A stretch of DNA of 63,994 bases, filler included, from Basidioascus undulatus (GCA_000826855.1; 8 parts of 8 records of this genome joined end to end with filler, not necessarily neighbours in it); one strand, 5' to 3'. Positions 1 to 63,994 are shown, numbered from the whole stretch's first letter. A program made the numbers and translations. Notes: a model not told the origin generated them from the sequence alone.

Positions 1-45
1 GGATGCGGGGGCGAGGCGGAAGGGAACGGGCGAGGAGGGGGTCAT
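1..45 (-). CDS. 5' end of an unknown gene (MTPSSPVPFRLAPAS...), truncated by the window start
   Basis: Minus-strand ATG at 45-43 in a CAACATG context, with a TATAAAA box about 70 bp upstream (117-123, minus strand). Confidence 0.35.
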   Translation of the reverse strand, partial: MTPSSPVPFRLAPAS

Positions 46-842
46 GTTGGTTGTGGATCAGAAACGGGGGAAGTTCAGTGGGTGGGGACTGGGTGCGCTG
101 AGAGGGCGGGCTGCCTTTTATAGGGCAAGAGGACGGAGTCGGGTGAAGTTGGGACGCAGAGTGAACAAATGCCTCGTCAGGATCTCGTCAGGATCCAGCA
201 CACGATCAGATGCAGAGAAGACCGAGACCGCTGCAGGCCAGGATTTGGAATGGAATGATGATGGACGAAGAGGCAGGAAGACCTGCCCAAGCTTCCCGGA
301 GCTTCCTTGGCTCGCGATGTCACGAGGGGAGACGAGGCCTCAGCTGCGTATCAGCGTTGCGTAAGGAAAATAAAGGACTGCCAGTCCATTCTCAGAAATA
401 ACCCCATGGTGACCAGTGCCATATCAGCGTCCGGAGCACGTAGAACAGTAGTGTTGTGAGATGAGCATGACAAGTGGAAGAGGCTGCGACAGAAGTTGGC
501 ATAGCGTCGCCGCGGGGGGCTTTCGGCGATACGGGCTCTACGAATGGAAGATCACCGATATGGTGTCCGTTGTGTAAGTCTGCGTGATCTTCTCCGCGCC
601 AATGCTTGCTCGGAAACAAAGGCAGACAGCGGTGGAACACAGCGAAGCAACAAACGCAGGCACACAGAACGTTTACGCATACGAGAAGCATGCATAAAGA
701 AAAGAACGACACAAGTTTCCCTTCGCCGTCGGCGGAGTAGTGTGCCTCACACGACCCCCAACGACCCATCCGCCCGCCCGAGGAAGAACGCGCGCCGGCT
801 CATTCGTGAACTTCGACGTTGCCAGCTCGGCCCGCGTGCCGG

Positions 843-1861
843 TTACCAGTTGCCCTGCTGGGTCGTCTGCGCCGGCTCGGCGGCCCACGAGCCCTCCGCG
901 GCAGCGGTCGGCCTGGTCACACACATACGGAGTCAGCAACTTGCCTCGCACAGAAGGGACACCGCATGGAAAGGAGTAGGAGGAAGGAGAAGGGGGAGAC
1001 GACGCACTCAGCAGCCCAGTCGGTGTTGCCGAGGGTGCCGTCAGCGGCCCAGTCGACGGCGGCGTCAGTGGACTGGATGCCGGCGGCGAGGGTCGGGTCG
1101 ATACCGCCAGCGGCAGCACCGCCCTGGACGTCCCAGTCGGACAGGGGCGCGACGCCCTCGGCCTCAGCGTCGGCCGCACGGCCCTCCGCGGACGCAGCGA
1201 GGAGCTTGGCCTCGGCGGCGGCCTGCTGCTCAGCCTCAACCTCCTCAGGAGCACGGTACTGTCGAACGGGCGAACCATGAGCAAGCGACGAGGGGGCAGG
1301 GAAAAGAGAGGAGAGAGGAGGGAGAAGACGCACGAAGAACATGTCGGGCATGAGCTCCCACTTCTCGGAGCGCGAGAGGGTGCCGCGGATGCGGAGGACT
1401 TCGCGGGCGAGGAGCCACCAGACGAGACCGATGGCGTGGCGGCCCTTGTTGTTGGTGGGGATCGCGACGTCGACGAACTGGAGGGGCGCGTCGGTGTCCG
1501 CGAGAGCGATGACCGGGATGTTGACGTAGCTGTGCGAGAAGCACAAGGTGGTGAGAAATGCCGTACACACATGATCGCCGGCGACGATGAACAAGCAGAC
1601 TTACGACGCCTCACGGATGGCCTGGTGGTCGACACGGGGGTCGGTGACGATGATCAGGCGGGGCTCCTTGAACGAGCGGGTGATGTAGTCTGTTCGATCC
1701 CACGTATCCCGCGTCAGTCAACCCGACACCGCGCGTTGCACCGCCCGAGAAAAGAATGCCACGCACTCGTGAAGGAACCCGGGGTGAAGCGACCGGCGAT
1801 GGCCTGAGCGCCGGTGTTGGCCGCGAACTTCAGGACGGCGCGCTGGCCGTAGGGGCGGCCC

Positions 1862-1893
<32 letters not shown>

Positions 1894-2405
1894 CGCGGCG
1901 ATGATGCGAGCCGCGAGGACGATCTTCTCCCAGGTCTTGCCGAGGTTAATGAGGTTGATCCCTGGAGACGCAAGAGGTCGTACCGCTCGTCAGTACGGCT
2001 CGAGGAGGAAGACGTGCGGCGGCCCCTCTCCTGCTCGCTCGCGAGACCGTCTCCGCCCCTCCCACCGCACATCCCGTCCCGCCCTTCCTCCCCCATCTAC
2101 CCAGTGAAGATCAAGACTAACCATCCTGTTGACCCAAAACTCCTTCGTCAGTTCAAAACGCTCCGCAGCAAGCCAGAAAGGGAAGAACGTGCCTTGCGCT
2201 GACGCCAAATGTAGGGGATCATGGCCTTGTCCCGGTTCTTGGTACCGATGTGGCACTGAGCCGCGAGGAGGAGCGAGATGTCCTCTGAATCCCCCGAATA
2301 CACACCCCCGTCAGCATCCCTCCGTGCCCCTCTCTCCCTTCGAGGAAGACCGCGGCTCTACTCGCCCTCAGTAGCGTTCAAGGCAGCGGGGAGCTTGGAG
2401 GCCAT
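843..2405 (-). CDS. RPS0: 40S ribosomal protein S0 (uS2/SA), 8 coding exons
   Basis: Exons 2405-2366, 2284-2193, 2125-2122, 1961-1767, 1689-1605, 1529-1334, 1258-1008, 912-843. Translation includes [111 protein letters not shown] and an acidic DW-repeat tail ending QQGNW*. A 5'-UTR intron acceptor (CTGCAG|AAAATG) precedes the ATG. Confidence 0.97.
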
Positions 2406-4386
2406 TTTCTGCAGGAGCCGTATGGATCGTCGTCAGGAACCTGCAGATGTGTGTGCACTGGTGCGGAGAGGAAAAGGCGAGCCGTACGGTGTCGTCGCTC
2501 GGGAACTTGCGTAGCTGGAGAAGGAAGGATTGGGCGCACCGCCCAGGTCATTTTTCGCAGTTGATCCAGAACCATATCGGTCTTACGGTTACCCTATCGG
2601 CCTTCCTGCCTCTGAATCCGCATTCCATTTCCTGTACTTGACAACTGTATTTTCGCTGGACATTCAGTATCATTAAGTTCACAAAATTGAAAACGGCAGG
2701 ATCCAGAAAGGTCTGTGGCTGGCGGGGCCGCAAGCTCCGTGCAATTGCTGCGCGCTGCAGGTTTCGCTGAGATGTTGCATCGCACCATTAACGTGGAAGT
2801 CCACACATATCACAAACCAATAAGCAAGATACACAACTATATATTTCGATCCGGACTGTGTTCTAGCACTCCCAGACAGCCGACTTCAATGCAAGACCCT
2901 TATTGCAGCTACAGCTCTTCTTTCGCGATCGGAACAACGCTATCTGCGGCCCAGATACCCCCCTGGTTACAATTCGTAATCTCTGTTCTGGGTTATTCCC
3001 CTCCAAGAAGGCAGGTAAAATGGCGGCAAGACGTGCACCGTTGCTTCAGCTCGAGGATGCCAAGCTGGCACTGCCCACTAGGCTCACAACTGCATCCATC
3101 ACTGATGGTGCTTGGGACCAGGAAAAGAATTATAATCTGGTACATTTATCCGTTATGTGGTGATTAATGGTACTTTGGGTAGCTCTGAATCGATGCAGAG
3201 GTTGCAGTCTCATTCCTACTATCCAGCTCACTGCACGACGTTCGCAAGCTATGGTATAGTCCTTCATAATCTTACAATTTCAACTTCATCTCTTTTTTTA
3301 AACCCACCACTTGCGTCTTGGTCTCAGCCCTGTCATGCTCTCGCCTTCACACCGCTCTTCACATCCTGATCCGCCGACCGTCGCCGCAGCTTGTCAGTGC
3401 CATTTGAGAGAGAAGCCGCTACTTGAGGAGCTGTGAGCTGCTCTTTAAGATCGCCTTCGGTATTCCAACATCATAAGACATTAATCACATAACCAAGATC
3501 CCGTTCAAGAGGTTTCCCGACGGCTCCGCATCAGCTGCCGGTACACACAATGCCATGCATGGACAGACATGTGCTCCTGAGTGGCTTGAAAGTGCCATCG
3601 CTCATACTATGTATGCTTAATTCTTGTACAAAACGTTCAGTCGTACGATCATCTCTTCCGTAGAACCTCGGAATAAGGCGAAAGTTTGGGGAACTGGGAC
3701 TTCAAGGCCATTAGCAGCTCGTGTAGCATCCCAACGGGTCCTCAAAGGAAGAAAATGCTCAAGATTTGTTGCAGGAGTGTATTTATGCTGAAACCAAGTA
3801 GTAATGTGGACCTCCAACGTTCTATAGAGCAAGCATTCAGCAAACCCGCTCGGCAGGTCGTAATGTTGACGACGCATGACTCAATCTGTCTGAACTATTC
3901 AGCAAATACATGGAGTAACAGGGAAGGATTTGCCAAGAACGTACAAGCTCGATCATCCATCCCCGCCTCACAGCATTGAGGCGGCTGTACACTCAGTACT
4001 TCAAAGTTGAAGTCATCGACCGCACAAATTCACTGCATGCACATTCTTGTCGCTGACTTCAGGTCTATATTGCTTTATTGCGGCATCGCCGCTACCAATG
4101 GAGTGCCTTGGCTTCTCAAAGACGGACGTCCTTTGTTGCACACCATCAGTAGTGCTCAGTGATCCCGAAAAACTCAGACTGGCAGGCCGCACAGTGATTT
4201 TCACTTGGCGGGTTCCAGCACACAGCAACACAGCAACACAACGTACATGGTGCACAGCCCACAAAAAGCCTATGACCACCCCACTCGTCCCCCGCCAAGC
4301 TCAACAGGCCTGCAACGCCGCCTCCAAGCTCGTGCCCTCCATCTCCCACAGCGTGCCGTCGAGCGATTTTTCTCGCAGGTAGGTAT

Positions 4387-5231
4387 TCACATCAAAAGGA
4401 CCCTACCTCGCGCCGTGATCGAATAGCACCGATATAAGGAATTTTTTCCACTGAATGCGTTATGCAGATACTGAAGATCCTCCCGCTGGCTGTCGTAATA
4501 AAAGACGAGAAGAACATGCTGCAGAGTTGGCATTGCGAGCAGACACTCAGCGAGATGGCTGAAGCCGCCTTCGCCAGGGGACATCAGGAAAACGTGAGTT
4601 GTCCGGGTAAGATCGCGAAGCCTGAAACGCTTCGGATGTGAATTGGGGGCTCGCGAGGCGGAGTCGCCAAAGGGTAGCTGCGATTGGCTGGGACAGAACA
4701 AGCTGAAAAAGTCTCGCGGAGGCCTGGGCTAGGTTGCTGATATTCCACACCCCGATTTGGTCTAGGACTGCCAGCTCTTCGAGCATTAGAAGAGCCACCT
4801 CCTGGGCGAAAGCGTCAACCGCGTCCGTGCCTTGTTTGAGGGGATAGGGCAGAAAGTAGTAATCGACCGCCAGGCGCATCAGCTTGACGACGTAAATTTC
4901 TTGAGCGTATTCAGTGCCGCTCGAGCAGTAGAACGCGTGCCACTGGAGCGTGCGTCAAGGAAGCATTGTACATCGCACAAGGCGACGGACTCGATGAGAT
5001 GAGCCGGCCTGGAGGCGCTGGGGAGAACTGCAGCGAGCGACATGGCAGGCGAACTAGAAGTTTGCTGTAGAGATATGGAAGGGCAATGTCCCTGACCTCC
5101 CTCGAGACGAGCGTGAGGGCTGAAAGCGCGCTTCAAATATCCTTAGGCCGGCCATAGGCGAGCGGATGCGAGTGAGCAGCAAGCTGCGAGACAATCTCTG
5201 CGATGATGTCGAAGGGGAATGAGATGGGCAT
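4387..5231 (-). pseudogene. Decayed F-box-like / LRR(RNI)-like gene
   Basis: MPISFPFDIIAEIVSQL...HPLAYGRPKDI*SALSALTLVSREVRDIALPYLYSKL is a fungal F-box-like N-terminus with an in-frame TGA at 5135-5133. Downstream LRR-like pieces (LLAMPTLQHVLLVF) are in shifted frames. Confidence 0.6.
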
Positions 5232-5514
5232 AGCTTGCGATCGATTCTGGAGTGCGAGCGAGGGCGACTTTTTGAAACGGGGCCGATGATGATGGTCGGT
5301 GGTTGAGGGCAACTGAGCGCAAGAACGTGTTTTTTTTTCGGCAGCGGAACAGGCCGTAGGCGCGTCCGCCGCGTCAGAGGCCACACTTAGATGCTCTCCA
5401 GCCCCCCAAAATACTGCACAATTTATAAAGAAACCCGGTTTAGCCAGCACCTCTGGTACGCGCTCTCAACGTCCCACCACATCCCTCTCAGCATTGTCCA
5501 GCTCGCCCCTCATA

Positions 5515-6260
5515 ATGGATTCGCCTATTTCGATCCCACTGGAAATCGTCGCAATCATTATTGGTAAGCTCGAAACGCCAGACCACCCGATGTCTACCAT
5601 GACCCCGCTGCCGACGTGCTCGAAACGCTGATTGCGCTCACGCTTGTCTCGCACCAAGTCCAGGCGGGCGCTCACCCTCCCACATTTCTACGCGACGTCA
5701 CTCCATAAGCCCAGCTTTCTTCGAGCACCTCGCTCAATCAGCTTTGATTCCTCCATTCAAGTCTCTTGCCGCCGCCCGCCTTGATGCCTATAAGCCTCCC
5801 CACCCGGTCACGCTGCACCCTTCACCCTCATCCTCGCAGCGACCCACACCGCTTTGCGTCGTCTCGTCGTTGCCCTAAACCTCTGGCGTGGCGGAGACTG
5901 GGGCTTTACGGGGCTTCTGGATCTCGAGAGTTTGTACTCTATGCTTCAACCGCGTACGGGTATCGCAGCTTCGTCGGCTGTGCCCCGGCGACCCGGAGAT
6001 TGACCGAGGCCCACGTCTCCTCAAACGACCTAGCAACGAAGGTGACCGTCCTCGGGCTGCCGATAACTTCGACGGGGATGCCTTCCAGAGTCTTTGTAAT
6101 CCGGAGTATAGTCTCGTGAGTGTAACCATAGGCTTATCTAAGGAAGATCACGACCCGTTGAAGGCAGGGAAGTTGGCGGAGGATGGCACCGAGCGGTTTC
6201 AGGCAAATAGGGTAAGACACATCCACCAGTGCGAGATGAATCAACGCGCTGCAGAGGGAT
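5515..6260 (+). pseudogene. Decayed F-box-like paralog, divergently oriented
   Basis: MDSPISIPLEIVAIIIGKL, then after a frameshift DVYHDPAADVLETLIALTLVSHQV..., then ALTLPHFY. Same motif pattern as the 5231 copy. The 3' end is approximate. Confidence 0.5.
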
Positions 6261-6729
6261 AAGGTCCCAAGTAATGAGTCACTCATGGCACGCTGTAAAA
6301 ACTTCCGCCGAGCCACTAGAGGATGTTTGGAGGTATCGACGCTTGTGAAGAGGAGGAGAGGGACTGGTGACTTAGGCGAGAACAGTTGCGGCGTGGCAAT
6401 GATGCAAACACGATACGCTACCCTGTCGCTGTCTTCACTTTGCTCTCAGTCGCTTCGATTGTCGCCGTCGCTACAAGTTTGCAAACCAATCCTCAGCGCT
6501 TTAAACCTCAAAAGAGTCACAGGGAAGCTACAAGGGCACCTCTGGCTTGCTCGAGTTGTGTCGTTTGCAGCAGCGATGTTGCCATGCAGTGTCTCCAGCC
6601 CTGTCTACCTCTGATAGCTACCACACACTCTTGCACCAAAGTCAAGCCATACAGAGCTGAAAAACAAGGCAACTCTCAGTCGTCCTCCAGTTTTATTAAT
6701 CAGCACGATCGCGCTATTGCCCCCCGGAC

Positions 6730-7181
6730 TAGTACGGCTCCGTATCCACGTCTTCGTCCCCCAACTCAGGATGCGGCAGTCGTGCGAGACCCGCATGCTC
6801 TCTGAAAAAGCAAGCAGTAAGAAGATATCAGATCGCCCCTGGCCCGACCCCCCTAGAGGACCCAACGCACCTGTACAAAACCTCGACCGCTGCGCGCGCG
6901 AAGTCCCGCCCATGCTTCAAAGCCTTCGACGAGTCCGCAGCGAGCGTCTCCGAGAGTCGTGGTGCTCGAGGCTGGGTCGGGTGCCCGACCGGGGCCGGCA
7001 CCGGGCTTCCGCCGCGGAAGGAGGGTTGCGGTGGTGGTGCGGTCGCAGACCGCGGGGGTTGCGAAGCTGCAGTGTCCGGGAGAGGAAAGAGGTCGGGGTG
7101 CAGGTCCTCATCGCCCGAATGAAAGTTTTCGAGCGTTGGAGAGGCTCTGGGAAAGGGAAATGCAAGAAAGACTGTGGGCAT
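6730..7181 (-). CDS. Small hypothetical Pro-rich protein (2 exons)
   Basis: ORF MPTVFLAFPFPRASP...AAVEVLYR with a GTGCGT donor and a TTTCAG acceptor leading to EHAGLARLPHPELGDEDVDTEPY*. No recognised family. Confidence 0.3.
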
Positions 7182-7624
7182 GCGGAAGGGGCAGGGAGGG
7201 TTCACGCACACTGATAGATCATCCAGCCCAGTCCTTCCGGGCGTAGCCCCGATAGCGTGCTGATACTGCATCGAGAACGTACGCAAAGGGCAATAGGGGT
7301 TCTTAGTTAGAGATTCGGGCGTTTGCAGGTGTGAGTGGCGAAGGGTGCGCCGGTGCAGTCCGGCTGCGTGACTTTCCCCAGCTGCCCTCATCGATTGCTC
7401 AAACCCTGTCTTGATCTAGCATGGTTATCGCAACAGAGTTTGTTTCTCGAAAACTGAAGTTATCAATTCGGTCTCATGATGGTGCGTCTGTCGCACTCGC
7501 CGCGCCTCGGCTGCCTGCAGATTTCAAAAATTACACTCAACGCAGACCGTTCGAAAACCAAACGAGACGTTGGTTCTTGTCAATGAGCTGGTCGTCAAAT
7601 GCAATGTATACTTACACTCGACCG

Positions 7625-7955
7625 CTACACAGCGACCACCAGACCCTCCTCCACCTCGTTCTCCACCACGCTCCACGCGTCCGTATCCGTCGCGTTCCCC
7701 TCATCCTCCCTCTCGACAAGCTCCCCCTCTTCCTTCTCAGCTCTCTCCTCCCTATCCCTATCCCCTTCCACCGATGGCCTTCCAACCCACTCAGCGTTGA
7801 AAGACCCCGGCGCAACTTCAGGCGCCCGCGACGACGCGATCGCCTCCGCCAGGATGTCCTTGTCGGCGGACAGTTGGTGAAAGGGCGAGTGGAACCCGGG
7901 GTCGGGATGCCGGTGGGAGAGGAGCGCGTGGCCTTCGGTTCTCCCGCGGAGTACG
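7625..7955 (-). CDS. 3' end of an unknown gene (acidic C-terminus ...DAWSVVENEVEEGLVVAV*)
   Basis: Open frame with coding-like codon usage running from the contig end to TAG at 7627-7625. Confidence 0.5.
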
Positions 7956-8055
7956 NNNNNNNNNNNNNNNNNNNNNNNNNNNNNNNNNNNNNNNNNNNNT
8001 TAATTAATTAANNNNNNNNNNNNNNNNNNNNNNNNNNNNNNNNNNNNNNNNNNNN
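7956..8055. other. Artificial contig spacer N44-TTAATTAATTAA-N44
   Basis: Exactly 100 bp with a six-frame stop linker. Identical spacers at 15987-16086, 24017-24116, 32042-32141, 40062-40161, 48081-48180 and 56099-56198. Confidence 0.99.
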
Positions 8056-9319
8056 CTCCGCCGCCCCTCCTCCCCCAGCGCTCCCCCCGCCCGCCCGCGC
8101 GCAGATCCACGCGCTCGCAGGGAACCTCTACGCCTCCGGCGCGGCCGCCCGGCTACTTGACCACGCGCACGCACCGTCGCCGTTCTTTAATGGTGGGGGA
8201 GGGGGGGCTGAGGGGGATGCCAGGAAGGCGAGGGAGCTGTGGACGCTTGCGAGGGAGCTGGATGAGGTGGTTGAGGTGGGTGATTTAGGTCTGGGTGAGG
8301 AGGAAGAAGAGCAGGTGGAAGATGGTGGGGAGAGGGAGAGGAGGAGGAGGAGAAGGCGGAGGAAGAGGAAGGCCGAGATGGGTAGGGATGGGGAGAAGGA
8401 TGGCCAGGGAGGGTGGGGGATCGGCGTTGCGGCGTCGGCGGTGGTTGTTGTGGGCGTTGCACTGGGAGTAGGGTTCTGGTGGAGGCGCGCCGCGGGTGGC
8501 TCATAGGGCTATTGATGTTGGTGAGGTGTGGGGAGATGGGTGCATGAGTAGGTGGGGGACGGGGAGGGGATGCTGTGCAGTGTAACGTCGGATCGTGTCG
8601 AGTCGGGTACAGCCAACAGGGGCATCGTGCTTTCCCGAACACACCAGCGCGCACCTGCCATATCTCCGTGGGGTTGGAGTCGTCCATGTTCCTTGCACGC
8701 GACGAGTCCGCGGCGTTCTCGCCCTCGAAGTCGATAAGGCATATATTGCGTCTTCTCTCGCTTCTCGCTCGTTGCAACAGACTCACTCCCCCTGGTGATC
8801 CTGAGACTTTTGTGTGGCTACGCTATGTGCTTTTTTCGCAACAATTCGTTCACGAGCAAGCGATCTCTGTCGCCTCGGCTGACTTTCAGTGTCGTTCCCG
8901 TTGGGCCAAAGGCTTCACGAGTGGCATTGCTCTTTTGAATAGCCTTTGATTATTGAGGCTCTTTTACCGAGGAAGCGAGACATCGCAGCCGATTCCACTG
9001 AGGAAATGGATCCGGATCCCGGATGGGCGTAGTCAACCAGCTGCAACTCGGCGGCTGGCGCTCGCACTTGCGCCTTGACCACAACCACGGCCCGGTCGAT
9101 TCGATCGATTAGATTACTGACCCGCTTTCGGAGCCTCCTACGCTTTCTCCGTCTGTATCCACAAGATAGCTCCTACACTTCAATCTACAGCGTTATTCGG
9201 TTTTTATCTTGCTCTATGTGTCCCCCTCTCTGCCGACGCCACACACCCGATCGAAAGCGCTCCGACAACCAACTTCTGTGGACTTTAACTCTTCGGCTTT
9301 GTACAGAGGTCCGCCTCTC

Positions 9320-10207
9320 ATAGAGCTAGTGAGGTTCACAGTCGGAGATGACGCGTGCGAGGGCATCGTCATCAAGCTCTGCGACGAGTCCCGCTTTCCG
9401 TCGGAGAGCGTTACAGAGGCTATCCAGGAAAGCGGGATGGCTGACGAGTCTGGGGTTTGCAACGCGGGAGGCGCCGGCGTACGGTAGTCTGGGAGACCTG
9501 CAGGGAGATCAGGTCCCTTGTTTCTTCAGCATGGCCAGGGTGAGCCGATCAGTGGAATCATATTGTCTACTACTCTGGCACGGCATGAAGACTGACTGTA
9601 CCATTTTCCTCGCGATAGGTGGGGCTTGACCTCGGCCGGAGACTTACGCGATCCTACTCGAGCACATTTACGGTCTGATACTCCACCACTTCCTCCGGGA
9701 CACCCCCCCCCCTGGGGCGCTTCGCCGCATTCGCTCGCCATCCCTCTCGCGCGTGTCCAAAGCCTCTCCATTTTTTCCCTTGTCATTTTCACTGTCCCCC
9801 TTCATGCGCAGACCTCTCGCGGCTCTGAAATCCTCCTGCAGATCCACCTCCGCGGCGTGCTCCACGCCGACAGGCAGCTGCAGAACATCTTCCTCGCAGG
9901 CGCGCGCGATCCCCGCCCGCCCATTAACCAACTCAAATCCGACGCGACTCTCTGCTACCTCCAAATGGTCTTCTTCGATTTCGGCTTATCGCGCCTCCTC
10001 GATCCCGCCGAGATCCCGCCGCCGATCCCCGCCTGGTAGCGCACGCACGCGCAGTACGACACCCTGTGCGAGGAGAGTCGCGTGGGCGGCGGCGTGGACA
10101 ACGAGGCTACCATCCCGAGGGGGGAGTAGGACTTGCAGTGGTGGATGGGGACAGAGTACTTTCGGAGCTGGGAGGCGATGGCGAGCGTGTGGTACCCAGA
10201 GGAGTGA
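9320..10207 (+). pseudogene. Fungal protein kinase-like pseudogene
   Basis: Fragments IVIKLCD, REAPAYGSLGDLQGDQVPCFF, IHLRGVLHADRQLQNIFL (degenerate catalytic loop) and VFFDFGLSR, with frameshifts and in-frame TAGs after DFG. Confidence 0.65.
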
Positions 10208-10581
10208 CTGTCGGATGCCGCATAGCCTGTTGGATTGAGTGTGTCTGAAACAAACTGTCTTCTCTTGAAGCATTCAGGTTTCTAAATTATTTAGACGGTA
10301 TAACTTGCTTCCAATACGCTGTTACTGCTGTGCGGCGTCTAGAGGAGCAGCGTTTCTCAGTATTGTCGCGTCGCAGCGTGCAAGGCTGCAAACAGCTGCG
10401 TGATTTAGTATGGGTACCGAAAGAGACGCCGCGCTCCGCTTTCCATATCCCCGTACTTAATCAATGTGTGCGCGTTCTCGACGGGCACGGGGCCCCGGTA
10501 CTGGATAATGAAGGCAGCTGCAAAAGTGCAGCGATCGTCAAGACCTGCGCAGGAGAGTCAGCAGGTGCAGGCGTCATCGAG

Positions 10582-11640
10582 CTACGAATTCAACCTGCGT
10601 ACCTCCGAGGCGTGGTTAGGTAAGCAAGCACGGTAGTGGTTGAGTGCCAGGACCTCGAGAGTCTGAGCGACTGTACGAAGCGCTCTTTGACACAGAAGCT
10701 TTCCGAAGAGAGCTCGGGGCAGAAGGAAGAGGACAAGCATGCGCAAGCGAGTGAGGGTAGCCAGCGCCTTTGCAAGCTCGGGAACTCGCAGTGCTGCATC
10801 AAAGATTTCGGCATCAGTGCCATCGCCAAATGCGCCTTCGAAGAAATGATAGACGCCGAAGGAGACCCGCTCGAGCTGGCGGTGACGACTGAGGAAAGGC
10901 CGCAACGTGCTTGGCGAGATCGACCATGGCCCCGGTGCCGACGCAGGCGTCCTCGTGGGTAAGAGCAGTATCGCCCAAGCCATTTCAGAGTCAGGGCATT
11001 GGATACCACACATCCCGAGCTCGACAATATTGCGGCCGAGTGAGTACGGCTTCGGTTCGAGCGGCAGAATATGGGCCATGTCCTGAAGCGTGATTTGAGT
11101 GTCCTCGAAGAAAAGACGAGACAGATTCGAAAGGTCCAGCGAGGCGTTCATTGGTTCGACGGGATGCCAGATTCCAGGGTTAGGCTGGCCAGCGTCAAGG
11201 CGTCCAAGCCGGGTGGAAGCCGTGGGATCCGGCTGAGAGAACCGCCTTGGAGCTTCCCAAGGGCTGAAAAAGTCCTTTGCCTTTGCTGCAGCATCCCATC
11301 CCAGGTCAACCATAGGAAAAGCCGAATGCAATACAGAAAAGCAGTATACCGTTTGTCAGACCTTCAGAGGAACCTTGGCGCAGAATGCGTCAGAACGCCG
11401 CAACCAATGCTCGCAGGCGGGAGGCGGACATGTCGAATATCACTGACCCTTTGTTGTCGGAACTAGAGTACGGTCAAGAAACGCACCAGAGAGCAAGGAG
11501 ATGGAACAGAGGAGACCGGGATGGTGGCACTGGGGGATGGCGTAAAGCCAGCATGGGCGATCCGCAGCGAAAATCTGGAACCATGCTGTGAAAGTCGTAC
11601 GCACGGTCACGGTGATGAAGGGAGCATAGCATAGCAAAGG
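10582..11640 (-). pseudogene. Decayed F-box/LRR(RNI)-like gene
   Basis: 249-aa ORF with LRR-like strands (LSNLSRLFF, LERVSFG, LTRLRMLVL, TLEVLAL). The upstream piece SLVRFLTVL*FRQQRVSDIRHVRL contains a stop. Confidence 0.45.
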
Positions 11641-11658
11641 CCTGAGATAAATCGCGCC

Positions 11659-14451
11659 TCAGAATTTAGTTGTCAAGTGTTTTAACGCAGATAAAGAAGG
11701 GGTTTGAGTCACGGCGAAAGCATGCGCACCCGTCAGGAAGCTGCTCAACTGCTGCTCGCGGCGGTTGCGGTGGTCGAGCTTGATCTTGCGGGCGAGCGTC
11801 GCCTTGATGTCGCGCACGAGTGCGCTGACGAGCATGACGCGAGTCCACGTGAATGCCATCTTGCGAAACAGCGCGAGGCAGTCCTTGTCGCTGCGGTTGA
11901 GGGCGCCCTCCAGTAGCGAGAGCATCTGGGCATAGAAGAAGCAGTCTTGAGCAGAATCCCAGAACAGGCGACATGACAGGCTGGCTGCGAAGCGTTCCTC
12001 GTCCGCTTCGGCGACCGACAGTCGCGGCTGATAAAAAGGGTTCGCGAGGACGCAGGACTGGCAGATGGGCCTGAAGATGAGGCTTCAGCAATGGGGTTCT
12101 TCGAAAGAGGGGCGGGTGCGGTACTCGACGTACTCGTTGTCCTCGTTGCGCGTCTGCCAGCAAGCTTCGAAATGAAGACATGGCCGGTGCGACCATACAC
12201 TTGGCCTCTTTCGACTTGGCGTTGGCGCATGGCTCGTATGTGGATCGAAAATCTCGAGAGAGCGAGTCTGCGTTTAGACAGGCATATCAGTCATGTCTCT
12301 ATCTCATATTCCGCCTGAGCAAGGGAAACAACCACATTACGCGCTTGGCGATGGGATGGTTTTGTTAGCGGCCTCGCGCTTCTTCAGCTCCTCGAGAAAG
12401 GGTCAACTCCGTTTCGGAAGATCGTAGCGCTGCGCGGTACGAAGCCGTAGGGCGTGGAGCTGATTGGACATCACACAGTCAGTGTCAGTCGTGAGGCCAT
12501 CTCGGCGGTTCCGAAACCGCAGCGAAGACGCTCGCCGCGTCCAGCGTACTTGAGAGGACGCCATACAGGCCATACTCATTCTTGGTGACGAGGCCGTAGA
12601 TCTCGGCGAGCGGCAGATATGCGGGGCTGTTGCTGACATGCGTGTAGTCCGCGCTCGAGACCTTCAAGCTGCGCCACTCGACGAGCACGCCGAGGAGACT
12701 ATGGTGCAGAAGTAAGACGAAAGGTGAAGAAGGGAAGCCGGGCAAGATAACGGACTGAGCGAGCATGGCCATGTAGGCGTCCGGCACGCACAGCGCCTCG
12801 TTCGGAAAGAAGATGTCGGGCGCCATGTGCGTGTACATCCGGGTGCCGGCCGGGGAAGCGGAGTGGTACGGGCACTTGACGACCTGGCCGTTCCAAAAAA
12901 ATCCATGAGCATTGACAAAACGCTGGGGATGAAGATGCGAGTAGAATGGATCGAGCAGCCTTGTGATTGGAGCGCGGCGTTCGTCTTCAGCATTATCTCG
13001 TGCATCTGCAGAAAGCACCTTCATTCAGAGTCTGACCTTGAAGATAAGTAAAAGAAAGAACACCAACCTCCTCCGGGGTCGGTACGTCGTCGCGTCCGAT
13101 CAGGAGTACGTCGGCCGGGTGGAGCTCCTGGATCTGGGCGAGGAGCTGGATCTGGGCGAGGAGCGGCGAGTCGAGGATAGCCTAACGCCCAAGACACACA
13201 GTCAGCAGAACTTCGGTTGTGGGTCCGCCTTGCGTTAAACCTACTTGGGGAACGGGCATCTCGCGAAGCTCCGCGAGAAAGTCCGCCTGCACATGTATTG
13301 CTTTGCATTGTCAGATGCTGGTTCTGTACGACCGGCAAGAGGACAGAAGCGCACCTTCATGTTACCCTCATTCTCCTCGGTCTTTGCCTTCTTGCTTGCG
13401 CGGACGCGCGGTGCACATGGTCTCCTGCCTGACCGGTAGCCGATGACGCACTCGAATTTGAGGAGGATTGCAACGACGAGGCACTACGTGGGCGACGGCG
13501 AGGAGTGGTAGCGCTTGCAGACGCCGACGATGTAGGCCTTGATCTTGCGCCGGTCCGCCGAGGGCAAGTCGCGGTAGTAGCCGAGAGCGAGGTCGGGGAG
13601 GAGCTTCTTGAACGACCTGCCCGACCTGTACAATGGCAGTAGCGTGTGAGCAGAACGATTAGGACAATGAATGAGAAGCTGTAGCATTACAGATCGGGAA
13701 GGTCGTGGTACTCGTGGTAGGCCTGCAACGCAGTGAGTTTCAGAAAACCAAGAAAGGATCTCGGAAATTATTCAACGGATGAGGCAGAGTTTGGGAGATG
13801 TGAAAATTCTTGGCACACCTTGTTCCAGTCGATGTGCTCGTTCCAGTTCCATCCCCACCCGCCCTTGTTCGCGCTGCTGGTGAAGCGCCGCAAACTTACG
13901 GGTTGAGTCCGTCCGCGGTAATGACGACTGGCGGGAAGATCTACTCCGCGATCTTTGGCAAGGAGAGCTTATCGTCTTGAACGTACAGCGCGAGTGCGGC
14001 CTCGCAGAACTGCTTGACCTAGCAGCGATGAAAAGGCAACCTCAGCACTGTCATCTGAGGACATCTGAGCATGCAGAAGGAGATACGCACGATCTCCTGC
14101 TCGGGCCCATTTCCCTTCCCTATGTTGACGGACATGAACTCCGCTCCCTCGAGAACTTGTTGTACTGGAGACCAGACAGAAAGTAAGTTACAAACCGCGC
14201 CCACCCAATGTTTCCGACTTCATTGTAGAAATACTCGGAGCTCGCGATGAACTGGCGCCAAGCCTTGTTCACAGCGCTCATGCTTCCGCCAGGAGTGATC
14301 TTGTACGTCGGACCCGGCAGAGCGTCCGGCCACTCGCCGAGCATCTTCTCCATGGCGGAGCGATACTCGTCCGAGTCGTTCTCAAGGACGTCGCGAAAGT
14401 GCTTGTAGTACATCGCGCGGACGACCGGGGAGTAGCCGTTGCTGGGCGCCA
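11659..14451 (-). pseudogene. Large multi-exon gene (or two genes) of unknown family, disrupted
   Basis: Coding-biased blocks (MAPSNGYSPVVRAMYYKHFRD..., GGWGWNWNEHIDWNK, FKKLLPDLALGYYRDLPSADRRKIKAYIVGVCKRYH, GFFWNGQVVKCPYH, LFRKMAFTWTRVMLVSALVRDIK) separated by GT-AG introns, with in-frame stops and an 18-bp duplication at 13128-13163. Confidence 0.45.
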
Positions 14452-15791
14452 TGGTGATTAGGGTCCTGGTGCTCTCAGGCATCATAGTTCCCTTTCTATA
14501 TGCAGACATATCTTTCAAAATTCAGGCCCAGCGTCCAAGATGTCGATCACAGCCATCGACAGTGCGTTTGTTGCTACGCTACGCGGCACCCAGCGTCCAC
14601 CTACGGACTGTGCTCCAACATTCGCTCTCTTCCTTGGAAGCTTTAGGATAGCTGATTGACTTAAGAACAAAAAGTGTACTTCGCATAGACCCTTCTGCGC
14701 GGTGATGTGCGCAACGACAGTTTGTTGCGTGACTGCAAAGCTACGCTTGAGAAGCTCGAAATTGAATCGTTTGAGCATGTTTTTGTACCAAAACTATAGA
14801 TATCACACAAACGTGGAAAGATGCAACGCTGGATGAGTCAATTTAAGCAAGCGCAGCGAGCGGATCTGCCCCGAAGCAGCGGCTGGCCCGCTGCGTCGTT
14901 TGCCGTCCCCTTGCCCACTCAATGCCTCGCATACCCGATTTGCCGTGACTTTCCAATGCTCAACTGCCATCTGTGACATTCTCAGGGGCCCGGCTAAAGC
15001 TAAGGAACCTTGGACATGGACGAGGAGAAAGGGTGACGGCGAACTTGAGGAATCCTCCTGTCCACCCGACCCCCCAAGTGCGCTCATTCGATTTGCTTCA
15101 ACCCTTATCTGAAGACTTCCATCAGTTTATACTTCGAGGAAATGATGTTTTATCGGCAGGAAAGAACTAAATTCAGGGTTCCGAATACGCAGGTAGCAGC
15201 GCACAGGATCTCAGAACTTGCCACTGGGGCTGCTCGAACCCGGACACAAAAGGTCTATGAGTTCATATCCAGTAAGTGGCTCAAGGACGATCATCCCCCT
15301 GGTCAGTGACTCCTGTGGGGATCGCGTGTACCTTTCCTCAAACAAGCCGCGGGTGGTGAGATGCATCGGAGGAGGAGCTGAAACAGTCTATGCTCTGCAT
15401 CCAAGGTCGGGAACTCAGCCAGTGTTTAAGTACCCTGGCAGTACACCGTGATTTTCTCAGGGAGTGGTGAAGCTCAACAAGTTGGGACTGAGGGAAGGAT
15501 GCATGTTCTGTGAGCAGGAGGGCAGCTGCACATGGCAGCCCCGTTCATTCGAGGACGGTCGATGCAGCTTCATGGTCCTTACCTAAATGTATTTGCAAAA
15601 ATGAATGAATGCCACCGGCTTCATCCCAAACTTCCTGGAGACTTGGGACTGTTCAGGTCGCCGAGATTGACGACGTCGAAAGTCCTGAAAGCAGCGCCGG
15701 TGCACGGCCCGATCCCCGCCCTCTCTCTGAGCTCCCTCAGCTCCTCTCCTCCCACCGCCCACTCACTCATCCCATCTCCTCGCTCAGCGAC

Positions 15792-15986
15792 ATGTCCACC
15801 GCGCCCGCCCCAACGCACCCGCGCCGTCCCTCCCTCTCCCTCCGCACATCCACCTCCCGCGACCCTCTCTGCCCACGGCCCCGCCTGCCCACACGGCAGC
15901 ACACCTACTCCTCCCCCTCCGAGCTCCACCAACACACGACCTCCTACCTCGTTCTGCTCTCGCTCCTCCCCGCCGCACTGCTTCCG
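15792..15986 (+). CDS. 5' end of an unknown gene (MSTAPAPTHPRRPSLSLRTS...), truncated at contig end
   Basis: ATG after a CT-rich leader, and the frame is open to the spacer. Confidence 0.4.
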
Positions 15987-16086
15987 NNNNNNNNNNNNNN
16001 NNNNNNNNNNNNNNNNNNNNNNNNNNNNNNTTAATTAATTAANNNNNNNNNNNNNNNNNNNNNNNNNNNNNNNNNNNNNNNNNNNN

Positions 16087-16833
16087 CCAGTTCTCACTCC
16101 ACTTCTCCCAACTTCTCCCTCTGGCAGCTTCTCCCCCACCCCACACGATGCCGCCTCCTCCGCCCTCTCCGCGCGCTTTGCGCGGGTGGAACACGATACC
16201 TTCTCCCGCGGGGGAAGGGGGGAGGTGGGGGAGTTGCTTAGGGCTTTGGAGGGCATAAGGGGGCTGCAGGAGGAGATTGCGCGGGAGCATGAGCGGATGG
16301 AGGGGTTGGGCGCAGATGGGGAAGAGAGGAGTTTGGGGTTGGGGTTGGGGTTGAGTTGGGGGAGAGGGGAGGAGGAGGATGGGGAGGAGGAGGAGAGCCC
16401 GGAGAGTCTGGCGAAGGGGTTTGTGGAACGGCAGGTCAAGATGGAGGTGGTTATGAGCAAGGTGCGTGCCTTCCATCCTCCCTACCCCTGCTCCGAATCC
16501 CCTAGCCCGAAGGAGAAGCTCATCACGAACCACCCGAAGCTGGAAACTCTCGCCCACAAAGTGCAACAATTCCATGCGCTCCCGTCCCCCTCGCACCCGC
16601 TCATCCTCTCCACCGCCGGTGGGGCCGGGCGCTCCGCCTCGTCCGCCTCTGGATCCGGTGCACGCGTCACGCCCAAGTCGGCGTCGGCGTCGGCGGACGA
16701 CAGCGCGCTCACGGAGCGGCGGGAGAGCAGGTCCCCTACGAGGAAGATGGCCGTGCTGGATCAGGAGGAGGGGGACGTCTTTGCGGAGAGCCCGGCGGAC
16801 TTTAGGACTGTGGGAGAGGGGATAGCGGGTTGA
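16087..16833 (+). CDS. 3' part of a coiled-coil protein (possibly CCDC28/DUF4061-like)
   Basis: ELLRALEGIRGLQEEIAREH...KMEVVMSK|intron from GTGCGT at 16462|LETLAHKVQQFH...GEGIAG*. Confidence 0.55.
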   Translation, partial: PVLTPLLPTSPSGSFSPTPHDAASSALSARFARVEHDTFSRGGRGEVGELLRALEGIRGLQEEIAREHERMEGLGADGEERSLGLGLGLSWGRGEEEDGEEEESPESLAKGFVERQVKMEVVMSKVRAFHPPYPCSESPSPKEKLITNHPKLETLAHKVQQFHALPSPSHPLILSTAGGAGRSASSASGSGARVTPKSASASADDSALTERRESRSPTRKMAVLDQEEGDVFAESPADFRTVGEGIAG

Positions 16834-17931
16834 CGGGGTGGACGGGGAGCGGGTTGATGGACGAGTAGGGGCTGGTGGTTGGTGGTTGGTAGTGCTCGGG
16901 TCTGGGTAGCGGATCTCGGTTCTGTTCGTCTCCTTTTGTTCTCTTGATTGCTCGCATTGTGCCTTAGTGGAGCCCTCGGATAACTCCTCCATCTCTCCCC
17001 CGGATTCAACCTCTGGCGTCTTCGTTCTCGCATCTTGTACTTCGCATCATGTACCACCACCACCTGCATTCATTGAGCATTGGTCAGTCACTAATGTTAT
17101 ACACATCCTCTCCTACCCATACCTCAACGTCGTATGCTGTTTGTGCCTGTTGTGCCTCATCTCAAAGGGAGACAACGCTCGCAGCCGAGAAGTGAAGCTG
17201 GTTTTGCTTCCATGCACGGCCCCGAGGGAAGTCTCGCTCGACCTACAGCAGGCCAGTAACAATCTGTAGGCGTTCCATAATCCCAGGCGAGCAATACAAA
17301 TCTGCTTGTATAGACAGCGACAAGCCGACGAAGCCAGCGAGGGATGCGAGGATCGTCGAGGGTCGTAGTTTGTCGATTCCGCTCGAATTCGTAAAAATCC
17401 GCTGCGTTTCATCGACGTCCGACGCCCGACGCCCGACGTTTGATGCGCCCTGCGTCCCTGAAAGTGTCTCACGCTCTGCGCCGCTGCGCAGTTTGCCCGC
17501 TGGCAAAGCATCTGCATGCACCGCCGGTAACATTCAATGACAATGAGAACACTGCTTCACTTCAGCAAACCCTACTTCGTCTTGGTGGGCATGTCTTCTC
17601 TCCTCGTGGTCTTTCTCCGGCATTTTTGGGACGACCCGGAGGAGACCCAGGCTGGAGACGCCAGGCGAACCTGATCTAGCAAGCGTCCTCTGACCAACAT
17701 CCTTGTCGTCTACTCTCGCCCTCACCCCTTCACGTGAGTGTCGCGCCAAACCCCGCTTTTCGAGCGATGGTGGCCTGCGAAGCGCGAAGCTGAAGCCCAA
17801 CGTTCAACTTCACTGAGCCCTCGTGTGCTTGCGGCGTTCTTCCGTTCTCCCCTCCTCCTCCAGCTCTCTCCCAGCACAGCAACGCTGGACACCGCCTTGT
17901 CGACCCCGCCGCTGTGAGCGGGCGGCCTGAG

Positions 17932-18993
17932 ATGGATATGCAGACCTTGAACTTCTTCCAGCCGTACGAGGCCGCGGGGGGGAAAGCTGCGATTGGGGTA
18001 CGTCTTCTCTCCTTCCTCCTCCCTCTCCCTCTTCCCCCCAAGGAAAGCTGACTGGAGTGAGAGGTGGGGTGGAACAAGGTCGTCGCCTCAGTCGGCACGC
18101 TTTCCGCGCTCTCCTCGCTCGGCCTGATCATCTACCTCCTCTGGCACGCGTACCTCTCGTCCGACGCGCGCTCGGGCAACTTCGTCGCATGGCGGAACTT
18201 CGTCCAGTCCGACCCGGGGTGCTATTTGCTCAGCATGATCTTCTGTGCGTGTGAATTTGAGAGAGGGGAGGGCGGGCGGACAGCTGATGATGGGTGTGGG
18301 GTGTGGATGTTACAGCCAACTTCCTGCACGGACTCAGCTTCATGATCTCCTTCGCGTGGATCGCGCGTGAGGGGCTCGAAGTTGGGCCGACTTGCACTTG
18401 GCAAGGTCCGTAGGCGTCGTCTCCTTCCCTCCCCCATCCCCCCCCTCCGTCCCTCCCTTTCCCACAATCCCTGTTCCTCCTTCCCTTCCCTCATAACCTC
18501 TTCCCTCCTGGTGCTTATCCGAGGTTTCCTGTTTGGAAATCCAATTCCTCCCAGCGGCCATAACAACAGTCGGCGACCTCGGCTCAGCATTCTGGACGCT
18601 CGCGATCGGGCTGCACACCTTCTCGCTCCTCTTCCTCCTCCAGCGCCCACCGCGCTGGCTCATGCCCGCCTCCATGCTCGTCCTCTGGTCCGTTTCGATC
18701 CTGCTGCCCATACTGGGCGGGACGGTCCTGGAGGATCGGAAGAAGGCGGTGCCGTTTTACACGGGTACGTGAAGAGAAGGGGAGGGGGAGGAGGATGGCG
18801 CTGATGTGGGGTTTGTGGGTTGGGGATGGATAGGGAGGGGAGGTCTGTGGTGCTGGATCGATTGGGAGTATGATCAGGCGAGGCTGTGGTTCTTCTATGT
18901 CAGTCGGCACCTTCCCGCTCAACCATCATCCTTTTCGTCCTCTTCTCATGCTCACACCGTACCCCGCAGATCTGGGCATTTATCACCCTCTTC
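17932..18993 (+). CDS. Git3/Gpr1-type fungal GPCR, only TM1-TM4 and the start of TM5
   Basis: Exons 17932-17997, 18079-18244, 18316-18405, 18555-18764, 18834-18898, 18970-18993. Motifs: YLLSMIFSNFLHGLSF, GPTCTWQAAITTVGDLGSAFWTLAIGLHTF, PFYTGRGGLWCWIDWEYDQARLWFFYIWAFITLF. Confidence 0.85.
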
Positions 18994-19081
18994 GTTCGTC
19001 CTCGCTTCTTCCCAGCCAGCCACCTACAAACGCCCGAGCTCCCACTAACCCCCCGCCCCCTCTATCCCTCCCCCGACGCAG

Positions 19082-19288
19082 AAAGACCTAGACAGCCTGT
19101 CCTTCCAGCACCGCAAGCTCTCCGAGCTCCTCCTACAAGGCCTGCTCAAGCTCGACTCGGTCGCCCTCCCGGCGGGGTTCGACGAGGCGCGGAAGGAGCG
19201 CAAGGAGAGCGTACGGAAGACGCAAGGGCTGTTGGATCGTGTGGATCGCGCGGGCAAGGGGCTGGAGAGGGTGGCGCAGGGCGCCTAG
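19082..19288 (+). CDS. BAG-domain (Hsp70 co-chaperone) terminal exon, in frame with the GPCR exons
   Basis: KDLDSLSFQHRKLSELLLQGLLKLDSVALPAGFDEARKERKESVRKTQGLLDRVD...* matches BAG helices 2-3 (LLKLD...RKERK..V...Q.LLD.D). Confidence 0.8.
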   Translation, partial: KDLDSLSFQHRKLSELLLQGLLKLDSVALPAGFDEARKERKESVRKTQGLLDRVDRAGKGLERVAQGA

Positions 19289-20313
19289 CTGAGCGGTGGG
19301 AGAGGATGAAGGATGGATGATATAGAGTAGGCGTGGCGTGCTGAGAGAGTTACTTGCACGGTGCGTGCGCGTGTGAGGGAGGCAGGGGGCATCCTCGCGC
19401 CCCTTTCCGTATCCCCTTCAGACTATGTAGGCGCTCCAGGTTCAGGCTCACGGTCAGCCGTCCACCGCTGGCCCCTCACTCGTGCCACCTCGCGGGCGTG
19501 CGGTGGGCCAGCTGGCGCGTCCGATCCGAGCCACAAGCAGTTTTCACCGAGCAGATGTGAGCTCATGACAGTCTACATTAAGCCAGCGGGCTAGGCGCCC
19601 GCCGTGGCAAGGTGGAAGTGATAAAGACGAAGAGGCGGCCACTCGCTTTACCTGTCAAGAAACGAGCATACTATCTAGACGAGCAGGTGGTGGTAGCCTG
19701 CACAGCACACAGGCCGGTTCGGTGGCGTTGACGTAAAAGACGGAAAATGTGCAGACCAAACACACGTTGCTGCCACCGTGGAGTCTTGATTTCGCCGCAG
19801 CATGCCCATTCACGCCTCGCGAGTTCATCACCATGCTTCTGGGGCGTCCCGTCAGCGGACAGCCTCATCATGTATTTCTCCGAGCAGTACGTCGGGCGGA
19901 GGAAGAGAAAGCAGACCTAGGTTGTGCGCCCAAAGGACAGAGAACCACCAACCCACCTGGCGCCCAGGAAAACAACACCGCCAAACTCGACTGCTGCACT
20001 ATAGACTGGAGGGAATACAACGCACAGCGCAAAGTTAGAGACAACTCTCCATGAGCGCAGACAACTTCACTGGACAGGGAAGAAAAACGGCCGCAAATGA
20101 CCTGCCTTTATTCTTCAGCATTCGCGGACACATTATTCTTGCCCGAACAACGCTATAGCCGCCTTACGGAAGGCCACACGACCCGTCCCCTTCGGGTTTC
20201 CAAAGGGGAAGGCGGAAAAAGAAACAACGACCAGCTATATATGTAGCTCCTGCATGGTTGGCTCTCCTCCTTACTCCGGCGCTAACGTCGCCACTCACGT
20301 TTCCATTCCCGAC

Positions 20314-20559
20314 ATGACCCACTTCTCGATGTCCAACAACACTTCCTCCCCGGGTGCAACGACCCACACCGTAGCCGAGCTGCCCGTGCGCTGTGAGAAG
20401 CTCGAGCGTGATAAGCAGTTGCTGCAGAAGGAGGTGGACTCGCTGCGGGAGAGCCTCGAAGCTGTGACGAAGGAGAACCGAGAGTGGAAGGAGAAACGAG
20501 AAAAGCTGCGGGCCTTTTTGAAGGCAGAGGGAGAGGAGGCGATGGAAGGCCCTCGGTGA
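20314..20559 (+). CDS. Small hypothetical coiled-coil protein (first exon)
   Basis: CEKLERDKQLLQKEVDSLRESLEAVTKENREWKEKREKLRAFL heptad pattern, followed by a GTGAGT donor. Confidence 0.4.
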   Translation: MTHFSMSNNTSSPGATTHTVAELPVRCEKLERDKQLLQKEVDSLRESLEAVTKENREWKEKREKLRAFLKAEGEEAMEGPR

Positions 20560-21499
20560 GTCCCATTGGCATTTTGAAGTGGTACACGGAGGTGCTTGAC
20601 CTCTCCATCGGTTTGCAAAGCCCATCGGATCTTTCAAGCATCGAACCTGCTTCATTCTCTGGGCCAAAGCGACCTGTGTGTTCCCCCTCCCCACTCCTGT
20701 CCGGGCTTTCGAAGTACCGGTTTACTCATCGCTTTTTTCTTGACCTCAAGCAGGGTAACCATGAGGACTGCCGTCTCGAAAGAAGTCCACTCGCGAAGGA
20801 GGACGGGAAGGGCGGGCAGAGGAGCGGTGTTGAGGTGCAGAGCTGCATGGCTGCTAACAGTGTACAGCAGACGGACACGAGTGCACGATGCACCTATCAC
20901 CGGTTTAGTTTATTCTGGGTTGTGCATGGATTGAATGCGAGGGAAGGCTTGGATATCAATACCAAATGAGCAGCGCAGCGGGATGTTGGCTCTAGTACGC
21001 TACAACATGATCAATCACATGTGATCGATTGGGGTCCCTTTTACGACATCGACTGATGTTAACCATACCGGGACTGTCATTTCAAAAATTCAGATTTTTA
21101 GCTCCATAAAGGAGAGAGTGTTTTACGAACTGTATACCACAGTATTTCACGGCAGATCGCTATCGCTTCCCTGCACGAAGGCCGACGCCGCCACACTTTT
21201 CCAATGACCTGTAGAAACTTCTTAGCGCTCCTTTCATTAATTTTTTTTGTGTGTCTTCATCGCTCATACTTGAAAAGGACCCGGTCAACGGCAAGACAGG
21301 GATGACTCAGCACCTCCGAGGTTCCGTGAAGAGCGCGGCTTTCCTCCTGCCACCGCCATCATCATTCTCAGATAACTGGGAATAGTCTTCAGCCCTTTCG
21401 TGCCTATTTCGACGCTATTCGGGCTCATTCTGAAACCTACATTCTCCGGCACTTCTGATTGGGACTGTGCGCTCGTTCGCGCTCGAGCGCCCGTTCTCC

Positions 21500-22440
21500 G
21501 CTCCCTCGTCACATTCCCAAACCTCGCCGGCATGCCGGCCGAGGTCCTCGAAAAGATCCTCGCCGACGTCGATCCTGCCGATTTCGCAGCCCTCCCTCAC
21601 CAACCGGCGCCTGCACGTCTTCTGTGCTCTGCGCTACAGGTTCTGGACCGACAAGGTCTGGGCAGGCATCGACTGGTTTCCGCGGCGCGCCATGAAGGGC
21701 ACGAGGTCGAGGCTGACACATGCCTCCTTCCTGACCTGCACCGAGGACCAGCTGTCCCGAGATGCGACGCTCCATCTACGTCCCCGATATCACACATATG
21801 ACCGTCAAGCGGATCTCCGGAATTGGCAGCAGCGCGTCGGCTGCCGCACAGTGCCATAGCCTTGCTCGCGTCCTCAAGATCACCACTAGACTGACTCGCC
21901 TCGATCTCGACTTCGAACTCCTCCCCTCGAACCCCAAATGCGAGCCCGTCAGGAGCGCGCTACAGAGTCTTCTCAGTGCTGTTTGAAACCCGGGAACTTG
22001 TTCTCCCTGTGCCTAAACATACCCTTCCTTTCCGGTCGTACCTTTAGCGGCTGCGGGTTCGCTTTGCGGACCGACAGCACCGCACGTACACGTCGCCGAA
22101 AGGGCTTCACTCTTCCCCTCGACGGCCTCCTTGCCACATTACTAGGCAGCCTTCCCTTGCACCTCATCACCATCCTCGACCTGCACACTCGCCGACCCCC
22201 CAGGGATCATCCCCTTTCAACGTCGCTTGAGCACATGTCGAATCTTCGATCTGTTTTGACCTACAAGATCGAAGGCGGTCCTGTTCTACATGGTCTTTCG
22301 GACACTGCCCTCCCCTTGCTCGAACGATTTAACGGCCATACTGTCGACGTGGCTCTGCTCATCAAGCCAACCGCAAGCTCGGCCTCTGCTGTCCTTCATC
22401 GCTCTGCAACAATGCGAAGCTGGCGTGCGGTACGTTGAAG
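21500..22440 (+). pseudogene. Decayed F-box protein gene
   Basis: FPNLAGMPAEVLEKILADVDPADFAAL, then after a frameshift TNRRLHVFC (F-box motif). Later LRR-like LTRLDLDF and MSNLRSV pieces contain stops. Confidence 0.55.
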
Positions 22441-22889
22441 GTTCTCGCTGCCGACGGTCGATCCGTCATCGTCAAGGCTCGCATTTCCATGCCCCGTCAT
22501 TCGAGTGGTTCCACTTTGAGATACCTGTTATGAAGCATTGCTTTCGTAGGACAATCCACATAGACTCTCAGCCAGAGTACTGTCAGTCCATGGTTCTAGC
22601 AGCGCTATAGCGTCAGTCGCCGTAATTGATCAAGCCAGCCAGCGCGGGAGCACGACTTGTCAAATTGGATAGCTGAAGGCAGGCGCGCAACTTGCCGCTC
22701 CATATTCCTTGTTAGCACTCCGTAGAAGAATTACTGACTGTAACACTTGAAAGCCTGTGCCCTGTACTCCCTGACGCAGCTCGGCCTCAGGTCGTTCTCA
22801 CTCTCACCACACCAGCCCAGATACGAAGTACTCTCCGTCCAGAGTAAGCATGCAATCCTATGCGCTCCCCTGCCCGATGCGCGGCATCT

Positions 22890-22943
22890 CAGCTATCCCA
22901 GCTATCACAGCTATCCCAGCTATCCCAGCTATCCCAGCTATCC
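22890..22943 (+). repeat. 9-bp tandem repeat (CAGCTATCC)x6
   Basis: Six adjacent units, one a variant (CAGCTATCA), just downstream of the thioesterase stop. Confidence 0.9.
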
Positions 22944-23041
22944 GGATCTCCTTCCTACCCACATCCACTTCCCACCCTCCACATGTCCCTCTCATCCCGT
23001 CCTCCGTCCCCTCTCTCTAGATCACCCTTCCTCTCCTCCCT

Positions 23042-24016
23042 CTACATCCGCTCCCCCTCCCTCAAGTCCTCCTCCACCTTCTCCACCTTCCGCCCCACGC
23101 CCGTCTTCCGTCCCCCGAGCGCCTCGCGCACCCCGCTCGACGCGAGGAGCTTGGCGTACTTGGGCTCGACGAAGAGCGCCTCCGCGTCGGCAAGGAGCGC
23201 GCCCGAGAGGGTCGAGATGCTCGCTTTTGCGGTAGCTTTCCGCCCGGAAAGGGAGACGAGGTGGGTGCGGATTACGAGGAACTGTGTGGAGAAGTCAGCA
23301 TGAGGTCGGGGGTAGTCTGGGAAAAAGGCGGAGGCGGATAGTGAGAGAGGAAAGGAAAAGGGGGGGTGATAAAGGAGGTGAGGAGGATGGGGAGCGACGC
23401 ACTTGATCGGCTTTCGTGGGTGCGCGATAGTTGATGGAGAGCTTGGCGGTCACGCCGATTTGGGAGGGGAGGTTGAGGATGGCCTGGTTCCCGGGAGTGG
23501 GCAGTCAAGCAGGGAAGAAATAAACGAAGGCGGCAAAGTGAAGGTAATGGAATGGAGACGTACAGTGCGCGCAAGAGACTCGTCAAACAGCGTGGCGAGC
23601 AGCCCACCGTGCACGATCCCATCGTGACCCTGCGTGGAAATATGAGCTTCCCAACCCTCGCCCGGAAACGTAAAAGAGGAGAGTACACACGCAAAGACCC
23701 CTTCCCGCGTGCAAAACAATCACCGCCTCACTCTCATCCTCCTTCGCAAAGACCACCGGCGGCACCGCGAGTCTTCCCGCGCCCCTCAGCGCGCCAGCGG
23801 TCAAGTTGTTCACCGTCCTCTCCTCGCTCAACCCAGAGTAAGGCCGGCTCTCGTACCATCCGCCTTCCCGCTCCTTCTTCCGGTACTCTTTCACAATAGG
23901 CAAGCTCATCAGCTCCTCCTCGATGCGCTGCGTTGCCGCGTGCGCTTCGGGAGAGCCGGGTGGGGGAGGAGAACGCGAAGCGTACAAGCGCGTCCTGAAC
24001 TTCGTGCAGCAGATGG
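23042..24016 (-). CDS. Hot-dog-fold thioesterase, FMP10/THEM4-like (5' end truncated)
   Basis: GWYESRPY...NNLTAGALRGAGRLAVPPVVF...LHAGRGLC|GHDGIVHGGLLATLFDESLART|...VTAKLSINYRAPTKADQ|FLVIRT...ALFVEPKYAKLL...GERM*. Confidence 0.88.
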
Positions 24017-24116
24017 NNNNNNNNNNNNNNNNNNNNNNNNNNNNNNNNNNNNNNNNNNNNTTAATTAATTAANNNNNNNNNNNNNNNNNNNNNNNNNNNN
24101 NNNNNNNNNNNNNNNN

Positions 24117-24748
24117 GCGCCCGCGCCCGCGCCGCCCCTCCGCGGGCGACCCCTCCGGGTGCTCGGAGGTGAACTTCTGCGGCGTGGCTGTGTTGGTTGG
24201 ATCTGCTTCGCCGTGAGGCACCAGCTTAACTGGGCGCGCGGCGAGGCGCAGGGACGTGAGGTGCGCTTTCGGGAGGACGTCGGGTGCGGTGGATGCATCC
24301 GCTTGGGAGAGCGGGCGGAAGAGGAGCGAGGTGCCCACGAGCGACTCGGGACGGAGGCGGTAGACGCTAGGACCGAGACGGAGAAAGGGCGTGGGTGTGT
24401 CGAGACCCTGCGAGGAGGGACGAGACGATAGTCAGCGACGCGGCTGAGAAGTGGGGGTGCGTGTGGAGACACACGATGAGAGAGTAGTCGTGCGAGTTGA
24501 GGAGCGCGGGGTCTCCCGTTGATCCCAGATCCACCGTCACATACAGATCCTCCTCCTGCATCGCATGGGATCAGCAAGACAAACCCGGCCAAACATGCGG
24601 AGCAGCGGTGTACCTCGTATTCCCACTCGTCCTCATCCTCATCCTCGTTCAAAAACGACTGAACATGCTTCCAACCTGGTCCCAGCAATGTCCCGTCCCC
24701 CTCGGCAGGGTCGTATGCGGGAGAGTGAGCGGTGGGAGCAGTGGACAT
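24117..24748 (-). CDS. TFIIIC subunit 6 (TFIIIC_sub6 / Tfc7 / GTF3C6-like), 3' truncated
   Basis: Acidic EDEDEWEYE|EEDLYVTVDLG...YSLI|GLDTPTPFLRLG...ESLVGTSLLF signature. Confidence 0.8.
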
Positions 24749-25175
24749 GATGAGGGTGAGGAAGGAAGACGCGTCGAGGGCGCGACTGAAGCGCATTCAT
24801 GCGCAGGGACGTCATTGAATCGCCAAACTACGAACCACCTGTTACTCGCAAAGGACCCAACTTGTCCACACATTGAGCCAGTGCACGCATTAAATAATGG
24901 TTCTGAAAAGTCACCGTAATCTTTGGAAGTACTCCTCTCGGTATAAGTCGCAGCGGGCGACCAGCCGCTGTGCTCGCCTCTGCGAGTCGATGTCCAGGGC
25001 TGTTTTCCTTGCCCCGCACAAGACGGCCGCACGACAGTTGTCTTTTCTATCTTGAGGTTACATTCATACACGTAGGTACATGTAAAAGGATCTTGGCATC
25101 TGGAGAATTGGTTCTCTGGACGTCGGGGCATTGACAACTGCGCGTGGCGGGCTTTTATGCGAGCTCGAGGCGAGG

Positions 25176-25186
25176 ACCGTAAAGGT
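25176..25186. promoter_or_regulatory. Candidate Zap1-type zinc-responsive element ACCGTAAAGGT
   Basis: One mismatch to the yeast ZRE consensus ACCTTNAAGGT, embedded in the inverted repeat GGACC-N5-GGTCC, ~130 bp upstream of the ATG at 25315. Confidence 0.5.
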
Positions 25187-25314
25187 CCTTGGCAACAAGT
25201 CAGTGCGCAATGGCGAGTCTTTTCAACGCTCGGGATACTTCCTTGCCCTGACCCACAGCGAGCTTGAGCTTTGGACTATCTCCTTCTGGCTCTACTCTCT
25301 ATTCGTTTGTGAAT

Positions 25315-26596
25315 ATGCAGACCTTCACCACCCTCGCTGCTCTTGCCGCCGTGGCGACTGGTGAGTCGTGACTCCTTGGCTGGCACACCTCCCCTTGAGT
25401 TCTTTCCTAAGATTCCTGTTTACTAAGGCGTTTCCGCGCACATCAACCTCAACTTCCCTTTGTCCACGCGGAACACGAGCGAGCAGTCGACCGGTGCTTT
25501 CTGCGGTCAGTTTTTTCGATCTTACACTGGCGGCAGGATAGAAGGCTGAAGGAGCAGAGTGCTGCAGGCGGTGGTGACCCTGTGGAGCGTGACAGCGACC
25601 GTTACACCTTCCCCCTAAACAACACCTGTAAGCGTGGGAAGGCCTTATATCCGTCACGCGAGGGCGAGCTGACATCCAGCAACGATCTACAGGGGTCAGT
25701 ATCAGCTCCGATGCCGGATTGCAGTGTAGGTTTCACTCGTCACATCCTCCGATGGAGCGCAACAAGGACTGACGCAAAGTCTCTCACAGTCTCTCTGCGA
25801 TACGCCAACTCTTCCGAGGCGACCTCCCTGGAAGGTGGGTGAACCTCCTTGACCGTTACCGCATTCAAAGCCTCACACCAAACGTCGTCCACCCGTTCCT
25901 CCACCGGCACTAGCCTTCGACCAAGTCCTCGTCTCGAACGTAACCATCCCCGAGTCCGGCAACCTTTGCCTCTTCTTCGACTTCGAGTCCCTCCCTCTCA
26001 GCGGGCAGACGGGTACCCTCTACTTCGAGTCTTTGGACCCCTCCGGCGAGGAGCCGGCCACCTCGGCTTGCGCGGACGTGGTGTTCAACTCTGGCGGTGC
26101 GTCTAGCGGCTCTACATGCGAGCATCTCTACAATGGAGCTGACATGCTAATGCGCATGGGGTTGGGAATACAGTCACTGCTGCGGTGCTCAACAACCTTT
26201 ACGACCAAAAGTGCACGAACGGAACGATTGAGGAAGAGACGGACCACGCGGACGAGGGCGAGTGCCACTGGTGCGCCCTGCTCTTGCAATCCCCCTATCT
26301 CCAGGCAAAAACATACTAACTGCCCCCAATTCTATTCCGCACAGCCACTCGCACGCCAACGGCGAAGAGCACTGCTCGGTACGCCCCGCTTCCACATGTA
26401 TTGACGACCGATTGACTGACTTGCCTACCCTATCCCCTACCGTTAGGGTAACTGCGATGCTTCCTCCACCACCGCCGCCGGCGCGAGCGAGACGGGCGCG
26501 AGCGACAACGAGGACAGCGGGGCGCTTTCGCTCCGGTCTGGCGCAGCCATCGCCGGTGCACTCGCTGCAGTCGGCGTTGCGATGGTCGCGTTCTGA
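25315..26596 (+). CDS. Secreted GPI-anchored Bim1/X325 (LPMO-like) family protein with a Pra1-type HCHxHxxGxxHC motif, 9 exons
   Basis: Exons 25315-25360, 25428-25505, 25568-25627, 25693-25725, 25790-25834, 25914-26096, 26174-26270, 26345-26378, 26447-26596. Translation: MQTFTTLAALAAVATGVSA^HINLNFPLSTRNTSEQSTGAFCGGGDPVERDSDRYTFPLNNTWVSISSDAGLQFSLRYANSSEATSLEAFDQVLVSNVTIPESGNLCLFFDFESLPLSGQTGTLYFESLDPSGEEPATSACADVVFNSGVTAAVLNNLYDQKCTNGTIEEETDHADEGECHCHSHANGEEHCSGNCDASSTTAAGASETGASDNEDSGALSLRSGAAIAGALAAVGVAMVAF*. Confidence 0.8.
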
Positions 26597-27299
26597 GCTC
26601 GGCACTCCAAAACACTTTCCTGTTCCTTATCTGTATACTGCATTTTCAAAGTACTCAAGCACGATGTAATGCGTGATGCTCCGCTTAGCTTCATGGTGGC
26701 TCTGTCTGCTCGTTGTTATGGCTGTGCTGGAGTCCGAGCCTTGTTGTCGGACATGTTCCTGGGTTTTTGGACAGGCCGTCAGAGTTGACTTGCGCCCCCT
26801 CCATTCCAACTTCCGCTTTCGAACCAGCAGTCACAGCTATTTCCGGTTAGAATACTCGGGAAAAGACCCGGGCGGATCGGCCTGGTCGGAAATTGGTATG
26901 GCAGGACGGAGATTGTTTGGGAGGTTCTGGAAACTACGGATCGACTTTTGGAGAATTGCAGACTTGTAAGAGCTCCGCGAGGGGTTAGGACCCTTACACC
27001 TGCAGACGAAGCCGTGCGCCGCTCAAGTGCTCAAGTACGTCTCTGTCCTCTTTGCCATTCTATTTAAAGCCTGTATTTCACTTAGATTAATTGTCTGCCC
27101 CTCTCATGCGGGAGCGTCTGCAAGAAGCTTGAGTCCCTCTCGACACAAGGCATCATTCACTGGCAACGGGGGTGTTCCTTCCTTCTCCTCACCTGTACTT
27201 TCTGCTCCTGCGACTCTGGAGGATGCTGGGAACCTCAGGTCAGCCGCAAAGACATGCCCAATTCAATTCAAAAGGGCAGTAGTAGCTGGGACGGCAGCA

Positions 27300-29110
27300 G
27301 GTCATCCAAAGTGTATATTTCACTGCAGCAGTCCATTCCTTCCCCCACTGAATCTTCTTTTCATCTTTCCCACCTCATTATACCATGCCCACTGTTCAAT
27401 CCTGATTTTCTCCCACATCACATACCTCCAACGCTTAATGTCCCACATCATTTGAGTTCAACATCCCACACACCACATCTGCTTTGCTTGCAGCAGCTTG
27501 ACCTGCAATTAGAGCCATGGCAGTAATTGTATTGTGCCTCTTGCTGCTAAGCAGTGCACCTTTAGAGGCAGTGAAGCCAATGCAGGCCTTCAATTAGGAA
27601 TATTGGAAGTTTGTTAATGATGGATTGCTAAACTTAAGACATACCTCAACTGAAAATTGCCCCTGACAGAAAGTTGTCCTGGAAAGAAAGCCCACTATGT
27701 CAGTATGAAAACCAGAAGTCATTCTGTCATTCTTACAAATCCAGCCCACTTTGTCAGGATACAACCAGACCAAACTGTAAGACCAGACCACCAGACCAGA
27801 CCATCAGATTAGACAAGATGTTCAGACCAGACCAACCTGTCAGACAAGACCCCCAGACCAGACCAGGCTTCCAGGCCAGACAATTAGGCAGGACCACCAG
27901 ACCTGACCAGAAATTCACCGGACCAAACTGTCAGGCCAGACCCTTAGACCAGACCTCCAGACCATTGAACTTCCATATGGGGAGGGGGGGGGCAGGGGAT
28001 GTAATTTTGGATTTTGGTCCTAATGTTAGGACCAAATGACATGTTTCTCAACCATGTTTCTTTAATAACAGGTTGTCACTGCACCCTGGATGTTGGCCCT
28101 AATATTAGTACTCAGTGACACATTTCATCACTGCACACACTTGGCCCTCTGCTCCCTGGGCTGAAGGCCCACATGATTTGTGTCTGGCAACCCCCCCCCC
28201 TGCAGAAATCTGTGCGTGTGGGGACATGGCCTACAGGCAGGTTTTAAAAAATTGAGCACAGTAGCTCATGTTTTGGGGCCTAATAAAAATGCCACCCTCA
28301 ATGATTACATTCAGCTGACACTGTTTCTTGTGGTCTTCCAGCCTCTTAAAATAGCAGTGCTTGAGTGATGGATGCCTGTGAGTGAAGAAATGCCTGGGGG
28401 AAATTGCAGTACCTTGGGTGAAAAACAGCCTTGATGAAATGGCAGTCCTTCAGTGAAGGACAGCCATGAGTGAAGGACTGCCTCAAAAAATGTCACTCTT
28501 GTCTTGGTGTCTACCAGAAGGTATTCAGTCAGAATGACAATTACAAGGTGTTCAGTTAAGATGACACCAACAAGGCCTTCCTATCTACCAGACACCTACA
28601 GACACTGACTATCTATATCTGCAGACACACTGTAGACACACCCTTGTAGATCCTGACAATCCATGGTGACTGACATCCCACAGACCCTGCCTGTCTATGG
28701 TAAATCTGTGCAACAATGATCTGGCTTGTAGAATGTCCAAGTCATCTCCTCCTCCTCACTCACCACTCCCAGCTGTCATCCCGTAGTCAGCATGTCTTGA
28801 ATGCTGCATGCACTGCAGACAACAACAACTTTGTCACCTTTGCTGACCTGTCCCGCCACTTCATTGCTAGTGACCCCATCATGAGTGTCTCCTTTAAATA
28901 CTGCAGCTTGACACTCTCTGGCTGTGGGACCAGTGCAATCTGGAGAGCCCTAAAGACTTTGCACCACTCTCAGATGAGGTGTCGCCAAAGCTGGTGATGG
29001 CTGTGGGTTTCAACATGGGTGTCCAAAATGTTCTCCAACATGTCAGCAAGTTGTCCACATGCTAACATGTTAGCAGGCTGTTCAATGCTTCACCCAACAT
29101 GTCAGAGGAG
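27300..29110. mobile_element. CpG-depleted degenerate repeat/transposon relic
   Basis: Almost no CG dinucleotides over ~1.8 kb in a CG-rich genome, a CCAGA-rich array at 27764-27964, and a hairpin TTTGGTCCTAA-TG-TTAGGACCAAA at 28013-28036. No intact ORF. Confidence 0.5.
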
Positions 29111-29197
29111 CATCCAAGTTTGCAGCGACAGCCGGGGACAACAGCAGTACTAACATGACGACTCATATCGGAGCCAGTACAGTGCGAGTATAATTTC

Positions 29198-29490
29198 ACC
29201 TTCCATTGCATCAGGCAACCAGGCATGCTGTCCGAGCTGGGCAGACTTACCCATGGCACCTCCGATCAGCAGCAGTGCCACAACTGTCAACAGGTCTTCA
29301 CTGACATACGGAGCCAGGCTGAAGACTGTCGCGTAGTCGAGTGACCGAATAGTCAGAACACGGCGCAGAATCTGACGGAGAGCGAGTAGTCACTGACTCG
29401 GTCCGTGATGAACGCCTTGGCCGCTGACTTGCTAGCTTGAACACGGCTGAACCAGAAGCCGATGAGCAAGTATGATGCGACGCCTATGCC
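29198..29490 (-). pseudogene. nad5: NUMT: mitochondrial nad5 exon fragment
   Basis: [35 protein letters not shown]...VF(TGA=W)LFG, then after a frameshift LDYATVFSLAPY...GAMGKSAQLGQHAWLPDAMEG. Confidence 0.92.
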
Positions 29491-29690
29491 TTACCACTCT
29501 TTTTCAGCGTATCAGAGCTACTGACTGTACAGTGTTAACGGTGCAATTTGTCCAACGGTCATTACGGCGTTGAAGCAGCTACGGCTAGCACAGCACCACA
29601 GTGACGACAGTTAACACGGCGTTACTGTGGCTACGGCCAACACGGCGTAGACCACGAGTGTGCTGTACCGAAATGACGGCGGCAGGGGAG

Positions 29691-29746
29691 TCAGTCGATT
29701 TTATACTGCATGGAAGGGATGACGTACGGTTTGACCAGGGCGCCCA
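29691..29746 (-). pseudogene. NUMT: C-terminal tail of an intronic LAGLIDADG homing endonuclease
   Basis: [15 protein letters not shown] resembles the LVKPY/HFIPSMxYK terminus of mitochondrial LAGLIDADG ORFs, and is followed by group I intron-like sequence (GTACAGTC). Confidence 0.55.
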
Positions 29747-30070
29747 CTAGTGTGTTAGGCGCGTAGAACACAAACAGTGACAGTGCCAGCAAGAACAGGA
29801 ATATGGTCACCAGGTCCTTAAAGGTAAAGTACGGGTGCATCGCAAGCCGGTCAGTGGTGCCAGTCACGCCCAGCGGGTTCGAGCTGCCGTGCGTGTGCAG
29901 TGTCATCAGGTGCACGATGGCCAGCGCAGCTAGCAGGAACGGCAGCAGATAGTGTAGGCTGAAGAACCGGTTCAGCGTGGCGTTGCTGACCCTGAACCCG
30001 CCCCCAAAAACTCAACAAAGTCCTGGCCGATCCAAGGAATCGCACTCAGCGGATTCGTGGTTACGGTTGC
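29747..30070 (-). pseudogene. cob: NUMT: mitochondrial cytochrome b exon fragment
   Basis: [21 protein letters not shown], a 1-nt frameshift, then [46 protein letters not shown]...HPYFTFKDL...FYAPNTL. Preceded by group I intron-like core sequence (ATGTACAGTCG...GGTACAGTC) at ~30071-30330. Confidence 0.95.
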
Positions 30071-31248
30071 CAGTTCCCTACCAGGACAGTAGACTGTACC
30101 GAAGAGGCTCGACTGTACATTAATCGGCTAACTTCGGTGCTGTGTCAGCCACCCACGAGCGAGGCAGTCAGTAGCGGAGGCGGCTTACTCCGAGGGTCTT
30201 GAGCGCACCGGGCGGCTCTTGACCGTTACAGCTCGTGATGCCAGGCAGACTACTACTGTACGCTACACAGCAAGCCGCGATCACTTGGCCTATAGCTGCA
30301 GCGTTCTCGTGTGCTCCCTTCGCTCGCGGGCACAAGCGGTCTGGACATGGGGACGGAGGGATTTTCAAAAGGTCCATTACTGGTCAAGAACGATGGGAGA
30401 CGCCAGAGCTAGGGAGGGGGGGGGGCGTTGTATGAGGGCGAGGGCGCGGGGGTCACGGGCCGCAGCGCAGGGCGAGGGATGAGGTTGCGTCCAAGGAGTA
30501 GTTTCTTGCTGCGACAGCCTATTCCGACTGTTATCCTTTCACAGATAGCTTTTCTTGTTCATTGAGAGGACTGCAAAACACACAACAAAAAGCAAGCAGC
30601 AGGGGCGACGCTGGCTGCCTAGCTGACAGAGGCAACTTTGCTGAACCTTTCCGCTTGCGACTTCCCACCCTTTCAAGAGCTAGGCCTAGTTGGGACTGTA
30701 ATTCAGGGAAGGAGAGCAGCGATTCCAGGAAAGTCATATGTGCCCAGTATTGCCTCCACGGAAAGAGCCTTCCTCGACAAAGTTTAAGGAAAGGCGCAGC
30801 TACAGGGCTGCTTGTAGACTCCCGCACCATTGCACAACGCTTCCCTCACCCTCATCCTTGGACATAGACAAAGAAAAGCTGTGCATTGAAAATCCGTGAT
30901 GAAAAACCCCAGCAGCATGGGGAAAGCATTTTTTTTTTTGCCCTGCCGCCAGACCTGATATACTGTCGTGCTGGAAAGCTGAGAAGATTCAGGACGGCAT
31001 TCGCGCGGTAGGGGATGGGAGGAGTCAATGAGTGGAAGAAGGGTTGAAGGGGAGGGAGAGGGGAGGAAAGGGTAGGGTATGATCAGAGCGGAGTGCGGAG
31101 AGGCATGGATGAGGTTACGAAGCCAGATAGAGGATGAGCAAGTGCATGCATGAGGGTACGGAAAGAAAAGCGCGTCGCGCCTGCCCTGGGATACACGTCC
31201 CATCAGGCTGATGGTAATAGAAACACGAGATTCCAAGCCCTGAGGCAT

Positions 31249-32041
31249 TCACCCCGCCACAGCCGCTGCCGCTGCCGACCCGCCCGCCAGCGCCTCGTAC
31301 CTCCTGATCCTCTCCTTTACGCCAGGACACTGGCCCCTCCCGTCCTCATCAGTATCATCCCATATTCCTCCCTTCTCCCTGCCTCTCCCTTTACATTCCT
31401 CACAGACTCACCACCGCCCTCCGAACCATCTCCTCCCCCTCCCGGCCGCCCCACAGCCCCTCCCTGCCCCTCGCACCACCTACGACCTCCCCGAACGTGC
31501 GCCATGCGCGGCCGAGCCGCGCCCGGGCGAGGGCGCGCTTGAGGTTCGTGAGTGCCGGGAGGAGGGAGGAGGAGATTGTGCGAGCGTGGGCCTCGGGTGG
31601 GAGGAGGTTGTGTGCGATGAGGTGTGAGGGCGGCGGGCGGCGAGCGAGGTGGGTGGTGAGGAGCGTGCGCAGGTGGAGGGAAGAGAGGTGGAGGGAGCGG
31701 TGGTAGAGCGCTATGGACTGTGGGTGCGTTATTTTGAGCTTGTCTCGCAAGATATCAAAACGGATGAAGCGGGAGACACAAACGCACATGCGCATCCCCC
31801 AAATACCTCCCTTCCCTCGCCTTCCTCACAATCCCCAGTCCCCTCGCCAGCCCGCGTCCCACAACATCCTCCACAAAACTGGCCCGGAACCCCCCGAAAA
31901 GGGCGTGCGAGATCCGCGCGGGGGTGGTGTGTCGAAGACGGAGGGCGTGTAGAGCGCGGTGGGAGGCGTGTGAGCGGAGGAGCGCGTGCGTCCGGAGGAG
32001 GGCCCGGAGGTCGGGGAGGTCGAGATACTGGGAGAGGGGGG
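31249..32041 (-). CDS. F-box-like protein with RPEL-like repeat (5' truncated)
   Basis: LSQYLDLPDLRALLRTHALLRSHASHRALHALRL...|LRTLLTTHLARRPPPSHLIAHNLLPP...ISSSLLPALTNLKRA...|CPGVKERIRRYEALA...*, with canonical introns. Confidence 0.6.
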
Positions 32042-32848
32042 NNNNNNNNNNNNNNNNNNNNNNNNNNNNNNNNNNNNNNNNNNNNTTAATTAATTAANNN
32101 NNNNNNNNNNNNNNNNNNNNNNNNNNNNNNNNNNNNNNNNNAGCAGCACACGGTGGTGGTGGTGGTGGCGGGAGTTGCTGAGGATTCGAGGCATGCTCAA
32201 GTAATACGAAAATAGTCAATGTGTACTTCTAGTTTTTTCATGACTCAATTGATTTACCCAGGCTTACGCGATGAATGCTGAGAAATATCAATCGTTACAT
32301 GACCGCGTGCTGGTGCTGTTGGACCAACGCGTCCACTCTGTCGAGCTACGAACGGCCAGAACACATCAATCCTCTTGCATATTGAAATTCCTGACGGGTA
32401 ATGCCTGCCGAGTCCAAGGTCAACGCTACTACTGATGCTGCTGCCGATGCGAATGTTTGCCGTTTCGTTGGGCATGAGTGGGGTGCCATGGCCATGTAAA
32501 GCGTGCAAAAGCTGTTATCTCGACCCCCATGATTCCATGTGGGTTCCAAGCCCCATCAATGGCCGCCCGACTAGGTACATTCCTTGGGCATTGAGCACGC
32601 TGTACCAGTCCGCGCACACGGATGAAAGAGATTGAAACCCGACTGAGCCAATTTACAGTCTTTAAGCCTGCTTGTACTCACATGGAACCGCAATTCTTTT
32701 CGTTCTCTTCACTCTCGAAACCGCTGGGTTCGGCAGTAGAGCCCGGATCGCGAACACTTGCCATCAAGATGCTGCACACCTCAAGCTGTTCTCGTTGGAC
32801 TTCGTGGCAATCTTCATTGACACAGTCCATGATTAATTTCGCAATGCC

Positions 32849-34900
32849 TCACAACTTCGACATTTCGTGGCCAGTCGTTCCCCCTGCCGCATCTGCCTTG
32901 AACCAGTTCAGGTACTTGTCCGCTGCCCGCTTGGTGATTCCGGGCGCGATGGGGTCGGCCTCCTCGCGTCCCTCGAGGTACAGCCTAATGGTGGTGTCGG
33001 CGTCCTCCTCCGCGTCGTAACACCACATAGAGAGCACGACCTGGGGGTCACCGAGAAGGTTTGCGGACCGAATGAAGGGCTTTCCCTCGAGCCCTGCGCG
33101 CAATGTGCGGTCGCGAGCCTGTGAATGTCCTTTGGGTCAGCGGAAACTGGGTCATTATGCGGGAGGGGAAAGCGAGACCTCTTGTTCGGGACCGTTAGGA
33201 AGATGCCACAGCGCGCCATTTAGGAAAGAGATCTGCTGCTTTTCAGCAGCCTTGGGCATACGCGTGCGCTCATAGAGCTCGAGCGCCTCGGAGAGAGTGA
33301 GACGACCTTGAACGACCTCGCGAAGCACCTGGCCGAGCCAAGCGCCGTCCTCGATCGCAGTCGCTGCGCCTTGTCTGTTCAGGACGTGTTCAGCCTGACA
33401 CGCAGAGCAAGAAACCCCAGAAAATAACTTACGCCATATGGTTGACCATAGAATGAGCGGCGTCCCCCATCAGGACCACGTTGCGTCGGGGAGAAAGCCA
33501 AGTTTCGAGGGGACCCGTCACAAGCAACGGCCAGCGCTTCGTCTCGTTCGTCTCGTCAACCATTTGACAGATACGCGCGATCCTGGCATTTGTTCAACCC
33601 TCTGGTTAGAAATCACGTTCGATCATTCCTACTGGTCAACTCACCTCGGGTCGAAGTCCTTACTCCACTCCTTAAGCGTCGGTAGCACATCGGGCTCCCA
33701 CTGGTCCATCGGCTTGTCGTGATGGTGAGAAATAACCATGTTGAAGACCTCGCCGCCACATATGGGGTAAGAAATGACTGAAATTTCGGTTCGCGAAAGA
33801 AGTGTTAGCATGAGCAGCCTGCGCAAGCAGCTTTACGACTTACTGTAACCACGGGGGTTCCCGCTCATCCAGACGTCCTGGGTAGGCTTCTCGATAAGCT
33901 CCTTCGCAATCGGATCCTCCCTGATCTTCGAGTATGGGACGACAGCCCGGTAGGCGTAGTTCGGCGTGCTGCATAAGCGGGGTAATTTCTTTAGTACTCA
34001 AGGTTCTGTTAGAAAAATCGGCAACAAACACTCACGGGCAGACAGGGTCGCTGCCGGGGAACAAAGTGTTACGACAGATCGATTTAACGCCGTCCGAGCC
34101 TTTGGATAAATGCGTAAGTCAATAATCCACTTGCGGTGGGTTTGCGACAGTAAGAGGGTTCACCAACGACAAGATCGGCAGTGTAGACCTTGCCGTCCCA
34201 GGTCGTGACCTTCGCCTCCTTCTCGTGGTGCTCGAGCTTGTCAACCTTGCTGTGGTCAAGGGCGTTTCAGTAAGATAGGCTCATTCTGTCAGCCCTCGCA
34301 GCCGCTTGCATATTCACCTATTGACGCGAATATCAACACCGTGCTGCCGAGCAACGGCCACCAGGCCGTCGTGCAGGTGGGCGCGATGCACAACCCACCA
34401 AGGGTAGCCCGCTTGCTCGCAGATCGAAGCGATTTTAGAGTATCCGACCTACGAGAATTACAGAGTTTTCAGTCCATTGCGCAATTCGGAATAAAACTAT
34501 AGAAGCACCTTCGTCCCGTCCTTACGATACAGGTTGAGTTCCTCGAACTCAACGAGATTCTTGCCAATGACCTTGTCAACGCCCCACTTTATGAGGAAGC
34601 GTGAGACGTTTGGAGTAACTTGGATGCCGGCCCCGATCTATGCAGTAGACACAGCTGTTCAGCCGAAAAGTGTCAGGCCTCTCTTGAATCATCAAGTAAC
34701 GCACCTCCCCTAGCTCTTCGGCGGCTTCCAGAAGAGTGACTTTGCAGCCCGCCTTGGCCATAGCAATCGACCCCGCTACACCACCCAGACCGGCGCCTAC
34801 AATGAGAATGCGGAGGTCGTGGGTTTGCCTAGTCTGTGTGGAGTTGTAGTCTCAGCCTGCAGGCCTGCACAGACGTAGAAATGGAAGTTCTGCGTACCAT
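32849..34900 (-). CDS. FAD-dependent monooxygenase (salicylate hydroxylase-like), multi-exon
   Basis: ILIVGAGLGG (GxGxxG), LGEIGAGIQVTPN, HRAHLH, ADLVVGSDGVKS (DG motif), NVVLMGDAAHSMVNHMAQGAATAIEDG (GD motif). The first exon is the ATG only. Confidence 0.93.
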
Positions 34901-36317
34901 CGGTAATGACTTATGAGTGCTCAACAAGCAATGGAAGGGTGTGATGACTCGAAAAGGAGAAGAGAGCAACCGTGATAAGGTCAGATGTGAGCTGCAAGGC
35001 ATCCTCCGCAATCTCACATATAAGTCACGCAAAGGAGTGGAGGGCAGGCAGGAAACACCGCCGTTTGAGGCTTGGGTCCCGTGAGGGGCTCTAAAGACCT
35101 AATGAGTTTATCTAATTAAGTTCGGTGAAGGTCACTGCTGTATGTTTATTATTTGCATCGTCTCCCCCAGTCTGTGCGCTGTTTCTGTGGACGCAGACCG
35201 CATGACCGCCGGTAGCTCCGGCAGCACCGCTCCCTGCTCGGCCTTGTAGCCCACGCATTCTCGGCCGCACCGAGTATAGGATTAGGAGGGTCCTGTATAG
35301 AAGGGGACGAGACCCTTTGGGCATGTGCAGTTTTGGCGCAATACGGTGAGAAAGATCGGACAACCCAGGCCCGTACCACACTGCAAGTAGAAACTGCCGA
35401 AGGGGCATGGAACGCAATAGTACTATGTTGCACCGGGTTGTGCCCTCCTCATTTGAAGCTTGCGGCCATGGGCTTTCTGTACCATAGTATGATGAAGTTA
35501 GCGAGCCTTAGTAGCGAGCCGCTCGCTGAGTACTGCCGATTCATTACCAGAGACTCTTCGCGGAGCGGATGCAGTGCCCCTGCGAGTGCAAAGAACATGT
35601 AGCTTGCTCGCGCCTGCTTGAACAACAGGACCACTAGAGACAGCGGTCTGTTTGCACACCGGAATAGGAAGGGAATTCCTCGGCTCCACAGCCACCCTTT
35701 GAACGACCTCACGCCGCTCACCTTGTCTTCGCATCTTCCACGCAACTCTGCATCCTTTTCTCAAATTACAATACACATAGTCCTACATTTTTAGACCCGT
35801 ATCACGAAATACCCAGGCTCACCTCTACGCTGCCGCTCGCCTGCTGGCCACCCGGCATCCTTAGTGAGCCCATGCTTTGGCTCGACGGTTTCGAGTCGCA
35901 CTTGTTATCGGATGTTTCCTTGCGGAGAATCCTTCCTGACGATGGGCTGGGGAATGTTCAGTGAGTGCTCACTTCATGGTCAGCGTGTTTTTCCAGGCTC
36001 ACCTGTGGCCAGACTTCACGTCGACCGTATGTCCCGAGAGGCAAGTTGGTCTTTGAATGCGCACAAGCAGGTAAGTCCCCTGCGATATAATCCTTGATGG
36101 CGCTTAAGCAGAGGTGGCTTTGATAGAGCCGAGCGAGCATACGCCGGCGTGCACAAGCAAAAGGTGCAGCGCTTGGGCGGGAGCGGCGAGCTGCGTTTCT
36201 ACCTTCGAGACGGTGCCCGACCCAAAACCGACCGCTGGACCACTTCATCTTACAAATTGGCCAGTAAAGATAAGTACATGACTATCTTGTCCCCTATCCG
36301 TGGTCTGAACGACCAAC

Positions 36318-36921
36318 ATGCAAACCACAGAACCTCCCTCTGGCATCTTCACCCGCCACCGCGAGTTCGGCCCCATCTTCATCGCACGCGAGAAGGGGTC
36401 GGACGAGGTCTTCATACACTTCTACCATCAAGAGTATCGTCTCGTGCAGCACATGTGCTCCGCACTGTGCGCCTCCAGTTCTGCCTCTACACGCTCTACA
36501 TCCGACCACGCTCCGCGACACCTGCTGCGAACCCTTCCCGGGACCTCTACGACATCATCCACCGCTGCGACCCCGGCAGTATCCTCGGAAAGCTCAAGAA
36601 GAACACGAGACCCTTATCATGGTCTACTTCACGTCGCCGGCACGGGCGCAGGCCCTCATGGACCAGGACGGCGGTCCCCTTGAGGTGTCTGTGCATCAGC
36701 GCTTTCACAACATCCGCGTCGTGGAAGACGGACCGGACGTGCATAGTCCTCATCCTTGGCGCTCGGACTGGGACGAGTCCCCGAACGTGCTTGCACCGTC
36801 CAGAAGGAAGCGGCGCGCATCTGATGTTCCCTCGCCCCCCCCGACGCGAAGCCGGAGGCGAAGCGATACCGGACTCGAGTGCAGCAGACTGGCCCGAACG
36901 CCATTGTCTCACAATGCTTAG
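36318..36921 (+). CDS. Hypothetical, probably degenerate gene
   Basis: Coding-like blocks (FIHFYHQEYRL, RDLYDIIHRCDPGSILG, MVYFTSPARAQALMDQDG) in different frames. No family recognised. Confidence 0.25.
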
Positions 36922-39900
36922 TGCGCTGCTGCAGCCTAGTGCCTCGATGCTCTGTGCTTCGACTGTCACTGTTGTCAGCTAGGCGTCTTGTCTCCTCCTC
37001 GGAGAGGAAGAAGCCAAGTACCCTTCTCCTCTTCGAGTTCTCTGAAGAGAACCGAAACCCGTGTGTCCTTCGGAGTGCGCTGGTCTCTTCCTCTCCTCGC
37101 TCTCCTACGGAGAAGAAAAAGCATGTGCATTGTGAGACAATGCAGGCCGCCTGAACACTCCGACCACACAAGTCGCCGAGCTCTACACCGCCTTCGACTG
37201 CGCTCGCGCCTGCGCAGACCGTCACTGCACTCCTCCTTCCTATCACCCCTATGGATTTCCTGAGGATGCACGACACCGGCCCAGGGTATCATCGCGCTCG
37301 GGGCAAATGAGCCTATCAGCTCTCCATTCTTTGGTTCCCTGCGTAGCAGAACGGGGTTGGACGGGGCTTTAGATGCAGGCAACGCGCTGGGGCTGCACTG
37401 GAGCGAGTCGCGTTCTCGAACTGCTGTACAATCTCTCCGGCCTTGCGGAACACGAGTGCATCGGCATACCAGAGTAAAAGTAAAGCCAAATGAAGCATGC
37501 AACATACCACGCTCCCGTGCCTGTGCTGATGTCGCTTCGCGGGTTGCAGTGTCAGCGGTCAATGCTTCGGCAACGTGCTCGATTCGTGTGTACCGTACAG
37601 TATTTGCGGTTTTTCTACTGCTTCCTCCCGCTTCGCAATGATCTCTTCGACGGGGACAAAGTACAGCTTGCCCAGAAGGAGGGTGAGGCACTCATGCTGT
37701 GGTCGGGCCAAGCAGGACCTGTATTTGAGTATTGTCCGCCACCGTTTTAAGACATAGACTGTAACACCTAGCACCTGAAGGTGTAGCCGTTGGGGCTCTT
37801 AGTCTGATTGTGCGGCGGCAAGTGGAGAGGGTTACCAACGGCACGATCTCGTCGTTTTCTTTCGAAGTACTGTCCTTGGGAAGCTGGTACAGCTCGTTGC
37901 TGTTTTGGAACCTCCGGCCTTATGGTATATATAAACTCAGTTCCAATAGATGCTATGGAGCAGCATGAAGTAAAGGTCCGGACCCTCACCCTCATCGTAG
38001 CGATACAATTGCTCGTTGATCGACTGTGTGTGTGAGAGAAAGTGCTCCTTGTCAGTGACACCGGTGTGCCCTGCTGCTCCGGCATAACAGATAGTAAAGT
38101 GCTTCAATGTGTGAGTGAACGTGGAACGTGGATGGAGGTCGTCAAGATGGAAAGACGGTCCAAGGAAGACCTTCGCATTGATACGGCGGCGCGCTCACGC
38201 GATTCCAGCGACCGGCCATCTCGTAAACTGTCAGACATCTGTGCTCCGCGAAACATGCATGCATCGCCACAAATCACCACGCATATGTGCATCGCGGAAG
38301 ACTTGGAAAGGATGGGTAGACTGTGTAAGTAATGCGGGCCACTAATGCCATGCGAACTGCGCCTAACTCGACAAAACTCGAAAGAGCGGTCGGCAAAAAC
38401 AATTACATGTAGTCCGCGGCCGCGCGGCCCTGCTTGACCGAGAACCGTCAACGAGAGGTGAGCACTCAAATACCGTTCCAGCCACTGACTAGCGGTGGCA
38501 CGTCCTGCCATCCACTTGAGTGCTATCTGAAGCTAACCGCTTTCTCTGAAATGACAAATACTTCGAAACCTGTTTTCTCAAGTCGATCTGTGAAACCTTT
38601 GCTTCACAACAGAGGTTCCGACCCAGGCTGACCAGGCTGAGCCCTTCTGCCCTTCGGTGCTATCTATTCACGTAAGGCACTTTACATATGGGCCATTGGA
38701 GATTATGGGTCAAGGATTGCTTCCTGACTCACTGACAATTGATCTATGAGCCATGCTCATTTCCTATTCAGTAACAGCACACCCGCACGTCCATATCCTC
38801 GCCAAACCTGTTGGCTGTGTTCCAGTTAACAGAACACAGCTTCTATGAATGTCCGAAGAGGAAGAAAGATGGAATATTTATTAATAATGATTTCAAGTTG
38901 ATTCATGAGCAATGCTCTATTCTTATTGGGTCAACAGCATGCACACGCCGTCCGGACCAGACGCCGTATCCATCTGCGCTTTTGAACCATTGATTTCGGT
39001 TAGAGGCAACATACACCTAATTTCTTTCGCAGGCAGCTTGGCGGCCGGCGGATCATCATCGCCAGGGGCGGGCGCGAACTCGACATCTCCTTCGTCTGCA
39101 ATTACTGTGCTTACGCAACTGCAAGTTCGCTTGAAAAAAGTCGGACCAAAGCGTGCCTGAGGAAAACGGGCCGGCCCTTAGGTACTGTAATTAGGCCGGT
39201 TGCGGCAGCGACGGGTGCGCGTATCGCCCCTCTTCAGCTTATCGCCTCCCCCCAGCTCCGTCCTCCGGCTTGAAGCTGTCTCATGCTACCGCATCTTCAC
39301 ATAATGCGTTTCTGTCACAGCAGACGACTCGGTGCCTAGCGCAACCTTACAGAGGGCCTGACCTTGCGAGGCGGCAGAGCCGGGGCGGAGGTGCAAACAA
39401 CGCGGGCTCGCTCTGCCTCGTGTTCCACCTCGAGCTCCGTCTGGCGCTCCGTCCCGCCGCGCTCCGTCATGCGCTTCCGGTGCTGAGCTATGCGATGTGT
39501 CTGCGACTTCGCTGAGACTGAGGTCGTGCTGCACTATCACTCATCATGCATACATTCATCCTTCGCACACGACTTTCGTCTCACTGTTCTTCCGCTCGAT
39601 CGACAGGCTGACGCTCGCCGCACGCTGCGGCCCAAGGCTTCTTCGACACCTGCCACACTGTTCTAGCGCCACCGCCTGCCTCGCTCACGCTTCACTCACG
39701 CTTCAATCTGCGCGTACACCTTCCGCCCGCATACACCCCGCTCGGACTCGCTCGGCGCATACAAGCACTCGCGTCTTCGAGCATACACCCCCTCGCCAGT
39801 AGATCGTCAAATTCCAAACACCCCTACCCTTCTCGAGCGCGACCGCCATCTCGTTCTACGCGCCCCTCGCCGCGCCATGCCCATGCAGTTGACCTTCACG

Positions 39901-40161
39901 CAGGGCCGGGAGATAGCACGACGTCTCTTGGGTCCAGCACCCGTGCCTCGGTACCTCACTACTCGGAGACCGTCATCCCGAAGAAGCGGTGCGTTCGTGT
40001 CTATCCGCCGCAGCAGCCTCTACAGCGCGCCTGACACACCTCCTCAACGATGCAAGCCTTCNNNNNNNNNNNNNNNNNNNNNNNNNNNNNNNNNNNNNNN
40101 NNNNNTTAATTAATTAANNNNNNNNNNNNNNNNNNNNNNNNNNNNNNNNNNNNNNNNNNNN

Positions 40162-40686
40162 CCGCGCCGCCGCCCTCGGCGGGTGCACCGCGCGCAACCG
40201 TCCCGCGCGCACCCGTGGAGGACGACGGGGGTGACTACGTGTTCGACGTGTACTACCGCGATGTCCAACCGGTCGCGGAGGAGGAGGTGCAGCGGGTGCT
40301 AAGGAACGTGGGAGCACTGTGAGTGGAAGGAGACAAGGAGGGAGAGAGGTAGGAGGCTGATGAGAGTGTGGGCGGAGGTCCGGGTTCATCGATGACGACG
40401 ACCTCATGAACGACTACTCGTCGGACAGCGACTTTGGGGACGAGGCGGACGAGGACTCGAATGGTGCGTTCTGCACACATGTTCTTCCCCGCGCTTCTCT
40501 TTCAGTACTTACCTGCCCATCTTCGACCACAGACGAAAGCTACTACCGCAACGACTATCCCGAGGTTCGTTACACAGACTGCTCCCACCTTTCCGCTGGG
40601 GTTCGTCGCGCTGACTCTGCCTGGGCGATGTGCGTGGTCGTTCGAGACAGGACGAGTCGGAGCAGGATGACTACTCGGACTACTGA
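40162..40686 (+). CDS. IWR1: RNA polymerase II nuclear localisation protein Iwr1, 3' part
   Basis: DYVFDVYYR...DEADEDSN|DESYYRNDYPE|DESEQDDYSDY* signature. Confidence 0.9.
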
Positions 40687-41685
40687 CCTGTCCACTCCGC
40701 CGAACTCGCCCGCACCCTAATCCCCTTTTGTCCTTTCAATGCCACCTCACTCCTGCAAAAGGTAAAGTGCGCATCGCGCTTCACATGTAATCGGCATATT
40801 CACGACATATCGCATAGCATCTCATCAGAACTTAACTTTGCACTATTTTTTTGAGCTTTAACTTGCAGCCCAATTTTACCCCTCCCTCATATGAAATGCG
40901 CAACGTGACGGCGCGAGCTTAAGCAAGAAGTCGGAGTGATGCTCGGGTGGATGGCGGCCTGTTAAGAATCACGTCTGAGCTGAGCTGATGTGCGCCGGGA
41001 CAAAAGAGCTGTGGCGGTACGTCGACGAGTCTTAAACAGATCTTGCCACGATACTTCTTGTGTCGAGCGTCCTGTACGGAAATGAGCGGCCGGAATGTTT
41101 GTGGCCTCTCTCTTAGCGAAAATTTCCCGGACGAAACGGCCTGCTCAGTAGTCGCACGCTGGTGCGGGCTGCTTCTGAGCACTTCGATGACTTGTACGGA
41201 ATCCCAACGTGAGCGCCTGGCCTGCGGGACTGCATCAATACTGAGTTCATCACGACATATGGTGCAATCCACAAAATACTGTCAATTACAGGCTGGAAAG
41301 CGGCTCCATTGGCGGATGCAGTGCGCAAGCGACAGTGTGTATGTCGCCATACGGCGGCCGTTGCAGACTTCGCGCGTGCTCTTATAGCTATTAGCCAGGT
41401 ACGGTGCAAGATCTGGCGGAAGACGTTGTCCTTCAACGGAAATGTGTGCCTGCCCGTGCCTTGCCACTCGCTTGCCTTCTGAAAACCCCATGCATCTTTG
41501 CCCGTATCTGCATGCCTAATTTTCCCGATGGTTCAAGATCATTGCGTGCTCAGCAGCCCCGGAACCCATGCGAAGACGAAGAGGATGTCGAGCATGAGCA
41601 CAAAGCTTCCATGGTCGAGCTGGGTCGCAGCCTGTTCTTCTCTCTTGCTCACTTCAACATCGCACCCTTGCTTACATTCGACACT

Positions 41686-44600
41686 ATGTCGAGCCTCCAA
41701 CACCCCAGATCCCATGGGGACCTCGATGTGGATGTCGTTCCACCACTCTCGCCTAACCTCGAGCCTCTTTCTTCCCCGTTCGAAGAGGAGCCTGCCTGCA
41801 ACCCCTGAGGCCGAAGACAAAAAGGGCGAAGACTCGGGCAAGTTCGCGGACACCCATCTATCGGACATCGATGAGAGGGACACCAAGTTTGTGAAGGGGA
41901 GAACCGGACATTACGACTGGCGCCGACGTCTCCAACTATGCGGGTGAGTCGGTGAATCCGCGCCTTGTGTATAGTGTAGCGAGCAGCATTGACCGTAATC
42001 TGTCCGGGCACTTGCGCTCCGCAACATGGCGATGCGGCACTAACTCTTCGTTCCATCGTGCTGGGCTCTCTTTTGGCTGACTTGGGTGCGACCTTGGTCC
42101 AGGTGAGCCATAGCAACTTCCTTTACGGAAGACTCTTGACGATGAGACTGCTTCCATCCAGATCGGAGAGTTCAAGCCGGTCTGGGTCACTGTTTCGTCG
42201 ACCTTCCTACTACTTAATAGTCCACGCCTTCGGAAACATTTGGTATCGCCTTCTGCCCACAGCCAACGCGGGCCGAACGCTTCCCCGCTCTGCATCGATT
42301 TGCGCGTGTTCTCGATTAACCCAGGACCGTTCGGGTTGAAAGAAGTGCGCGCCTCTTTTCTTTGTCTTCATATTTCCGGCTGTCATAATTTAATATTCTG
42401 CCTTTATTAAAAGCATGTCGTCGCAAACGTCATCGCCACTACGGCTGCTGGAGGTTCCACTGCCGTAGAGATCTTCGCTGTGCAGCGCGTTCGTGCTTCT
42501 TTCTGCTTTGCGAGCTGCTACAACTACATAATGTCGGTCTTTACCTCAGCTATTCTACAACCACTCGGTCAATGCAGCAACAGCATTGCTAGCGATTTTC
42601 TCGACAGCCATGTTCGGATACAGCCTTGTCCCTGAAGCTCATGCAACGCAAAGAGCTCACCCTGTACCCATCACGAGCTGCTAGGCCTCCTTCGACCCCT
42701 AACCGTCTGTATGGATTTTCTCTCCTTCAATCGCGACAAGGAGATAAGCTGACCTAGTACGCACTTGCTAGATCCTTCTGAGATGGTATATTGGGCGCAG
42801 CTCCCTACGGTGGCCATTTTTCAAAGTGCGTGCGCATAATTGAGGGGTCAAATTCAAACGGCTCACGTTCAGTTGGCATTGGTAGCCATACGCTGGGAGT
42901 CCGGCGCTAACTCCAAGCGGTACCGGCTCTTTTGGTGGGCCGTCCTCGGGGTCGCTGTCTATGTGATTTTCACAATGTACATTTTCCCGGTACGCAGCCT
43001 CTGTTTCCACCAGCAACAAGGCTTCGACACTACTGACCCAATAAAGACTGCTACCTTCAGCTGCTCAACAGCATCTCTGTCTTCTGCCTCGCATCGCAGC
43101 ATGCCAGCCCCGCTACGCGAGCGACCTTCACCAACCTTTTCGGTGGAGCGTCGCTAAATATCAAATTTCCTGTTAGTTTCATATCAAAACACAACTCACC
43201 GATCGGATTTAGGCCAACGAAGGACTTGGGATACTGGGTCTCTCTCTGAACTGGCAGTATGTCACAAGCTATTATATGGTGAGTCGCCTTAATGTTTGCC
43301 TTTCGCATCTTGCGAGTTGATATAATTACCGATGGTCTTCTTCAGTCCATCCCTCTCATTCAACAAGGTACGCATTGTCCTCTTTGTACTGAAGGACTTG
43401 GTACAAAATGAAGCCATCGTACAGCAAACTCCTGGATCGGCTATATCGCCTCCTATGGCATTCTTGCGTGGCTTTATTACGCCGATGCCTGGGACGTAAC
43501 TTTATTACGCCGATGCCTGGGACGTAAGTTGTTTTGCGGTTGTATATCGAAAGTCTGATGCTCACAGTGGACCGCGTATAGGCAAAGAGCTTTCCGATTC
43601 TGTCGTCGGCCCTGCTCCAGAAGAACGGGACACGTTTCGATCAAACTTCGATCATGACAGACATTTTCACCGTCAATATGGCAAGGTTGGAAGAGGAAGG
43701 GATACCCCTATGGCTGCCGCTTTCGTCTGGTGCGTGTTGTCAAAATGCTTTTTCTGATCAAGCGTGGCTCAGATATGTGCATCCCCAGGTCGTCGACGTC
43801 TCAAAATCTGGCCATCGGCGCCCTCGTTGCGCATTGCATCTTCTTTTGGTCTCCTTACTTTTGGCAATCGCTTAAGCATTACCGTGACGGCACTCAACCC
43901 GACCGTGAGTGCCGCCCGAAGCCGTTCAAGCATAGAACAATGAGGCTGACCCAATACACGCCTATTTTAGTGCATTGGAAGGCGATGCGGAACTACAAGG
44001 ACGTTCCCCAGTGGTGGTACTTCGTGCGTAGTTTGAGAGACTGAAGTCCCGTACACTCATTTCCCCGTTCACAGGTCCTCACGGTATGTTCATCGGCTTG
44101 GAACAGTTTAATACGTCGTTAACAATGAATCTTCATCTGTGCAGGTCCTTTCTTTCTTCTCTGGCCTGATTGTGATTTTCAAGGGTAAGACGCACAATAT
44201 ATCGCGAAAGTCACCAAGACAGACTCTCTGAGATCTGACATGATTTCCAGGGCACACTACCCTCCCTGCTTGGGGATACATCTTGGCCTTAGCCGTTGGA
44301 GGTAAGCTTTAACTAACGTGCAAATCATGAAGGGCACTTGCTCAAAACACTCCTGGGTACTCAAAGCCTTCATTGCCCCGCTGTCCACTCTGCTGTACGC
44401 CCGCATGGGCAACGGCATCGCAACAAACCAAATCATGTCAGTACTTTTCCGTTTGAGTAGGTAAAATGCATCCTCTGATAATTTGAAATAACAGGAAAAT
44501 GGTACCCGGAGCTGTCCTGCCTGGTCGCCGGGTTGCCAAGTAAGCTCTCTGATCCCGTCAGTGGCCTGCGTACCGGCCTACCACACAAGCTAAGGCGGCT

Positions 44601-45930
44601 CTCATATCCTCCTTATAACCTTTACTTTTCAACTTGATCACACGACATGATAAGTCAGAGTATCGACCTAAAACTCGCGCAGTACTGTGAATCTACGGTT
44701 TGCATGTTATCGCTCACGTCTCGTGACCTCCGCGAGCTGTCCTGGCCCTCGCGAGTTATCCGAGCATCTTTCAACGACTCTAACCTTCTGTACCACATTG
44801 GAAATCCCACCACGCTTCATGTTTGCCGTCCAGATCTGGGGAAGCTTGCTGGGCGCGTTCATCAACTATGTACGTGCGACACTGCACGACCGGTGCGGTA
44901 CCGTTCCGAGGCTTTCAAACGGCATTCACCTACTATTTCATCAGGCTGACATGGCCAATAACACCTCCCCCCGCGAAGTTCTTCTCAATCCTCGGGACGA
45001 ACGTGTGGTCTGGCAACACCAGTGAGTGCTGTGTACCCTGCCCGGTTCGCCATTGAGAAAAATGCAGTCCTGTCTGGTTTCTTATTGTCGTTATCTACCA
45101 CAGTGAAATCGCTCAATACATCGGCAATCACCTGGTCGCTGGCGAAGGAGCTCTACTCGCACAAGGCTGCATACTGGATCGTGCCCATAGCGGTGGTGAT
45201 CGGTTTCATCCCGACTGTCATTCAATGGGTGATTTCACTGGTGCGTTCTGTCTTTTTTTCAATAGTAGTTTCGCAAGTATACACTGTAAATTGGGGTTGT
45301 TTTGGCGCTACCCTACCATTAGCGGCTTCCCGCTCGAGAAGGTCATCATTCAGGTAATCTTTGTTGTGAATGCAATGTCGACTGTGAAATCCGCCCCGCC
45401 ACTTATGCTGAAGCCCTGACTACATACAGTATGCGTACCAACTTTTGGGGTGAGAATACGACGGAAGGACGTGTCCCACCTCTGGAGTGCTGACCCGTAT
45501 CGAGCCTAAAGGTGGGGTCAACTCGACGGTTTTGTCCTGCATCCTGGTCGGCCCGGTCTTCCAATGGCATATTCGGAAAAGATACCCCAAATGGTACCAG
45601 ACGTACAAGTACGAGCTTCGCATAACATCCTGCCAACTGCGATTCGCAAAGCTTACGGTGCGTCCGCACCGGCAGCTAAGTTCTCGCAGGCGCTCTTGAC
45701 GGCGGTACACATATTCTTGTCTTCGTGCGTCCGCCCCCACAGCTACCTTCACGCAGCGCTCTGACGGTGGTTGTACCGCCTGTACACAGATTTTTTAGCT
45801 TCGCCGTGTTCGGGGCTTCAGGAAAGGAGCGGCCGTTTCCGAAAGTGCGTAGGGCATGCGCTGATCCAGGTACCTAAACACAGTGGGCCGGGAACCCGAA
45901 CACAACGGACATCTACCGCGATTATGGTGC
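41686..45930 (+). pseudogene. OPT-family oligopeptide transporter, probably pseudogenised
   Basis: EPDITTGADVSNY, LTLRSIVLGSL, ANEGLGILGLSLNWQY, HWKAMRNYKDVPQWWY, DLKLAQY, IPPRFMFAVQIWGSLLGAFINY. At least two frameshifts in exon 1 and a duplicated splice donor at 43472-43527. Confidence 0.85.
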
Positions 45931-46421
45931 GGCGCGGTGAGAGCCCCGTCTGCCCGTCGGGGATGACCACGGCGCACGAGAGACACGCGACTTCGAGCTT
46001 TGAGGCGCTCCTCCCCCCTCCCCCGTTCTTTTTGTCTGCGACACTAACATGAAGTTTTCTTTGAATGTCTGCGCTCTTGCCTCCGTAGAATTTCGTGTGA
46101 ATGCTTCCCAAAGAGCAAATATTTTGGCGAGGGCCGGAAGACCTCGAGTGAAGCACAAAGACCTTGAATGATGGGCATGTGGTCTGCCAGGGCAACATTT
46201 GCGGAGTTGCGGATGCCCGTTGGATAGCGGCACTTCCCCATGGTTCGTTCCTTTCCGGTTGATGTGTCATCGCAGAATCTGCGGGAGTTTGAGCGGGCAG
46301 TCCTTTCAGTTTGCATCGTTCTGAGCAGCAAGCCAAGGAGAGGAATAGTATAAAGTATCAAGGTTCACAGGTACAGATATCAATGCAGAAGAGCAAATTA
46401 CAACGAAGTGATGCCCAAGCG

Positions 46422-48080
46422 TCATGCCTGAGCGTGAGACATGACGCCCGCAATGACCTCCTCGTAGAACGCCCGCAGCTTCTGAGCATTCCCGCAAAAC
46501 TTCATGAAAGCGTTCCGCATCTCCAACACCTGCTGCTGCACCGCGGGCTCTCTTGGCGCGCCAGGCCGCCCGGGTCGCGAACTCGCGGCTTGCGTCGAGA
46601 TGTAAAGCCGATTACCGAGCCAGAGGAATCCGGCCTCGCCGCCGACAATTTGGACGCTGGCGAAGCCTGAGCGGTGAACCTGCGCAGAAAAGTGAGTTTT
46701 CATGTCAGTCCTGTGTGCAGTAACGAGCAGTCGCTTGTGGGGCACTCACAAATTGGTCGTACGTGAACGGCTGGCGCTGGAATGTCCATCGAACCGGCAC
46801 GCCAGGTGGATAGCGCGACTGCGCCTCGGCGTCGAGGACAAAGCCGAATTTGCGGAGAATAGCACGCTCAAAGAACAGCGCGCGCTGACGCTCAGAGGGA
46901 AAGCGGGCTTCTTGCGGGACGGGCGGAGGGGGTACGGCGAGCCGAATGCGAGCACCTGCCGCGAGAAGTTGGTTAGCCAGCATGTATGTTTGCACTGAGG
47001 AATAGGATTGACAGGAGGCAAAAGGGTTCTTCGCCGCGATATCCGCGATCTCGTCCACCTTGCATTCGGCAAGACGAAGGCCGAACTTGCGTATTTGTCG
47101 GTTCCATGCCTGGACGGTCTCCTCCACGAAGTGCGACGTGATTCCGCTGTGAGGCAACACAGTCAGCAACGGGAGGTCAAAACAGATGAAGAGCAAATCG
47201 CACAGCCAGTGGAACTGAAAGCTCCAGGCGTTTTCAGCGTTATGGAACGAGTCGTAATGGAGTACGGCGGCTGTGTAGGCGCCGATGTCAGCCCAGAGCG
47301 AAGCCTTTCAAAAGAACAAGAACAACGCAGAACGTACTCTCAGTCCGATCGCTCCGCTTATGGGCGTCCAGGTCGATGATCATCTTTCGAGACTACGGGC
47401 GAGGATGGAGATCAGCTTGACGATCACGAGAAACGCATAGCTGCGACACGCGCCATCGGCACCCCGCGCGACGATCGTTTCGGCTTCTGACGTCGGGGCT
47501 CTTGCTCGACGCCAGGCATGGGACACTGCAACACCGAGTCGACCTTGAGGCGGTAGAAGTACATGCCGCTGTACCTCCGCCGCATTCCGTCAGCATAACT
47601 GCTCTGATAAGGCTCATGCATAGCCGCATCGCACGCACTCGAGGAGAGAATGCGCTCCGAGGACGTGCTCAAACAGGCCCGCACGCCGGAGCGTCTCGCC
47701 CCACTTGACGGCTGCCTCGCGAGTGGGCGCGTCGAGGCGGTATTGGCGTACGAGGAACGTGACAAATTCGGAGCCGATGAAGGCGTCGTCGTACGACCGG
47801 ACTGCGCGTTGCGATCAACCGTCAGCATGCTGCTTTGGAAAAGGGAAGGAGCCGAAACACGCACAATGCCATCTCCGACGCTCGACGACGATCCCCGACC
47901 CCGGCTCGAGCATGAACGCCGCGATTTCCGCGAGCGCTTCCGGCGACGTGCCAAGGCGCCTCGTACTGCTCGGCACTGCCAGCGCGGGCGCCTCGAGGTC
48001 CTCGAGCTGCCTGACAATTGTCTCGTCCAGGACGCACGCGGACGGGTCGCAGTCGATCCGGCGGCGGCGGGGGCGGGGGA
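46422..48080 (-). CDS. IML1: Iml1/DEPDC5 (GATOR1/SEACIT subunit), DEP domain and C-terminal domain (5' truncated)
   Basis: RRWH|VRSYDDAFIGSEFVTFL...REAAVKWG...GLFEHV...LD|GMYFYRL (DEP domain), FFERAILRKFGFVLD, Q|VHRSG...GFLWLGNRLY, FCGNAQKLRAFYEE. Confidence 0.93.
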
Positions 48081-48180
48081 NNNNNNNNNNNNNNNNNNNN
48101 NNNNNNNNNNNNNNNNNNNNNNNNTTAATTAATTAANNNNNNNNNNNNNNNNNNNNNNNNNNNNNNNNNNNNNNNNNNNN

Positions 48181-51043
48181 TGATGAGAGGTGGGAGGGAA
48201 GGTTGCGTTCACCCTCTTCTCTTCCCCGCTCCTCCTCGATGCCCCGCCCAGGCAGTCCCACCCCGACGCGAGCGCGGGGGCGCCCCCCCCTGAGGAAGGC
48301 AAGGGGCTCAAGCTGGTTAGCGCTGATGAGGTGAGCGTGGGGGTGAAGCAATGGTGGGAGGGGCGCGGAGATGCTGATGGCGTGTGAGTGGAGGACAGGT
48401 CAAGAAGCATAATTCGCGGGAGTCGTGCTGGGTCGTCGTGGGCGGGGAGGTCTGGGAGTGCGTCTTCCTTCCTTCCTCCACCCCCTCACATCCGCCGCCC
48501 GCTCATGAACCCTCCACAACAGCGTGACTGATTTCCTGGACCACCATGTCCGTCTCCTCCCCCTTCCCCTCCTCACTTCCCTAACTCCCTCCCCTACAGC
48601 CGGGCGGTTCCCGCATCATCCTCACCCATGCCGGCTCGGACGTAACCAGTCTCTTCACTCCCATCCACCCGCCGCACACGCTCGAAAACAACCTCTCCCC
48701 GTCCCAGCACGTGGGCACCCTGGACCCCAGCACCGCGTCCTCTCTCTCCCCGCACGGCGCCGGGCCCAGCGAGGCGGAGCTCGTCGAGTCCCGCCGGCGC
48801 GCCCTCCCGCCCCTGGGGGCCATGATAAACCTTGATGACTTCGACCGAGCCGCGGAGGGCGTGCTCGGCCCGCAGAGCCAGGCGTGGGCTTACTACCGCT
48901 CTGCAGCAGACGACGAGTCCGCGTACTCCCGCAACCGGGCGGCCTTCTCGCATCTCCTGCTGCTTCCGCGCACGCTCGTGCCGGTGAGCAAGGTGGATGC
49001 GAGCACTTGCTTCCTCGGGCAGAAGACGAGTTTGCCGATTTTTATTGCGCCTGCGGCGCTGGCGAAGTTGGGACACCCCGATGGGGAGGTGAACCTGACG
49101 AGGGGCGCGAGGAGGACGGGGATCGTGCAGGGCGTTAGTTCCAATGCGAGTTGTAGTTTGGAGGAGATGTTTGAGGCTGCGAAGGGCGAGGAAGGGCAGG
49201 CGAGGCTGTGGTTCCAGCTCTATGTGCGTCTTCTGCGTCTTCTTCCTTGCTACGTCCTCCCTTGCCCGCTTCCTTTACTGACCCTCGCCGGATCTAGGTA
49301 AACCGCGACCGCAAAAAATCCGAAGCGGTCGTGAAGAAAGCGCTTGCGTAAGCTTTCTTTTCTCTCCCCCTCCCTCCCTCTTCCTCCAGTCTCATCTTCG
49401 CCCTCCGCCCGTGGCACGAAAACAGCGGCGGTTGCTCTGCGATCCTCCTCACGGTCGACGCGCCCGTCGGGGGAAAGAGGGAGCGGGACCTGCGGTGCGT
49501 GTGCTTCCCCATCTCTCCTTTCTTACCCTCGCACCCCATCTTTCCTTCCTCCCCCCGCGTTCCTCCTGGTCCTTCCGAGCAAGCCGGCGACTTAATGACT
49601 GTTGGAATGCTGAAAATGTGACATGGCAGGGTGAAGGGAGACTACTTCGATGCCTCCCTCGGGGAGAGCGAGAGCGTGTCGGGCGCGCAGTTCTCGTACT
49701 TGGACGGTGTGTCTCCCTCTTCTCCCCTCTCCTCCTGTGCTTCTCTGCTTTCTCCCTTCTTCTTCCCCCTCCCTCACCCTCACCCTCTCTGTCTTCTCCC
49801 TCGCCTTTGTTTCCCTCTCCCCCCTATCCCCCTTCGACGCCTGCTCTCCCTTCCCTCGTGCCCTTCCCGGCCCCCTCTTCCTGCTTATAGAAGCACCTTT
49901 CCGATCTGGGCTGACTCGACCCGCGGGAAACCGAACCAGCCGACCTTCAATGGTCCGACCTCGCATGGCTCAAGAGCCTCGCGCCCAACACGCCCATCAT
50001 TATCAAGGGGATCGGTGCGTCCCCGTCTTGCCCCTCCCCTCTCGTCCCCGCACTGGGAGTGCTGCTTCTTCCTATCAGAACTTTGGCTGACTGCTGGAAC
50101 GAGGAGACAGCTACCCCCCAAGACGCCCAAAAGGCATACGAGCACGGCTGTGCAGGCGTGATCCTGTCCAAGTCCGTCTTTCCCTCCCCTCTTCCCCTTC
50201 CATCTCCCACCTCCCATCTTCCACCTCTCTCCCCTTCTTCCGCATCGCCTCCCAAAAAACCGATTTTCTTTTAAACAAATCTATCTCGAAACTGATGGGC
50301 GCATTTGGATGGGGGCAACCAGCCACGGCGGCCGCCAGCTCGACTCTGCGCCCGCGCCGCTCGCGACGCTGCTCAAGATCCGGCGCGTCGCACCGGAGCT
50401 GGTGGATAATCCCAAGTTTGAGATTTATTTGGATGGTGCGTAGACTGGCCTTCTCTCAACTCTCATCTCTCCTTGCCTTTCCCTTCTCCGTCCTTCTGCG
50501 TTTTCGTTTCCGCGTGGCCCTTCGAGCTTCCGTTTTACACGTCCCTGTTGCACGTTCCCGAGACTGGCGAAATTTCGTGGCTGACTTGGAACGGGCAATG
50601 GGGGGTTGGTGGGCAACAGGCGGTGTCAGGCGAGGCACGGACGTCGTGAAGGCCCTCTGCGCAGGAGCGCGGGGCGTCGCGCTGGGCCGGCCGTTCCTGT
50701 ACAGCCAGGTGCGCTCTCTCCTCCTCCATCTCCTCCCCTTCCCTTCCGTCTCCTATTCGACCCCTGCTCATTTGAACCCACCTCGCAGTCCTGCTACGGC
50801 TCCGACGGCGTCGTGCGGGTGTTCCAGAGTACGTCTCCCCGTCTCCACCTCTCCCTCTCCCTCTCGCCCCAGTTCTACCACAAAGTTAAGGACACGAGCT
50901 GATGATCCATGCGAGCTTTGGCAGTCATGAAAGAAGAGATCGAGCTCGCGATGCGCCTCGTCGGCGCGCGGACGGTCGACGAGCTGAGGCCGGAGATGGT
51001 CGAGCTGCTCGAGGGGGGCAAGCTTTTGGGGAGGGGGATCTGA
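48181..51043 (+). CDS. CYB2: Flavocytochrome b2 family (L-lactate/mandelate:cytochrome c oxidoreductase), 5' truncated
   Basis: Cytochrome b5 domain [28 protein letters not shown], then AWAYYRSAADDE, PIFIAPAALAKLGHPDGE, WFQLYVN, TVDAPVGGKRERD, PIIIKG, SNHGGRQLD, DGGVRRGTDVVKAL, GRPFLY. Confidence 0.9.
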
Positions 51044-54000
51044 GTGCCGGGGAAGTTAAGGGTTTGACGGACTCAGGGGTTGACGGAAGAGGGAACGAGG
51101 AACTTGTCGCTGGTGCGCCGGGAAGAGCGTATGATCAGCTAGCGTAGAAGACGGATGCACGAGGTTGTCATTGCAGAATTTTGGCCATGCGCTTTGATCG
51201 ACGGTCAGGTTTGAGCTGCTTCGAAATGATCAATATTTGTGAGATTTGTTTTCATTGCTTGCTTGGTTTCTGGACCAATTTCAGCAAGCGGAATGCCGAG
51301 TGCAGCCACCTGCGTGCAATGATCTCGCCTTCGTCCGGCGGCAGCCTTCCACGAAGTCTCTGGATGCCAGCGGACGTGTAGTTTCATCGGGTTACAATTC
51401 CGTGCAATCCGGCCGTGCAGCAGCATGTTCTGGAGTCCCCCACTTGAGCACAAACGAGCACACGTAGGACACACAGCGACGGCGGAGAAGATGCAAGGAC
51501 ATGCATGCATGAACAAAGCAGTCACCACCGATGCATTCCTGACCCCGGTGCCGCTGTGCACTACCCTGTCCACAGATGACCTGTCTCGCAAGTCCGCCAT
51601 CCTCACAAGCACCTCTCAAAAGCTTTGGGGATTTTTCTAGAGAAGTTAAACTTTCTTAGTAAAACCTCTTCTACTATGGCAGCTGTGCGTTCTCCTCTCC
51701 GGATCGCACAGACTGCCTGCACCTGTTCCGTCCTCCTGTTCTGTCCCCCCCCCCCTTTGGCAACATCTTCGTATTCCCATTATTTCAATTTTCAACTCTA
51801 CCCCCTTTTTGGAACTCTCTGGCAGCTGATCATTAGTTTGGGGTGAGGGTGGGGCGTTTGGGTGGCAAGAGCGTGCGGGCACTGGCAGTGAGTTCACTCC
51901 TTTCCTTGTCCTTCCCCTTCCACTTTTCACACTTGCTTGCCTGTTGCCTTCCCCCTTTTTCTCCCCCGCTCCCTTCCTCTCCTCCCCTCCCCTCCACCTC
52001 GGACAAATGCCGACTAAAATACGGAATGCATGCAGTGTTCGCCAATGCCATCCTCATGTGCCTTTTCCTTCCCCAGCATGTGCTTGACATGCTGGTTTCC
52101 CTGTGCGACTTTTTTCTTACCTGGGTTGTTTCTTCCCATAGGCCCCAGGGTGGGAGGAAGGAGGGAAGGGGCAGGGGCAGGGCGAGGGGGAGAGGGAGGG
52201 AACAAAGGGGGAGATCAGGTGGGTTGAGGTTAGGCTGGAAGAGGCTTGATATGTGCAAATGGTGCTGCAGCAGCTAGTTACCTAGGTACCTAGCATTCTC
52301 TGTACAAAAGTCGTAATTGGTCCGCTTCTGTAACATTAGTCAGTTGCTGTACATATTTCCATGCATGCTTTGCGAGTCTGAATTAATGATGTGCTGTCTC
52401 ACGCATTGGTAGTCTTGCACTCAGGTTGAAGCTCGTCAACTGAAAAGTGGCATGTGTGGTATCAAGTGTGTTATACGGGCTTCTGATGCATGCAGTGCGG
52501 AGCTTTGAGGCGGAGTGAGATGGAGGCGTGAGATGGAGGCATGAGATGGAGGGGCGAGGCGGAATGAATCCGCTGGAAGGAAAGACACTTTCCACACTGT
52601 GTCATGTCTTTCAGCCCCTTCCTTTGCAACCAGCCAACATTGTAGAAGCTCATGAATCATGGATACCCCTTGATAGTTGCTAATTTTGCGGAAGGGAAGT
52701 GTGAAGTGTTGCAGAAACAAAGACGGTTTTGTGAGGGACACTTTGCTGGCACGGGCAGAATTCTGTCTAGGGCAGTTTTCTTCGGGCTGTTTGGGCATTG
52801 AATTAATTGAGCTGTACAGCTTGGGCTCAGCGAGTCCTTTTACTGCGCGAGACACACGGCAGAAGAGTGGCTAGAGTCGCCAGCGAAGTGGCGTCGTAGC
52901 CGTAAGCACGCGGGTGAGGCAGGGTGGCAACTACGTCCACAATGAGTGCGAGAACATCAAGGGAGACCTTGGAATGACCGATTTCTGTAGTTATAGAGTT
53001 GGTTGAGCCGGCCTCTGTCCACCACCGGAGAAGCAGAGCGTCCCGCCTGAATGCAAGCCAGATAGGACTACCACGAGCGTCCCGAAAGAGCCCTCGGTCG
53101 GTTGCAGTCTTTTCCCCGATGAGCGTTCAGCGTCTTCCTCCGCGGGTCTCCCAGTCAGCGTTCGACAAGCCACTCACCCAGCACCCAGACTCCCCTGGCC
53201 CACAGCCAGCACCAGTTTCCTTAGCACGACTCCCACTTTCCCCTCCGGCCCCTCCACACCTAATTCAACCCGGGAGGCTTTGACTGCCTCTCTCAGCCAG
53301 CGCTCCCATGCCGGATTGACCGTGAGCATGTCCAGCACTTCTCATGCGCGGGGTGGCCTATATGAAACACTCGACTTCGAATGGGGATAGAGGGACGCTG
53401 ACGCGTCCGCCGAGGGACGGAATGTCAATGGGGTTGGGGGCGGAGGGGGAGGAGTCCGACGGGGTAGGTGAGAAGGTGATGGTGCCCGGATGGAATAAGG
53501 ACACGAGAGCTTTGGAGAGCTCCTTTTGAAAAAGAGGAAGTCTCTTAAGTTCTCACGTGGGAATTAGATAGCGGCCTCAATGGACCCCAAAGGAAACAAG
53601 CCCTTCCCTCTCTTTCGCCAACCGGACCGAACTCCAGTCATAGTCGCCATCGTGTTCTTCCTTCTCCCCGCCCAAGACGCCTCTCATGGGCATCCGCCAT
53701 CTTTATTTTCATATATTCAGACTACAAAAGCAGAAGAAACCTCATCTTGAAGAGTCTCGAAAGTCATGGGTACATTGCGCAGGAACCAGGCTGGAACAGA
53801 GTCTTAACTCGAATGCGGTCACAACAAACAAGCGTGGGTATACCTCATTCACATCCTCTCGAAACTACTCCTCCAGGTCCCACAGCATAGCATCTGTGAT
53901 TGTATCAAAAAGCCGGCGATCTAAATATCCTTGGGTCCGACGAGCGGAAAACCACTTTAGCGCTGTCGTGCAGTAGCACCGAATGGAAATGGCGCATGAA

Positions 54001-54184
54001 AGTGGCCTTGTCTTCTTCATCGAAACCCGATCCCTCGAATGCCCAAATACCCGTGCAAGCACTGAGTGGAGGTGGCTGGAGGGTATCACCCACCACCCTC
54101 GACGATCCCTCTCTCATGAGCTTGCTTACGTCTCTGCAGACGGGAACCACGGTGCATCTCGTCTTAGAGTGTGCGGCGGGAGAG

Positions 54185-54932
54185 TTAGTAGCCCGCAAGG
54201 ATCTCGCGAGAAGAGTGCGCAGGCTTGCATCCGCTGCGGTGGCCGCTTTCCGCATCACATAAGTAGCCAAAGTGATCGTCATATACCCCAAGAATGAGCT
54301 TGCGCAACGACGGCGCATGAGCGAAGGACTGCAAGAGACCTTTCCGCCATGGATCGTAGTAGAACAAGCTTCGGCTTACCGGCACAGCGCGACATGGGTG
54401 AGGCAGGGCAGCATGAGAAGTACTTCAACGCTCACTGCCCGCTCAAATATAATGTTCCAGTAAGTGAGGCGCTCGAATTCTTTTAGCGAGGGTGGGATCG
54501 CATGGTCATTCTTACTGAGGGGCTAATAGAGCTGGTAGGGGCACACATATTCTCAAGAGGGATTCCTAGAATGAGTGGATTCTTTTCGCGAGGGGCAGTG
54601 TAAAATCATTGAAGATGAAGAGTGTTCGACAGTATCGGCTGAGTGCGCTGGTCGCCCATCTCGGAAGGAGCAATGAAGCGAAGCGAGTGCACCAGCGCCA
54701 GGAGGCTAGGCTTCGACTGCGCTGTGAGCGCGAGTTTTTGCACGTCCTCGATGGTAAGGAGAGTGATAGACTTGTAGAGAATTGGAGTGGCTTCGAAGTT
54801 GAACTCGCGCGAGACAAGGCAGAGCGCGGCCAGCGTGGCGGTATCGCGGTGGTACGAGAGTGGGTGCGATGGGGCGCCCGCTTCGGCGATGATGAGCCTG
54901 TAGATACCGGTCGGAAGCTGGGGAGGAGGCAT
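54185..54932 (-). pseudogene. Decayed F-box-like / LRR gene
   Basis: MPPPQLPTGIYRLII...HPLSYHRDTATLAALCLVSREFNFEATPILYKSITL...LVHSLRF, then a stop and frameshifts. A later piece reads APSLRKLILG. Confidence 0.6.
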
Positions 54933-56021
54933 GACTCTCTGAATGTCGGCGAGAACGCTCCAGGTGTGCGAAGATGGATGTCGATTCCAAGAGCGGCAGC
55001 GGACGATGATGGTCGCTGGCCGAGGGCGGCGGAGGTGGCAGATGATCACCGACTCCCGGCAGAAGACAATATCAAGTGCAACGCTGCATCTGGTACCAGG
55101 TCATCAGGCAGCGCATTGCTCTTCACACTCCCACATGCACCTTCTGTCCATGCATCACTGATCTGCCTGGAAAGGAGAACTGTTTGAAGGACGAAATCGA
55201 CGGATGAAAGTAGCTCGGCTTGCTTCAAAAACTCTCAATCGAGTTGCCATCGAGCGTCTATAGCACCCATCCCGCCGCCGCAAGGAGACAGCAATCTTCT
55301 CTCCGACAAGCTGAAGCCGGGTGGCTGCACTGGTCGCCTGCGTTGCTGAAGCTGCAGATGTACAGGTGACCGCGCCTTCCTTCAGCTAGATTGGGTGGAC
55401 ACGGGTAAATAAGACTGAAGATGTACAGCGGAGGAACTTGCCAGAGTCCATTCAAAGTCAGCCAAACCCCTCGAGTCCCCGGACTTCATCCATTCGCTTG
55501 AGACCTACAGCACCATTCATAGCTTCCGCGCCTCAAGACCGTCCGTTGGTGCCGGCACGCGCCCAGACTGTCCGTCGGTTGCGGGGCCGTGTGAAGGGAA
55601 TTGCTGCCCAGGTCATCCGTGGGTTCCGGGGGCGCATGGGAGCTGAAGACAGTGGTAACCTCGAAGCCATCGGTAGGTCACGGGGCATAGCCGTAGGAAG
55701 TGGACTCGTAAGATATCGTTGCCGAGTCCGTGGCGACGAAGGTATTCCCTTCAGTGGCGTAGTATCCCACCAAGACGACAGTGTCTGTACGCCTGAGCCT
55801 GTGCTAAAGCTGCCGTACATGTATTTAGGACGGCTAGAATCAGTTCGATAATCGAGTCCCTGTGCAAATATGGCACGAACTGGCAAGTAAAGTGAAGGAA
55901 GGCAAGACGCCCCAAAGCACGGTAACGGAATTGCACATTCTGGTTGCTGCGTAACGAGGATCCCATGTCAGCGTTGTCCTTTAACCAGTCAACTGTACCA
56001 GGCACCCCTTATACGTCAGCT

Positions 56022-56098
56022 TCTTTGGTAGTATAGTGGCTAGTATATCCGCTTGTCATTCAACCTGACCGCGGGCGACCCGGGTTCAATTCCCGGCC
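56022..56098 (+). tRNA. tRNA-Asp(GTC) with an 11-nt intron (56059-56069), 3' end cut by contig end
   Basis: TCTTTGG acceptor stem, A-box TAGTATAGTGG, TCCGC/GCGGG anticodon stem with GTC at 56055-56057, T-arm CCGGG-TTCAATT-CCCGG. Confidence 0.92.
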
Positions 56099-56980
56099 NN
56101 NNNNNNNNNNNNNNNNNNNNNNNNNNNNNNNNNNNNNNNNNNTTAATTAATTAANNNNNNNNNNNNNNNNNNNNNNNNNNNNNNNNNNNNNNNNNNNNCG
56201 AGGGGCAAAATGCAGAATGCGGCGCCAGAGCTCGGGAGGGAGTGCTGGGAGGCCTAGACGGCGGTCCTGCGATGGCATTCCGACTGGCTTCAACGAACGA
56301 TGAGCTCGTAGAGAGCAACGAGCTTAAGAGCGCAAGAACAGGGCGACTCCTGTTTTCCGTCCGGCGGCATTGTCAAGCTGCCTTTGGCTTGTCTGCACGG
56401 ATCCTCGCATACGGAAATACTTCCGGGAACATGTTTTCTCCTTTTTCTGTGCAATCACGGTAGAGAACAATCACCCCGCGAAAGAGCAAGGTGAAGCGAG
56501 TGAACCGACGGTGACTGATCATGCCGCGACGGTTGGTCTTTTTTTTCTGTCGCTTGTGCAGTCACGCGTCGCCTCAGAGCAGAACCACTGTATGCAAGAG
56601 GACGAACCTACACAAGCAGGCAAGGGTCATACTAGTCTACAGAAACGGGGACGGGAAATGCTATAGCTAAACAACCAAGATGAGGAAAGAGGGAGGTACG
56701 TGACTCGGAAGGGAAGGAAGAGAGGAATGAGCGTGTGGTATTGGAATAAGGGTGGAAAGGAAGAGAAGGGAGGGGAAGGGTGGGAAAGATAGGGGGGAAG
56801 GCAGAAGGGGAGAGGCGATTCCGAAGTAGGTTGGGGACATCCGCATGAGCAAAAGGATCGGGAGGACTGCGCGTCTGAGGGCGAGGAAACAACATGTGTG
56901 CCGGCTCGAGTCGGGGTGGGGTATCGAGCCGTGAAAATACAGAGATGAAAGAGGGTACAGAGACCGAGTTTTGTACCCGA

Positions 56981-59870
56981 CTACGCAGAAGCGAGGTACT
57001 TCCCGGAAATAGTATTCCTGACCGTCTCCTCAAGCGCGTGCGGGCCCTCCGCGCCCTCCTCAGGGTGTAGCTCGACATCCAGATCGCTCGCGAGGCGTCC
57101 CTCCACGCGCCAGCGCACGGCGGCAGGCTGGCTTGGCGCAGGGGCGTCGTTGTCGACTGTGAAGCGCGCGAGGATGCGGTTCTCCGTCTGCTCGGAGAGG
57201 GACAGGTCGTCGAGCTTCCAGTGCATCTTCTTGCGCTCGGGGGAGTACGTGCCCTGCGGCTTGCTCTGCACTGCGCTGGCGGGGATGGGAAGGAGGACGC
57301 TGACGTCCGTGAGGGTCGCGCCTGCTGCTCCTCCAGCGAGGCGCGCCGCCGCGTTGGGCGTGTACGAGAGGATGACACTCTGGGTTCCCGGCTCGAGGCG
57401 CCACTTGGTGGACACGTCGAGAGGGACGTACTCGCGCGTGCGGGACGGGGAGACATGGAGCTGGTACTTGAGCACGACGGCTTGTCCCCCCGGCGCGCGC
57501 TCCAGCGCGCCCACGTCCAGGGCGTACTCGCCCGGCGCGTCGGGGAGCAGCTGCAGCAGCGCCGGGTTGGGCGCTGCCTTCTCGAGCTGCTCGAACGCCG
57601 CGAGGCGGATGCGCGGCGAGGCGGTCGAGCCCGTCGCGCTTGCTGAGAGGCTCGGCGAGGCGGGGCGGTAGAGGAGATGCCCCTCGCCCGTGACGAGCAC
57701 GCGCGCGACTTCGCCCCCCGAGCGGAGGAGCACGTTCACAGTCTCGGTGATGCCCGCGCGGAGGCCCGAGCCGGTCGTGTGCTCGAAGGGGTTGAACCCG
57801 CTCAGCGGCCCCGTGACGGCAACGCTCGGCGTCGTGCTCGTCATGCTCGCCGTGCGGCCCTCGCTGCTGAACGGCGCGGCGGGGCTGGGCGGAACGAAGG
57901 GGTTCGTCCCGAGCGGCGGGGAGGTGGGCGCGCTGCCGGGGGGGCTGAGGTTCAGGTGCTGCCCCGCCTGCCGCCGCTGGAGCGCCTCCGCGATGGGCAT
58001 GTCGTCCGGGATCGGGCTGAACGTCGTCTGCCGCACGTCGCGCCGGCCGCGGAGGACCGTCGAGCGGCGCGTTGGCCCGCCGGGCGACGCCGCGAGAAGG
58101 GACTGCTGCACCTTCGCGAGCGCTGCAGCGGAGTCTTCGGCCGACTCCGACACCGGCGCGGGGGCGATGTCGAGGTTCAGTTTTGGTGGGGCGAGGGAGC
58201 TGCAGGACGATAATGCGGGAATGAGTCAGACATAGGATTTGGCTGCATGAAGCGCGGCGCTGTACGTACGCAGGCGCATCTTCGTCATCGTCGAGCAGGT
58301 TCGCAGGCGTCGACCCGCCCGTGTTATCCCACGGGTTGCGGTTTCGATCGGGCGGGGGGATGGAGTACCCCTCCGCATCCACGAGTGGCGCAGCTCCTGC
58401 TGCCGCTCCACCCTACAAGGTTCCACCGTCGCCTCAGCATCTCTCCTTCTTCCACAGCCTCACAAGAACCACTCACCTGCCCCGCCACCGCGTGCCCGTT
58501 CTCCTCCACGCGCTCCAAGCCCGTGCGCGAGCTGCTCACGCTGGGCCGGCGAATCGGCGCGCCGGCGCCCGCCCCATTCGGCGCGGGCGGGGGCGGCATG
58601 GCAACCGTAGTGGGGCACGACGCCCCGTTGTCGGGACCGCCGTAGACCGAGTCGCGCGCGTTGGACCGCGAGCGGTTGCGCGAGAAGAGCGCGGTCGCGA
58701 AGGATGTGCGCGTCCCGCCTCCGGTGCTCGGCGGGGAGGAGGGCGTGAAATCGCGGGAGGTGGCTGAGAGAGTCATGAGTCGGCAAGTGGGAGGGGGAAG
58801 ACCGATTCAAAGCGAAGGAGGGGGGAAAGGGAAAGAAGGGACGGGGATAAGGAGAATGGAGAAGAACACGCACTAGACGACCTCCCGAGCGCAGGGCTCT
58901 CCGCGATGCTCCCACTATCGATCGCCGGGAGTCCCAAGCCCGTCGCAGCCTGCTCCAGCCAGTCCCTGACGTCTCTGTCCGTCTCCCACGAAACAAAGCG
59001 CGCGAGCGCGGCGTCGCTGAGCGCCGCCCAGCGCTGGGCGGCCTCGGCCTGGACGCCCTCCCAGCCCGCGACGGTGCGCTTCAGCTCCGCCAGGCGCGTC
59101 GAGTCCGCTAGCTGGTAGGAGGTGAAGTACGCGGGCGCGCTGGAGAGGAAGCGCTGCTGCGCGGAGGCGTAGGATTGTTGGGTTGCCGTGAGCTTTGAGA
59201 CGGCCGCGGAGGACTTGCGCGAGGAGGTCGAGTCCGCTTTCTTTTGCGCCTGGGGAAGTGAACATGCAGGGGCAGGGGCAGGGGGAGGAGAGGAGTATGA
59301 GCAGGCCGATGCATCTCCTTCCCGTCCCTCCCTCAACGCACCTTATTAACGTTCTTCTGTGCCTCCTCCAGCTCCTTAACGACCCTTCCCATATCCTCGT
59401 CCGCCTTCCGCAATCCCCCCCACTCGCCATGCGAGCTCGCCCTCTTCAGGGGGCCCTCCACCTCGTCGCGGATGCGCTTCGCGAGTACCTCGTGCACCTG
59501 CGCGACCTCGACCAACTCCGCCTCGAGGTCCTCCCACACGCCCGCCAGGCCGCCCACGAGCGCGGATGAGTCGCTGATGAACGGCTTGCCGCGCGCCAGC
59601 TTGTACAAGGACGCCGCGTACGCTTGCTCGGCGGCCGCGCGCGCGGAGAAGAAGGACGCTAGGTCATCTTGCAGCGCGGCGCCCTTGCGGAGACGCGTTT
59701 GGAGCGCGGTGGTGCTGTCTTTGGGGCGGGCGTTCTGGGAGAGCGGACTCCATTGGTATTCTAATGTTGAATAGAGGATGAAGTGTGAGACGCACGATAA
59801 AAGCATCAGCGTAAGCCGTCCGGGGCAGCTCGCCGTTTGGCGAGTGTGGAGCGCCGTCGCCGTCGGACAT
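56981..59870 (-). CDS. SYP1: Muniscin Syp1/FCHo (F-BAR + mu-homology domain) endocytic adaptor
   Basis: N-terminal F-BAR (YADAF...RLRKGAALQDDLASFFSARAAAEQAYAASLYKLA), a linker with DAEGYSIPP, and a C-terminal muHD (GLRAGITETVNV...VTGE...QSKPQGTYS...SGKYLA*). Confidence 0.92.
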
Positions 59871-60713
59871 GGCAGATCAATCTCTTTAAAGCTATACGAG
59901 CGCGGGTGGATGACTTGTTGAAGATTATGTGGTTGGTTTTAGGAAAGGAAGCGAGGAAGACGTGGAAGGAGCGAGACGAGACAGGCAGATTAAGCGAGGA
60001 GCAAGGACGGCGAGGAGGACGCTAGCGGGAAGGGGAAGAGGAGCGTCGGGGGCGCACGAGCATAAGGCGGCGGTGCGGCCTCGAACACCATCTCGATTCC
60101 CGGCCGCCATGCAATAGCACCGTTGCTACATTGCAGGACAATAATCACCTCCACTTCCACTATACTTTTGGGTAATGTAATTTATGCGCTACGGGATTAG
60201 TACTCCCAATTGACTAGACAAGAAGACGTTGCAAAGCTGCTCCTGTCATGTACTTTCGGTCCGAATGCTCGCAGTCGCCAGTCAGTCTCAGGGCCTCTCC
60301 CCACAACAATCTCATAACCGCCCAATATTCGCACTTTCCCCAGACATATACGAGCAATTAAGACTTCCCCCCGTGTGCATACCCGCATGAGCAGAACGAA
60401 GTGTATGATGTGAGAGCGAGAGCGCAACGAAATGAGATGCAAGGGATGGCGAGAACGAAAACGAGAACAGCGCGAACGGGGCAATACACTACGAAAATAG
60501 ACGTACGAAGGAGCGGTCGTGTGAGGTCGGATGTGAATGTGAGATGGGTAGAGGTGGGGAAAGACGTGTACGTGGTGAACGGTCCGGTACGAGCGCGAGA
60601 GTAGGTGGGTAGAACGTAGAACGTAGGAGATAGGAGGTGGGTCGTATGAGGTAACGCAGAGAAGGGGGAGAATGGAGGAGCGGAGGAGCGGAGCAGGGGT
60701 GAGAGAGAAGCGC

Positions 60714-61648
60714 TCAGCACGCGCACCCGTCCAGGACGCCCTTGTCGCCCTGGTTGAGGTCGACGCCGGCGCGTCGTGCGCCCGCAGCGCCGCCCGCCGC
60801 GCCCTGGGTACTCCGCGCCTGCGCCTGCTGGATGGGCATCTTCTTCGCTGCATCCCACCCCCACGCCCGCTCATCAGCGTCCTCCTCCTTCCCATCCCTC
60901 CCCGTCACACCACTCACCGATCTCCCTAAAAAGCTCCTGTATCCCCTCCCCCGTCTTGGCGCTGACCTCCCTCCAAATGCCGACCCCCCACTCCTCATCC
61001 TGAACCAGCGCCCTCGCCTCCTCCTCCGACACCTGCCGGCGCTCGGGCGCGAGGTCCGCCTTGTTCCCCGCGAGGGCGATGACGATGTTTGCGTCCGCCT
61101 GGCGCTGCAGCTCGCGGATCCAGGCCTTCGCCTTCTCGAGCGAGGCCGAGGACGTGATGTCGTAGACGACTAGGGCGCAGTGCGCGTGCCGATAGTACAT
61201 CGGCGCGAGCGACTTGTAGCGCTCTTGGCCGGCGGTGTCCCTGTCCGCTCGAAACACACACATCAGCTTCTTTCTCTCCCCATCCTTTCCACCTCTCTCG
61301 AATGGGGAAATGCACCAGATCTCAAACTTGACAGTCGCCTCCTCCAGCTGTACCGTCTGCGTCAAGAACGCCGCTGCCCGTCCGCACCCACCGGACATCT
61401 CAGCCTCCTCCTCCCCCCTCAGCACTCCCCCTCCCCCGACTCACCGCCAATCGTGCTCTCCCGATAATCATCAAACGCATCCTTCACAAAGCGCAGTACA
61501 ATGCTACTCTTGCCCACCGCGCTCTCGCCTGTCCCGTCCTCACATCAGCTTCCGTCTCCCGGGAGGTGGACGGAGAGCGTGGGCCCGCACCGAGGAGGAC
61601 GAGCTTGAACTGCAGCTGCTTTGAGGCGGGGGATGGGCGGGCGGCCAT
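60714..61648 (-). CDS. ypt5: Rab5-family GTPase (Ypt5/Ypt52/Vps21-like)
   Basis: [70 protein letters not shown]-terminal CAC prenylation motif. Confidence 0.95.
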
Positions 61649-61924
61649 GCTTCGTGTGTTCGGAGGGGATGAGGGGAGGATGGGATGAGGATCGATGAGT
61701 GAGCTTGGGATGTGGCGTCAGGAGCGGGTATGGTGGGCTGGCGGTCGATAACAGGGGGCCATAACAGGCTGGTAAGGGTACAGGCGAGATAGCAATCGCC
61801 GACAGAACACGCCGAACGCGCGCGCAACACACACCCGCTCCACCATCTCTGTTCCCTCTATCGATTCCTCTTTCCTCCAACTACACCGTCTTTGTCCAAC
61901 CGAAAAGCAAAGCAGAAAACGCAA

Positions 61925-63994
61925 ATGAGTCAACGCCACCACCCCTACGGCGGGTATGACGACCGCCCTTCCCGCGGGGGGTACCGGGGCGGACGCGGCG
62001 GGGGACGCGGTGACCACTCTGGCGGCGGGGGAGGGTCGCGTCCCCCTCCGGTGCGGTACGACGATGCTCCTGCTTCCTGGCCGCCCGCGTCTTCTGGGTA
62101 CGACACGCCCCCGTACGGCGCGCCTCCCCCCGCTGCGGGGGGATGGGGCGCCTACCCCCCGCCGCCACCCCCGCCGGCGCACTATGTCGGCGCTGGAGCG
62201 GGGTACGACGAGGACGCGTATGGCGGGGTCGCGTATGGGCGGTATGGTGGTGGCGGACCGCCGGGGGAGGAGGATGAGTGGAGTGGCCCGCCGAGGGGGG
62301 AGAGACGGCCGGGGAGGGGGAGAGATGAAGGTGCGTTTGCTGCTGTTGAGTCGAAGGCGCTTCCTGTGAGGTGGAAGAAGAGAGAGAGAGAAGAGAGAGA
62401 AGGAAGAGGAAGATTAGTGAGAGGAAGAGGCTGGGTTGGAAGAGCCTGGGAAAGGGAAGTGGGAAGCTGGAAGTTGGAAGGGAAGACGTGAGACGTGAAC
62501 GCGAGAGAGTTGAGCCGTGAGGGAAAGCTCGTCTTCGTCTTCGTTTTCAGAGCCCCATACAGATCGAATCTCAGCGTCAACTTCCATCGAACATAACGTG
62601 AAGCGTCCGCCCGAAAGCTCAACTCCCTTCTCGTCCCACCCCGTCAGATTTCCGCCCCTCGCGCCGGCAACACGAAGCGATCATCTCCGAGCGGCTCTCG
62701 CGCGAGCGCCCGTGCCGGACGCTGTTTATCAGGAACATCAACGTGTGTGGTCCCCTCCCGTCTTCCTTCCAACCATCTCGCTCGCGCGTTCCCTACACGT
62801 CTTCCTCCTCCCCATCTTCCGTCCCTCCCTTCCCCTCCTTCGCCCCTCCTCGCCCAACTCGATGTTCGAACCCCCGAGAGAGCGAGAGACAGAGAGCCGA
62901 GACCCAGCTCCGAGGGAGATTGAGAACGAGAAACTGAGAGAGATGGTGATGTGGGTGTGACAGTACGAAGCCGACCCCCGCGAGGTCCGCCGCCCCTTTG
63001 AAGAGTTCGGCGAGATCAAGAGCTTCTTCGACCTCATCGGCAAGCGCGGGATGATCTTTGTTTCCTATGTCCGTCACCTTCCCCCCTCCCCTTCCTCCTC
63101 ACCTCTCCCCCCTCCTTGGTCCCCTCCCCTCCTCCCGCGCAGATGAAAGCTGAACAAAATGGGAACGGTTCGGGAGAACAGTACGACATCCGCTGCGCCG
63201 AAAATGCACGGAACACGCTGCAGAATGCCGAGATCGGTGGGAGGGCGGTGCGTCCTCGCACTAGGATCCCCTGGGAGGGAAGTGGGGCTGACTTGCGGGT
63301 GGTTGTGTAGGTCGACGTGCACTACTCCCTCCCGCGCGCCGACGAGCAATCGCAGCGGTGCGATCGGGAGAAGAACCAGGTCTGTCGTCTTCTTTCTCTC
63401 CCCCCGTTCCTTCTGCAGATGGCACGGACGACTGAGACGAGACAGCGTGACAGGGCTCTCTCTTCGTCTGGCTCAAGAACGCCTCCGGCCCGATCGACGA
63501 GGCCGAGCTGAAGCGCAAGTTTTCTGCGTACGGCGAGATCCGTGCTGTAAGGCCGCATAAGGACCGGCCTGAGTGCGTGGTTCCTCCTCTGTTCCCCCCT
63601 TTCCTATGTGGTGATGTTGACAATTGTGGGCCGGCGGGGACGTCCAGCCAGCGCTTCGTGGAATTCTTCGACTCGCGGCATACCATCAACGCGCACGACG
63701 GGCTGAACGACAAGCCACTGCAGGATGGGGTTATGGAGGTCCGTTTCGCGTGGGACGCGCCGGCTGCTGCTGCGCCTCGGTTCGTCCACCACTTCCTCTT
63801 CCTCCCACCCTCTCATTCTCTCCTCCCTCTTTACCACTCCCACCCCCACTCCCTCTCCCTCTCCTCTCCCTCTCCCTCTTCCTCGGTAGCTCACATTTGC
63901 CGCCGCACAGAGCACGCGACCTCGCACACGAGGAGGAGCGCGAGCGCGAGCGCGGGCGCGGGGGGTACCGGGGCGGTTAGAGATCGGAAGAAAG
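61925..63994 (+). CDS. RGG + tandem-RRM RNA-binding protein (Mei2-like RRM1/2), 3' end uncertain
   Basis: MSQRHHPYGG RGG-rich leader, ERPCRTLFIRNIN|YE...FEEFGEIKSFFDLIGKRGMIFVSY|YDIRCAE...VHYSLPR...NQ|GSLFV...FSAYGEIRAV...RFVEFFDSR. Confidence 0.85.

Follow-up and report, generated by a model that had tools for sequence, protein, structure and literature searches.

The gene at positions 25315-26596 raises the question of which metal, if any, is handled by a protein that seems to join a Bim1-like (X325) domain to a cysteine/histidine motif of the kind found in fungal zincophores. Surface copper capture in fungi is known from Bim1, which works together with Ctr1 in copper uptake. For zinc scavenging in fungi, a single protein family is known, Pra1/Aspf2; its members are secreted, and some basidiomycete pathogens, for example Cryptococcus, do without it (PMC3796257). 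The window in which the gene lies, that is, the whole stretch of DNA that was analysed, comprises 63,994 nucleotides, filler included, from Basidioascus undulatus (GCA_000826855.1), and the first issue is whether the gene can be read from it with confidence.

In the splice model, which was built from the sequence, nine exons on the plus strand join into a single open frame of 241 codons (a coding sequence of 726 nt, stop codon included; Table 1), as the sequence-only reading had proposed. All eight introns run from GT to AG and measure 62 to 79 nt, and five of the eight contain a CTRAY branch-point-like word 17 to 31 nt from the 3' end. The GC content at third codon positions (GC3) is 0.80 across the coding sequence (GC1 0.58, GC2 0.52) and lies between 0.70 and 0.92 for each of the nine exons, compared with a GC content of 0.54 in the introns. 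The codon for Cys181, TG|C, is made of bases 26269, 26270 and 26345 and thus straddles intron 7, exactly at the 26270/26345 junction that had been pointed out. Residues 181-191, which constitute the zincophore-type motif, are encoded by 26269-26270 plus 26345-26375, so that the motif forms only once intron 7 has been removed.

Table 1. Features of the locus in window coordinates; exons and introns follow the splice model, and functional labels are predictions.
Feature	Position	Strand	Content
ZRE-like element ACCGTAAAGGT	25176-25186	+	129 nt 5' of the ATG, inside a GGACC..GGTCC palindrome
Exon 1	25315-25360	+	ATG and most of the signal peptide; GC3 0.73
Exon 2	25428-25505	+	signal peptide end (VSA), His20, first domain strand through Cys41
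Exon 3	25568-25627	+	Gly-rich turn and RYTFPL; GC3 0.70
Exon 4 (33 nt)	25693-25725	+	WVSISSDAG segment, expected region of the internal brace His; without His
Exon 5	25790-25834	+	read-through into intron 5 meets TGA two codons on
Exon 6	25914-26096	+	domain core: Cys106, acidic loop DPSGEE, Cys140; GC3 0.87; 60 aa, largest exon
Exon 7	26174-26270	+	domain end (Cys162, NGT sequon), acidic His/Cys cluster, bases 1-2 of the Cys181 codon
Intron 7 (74 nt)	26271-26344	+	5' GTGCGC; TACTAAC branch word, CTAAC core 25 nt from the 3' end; 3' CAG
Exon 8 (34-nt mini-exon)	26345-26378	+	core of the Pra1-type motif; GC3 0.92
Exon 9	26447-26596	+	Cys195, Ser/Thr/Ala stalk, small residues, 17-residue hydrophobic tail, stop

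The layout of the predicted protein resembles that of a surface protein. A hydrophobic leader ends in VSA and is followed by His20, the predicted mature N-terminus; cleavage was placed by the -3/-1 rule, and the GPI signal was likewise recognised by rule and not with a predictor. The domain that follows contains four cysteines (Cys41, Cys106, Cys140 and Cys162) and the segments RYTFPL, WVSISSDAG and DPSGEE. Between this domain and the stalk lies an acidic cluster of five histidines (173, 180, 182, 184 and 190) and four cysteines (179, 181, 191 and 195), which together with His20 accounts for every histidine of the spliced protein. The C-terminus encoded by exon 9 begins with a Ser/Thr/Ala stretch, continues with the small residues DSGA and, beyond a short spacer, finishes in the hydrophobic end, and is GPI-like by rule. 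With five N-x-S/T sequons for N-glycosylation in its 241 residues, the product is probably a secreted, N-glycosylated, GPI-anchored cell-surface protein. The sequence-only reading had listed a VSA^H junction exposing an N-terminal histidine, four cysteines, in the contexts where we find them, an R-x-x-F-P-L motif (RYTFPL), a Ser/Thr stalk with a GPI-like tail, and an acidic His/Cys insert after the domain (residues 173-195), and each of these elements is present.

The same reading had assigned the domain to Bim1/X325. Pfam and homology searches were run per exon or per reading frame, on unbroken translations of the window. The 60 residues of exon 6 match a single Pfam family, BIM1-like_dom (PF20238; E 0.034, 15.1 bits, profile positions 70-122 of 140), and the frame containing exon 2 (25427-25549) matches the same family and no other (E 0.12, 13.3 bits, positions 1-28 of 140). 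Indeed, PF20238 was the only Pfam family matched when all 18 plus-strand frames between 25252 and 26676 (stop to stop, at least 20 aa) were scanned. Neither match reaches Pfam's gathering score (27 bits); these are single-exon scores, with a rough sum of 28.4 bits. Among whole frames, that of exon 2 alone scored: exon 6 had to be excised to give its match, its 183-aa frame yielding nothing at E<=1, which shows that each piece, taken by itself, is close to noise. Since the PF20238 profile had been named beforehand, the per-model P values can be used, and these are about 1.4e-6 for exon 6 and about 5e-6 for exon 2 (library E divided by 24,736 models). Moreover, the two matches are collinear along the profile, with 46 residues between them for 41 profile positions; beyond exon 6, the 18 profile positions left over are paired with 18 residues, which reach as far as the final cysteine and sequon of the domain. 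The acidic His/Cys cluster therefore begins right at the end of the Pfam domain. Membership in the BIM1-like superfamily is therefore well supported by the sequence, below Pfam's own threshold, and the original assignment holds on the strength of a collinear pair of matches, each sub-gathering, from the only Pfam family at the locus.

The resemblance to characterised members extends beyond the profile. Like Bim1/Cbi1 of Cryptococcus neoformans and LaX325 of Laetisaria arvalis, which belong to the X325 LPMO-like family, the protein has a signal peptide that exposes an N-terminal histidine and a stalk followed by a GPI-type tail; its domain is equal to theirs in length, with collinear profile matches, has four cysteines and, towards its end, carries an acidic loop. 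According to the authors of PMC8615602, the X325 family consists entirely of GPI-anchored members with a Ser/Thr linker. The protein differs from Bim1/Cbi1 and LaX325 in that its domain is devoid of an internal histidine and in that a cluster of five histidines and four cysteines, acidic and including a Pra1-type motif, is inserted ahead of the stalk; its sequence has also diverged strongly. We consider it probable that this architecture is real and that the protein belongs to the BIM1-like family.

Sequence relatives of exon 6 were sought in several collections. None of the 24 candidates from a word-indexed search of longer proteins reached E<=0.01, and of the two from such a search among proteins of 100-321 aa neither reached E<=10. 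An exhaustive phmmer search of 1.84 billion representatives returned eight matches at E<=0.001. PF20238 was found in none of the four that were scanned with Pfam (P0001, P0006, P0007 and P0008; the other four, P0002-P0005, are 1631-2130 aa long), and P0001, P0006 and P0007 were rejected as relatives, being repetitive low-complexity proteins. Metagenome contigs yielded 500 pattern matches and five loci confirmed by tblastn, among which L002 and L004 (long bacterial-type ORFs) and L005 (short frames only) were discarded as unrelated; L001 and L003 have the same match statistics as L002. Compared by sequence with solved structures, exon 6 had 12 matches at E<=10 with no X325 protein among them, and all 12 (designed propellers, a PQQ protein, a cell-surface protein and viral capsid proteins) were set aside as unrelated; exon-2 pieces of 22 and 40 aa matched no solved structure.

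That no annotated orthologue came out of these exon 6 protein searches is one of the points in favour of a faulty gene model, or of a silent locus, in which, for example, introns 3 and 4 are kept or exon 8 is skipped. A second point is that 25568-25834 is open as one exon if introns 3 and 4 (129 nt together) are both retained, a form that would gain one histidine and two cysteines, and a third is an odd three-base periodicity of GC in intron 5. Against this, the unspliced frame has a GC3 of 0.64 in intron 3, 0.45 in exon 4 (0.73 in the model frame) and 0.48 in intron 4, compared with 0.70 to 0.92 in every exon of the model. The 140 positions of the profile are also a good fit for the spliced length; in the unspliced form, 89 residues would face 41 of these positions. 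The low GC3 and this misfit of length make retention of introns 3 and 4 unlikely as the true form of the gene product and favour the spliced form. Two other donors for exon 4, at 25723 and 25729, were considered and rejected, as both throw the frame into stops. Skipping of exon 8, as read from the sequence, would bring a stop two codons past His180, with loss of both the motif and the anchor; introns 7 and 8, which flank this exon, have canonical ends and branch words, that of intron 8 (CTRAY) lying 27 nt from the 3' end. On balance we regard a wrong model or a silent locus as quite improbable, and the nine-exon model is used in what follows.

The copper site of X325 proteins, as described in two sources (PMC7529816, PMC10952591), has three ligands: the N-terminal histidine, which binds by both amine and imidazole, a second histidine inside the domain, and an aspartate on a Gly-rich loop. 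In the spliced protein, there is no histidine at residues 21-172 (the unspliced 25568-25834 would add one). The internal brace histidine is thus absent under any alignment, and the canonical brace of two histidines and an aspartate cannot form; of the new results, this absence is the firmest. This agrees with the earlier observation that the WVSISSDAG segment has no second histidine. The third ligand is a different matter: DPSGEE is an Asp/Glu-rich loop that stands ahead of the third cysteine, in the expected order, so that a carboxylate ligand for copper may well remain. Thus, of the claim that the copper ligands had been lost, the part concerning the internal histidine stands, and the part concerning the aspartate is no more than a suggestion: the replacement of GDG had been judged by eye, and an acidic loop stays in place. 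The N-terminal domain, some 150 residues long, is probably a divergent Bim1/X325 member that has kept its N-terminal histidine and lost its internal brace histidine.

Loss of the second histidine need not end copper binding. YcnI of Bacillus subtilis binds copper via a mono-histidine brace (PMC8424229): it has an N-terminal histidine like the present protein, likewise has no second brace histidine, and a carboxylate completes its site. It differs in being bacterial, of an unrelated fold, and a copper protein. Nor would the His/Cys cluster by itself dictate zinc, for an AA14 LPMO has a disordered tail that takes up about 0.6 Cu, compared with about 0.1 Zn, per molecule (bioRxiv 10.1101/2025.11.04.686606). 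Since both YcnI and the AA14 tail bind copper, a switch from copper to zinc is put forward here as a hypothesis.

Continued copper handling is the main rival to a zinc reading. The protein would then be a Bim1-like paralogue holding copper on a mono-histidine brace, to which the N-terminal residue would contribute its amine and imidazole and the acidic loop its carboxylates; the Cys/His cluster might bind Cu(I) or Cu(II) as well and deliver it to a Ctr transporter. Besides the two precedents above, this explanation has in its favour that Bim1/X325 is a copper family, that His1 and the Asp/Glu loop are kept, and that the CxC and His-rich make-up of the cluster suits Cu(I) on general coordination chemistry. 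We nevertheless find it rather unlikely, given what the motif itself and the promoter, both considered below, have to say against it.

The motif matches a published zinc site. In PMC12663325, the C-terminal motif of Candida albicans Pra1 is given as CHTHXXGXXHC (residues 289-299) and is said to be retained in basidiomycete Pra1 proteins. A peptide study (PMC9780748) deals with the Pra1 peptide Ac-SHCHTHADGEVHC and with an Aspf2 peptide in which Zn(II) is bound by two cysteines and two histidines, zinc being preferred over nickel; it also cites a related zinc site, CHFHAGVEHC, in C. albicans Zrt1. The motif CH[T/S]HxxGxxHC of Pra1/Aspf2 is the Zn(II) site of highest affinity among those tested as peptides. 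Residues 181-191 of the predicted protein fit CHTHXXGXXHC except for Ser in place of Thr, in keeping with the match that had been proposed from the sequence, and identity to the C. albicans Pra1 peptide is 9 of 12 residues when the histidine before the motif is counted. A six-frame search of the window for the pattern H.H..G..H gives this match and no other. The residues around the motif include Glu, Asp, additional His and two other cysteines. That it is documented for Zn(II) in Pra1, Aspf2 and Zrt1, Ser for Thr apart, argues against copper as the metal handled.

Some features of the carrier are shared with the zincophores and others are not. In Pra1 of C. albicans, Aspf2 of A. fumigatus and Zps1, as here, the protein is secreted and the region that holds the motif is acidic and appears to be unstructured. 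Unlike these, the present protein has no HRXXH+H histidine-triad core domain, which is ruled out by the positions of its histidines and by the absence of any Pfam family besides BIM1-like; it is predicted to be anchored, whereas zincophores are released; its motif is internal, ahead of the stalk, and not C-terminal; and no adjoining ZIP gene was detected among the frames scanned. The extracellular loop of C. albicans Zrt1/Zrt101 offers a second comparison, since there too a surface protein tethered to the membrane bears a Cys/His motif of this type; the differences are that the spacing in Zrt1 is one residue shorter and that the carrier here is no transporter. In C. auris, a duplicated zinc-binding ectodomain of Zrt101 has given rise to a putative new zincophore (conference abstract, PMC9516197), so that modular reuse of zinc sites has a precedent.

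A further explanation dispenses with metal trafficking altogether. The product would be a wall or surface protein with an inactive brace; the four cysteines of the tail would be engaged in structural disulfides, and the likeness to Pra1 would be a relic or a functionless convergence. Oxidation of extracellular cysteines is common, fungi have several Bim1-like paralogues, among which BLP1 of P. destructans is barely copper-responsive, and Bim1/Cbi1 also influences cell-wall structure. The motif speaks against such an origin: the chance of meeting it (11 residues, 7 of them fixed) is about 2e-11 per position, a rough estimate from typical residue frequencies, and its surroundings of extra His, Asp and Glu are typical of a metal site. 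We judge this explanation improbable.

The promoter bears on the choice between zinc and copper. The ZRE-like element ACCGTAAAGGT differs at one position from ACCTTNAAGGT, the Zap1 element of yeast (PMC2535606), a consensus from S. cerevisiae that may not be that of this lineage. One-mismatch sites number 5 in the window compared with 1.35 expected, a count reached in one of 100 shuffles, and the density in shuffled sequence predicts about 0.02 such sites in a promoter of about 880 nt. The strings TTTGCKCR and DWDDHGCTGD, which we take to be copper-element consensus sequences (Mac1-type / Cuf1-type), are both absent from the promoter. The first matches the window at four places, the closest being 18225; the second, which is degenerate, matches it at 82, all of them outside 24231-26132. 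Because the degenerate string turns up about every 780 nt, little can be made of its absence over some 880 nt, and as an argument against copper this is weak; the presence of a ZRE-like site counts on the same side.

The neighbourhood was scanned for partners. Upstream, on the minus strand, lies a TFIIIC subunit-6 gene (24072-24431). Two scans for ZIP, Ctr and Pra1-type domains found none. One covered 83 frames of at least 70 aa between 20.1 and 33.7 kb, 3 of which matched some family, and the other, over the remainder of 1-50.2 kb, covered 150 frames with a minimum of 100 aa, 2 of which did so. Such scans easily miss genes split by introns, and another 77 frames of at least 100 aa, at about 49.9-64 kb, lie outside them. 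Among the frames scanned, the absence of a Ctr gene nearby tells somewhat against copper, and that of a ZIP gene against zinc.

The reading that we tentatively prefer is that the gene encodes an anchored member of the X325 family that has been adapted to capture zinc; that zinc is the metal handled is, on sequence grounds, possible but short of probable. The published zinc motif is matched, a ZRE-like site stands 5' of the ATG and neither copper consensus occurs in the promoter; on the other side, no ZIP gene was detected among the frames scanned, and the ZRE site is mismatched and judged by a yeast consensus. Cys/His clusters also bind Cu(I). In such a scheme, the flexible His/Cys cluster would capture Zn2+ at the surface of the wall or membrane, and a ZIP importer would receive the captured ion. 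The logic of Bim1 and Ctr1, where an anchored protein captures metal beside a transporter, would here be joined to the chemistry of Pra1 and Zrt1. Its elements, namely cleavage, anchoring, fold, zinc binding, regulation and partner, are ones that we infer. A broader proposal, which we advance with some doubt, is that a basidiomycete lineage turned a GPI-anchored Bim1/X325 scaffold into a class of tethered zincophores feeding a ZIP importer, through loss of the brace histidine and gain of CHxHxxGxxHC; it is similarly doubtful that such a class, distinct from the secreted Pra1 family, exists.

In the literature searched, there was no X325/Bim1-like protein with this motif or without the internal histidine, in line with the earlier suggestion that the domain combination is undescribed; the founding X325 phylogeny may mention such a subgroup. 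The union of a Bim1-like domain with a Pra1-type motif is thus offered as a testable hypothesis, drawn from one gene in one genome. If it is true, it would show that short Cys/His modules shift between surface proteins and would hint at an unrecognised, anchored route of zinc capture. The gene would also provide a natural test of how far the metal specificity of X325 proteins resides in the histidine brace. As the motif exists only after splicing, annotation based on ORFs or poor in protein evidence would overlook proteins of this kind.

A side observation concerns the genome from which the window comes. A flavocytochrome b2 fragment at 48585-49298 matched 515 proteins at E<=1e-20, with identities of 43-52% among the best 120 of the 515. 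By this measure the window is from a basidiomycete-type genome with no close relative of the flavocytochrome b2 gene in that database. The distance of these matches is consistent with the failure of exon 6 to find relatives, and with the dense short introns. Within the same best 120 of 515, the best named matches are all from Basidiomycota (Naganishia, Ustilaginales, Rhizoctonia, Mycena and others), and a few lower rows name Cichorium and the ascomycetes Peltula, Piedraia and Thozetella.

With one mismatch allowed, the zinc-responsive element of yeast, the Zap1 consensus, which may not be that of this lineage, was observed five times in the whole window, against 1.35 expected. This count includes the copy at 25176-25186, upstream of the Bim1-like gene; the other four are listed in the table.

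Intron 5 of the Bim1-like gene (25835-25913) displays a three-base GC periodicity, with values of 0.78, 0.65 and 0.31 by phase. One of its frames runs without a stop until a TAG that doubles as the intron acceptor, and a Pfam scan of this open frame gave no match. The periodicity may be due to chance or may be the remnant of a former coding sequence. On the 3' side of the gene, between 27600 and 28100, a stretch of lower GC (0.44-0.51) holds a repeat of short period, several frames of which give RPDQT-like peptide units.

Within nuclear-type surroundings, the minus strand carries, at 29062-30077, pieces resembling mitochondrial genes. The frames of the cytochrome b and NADH-dehydrogenase/antiporter pieces are open only if TGA is read as Trp, and their GC content is 0.52-0.58. 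These fragments look like mitochondrial DNA inserted in the nuclear genome.

Features located in the window
Feature	Position	Strand	Pfam match
One-mismatch zinc-responsive element	12660-12670
One-mismatch zinc-responsive element	13035-13045
One-mismatch zinc-responsive element	22432-22442
One-mismatch zinc-responsive element	29815-29825
Cytochrome b piece	29694-30011	-	Cytochrom_B_N_2, 7e-15
NADH-dehydrogenase/antiporter piece	29153-29389	-	Proton_antipo_M, 2.5e-5
Ribosomal protein SA	920-1600	-
TFIIIC subunit 6	24072-24431	-
Flavocytochrome b2	48585-49298	+

Three other genes are recognisable in the window, those of ribosomal protein SA, TFIIIC subunit 6 and flavocytochrome b2. Among the database matches listed for the last of these, identity is at most 52%, and all the best named ones come from Basidiomycota.
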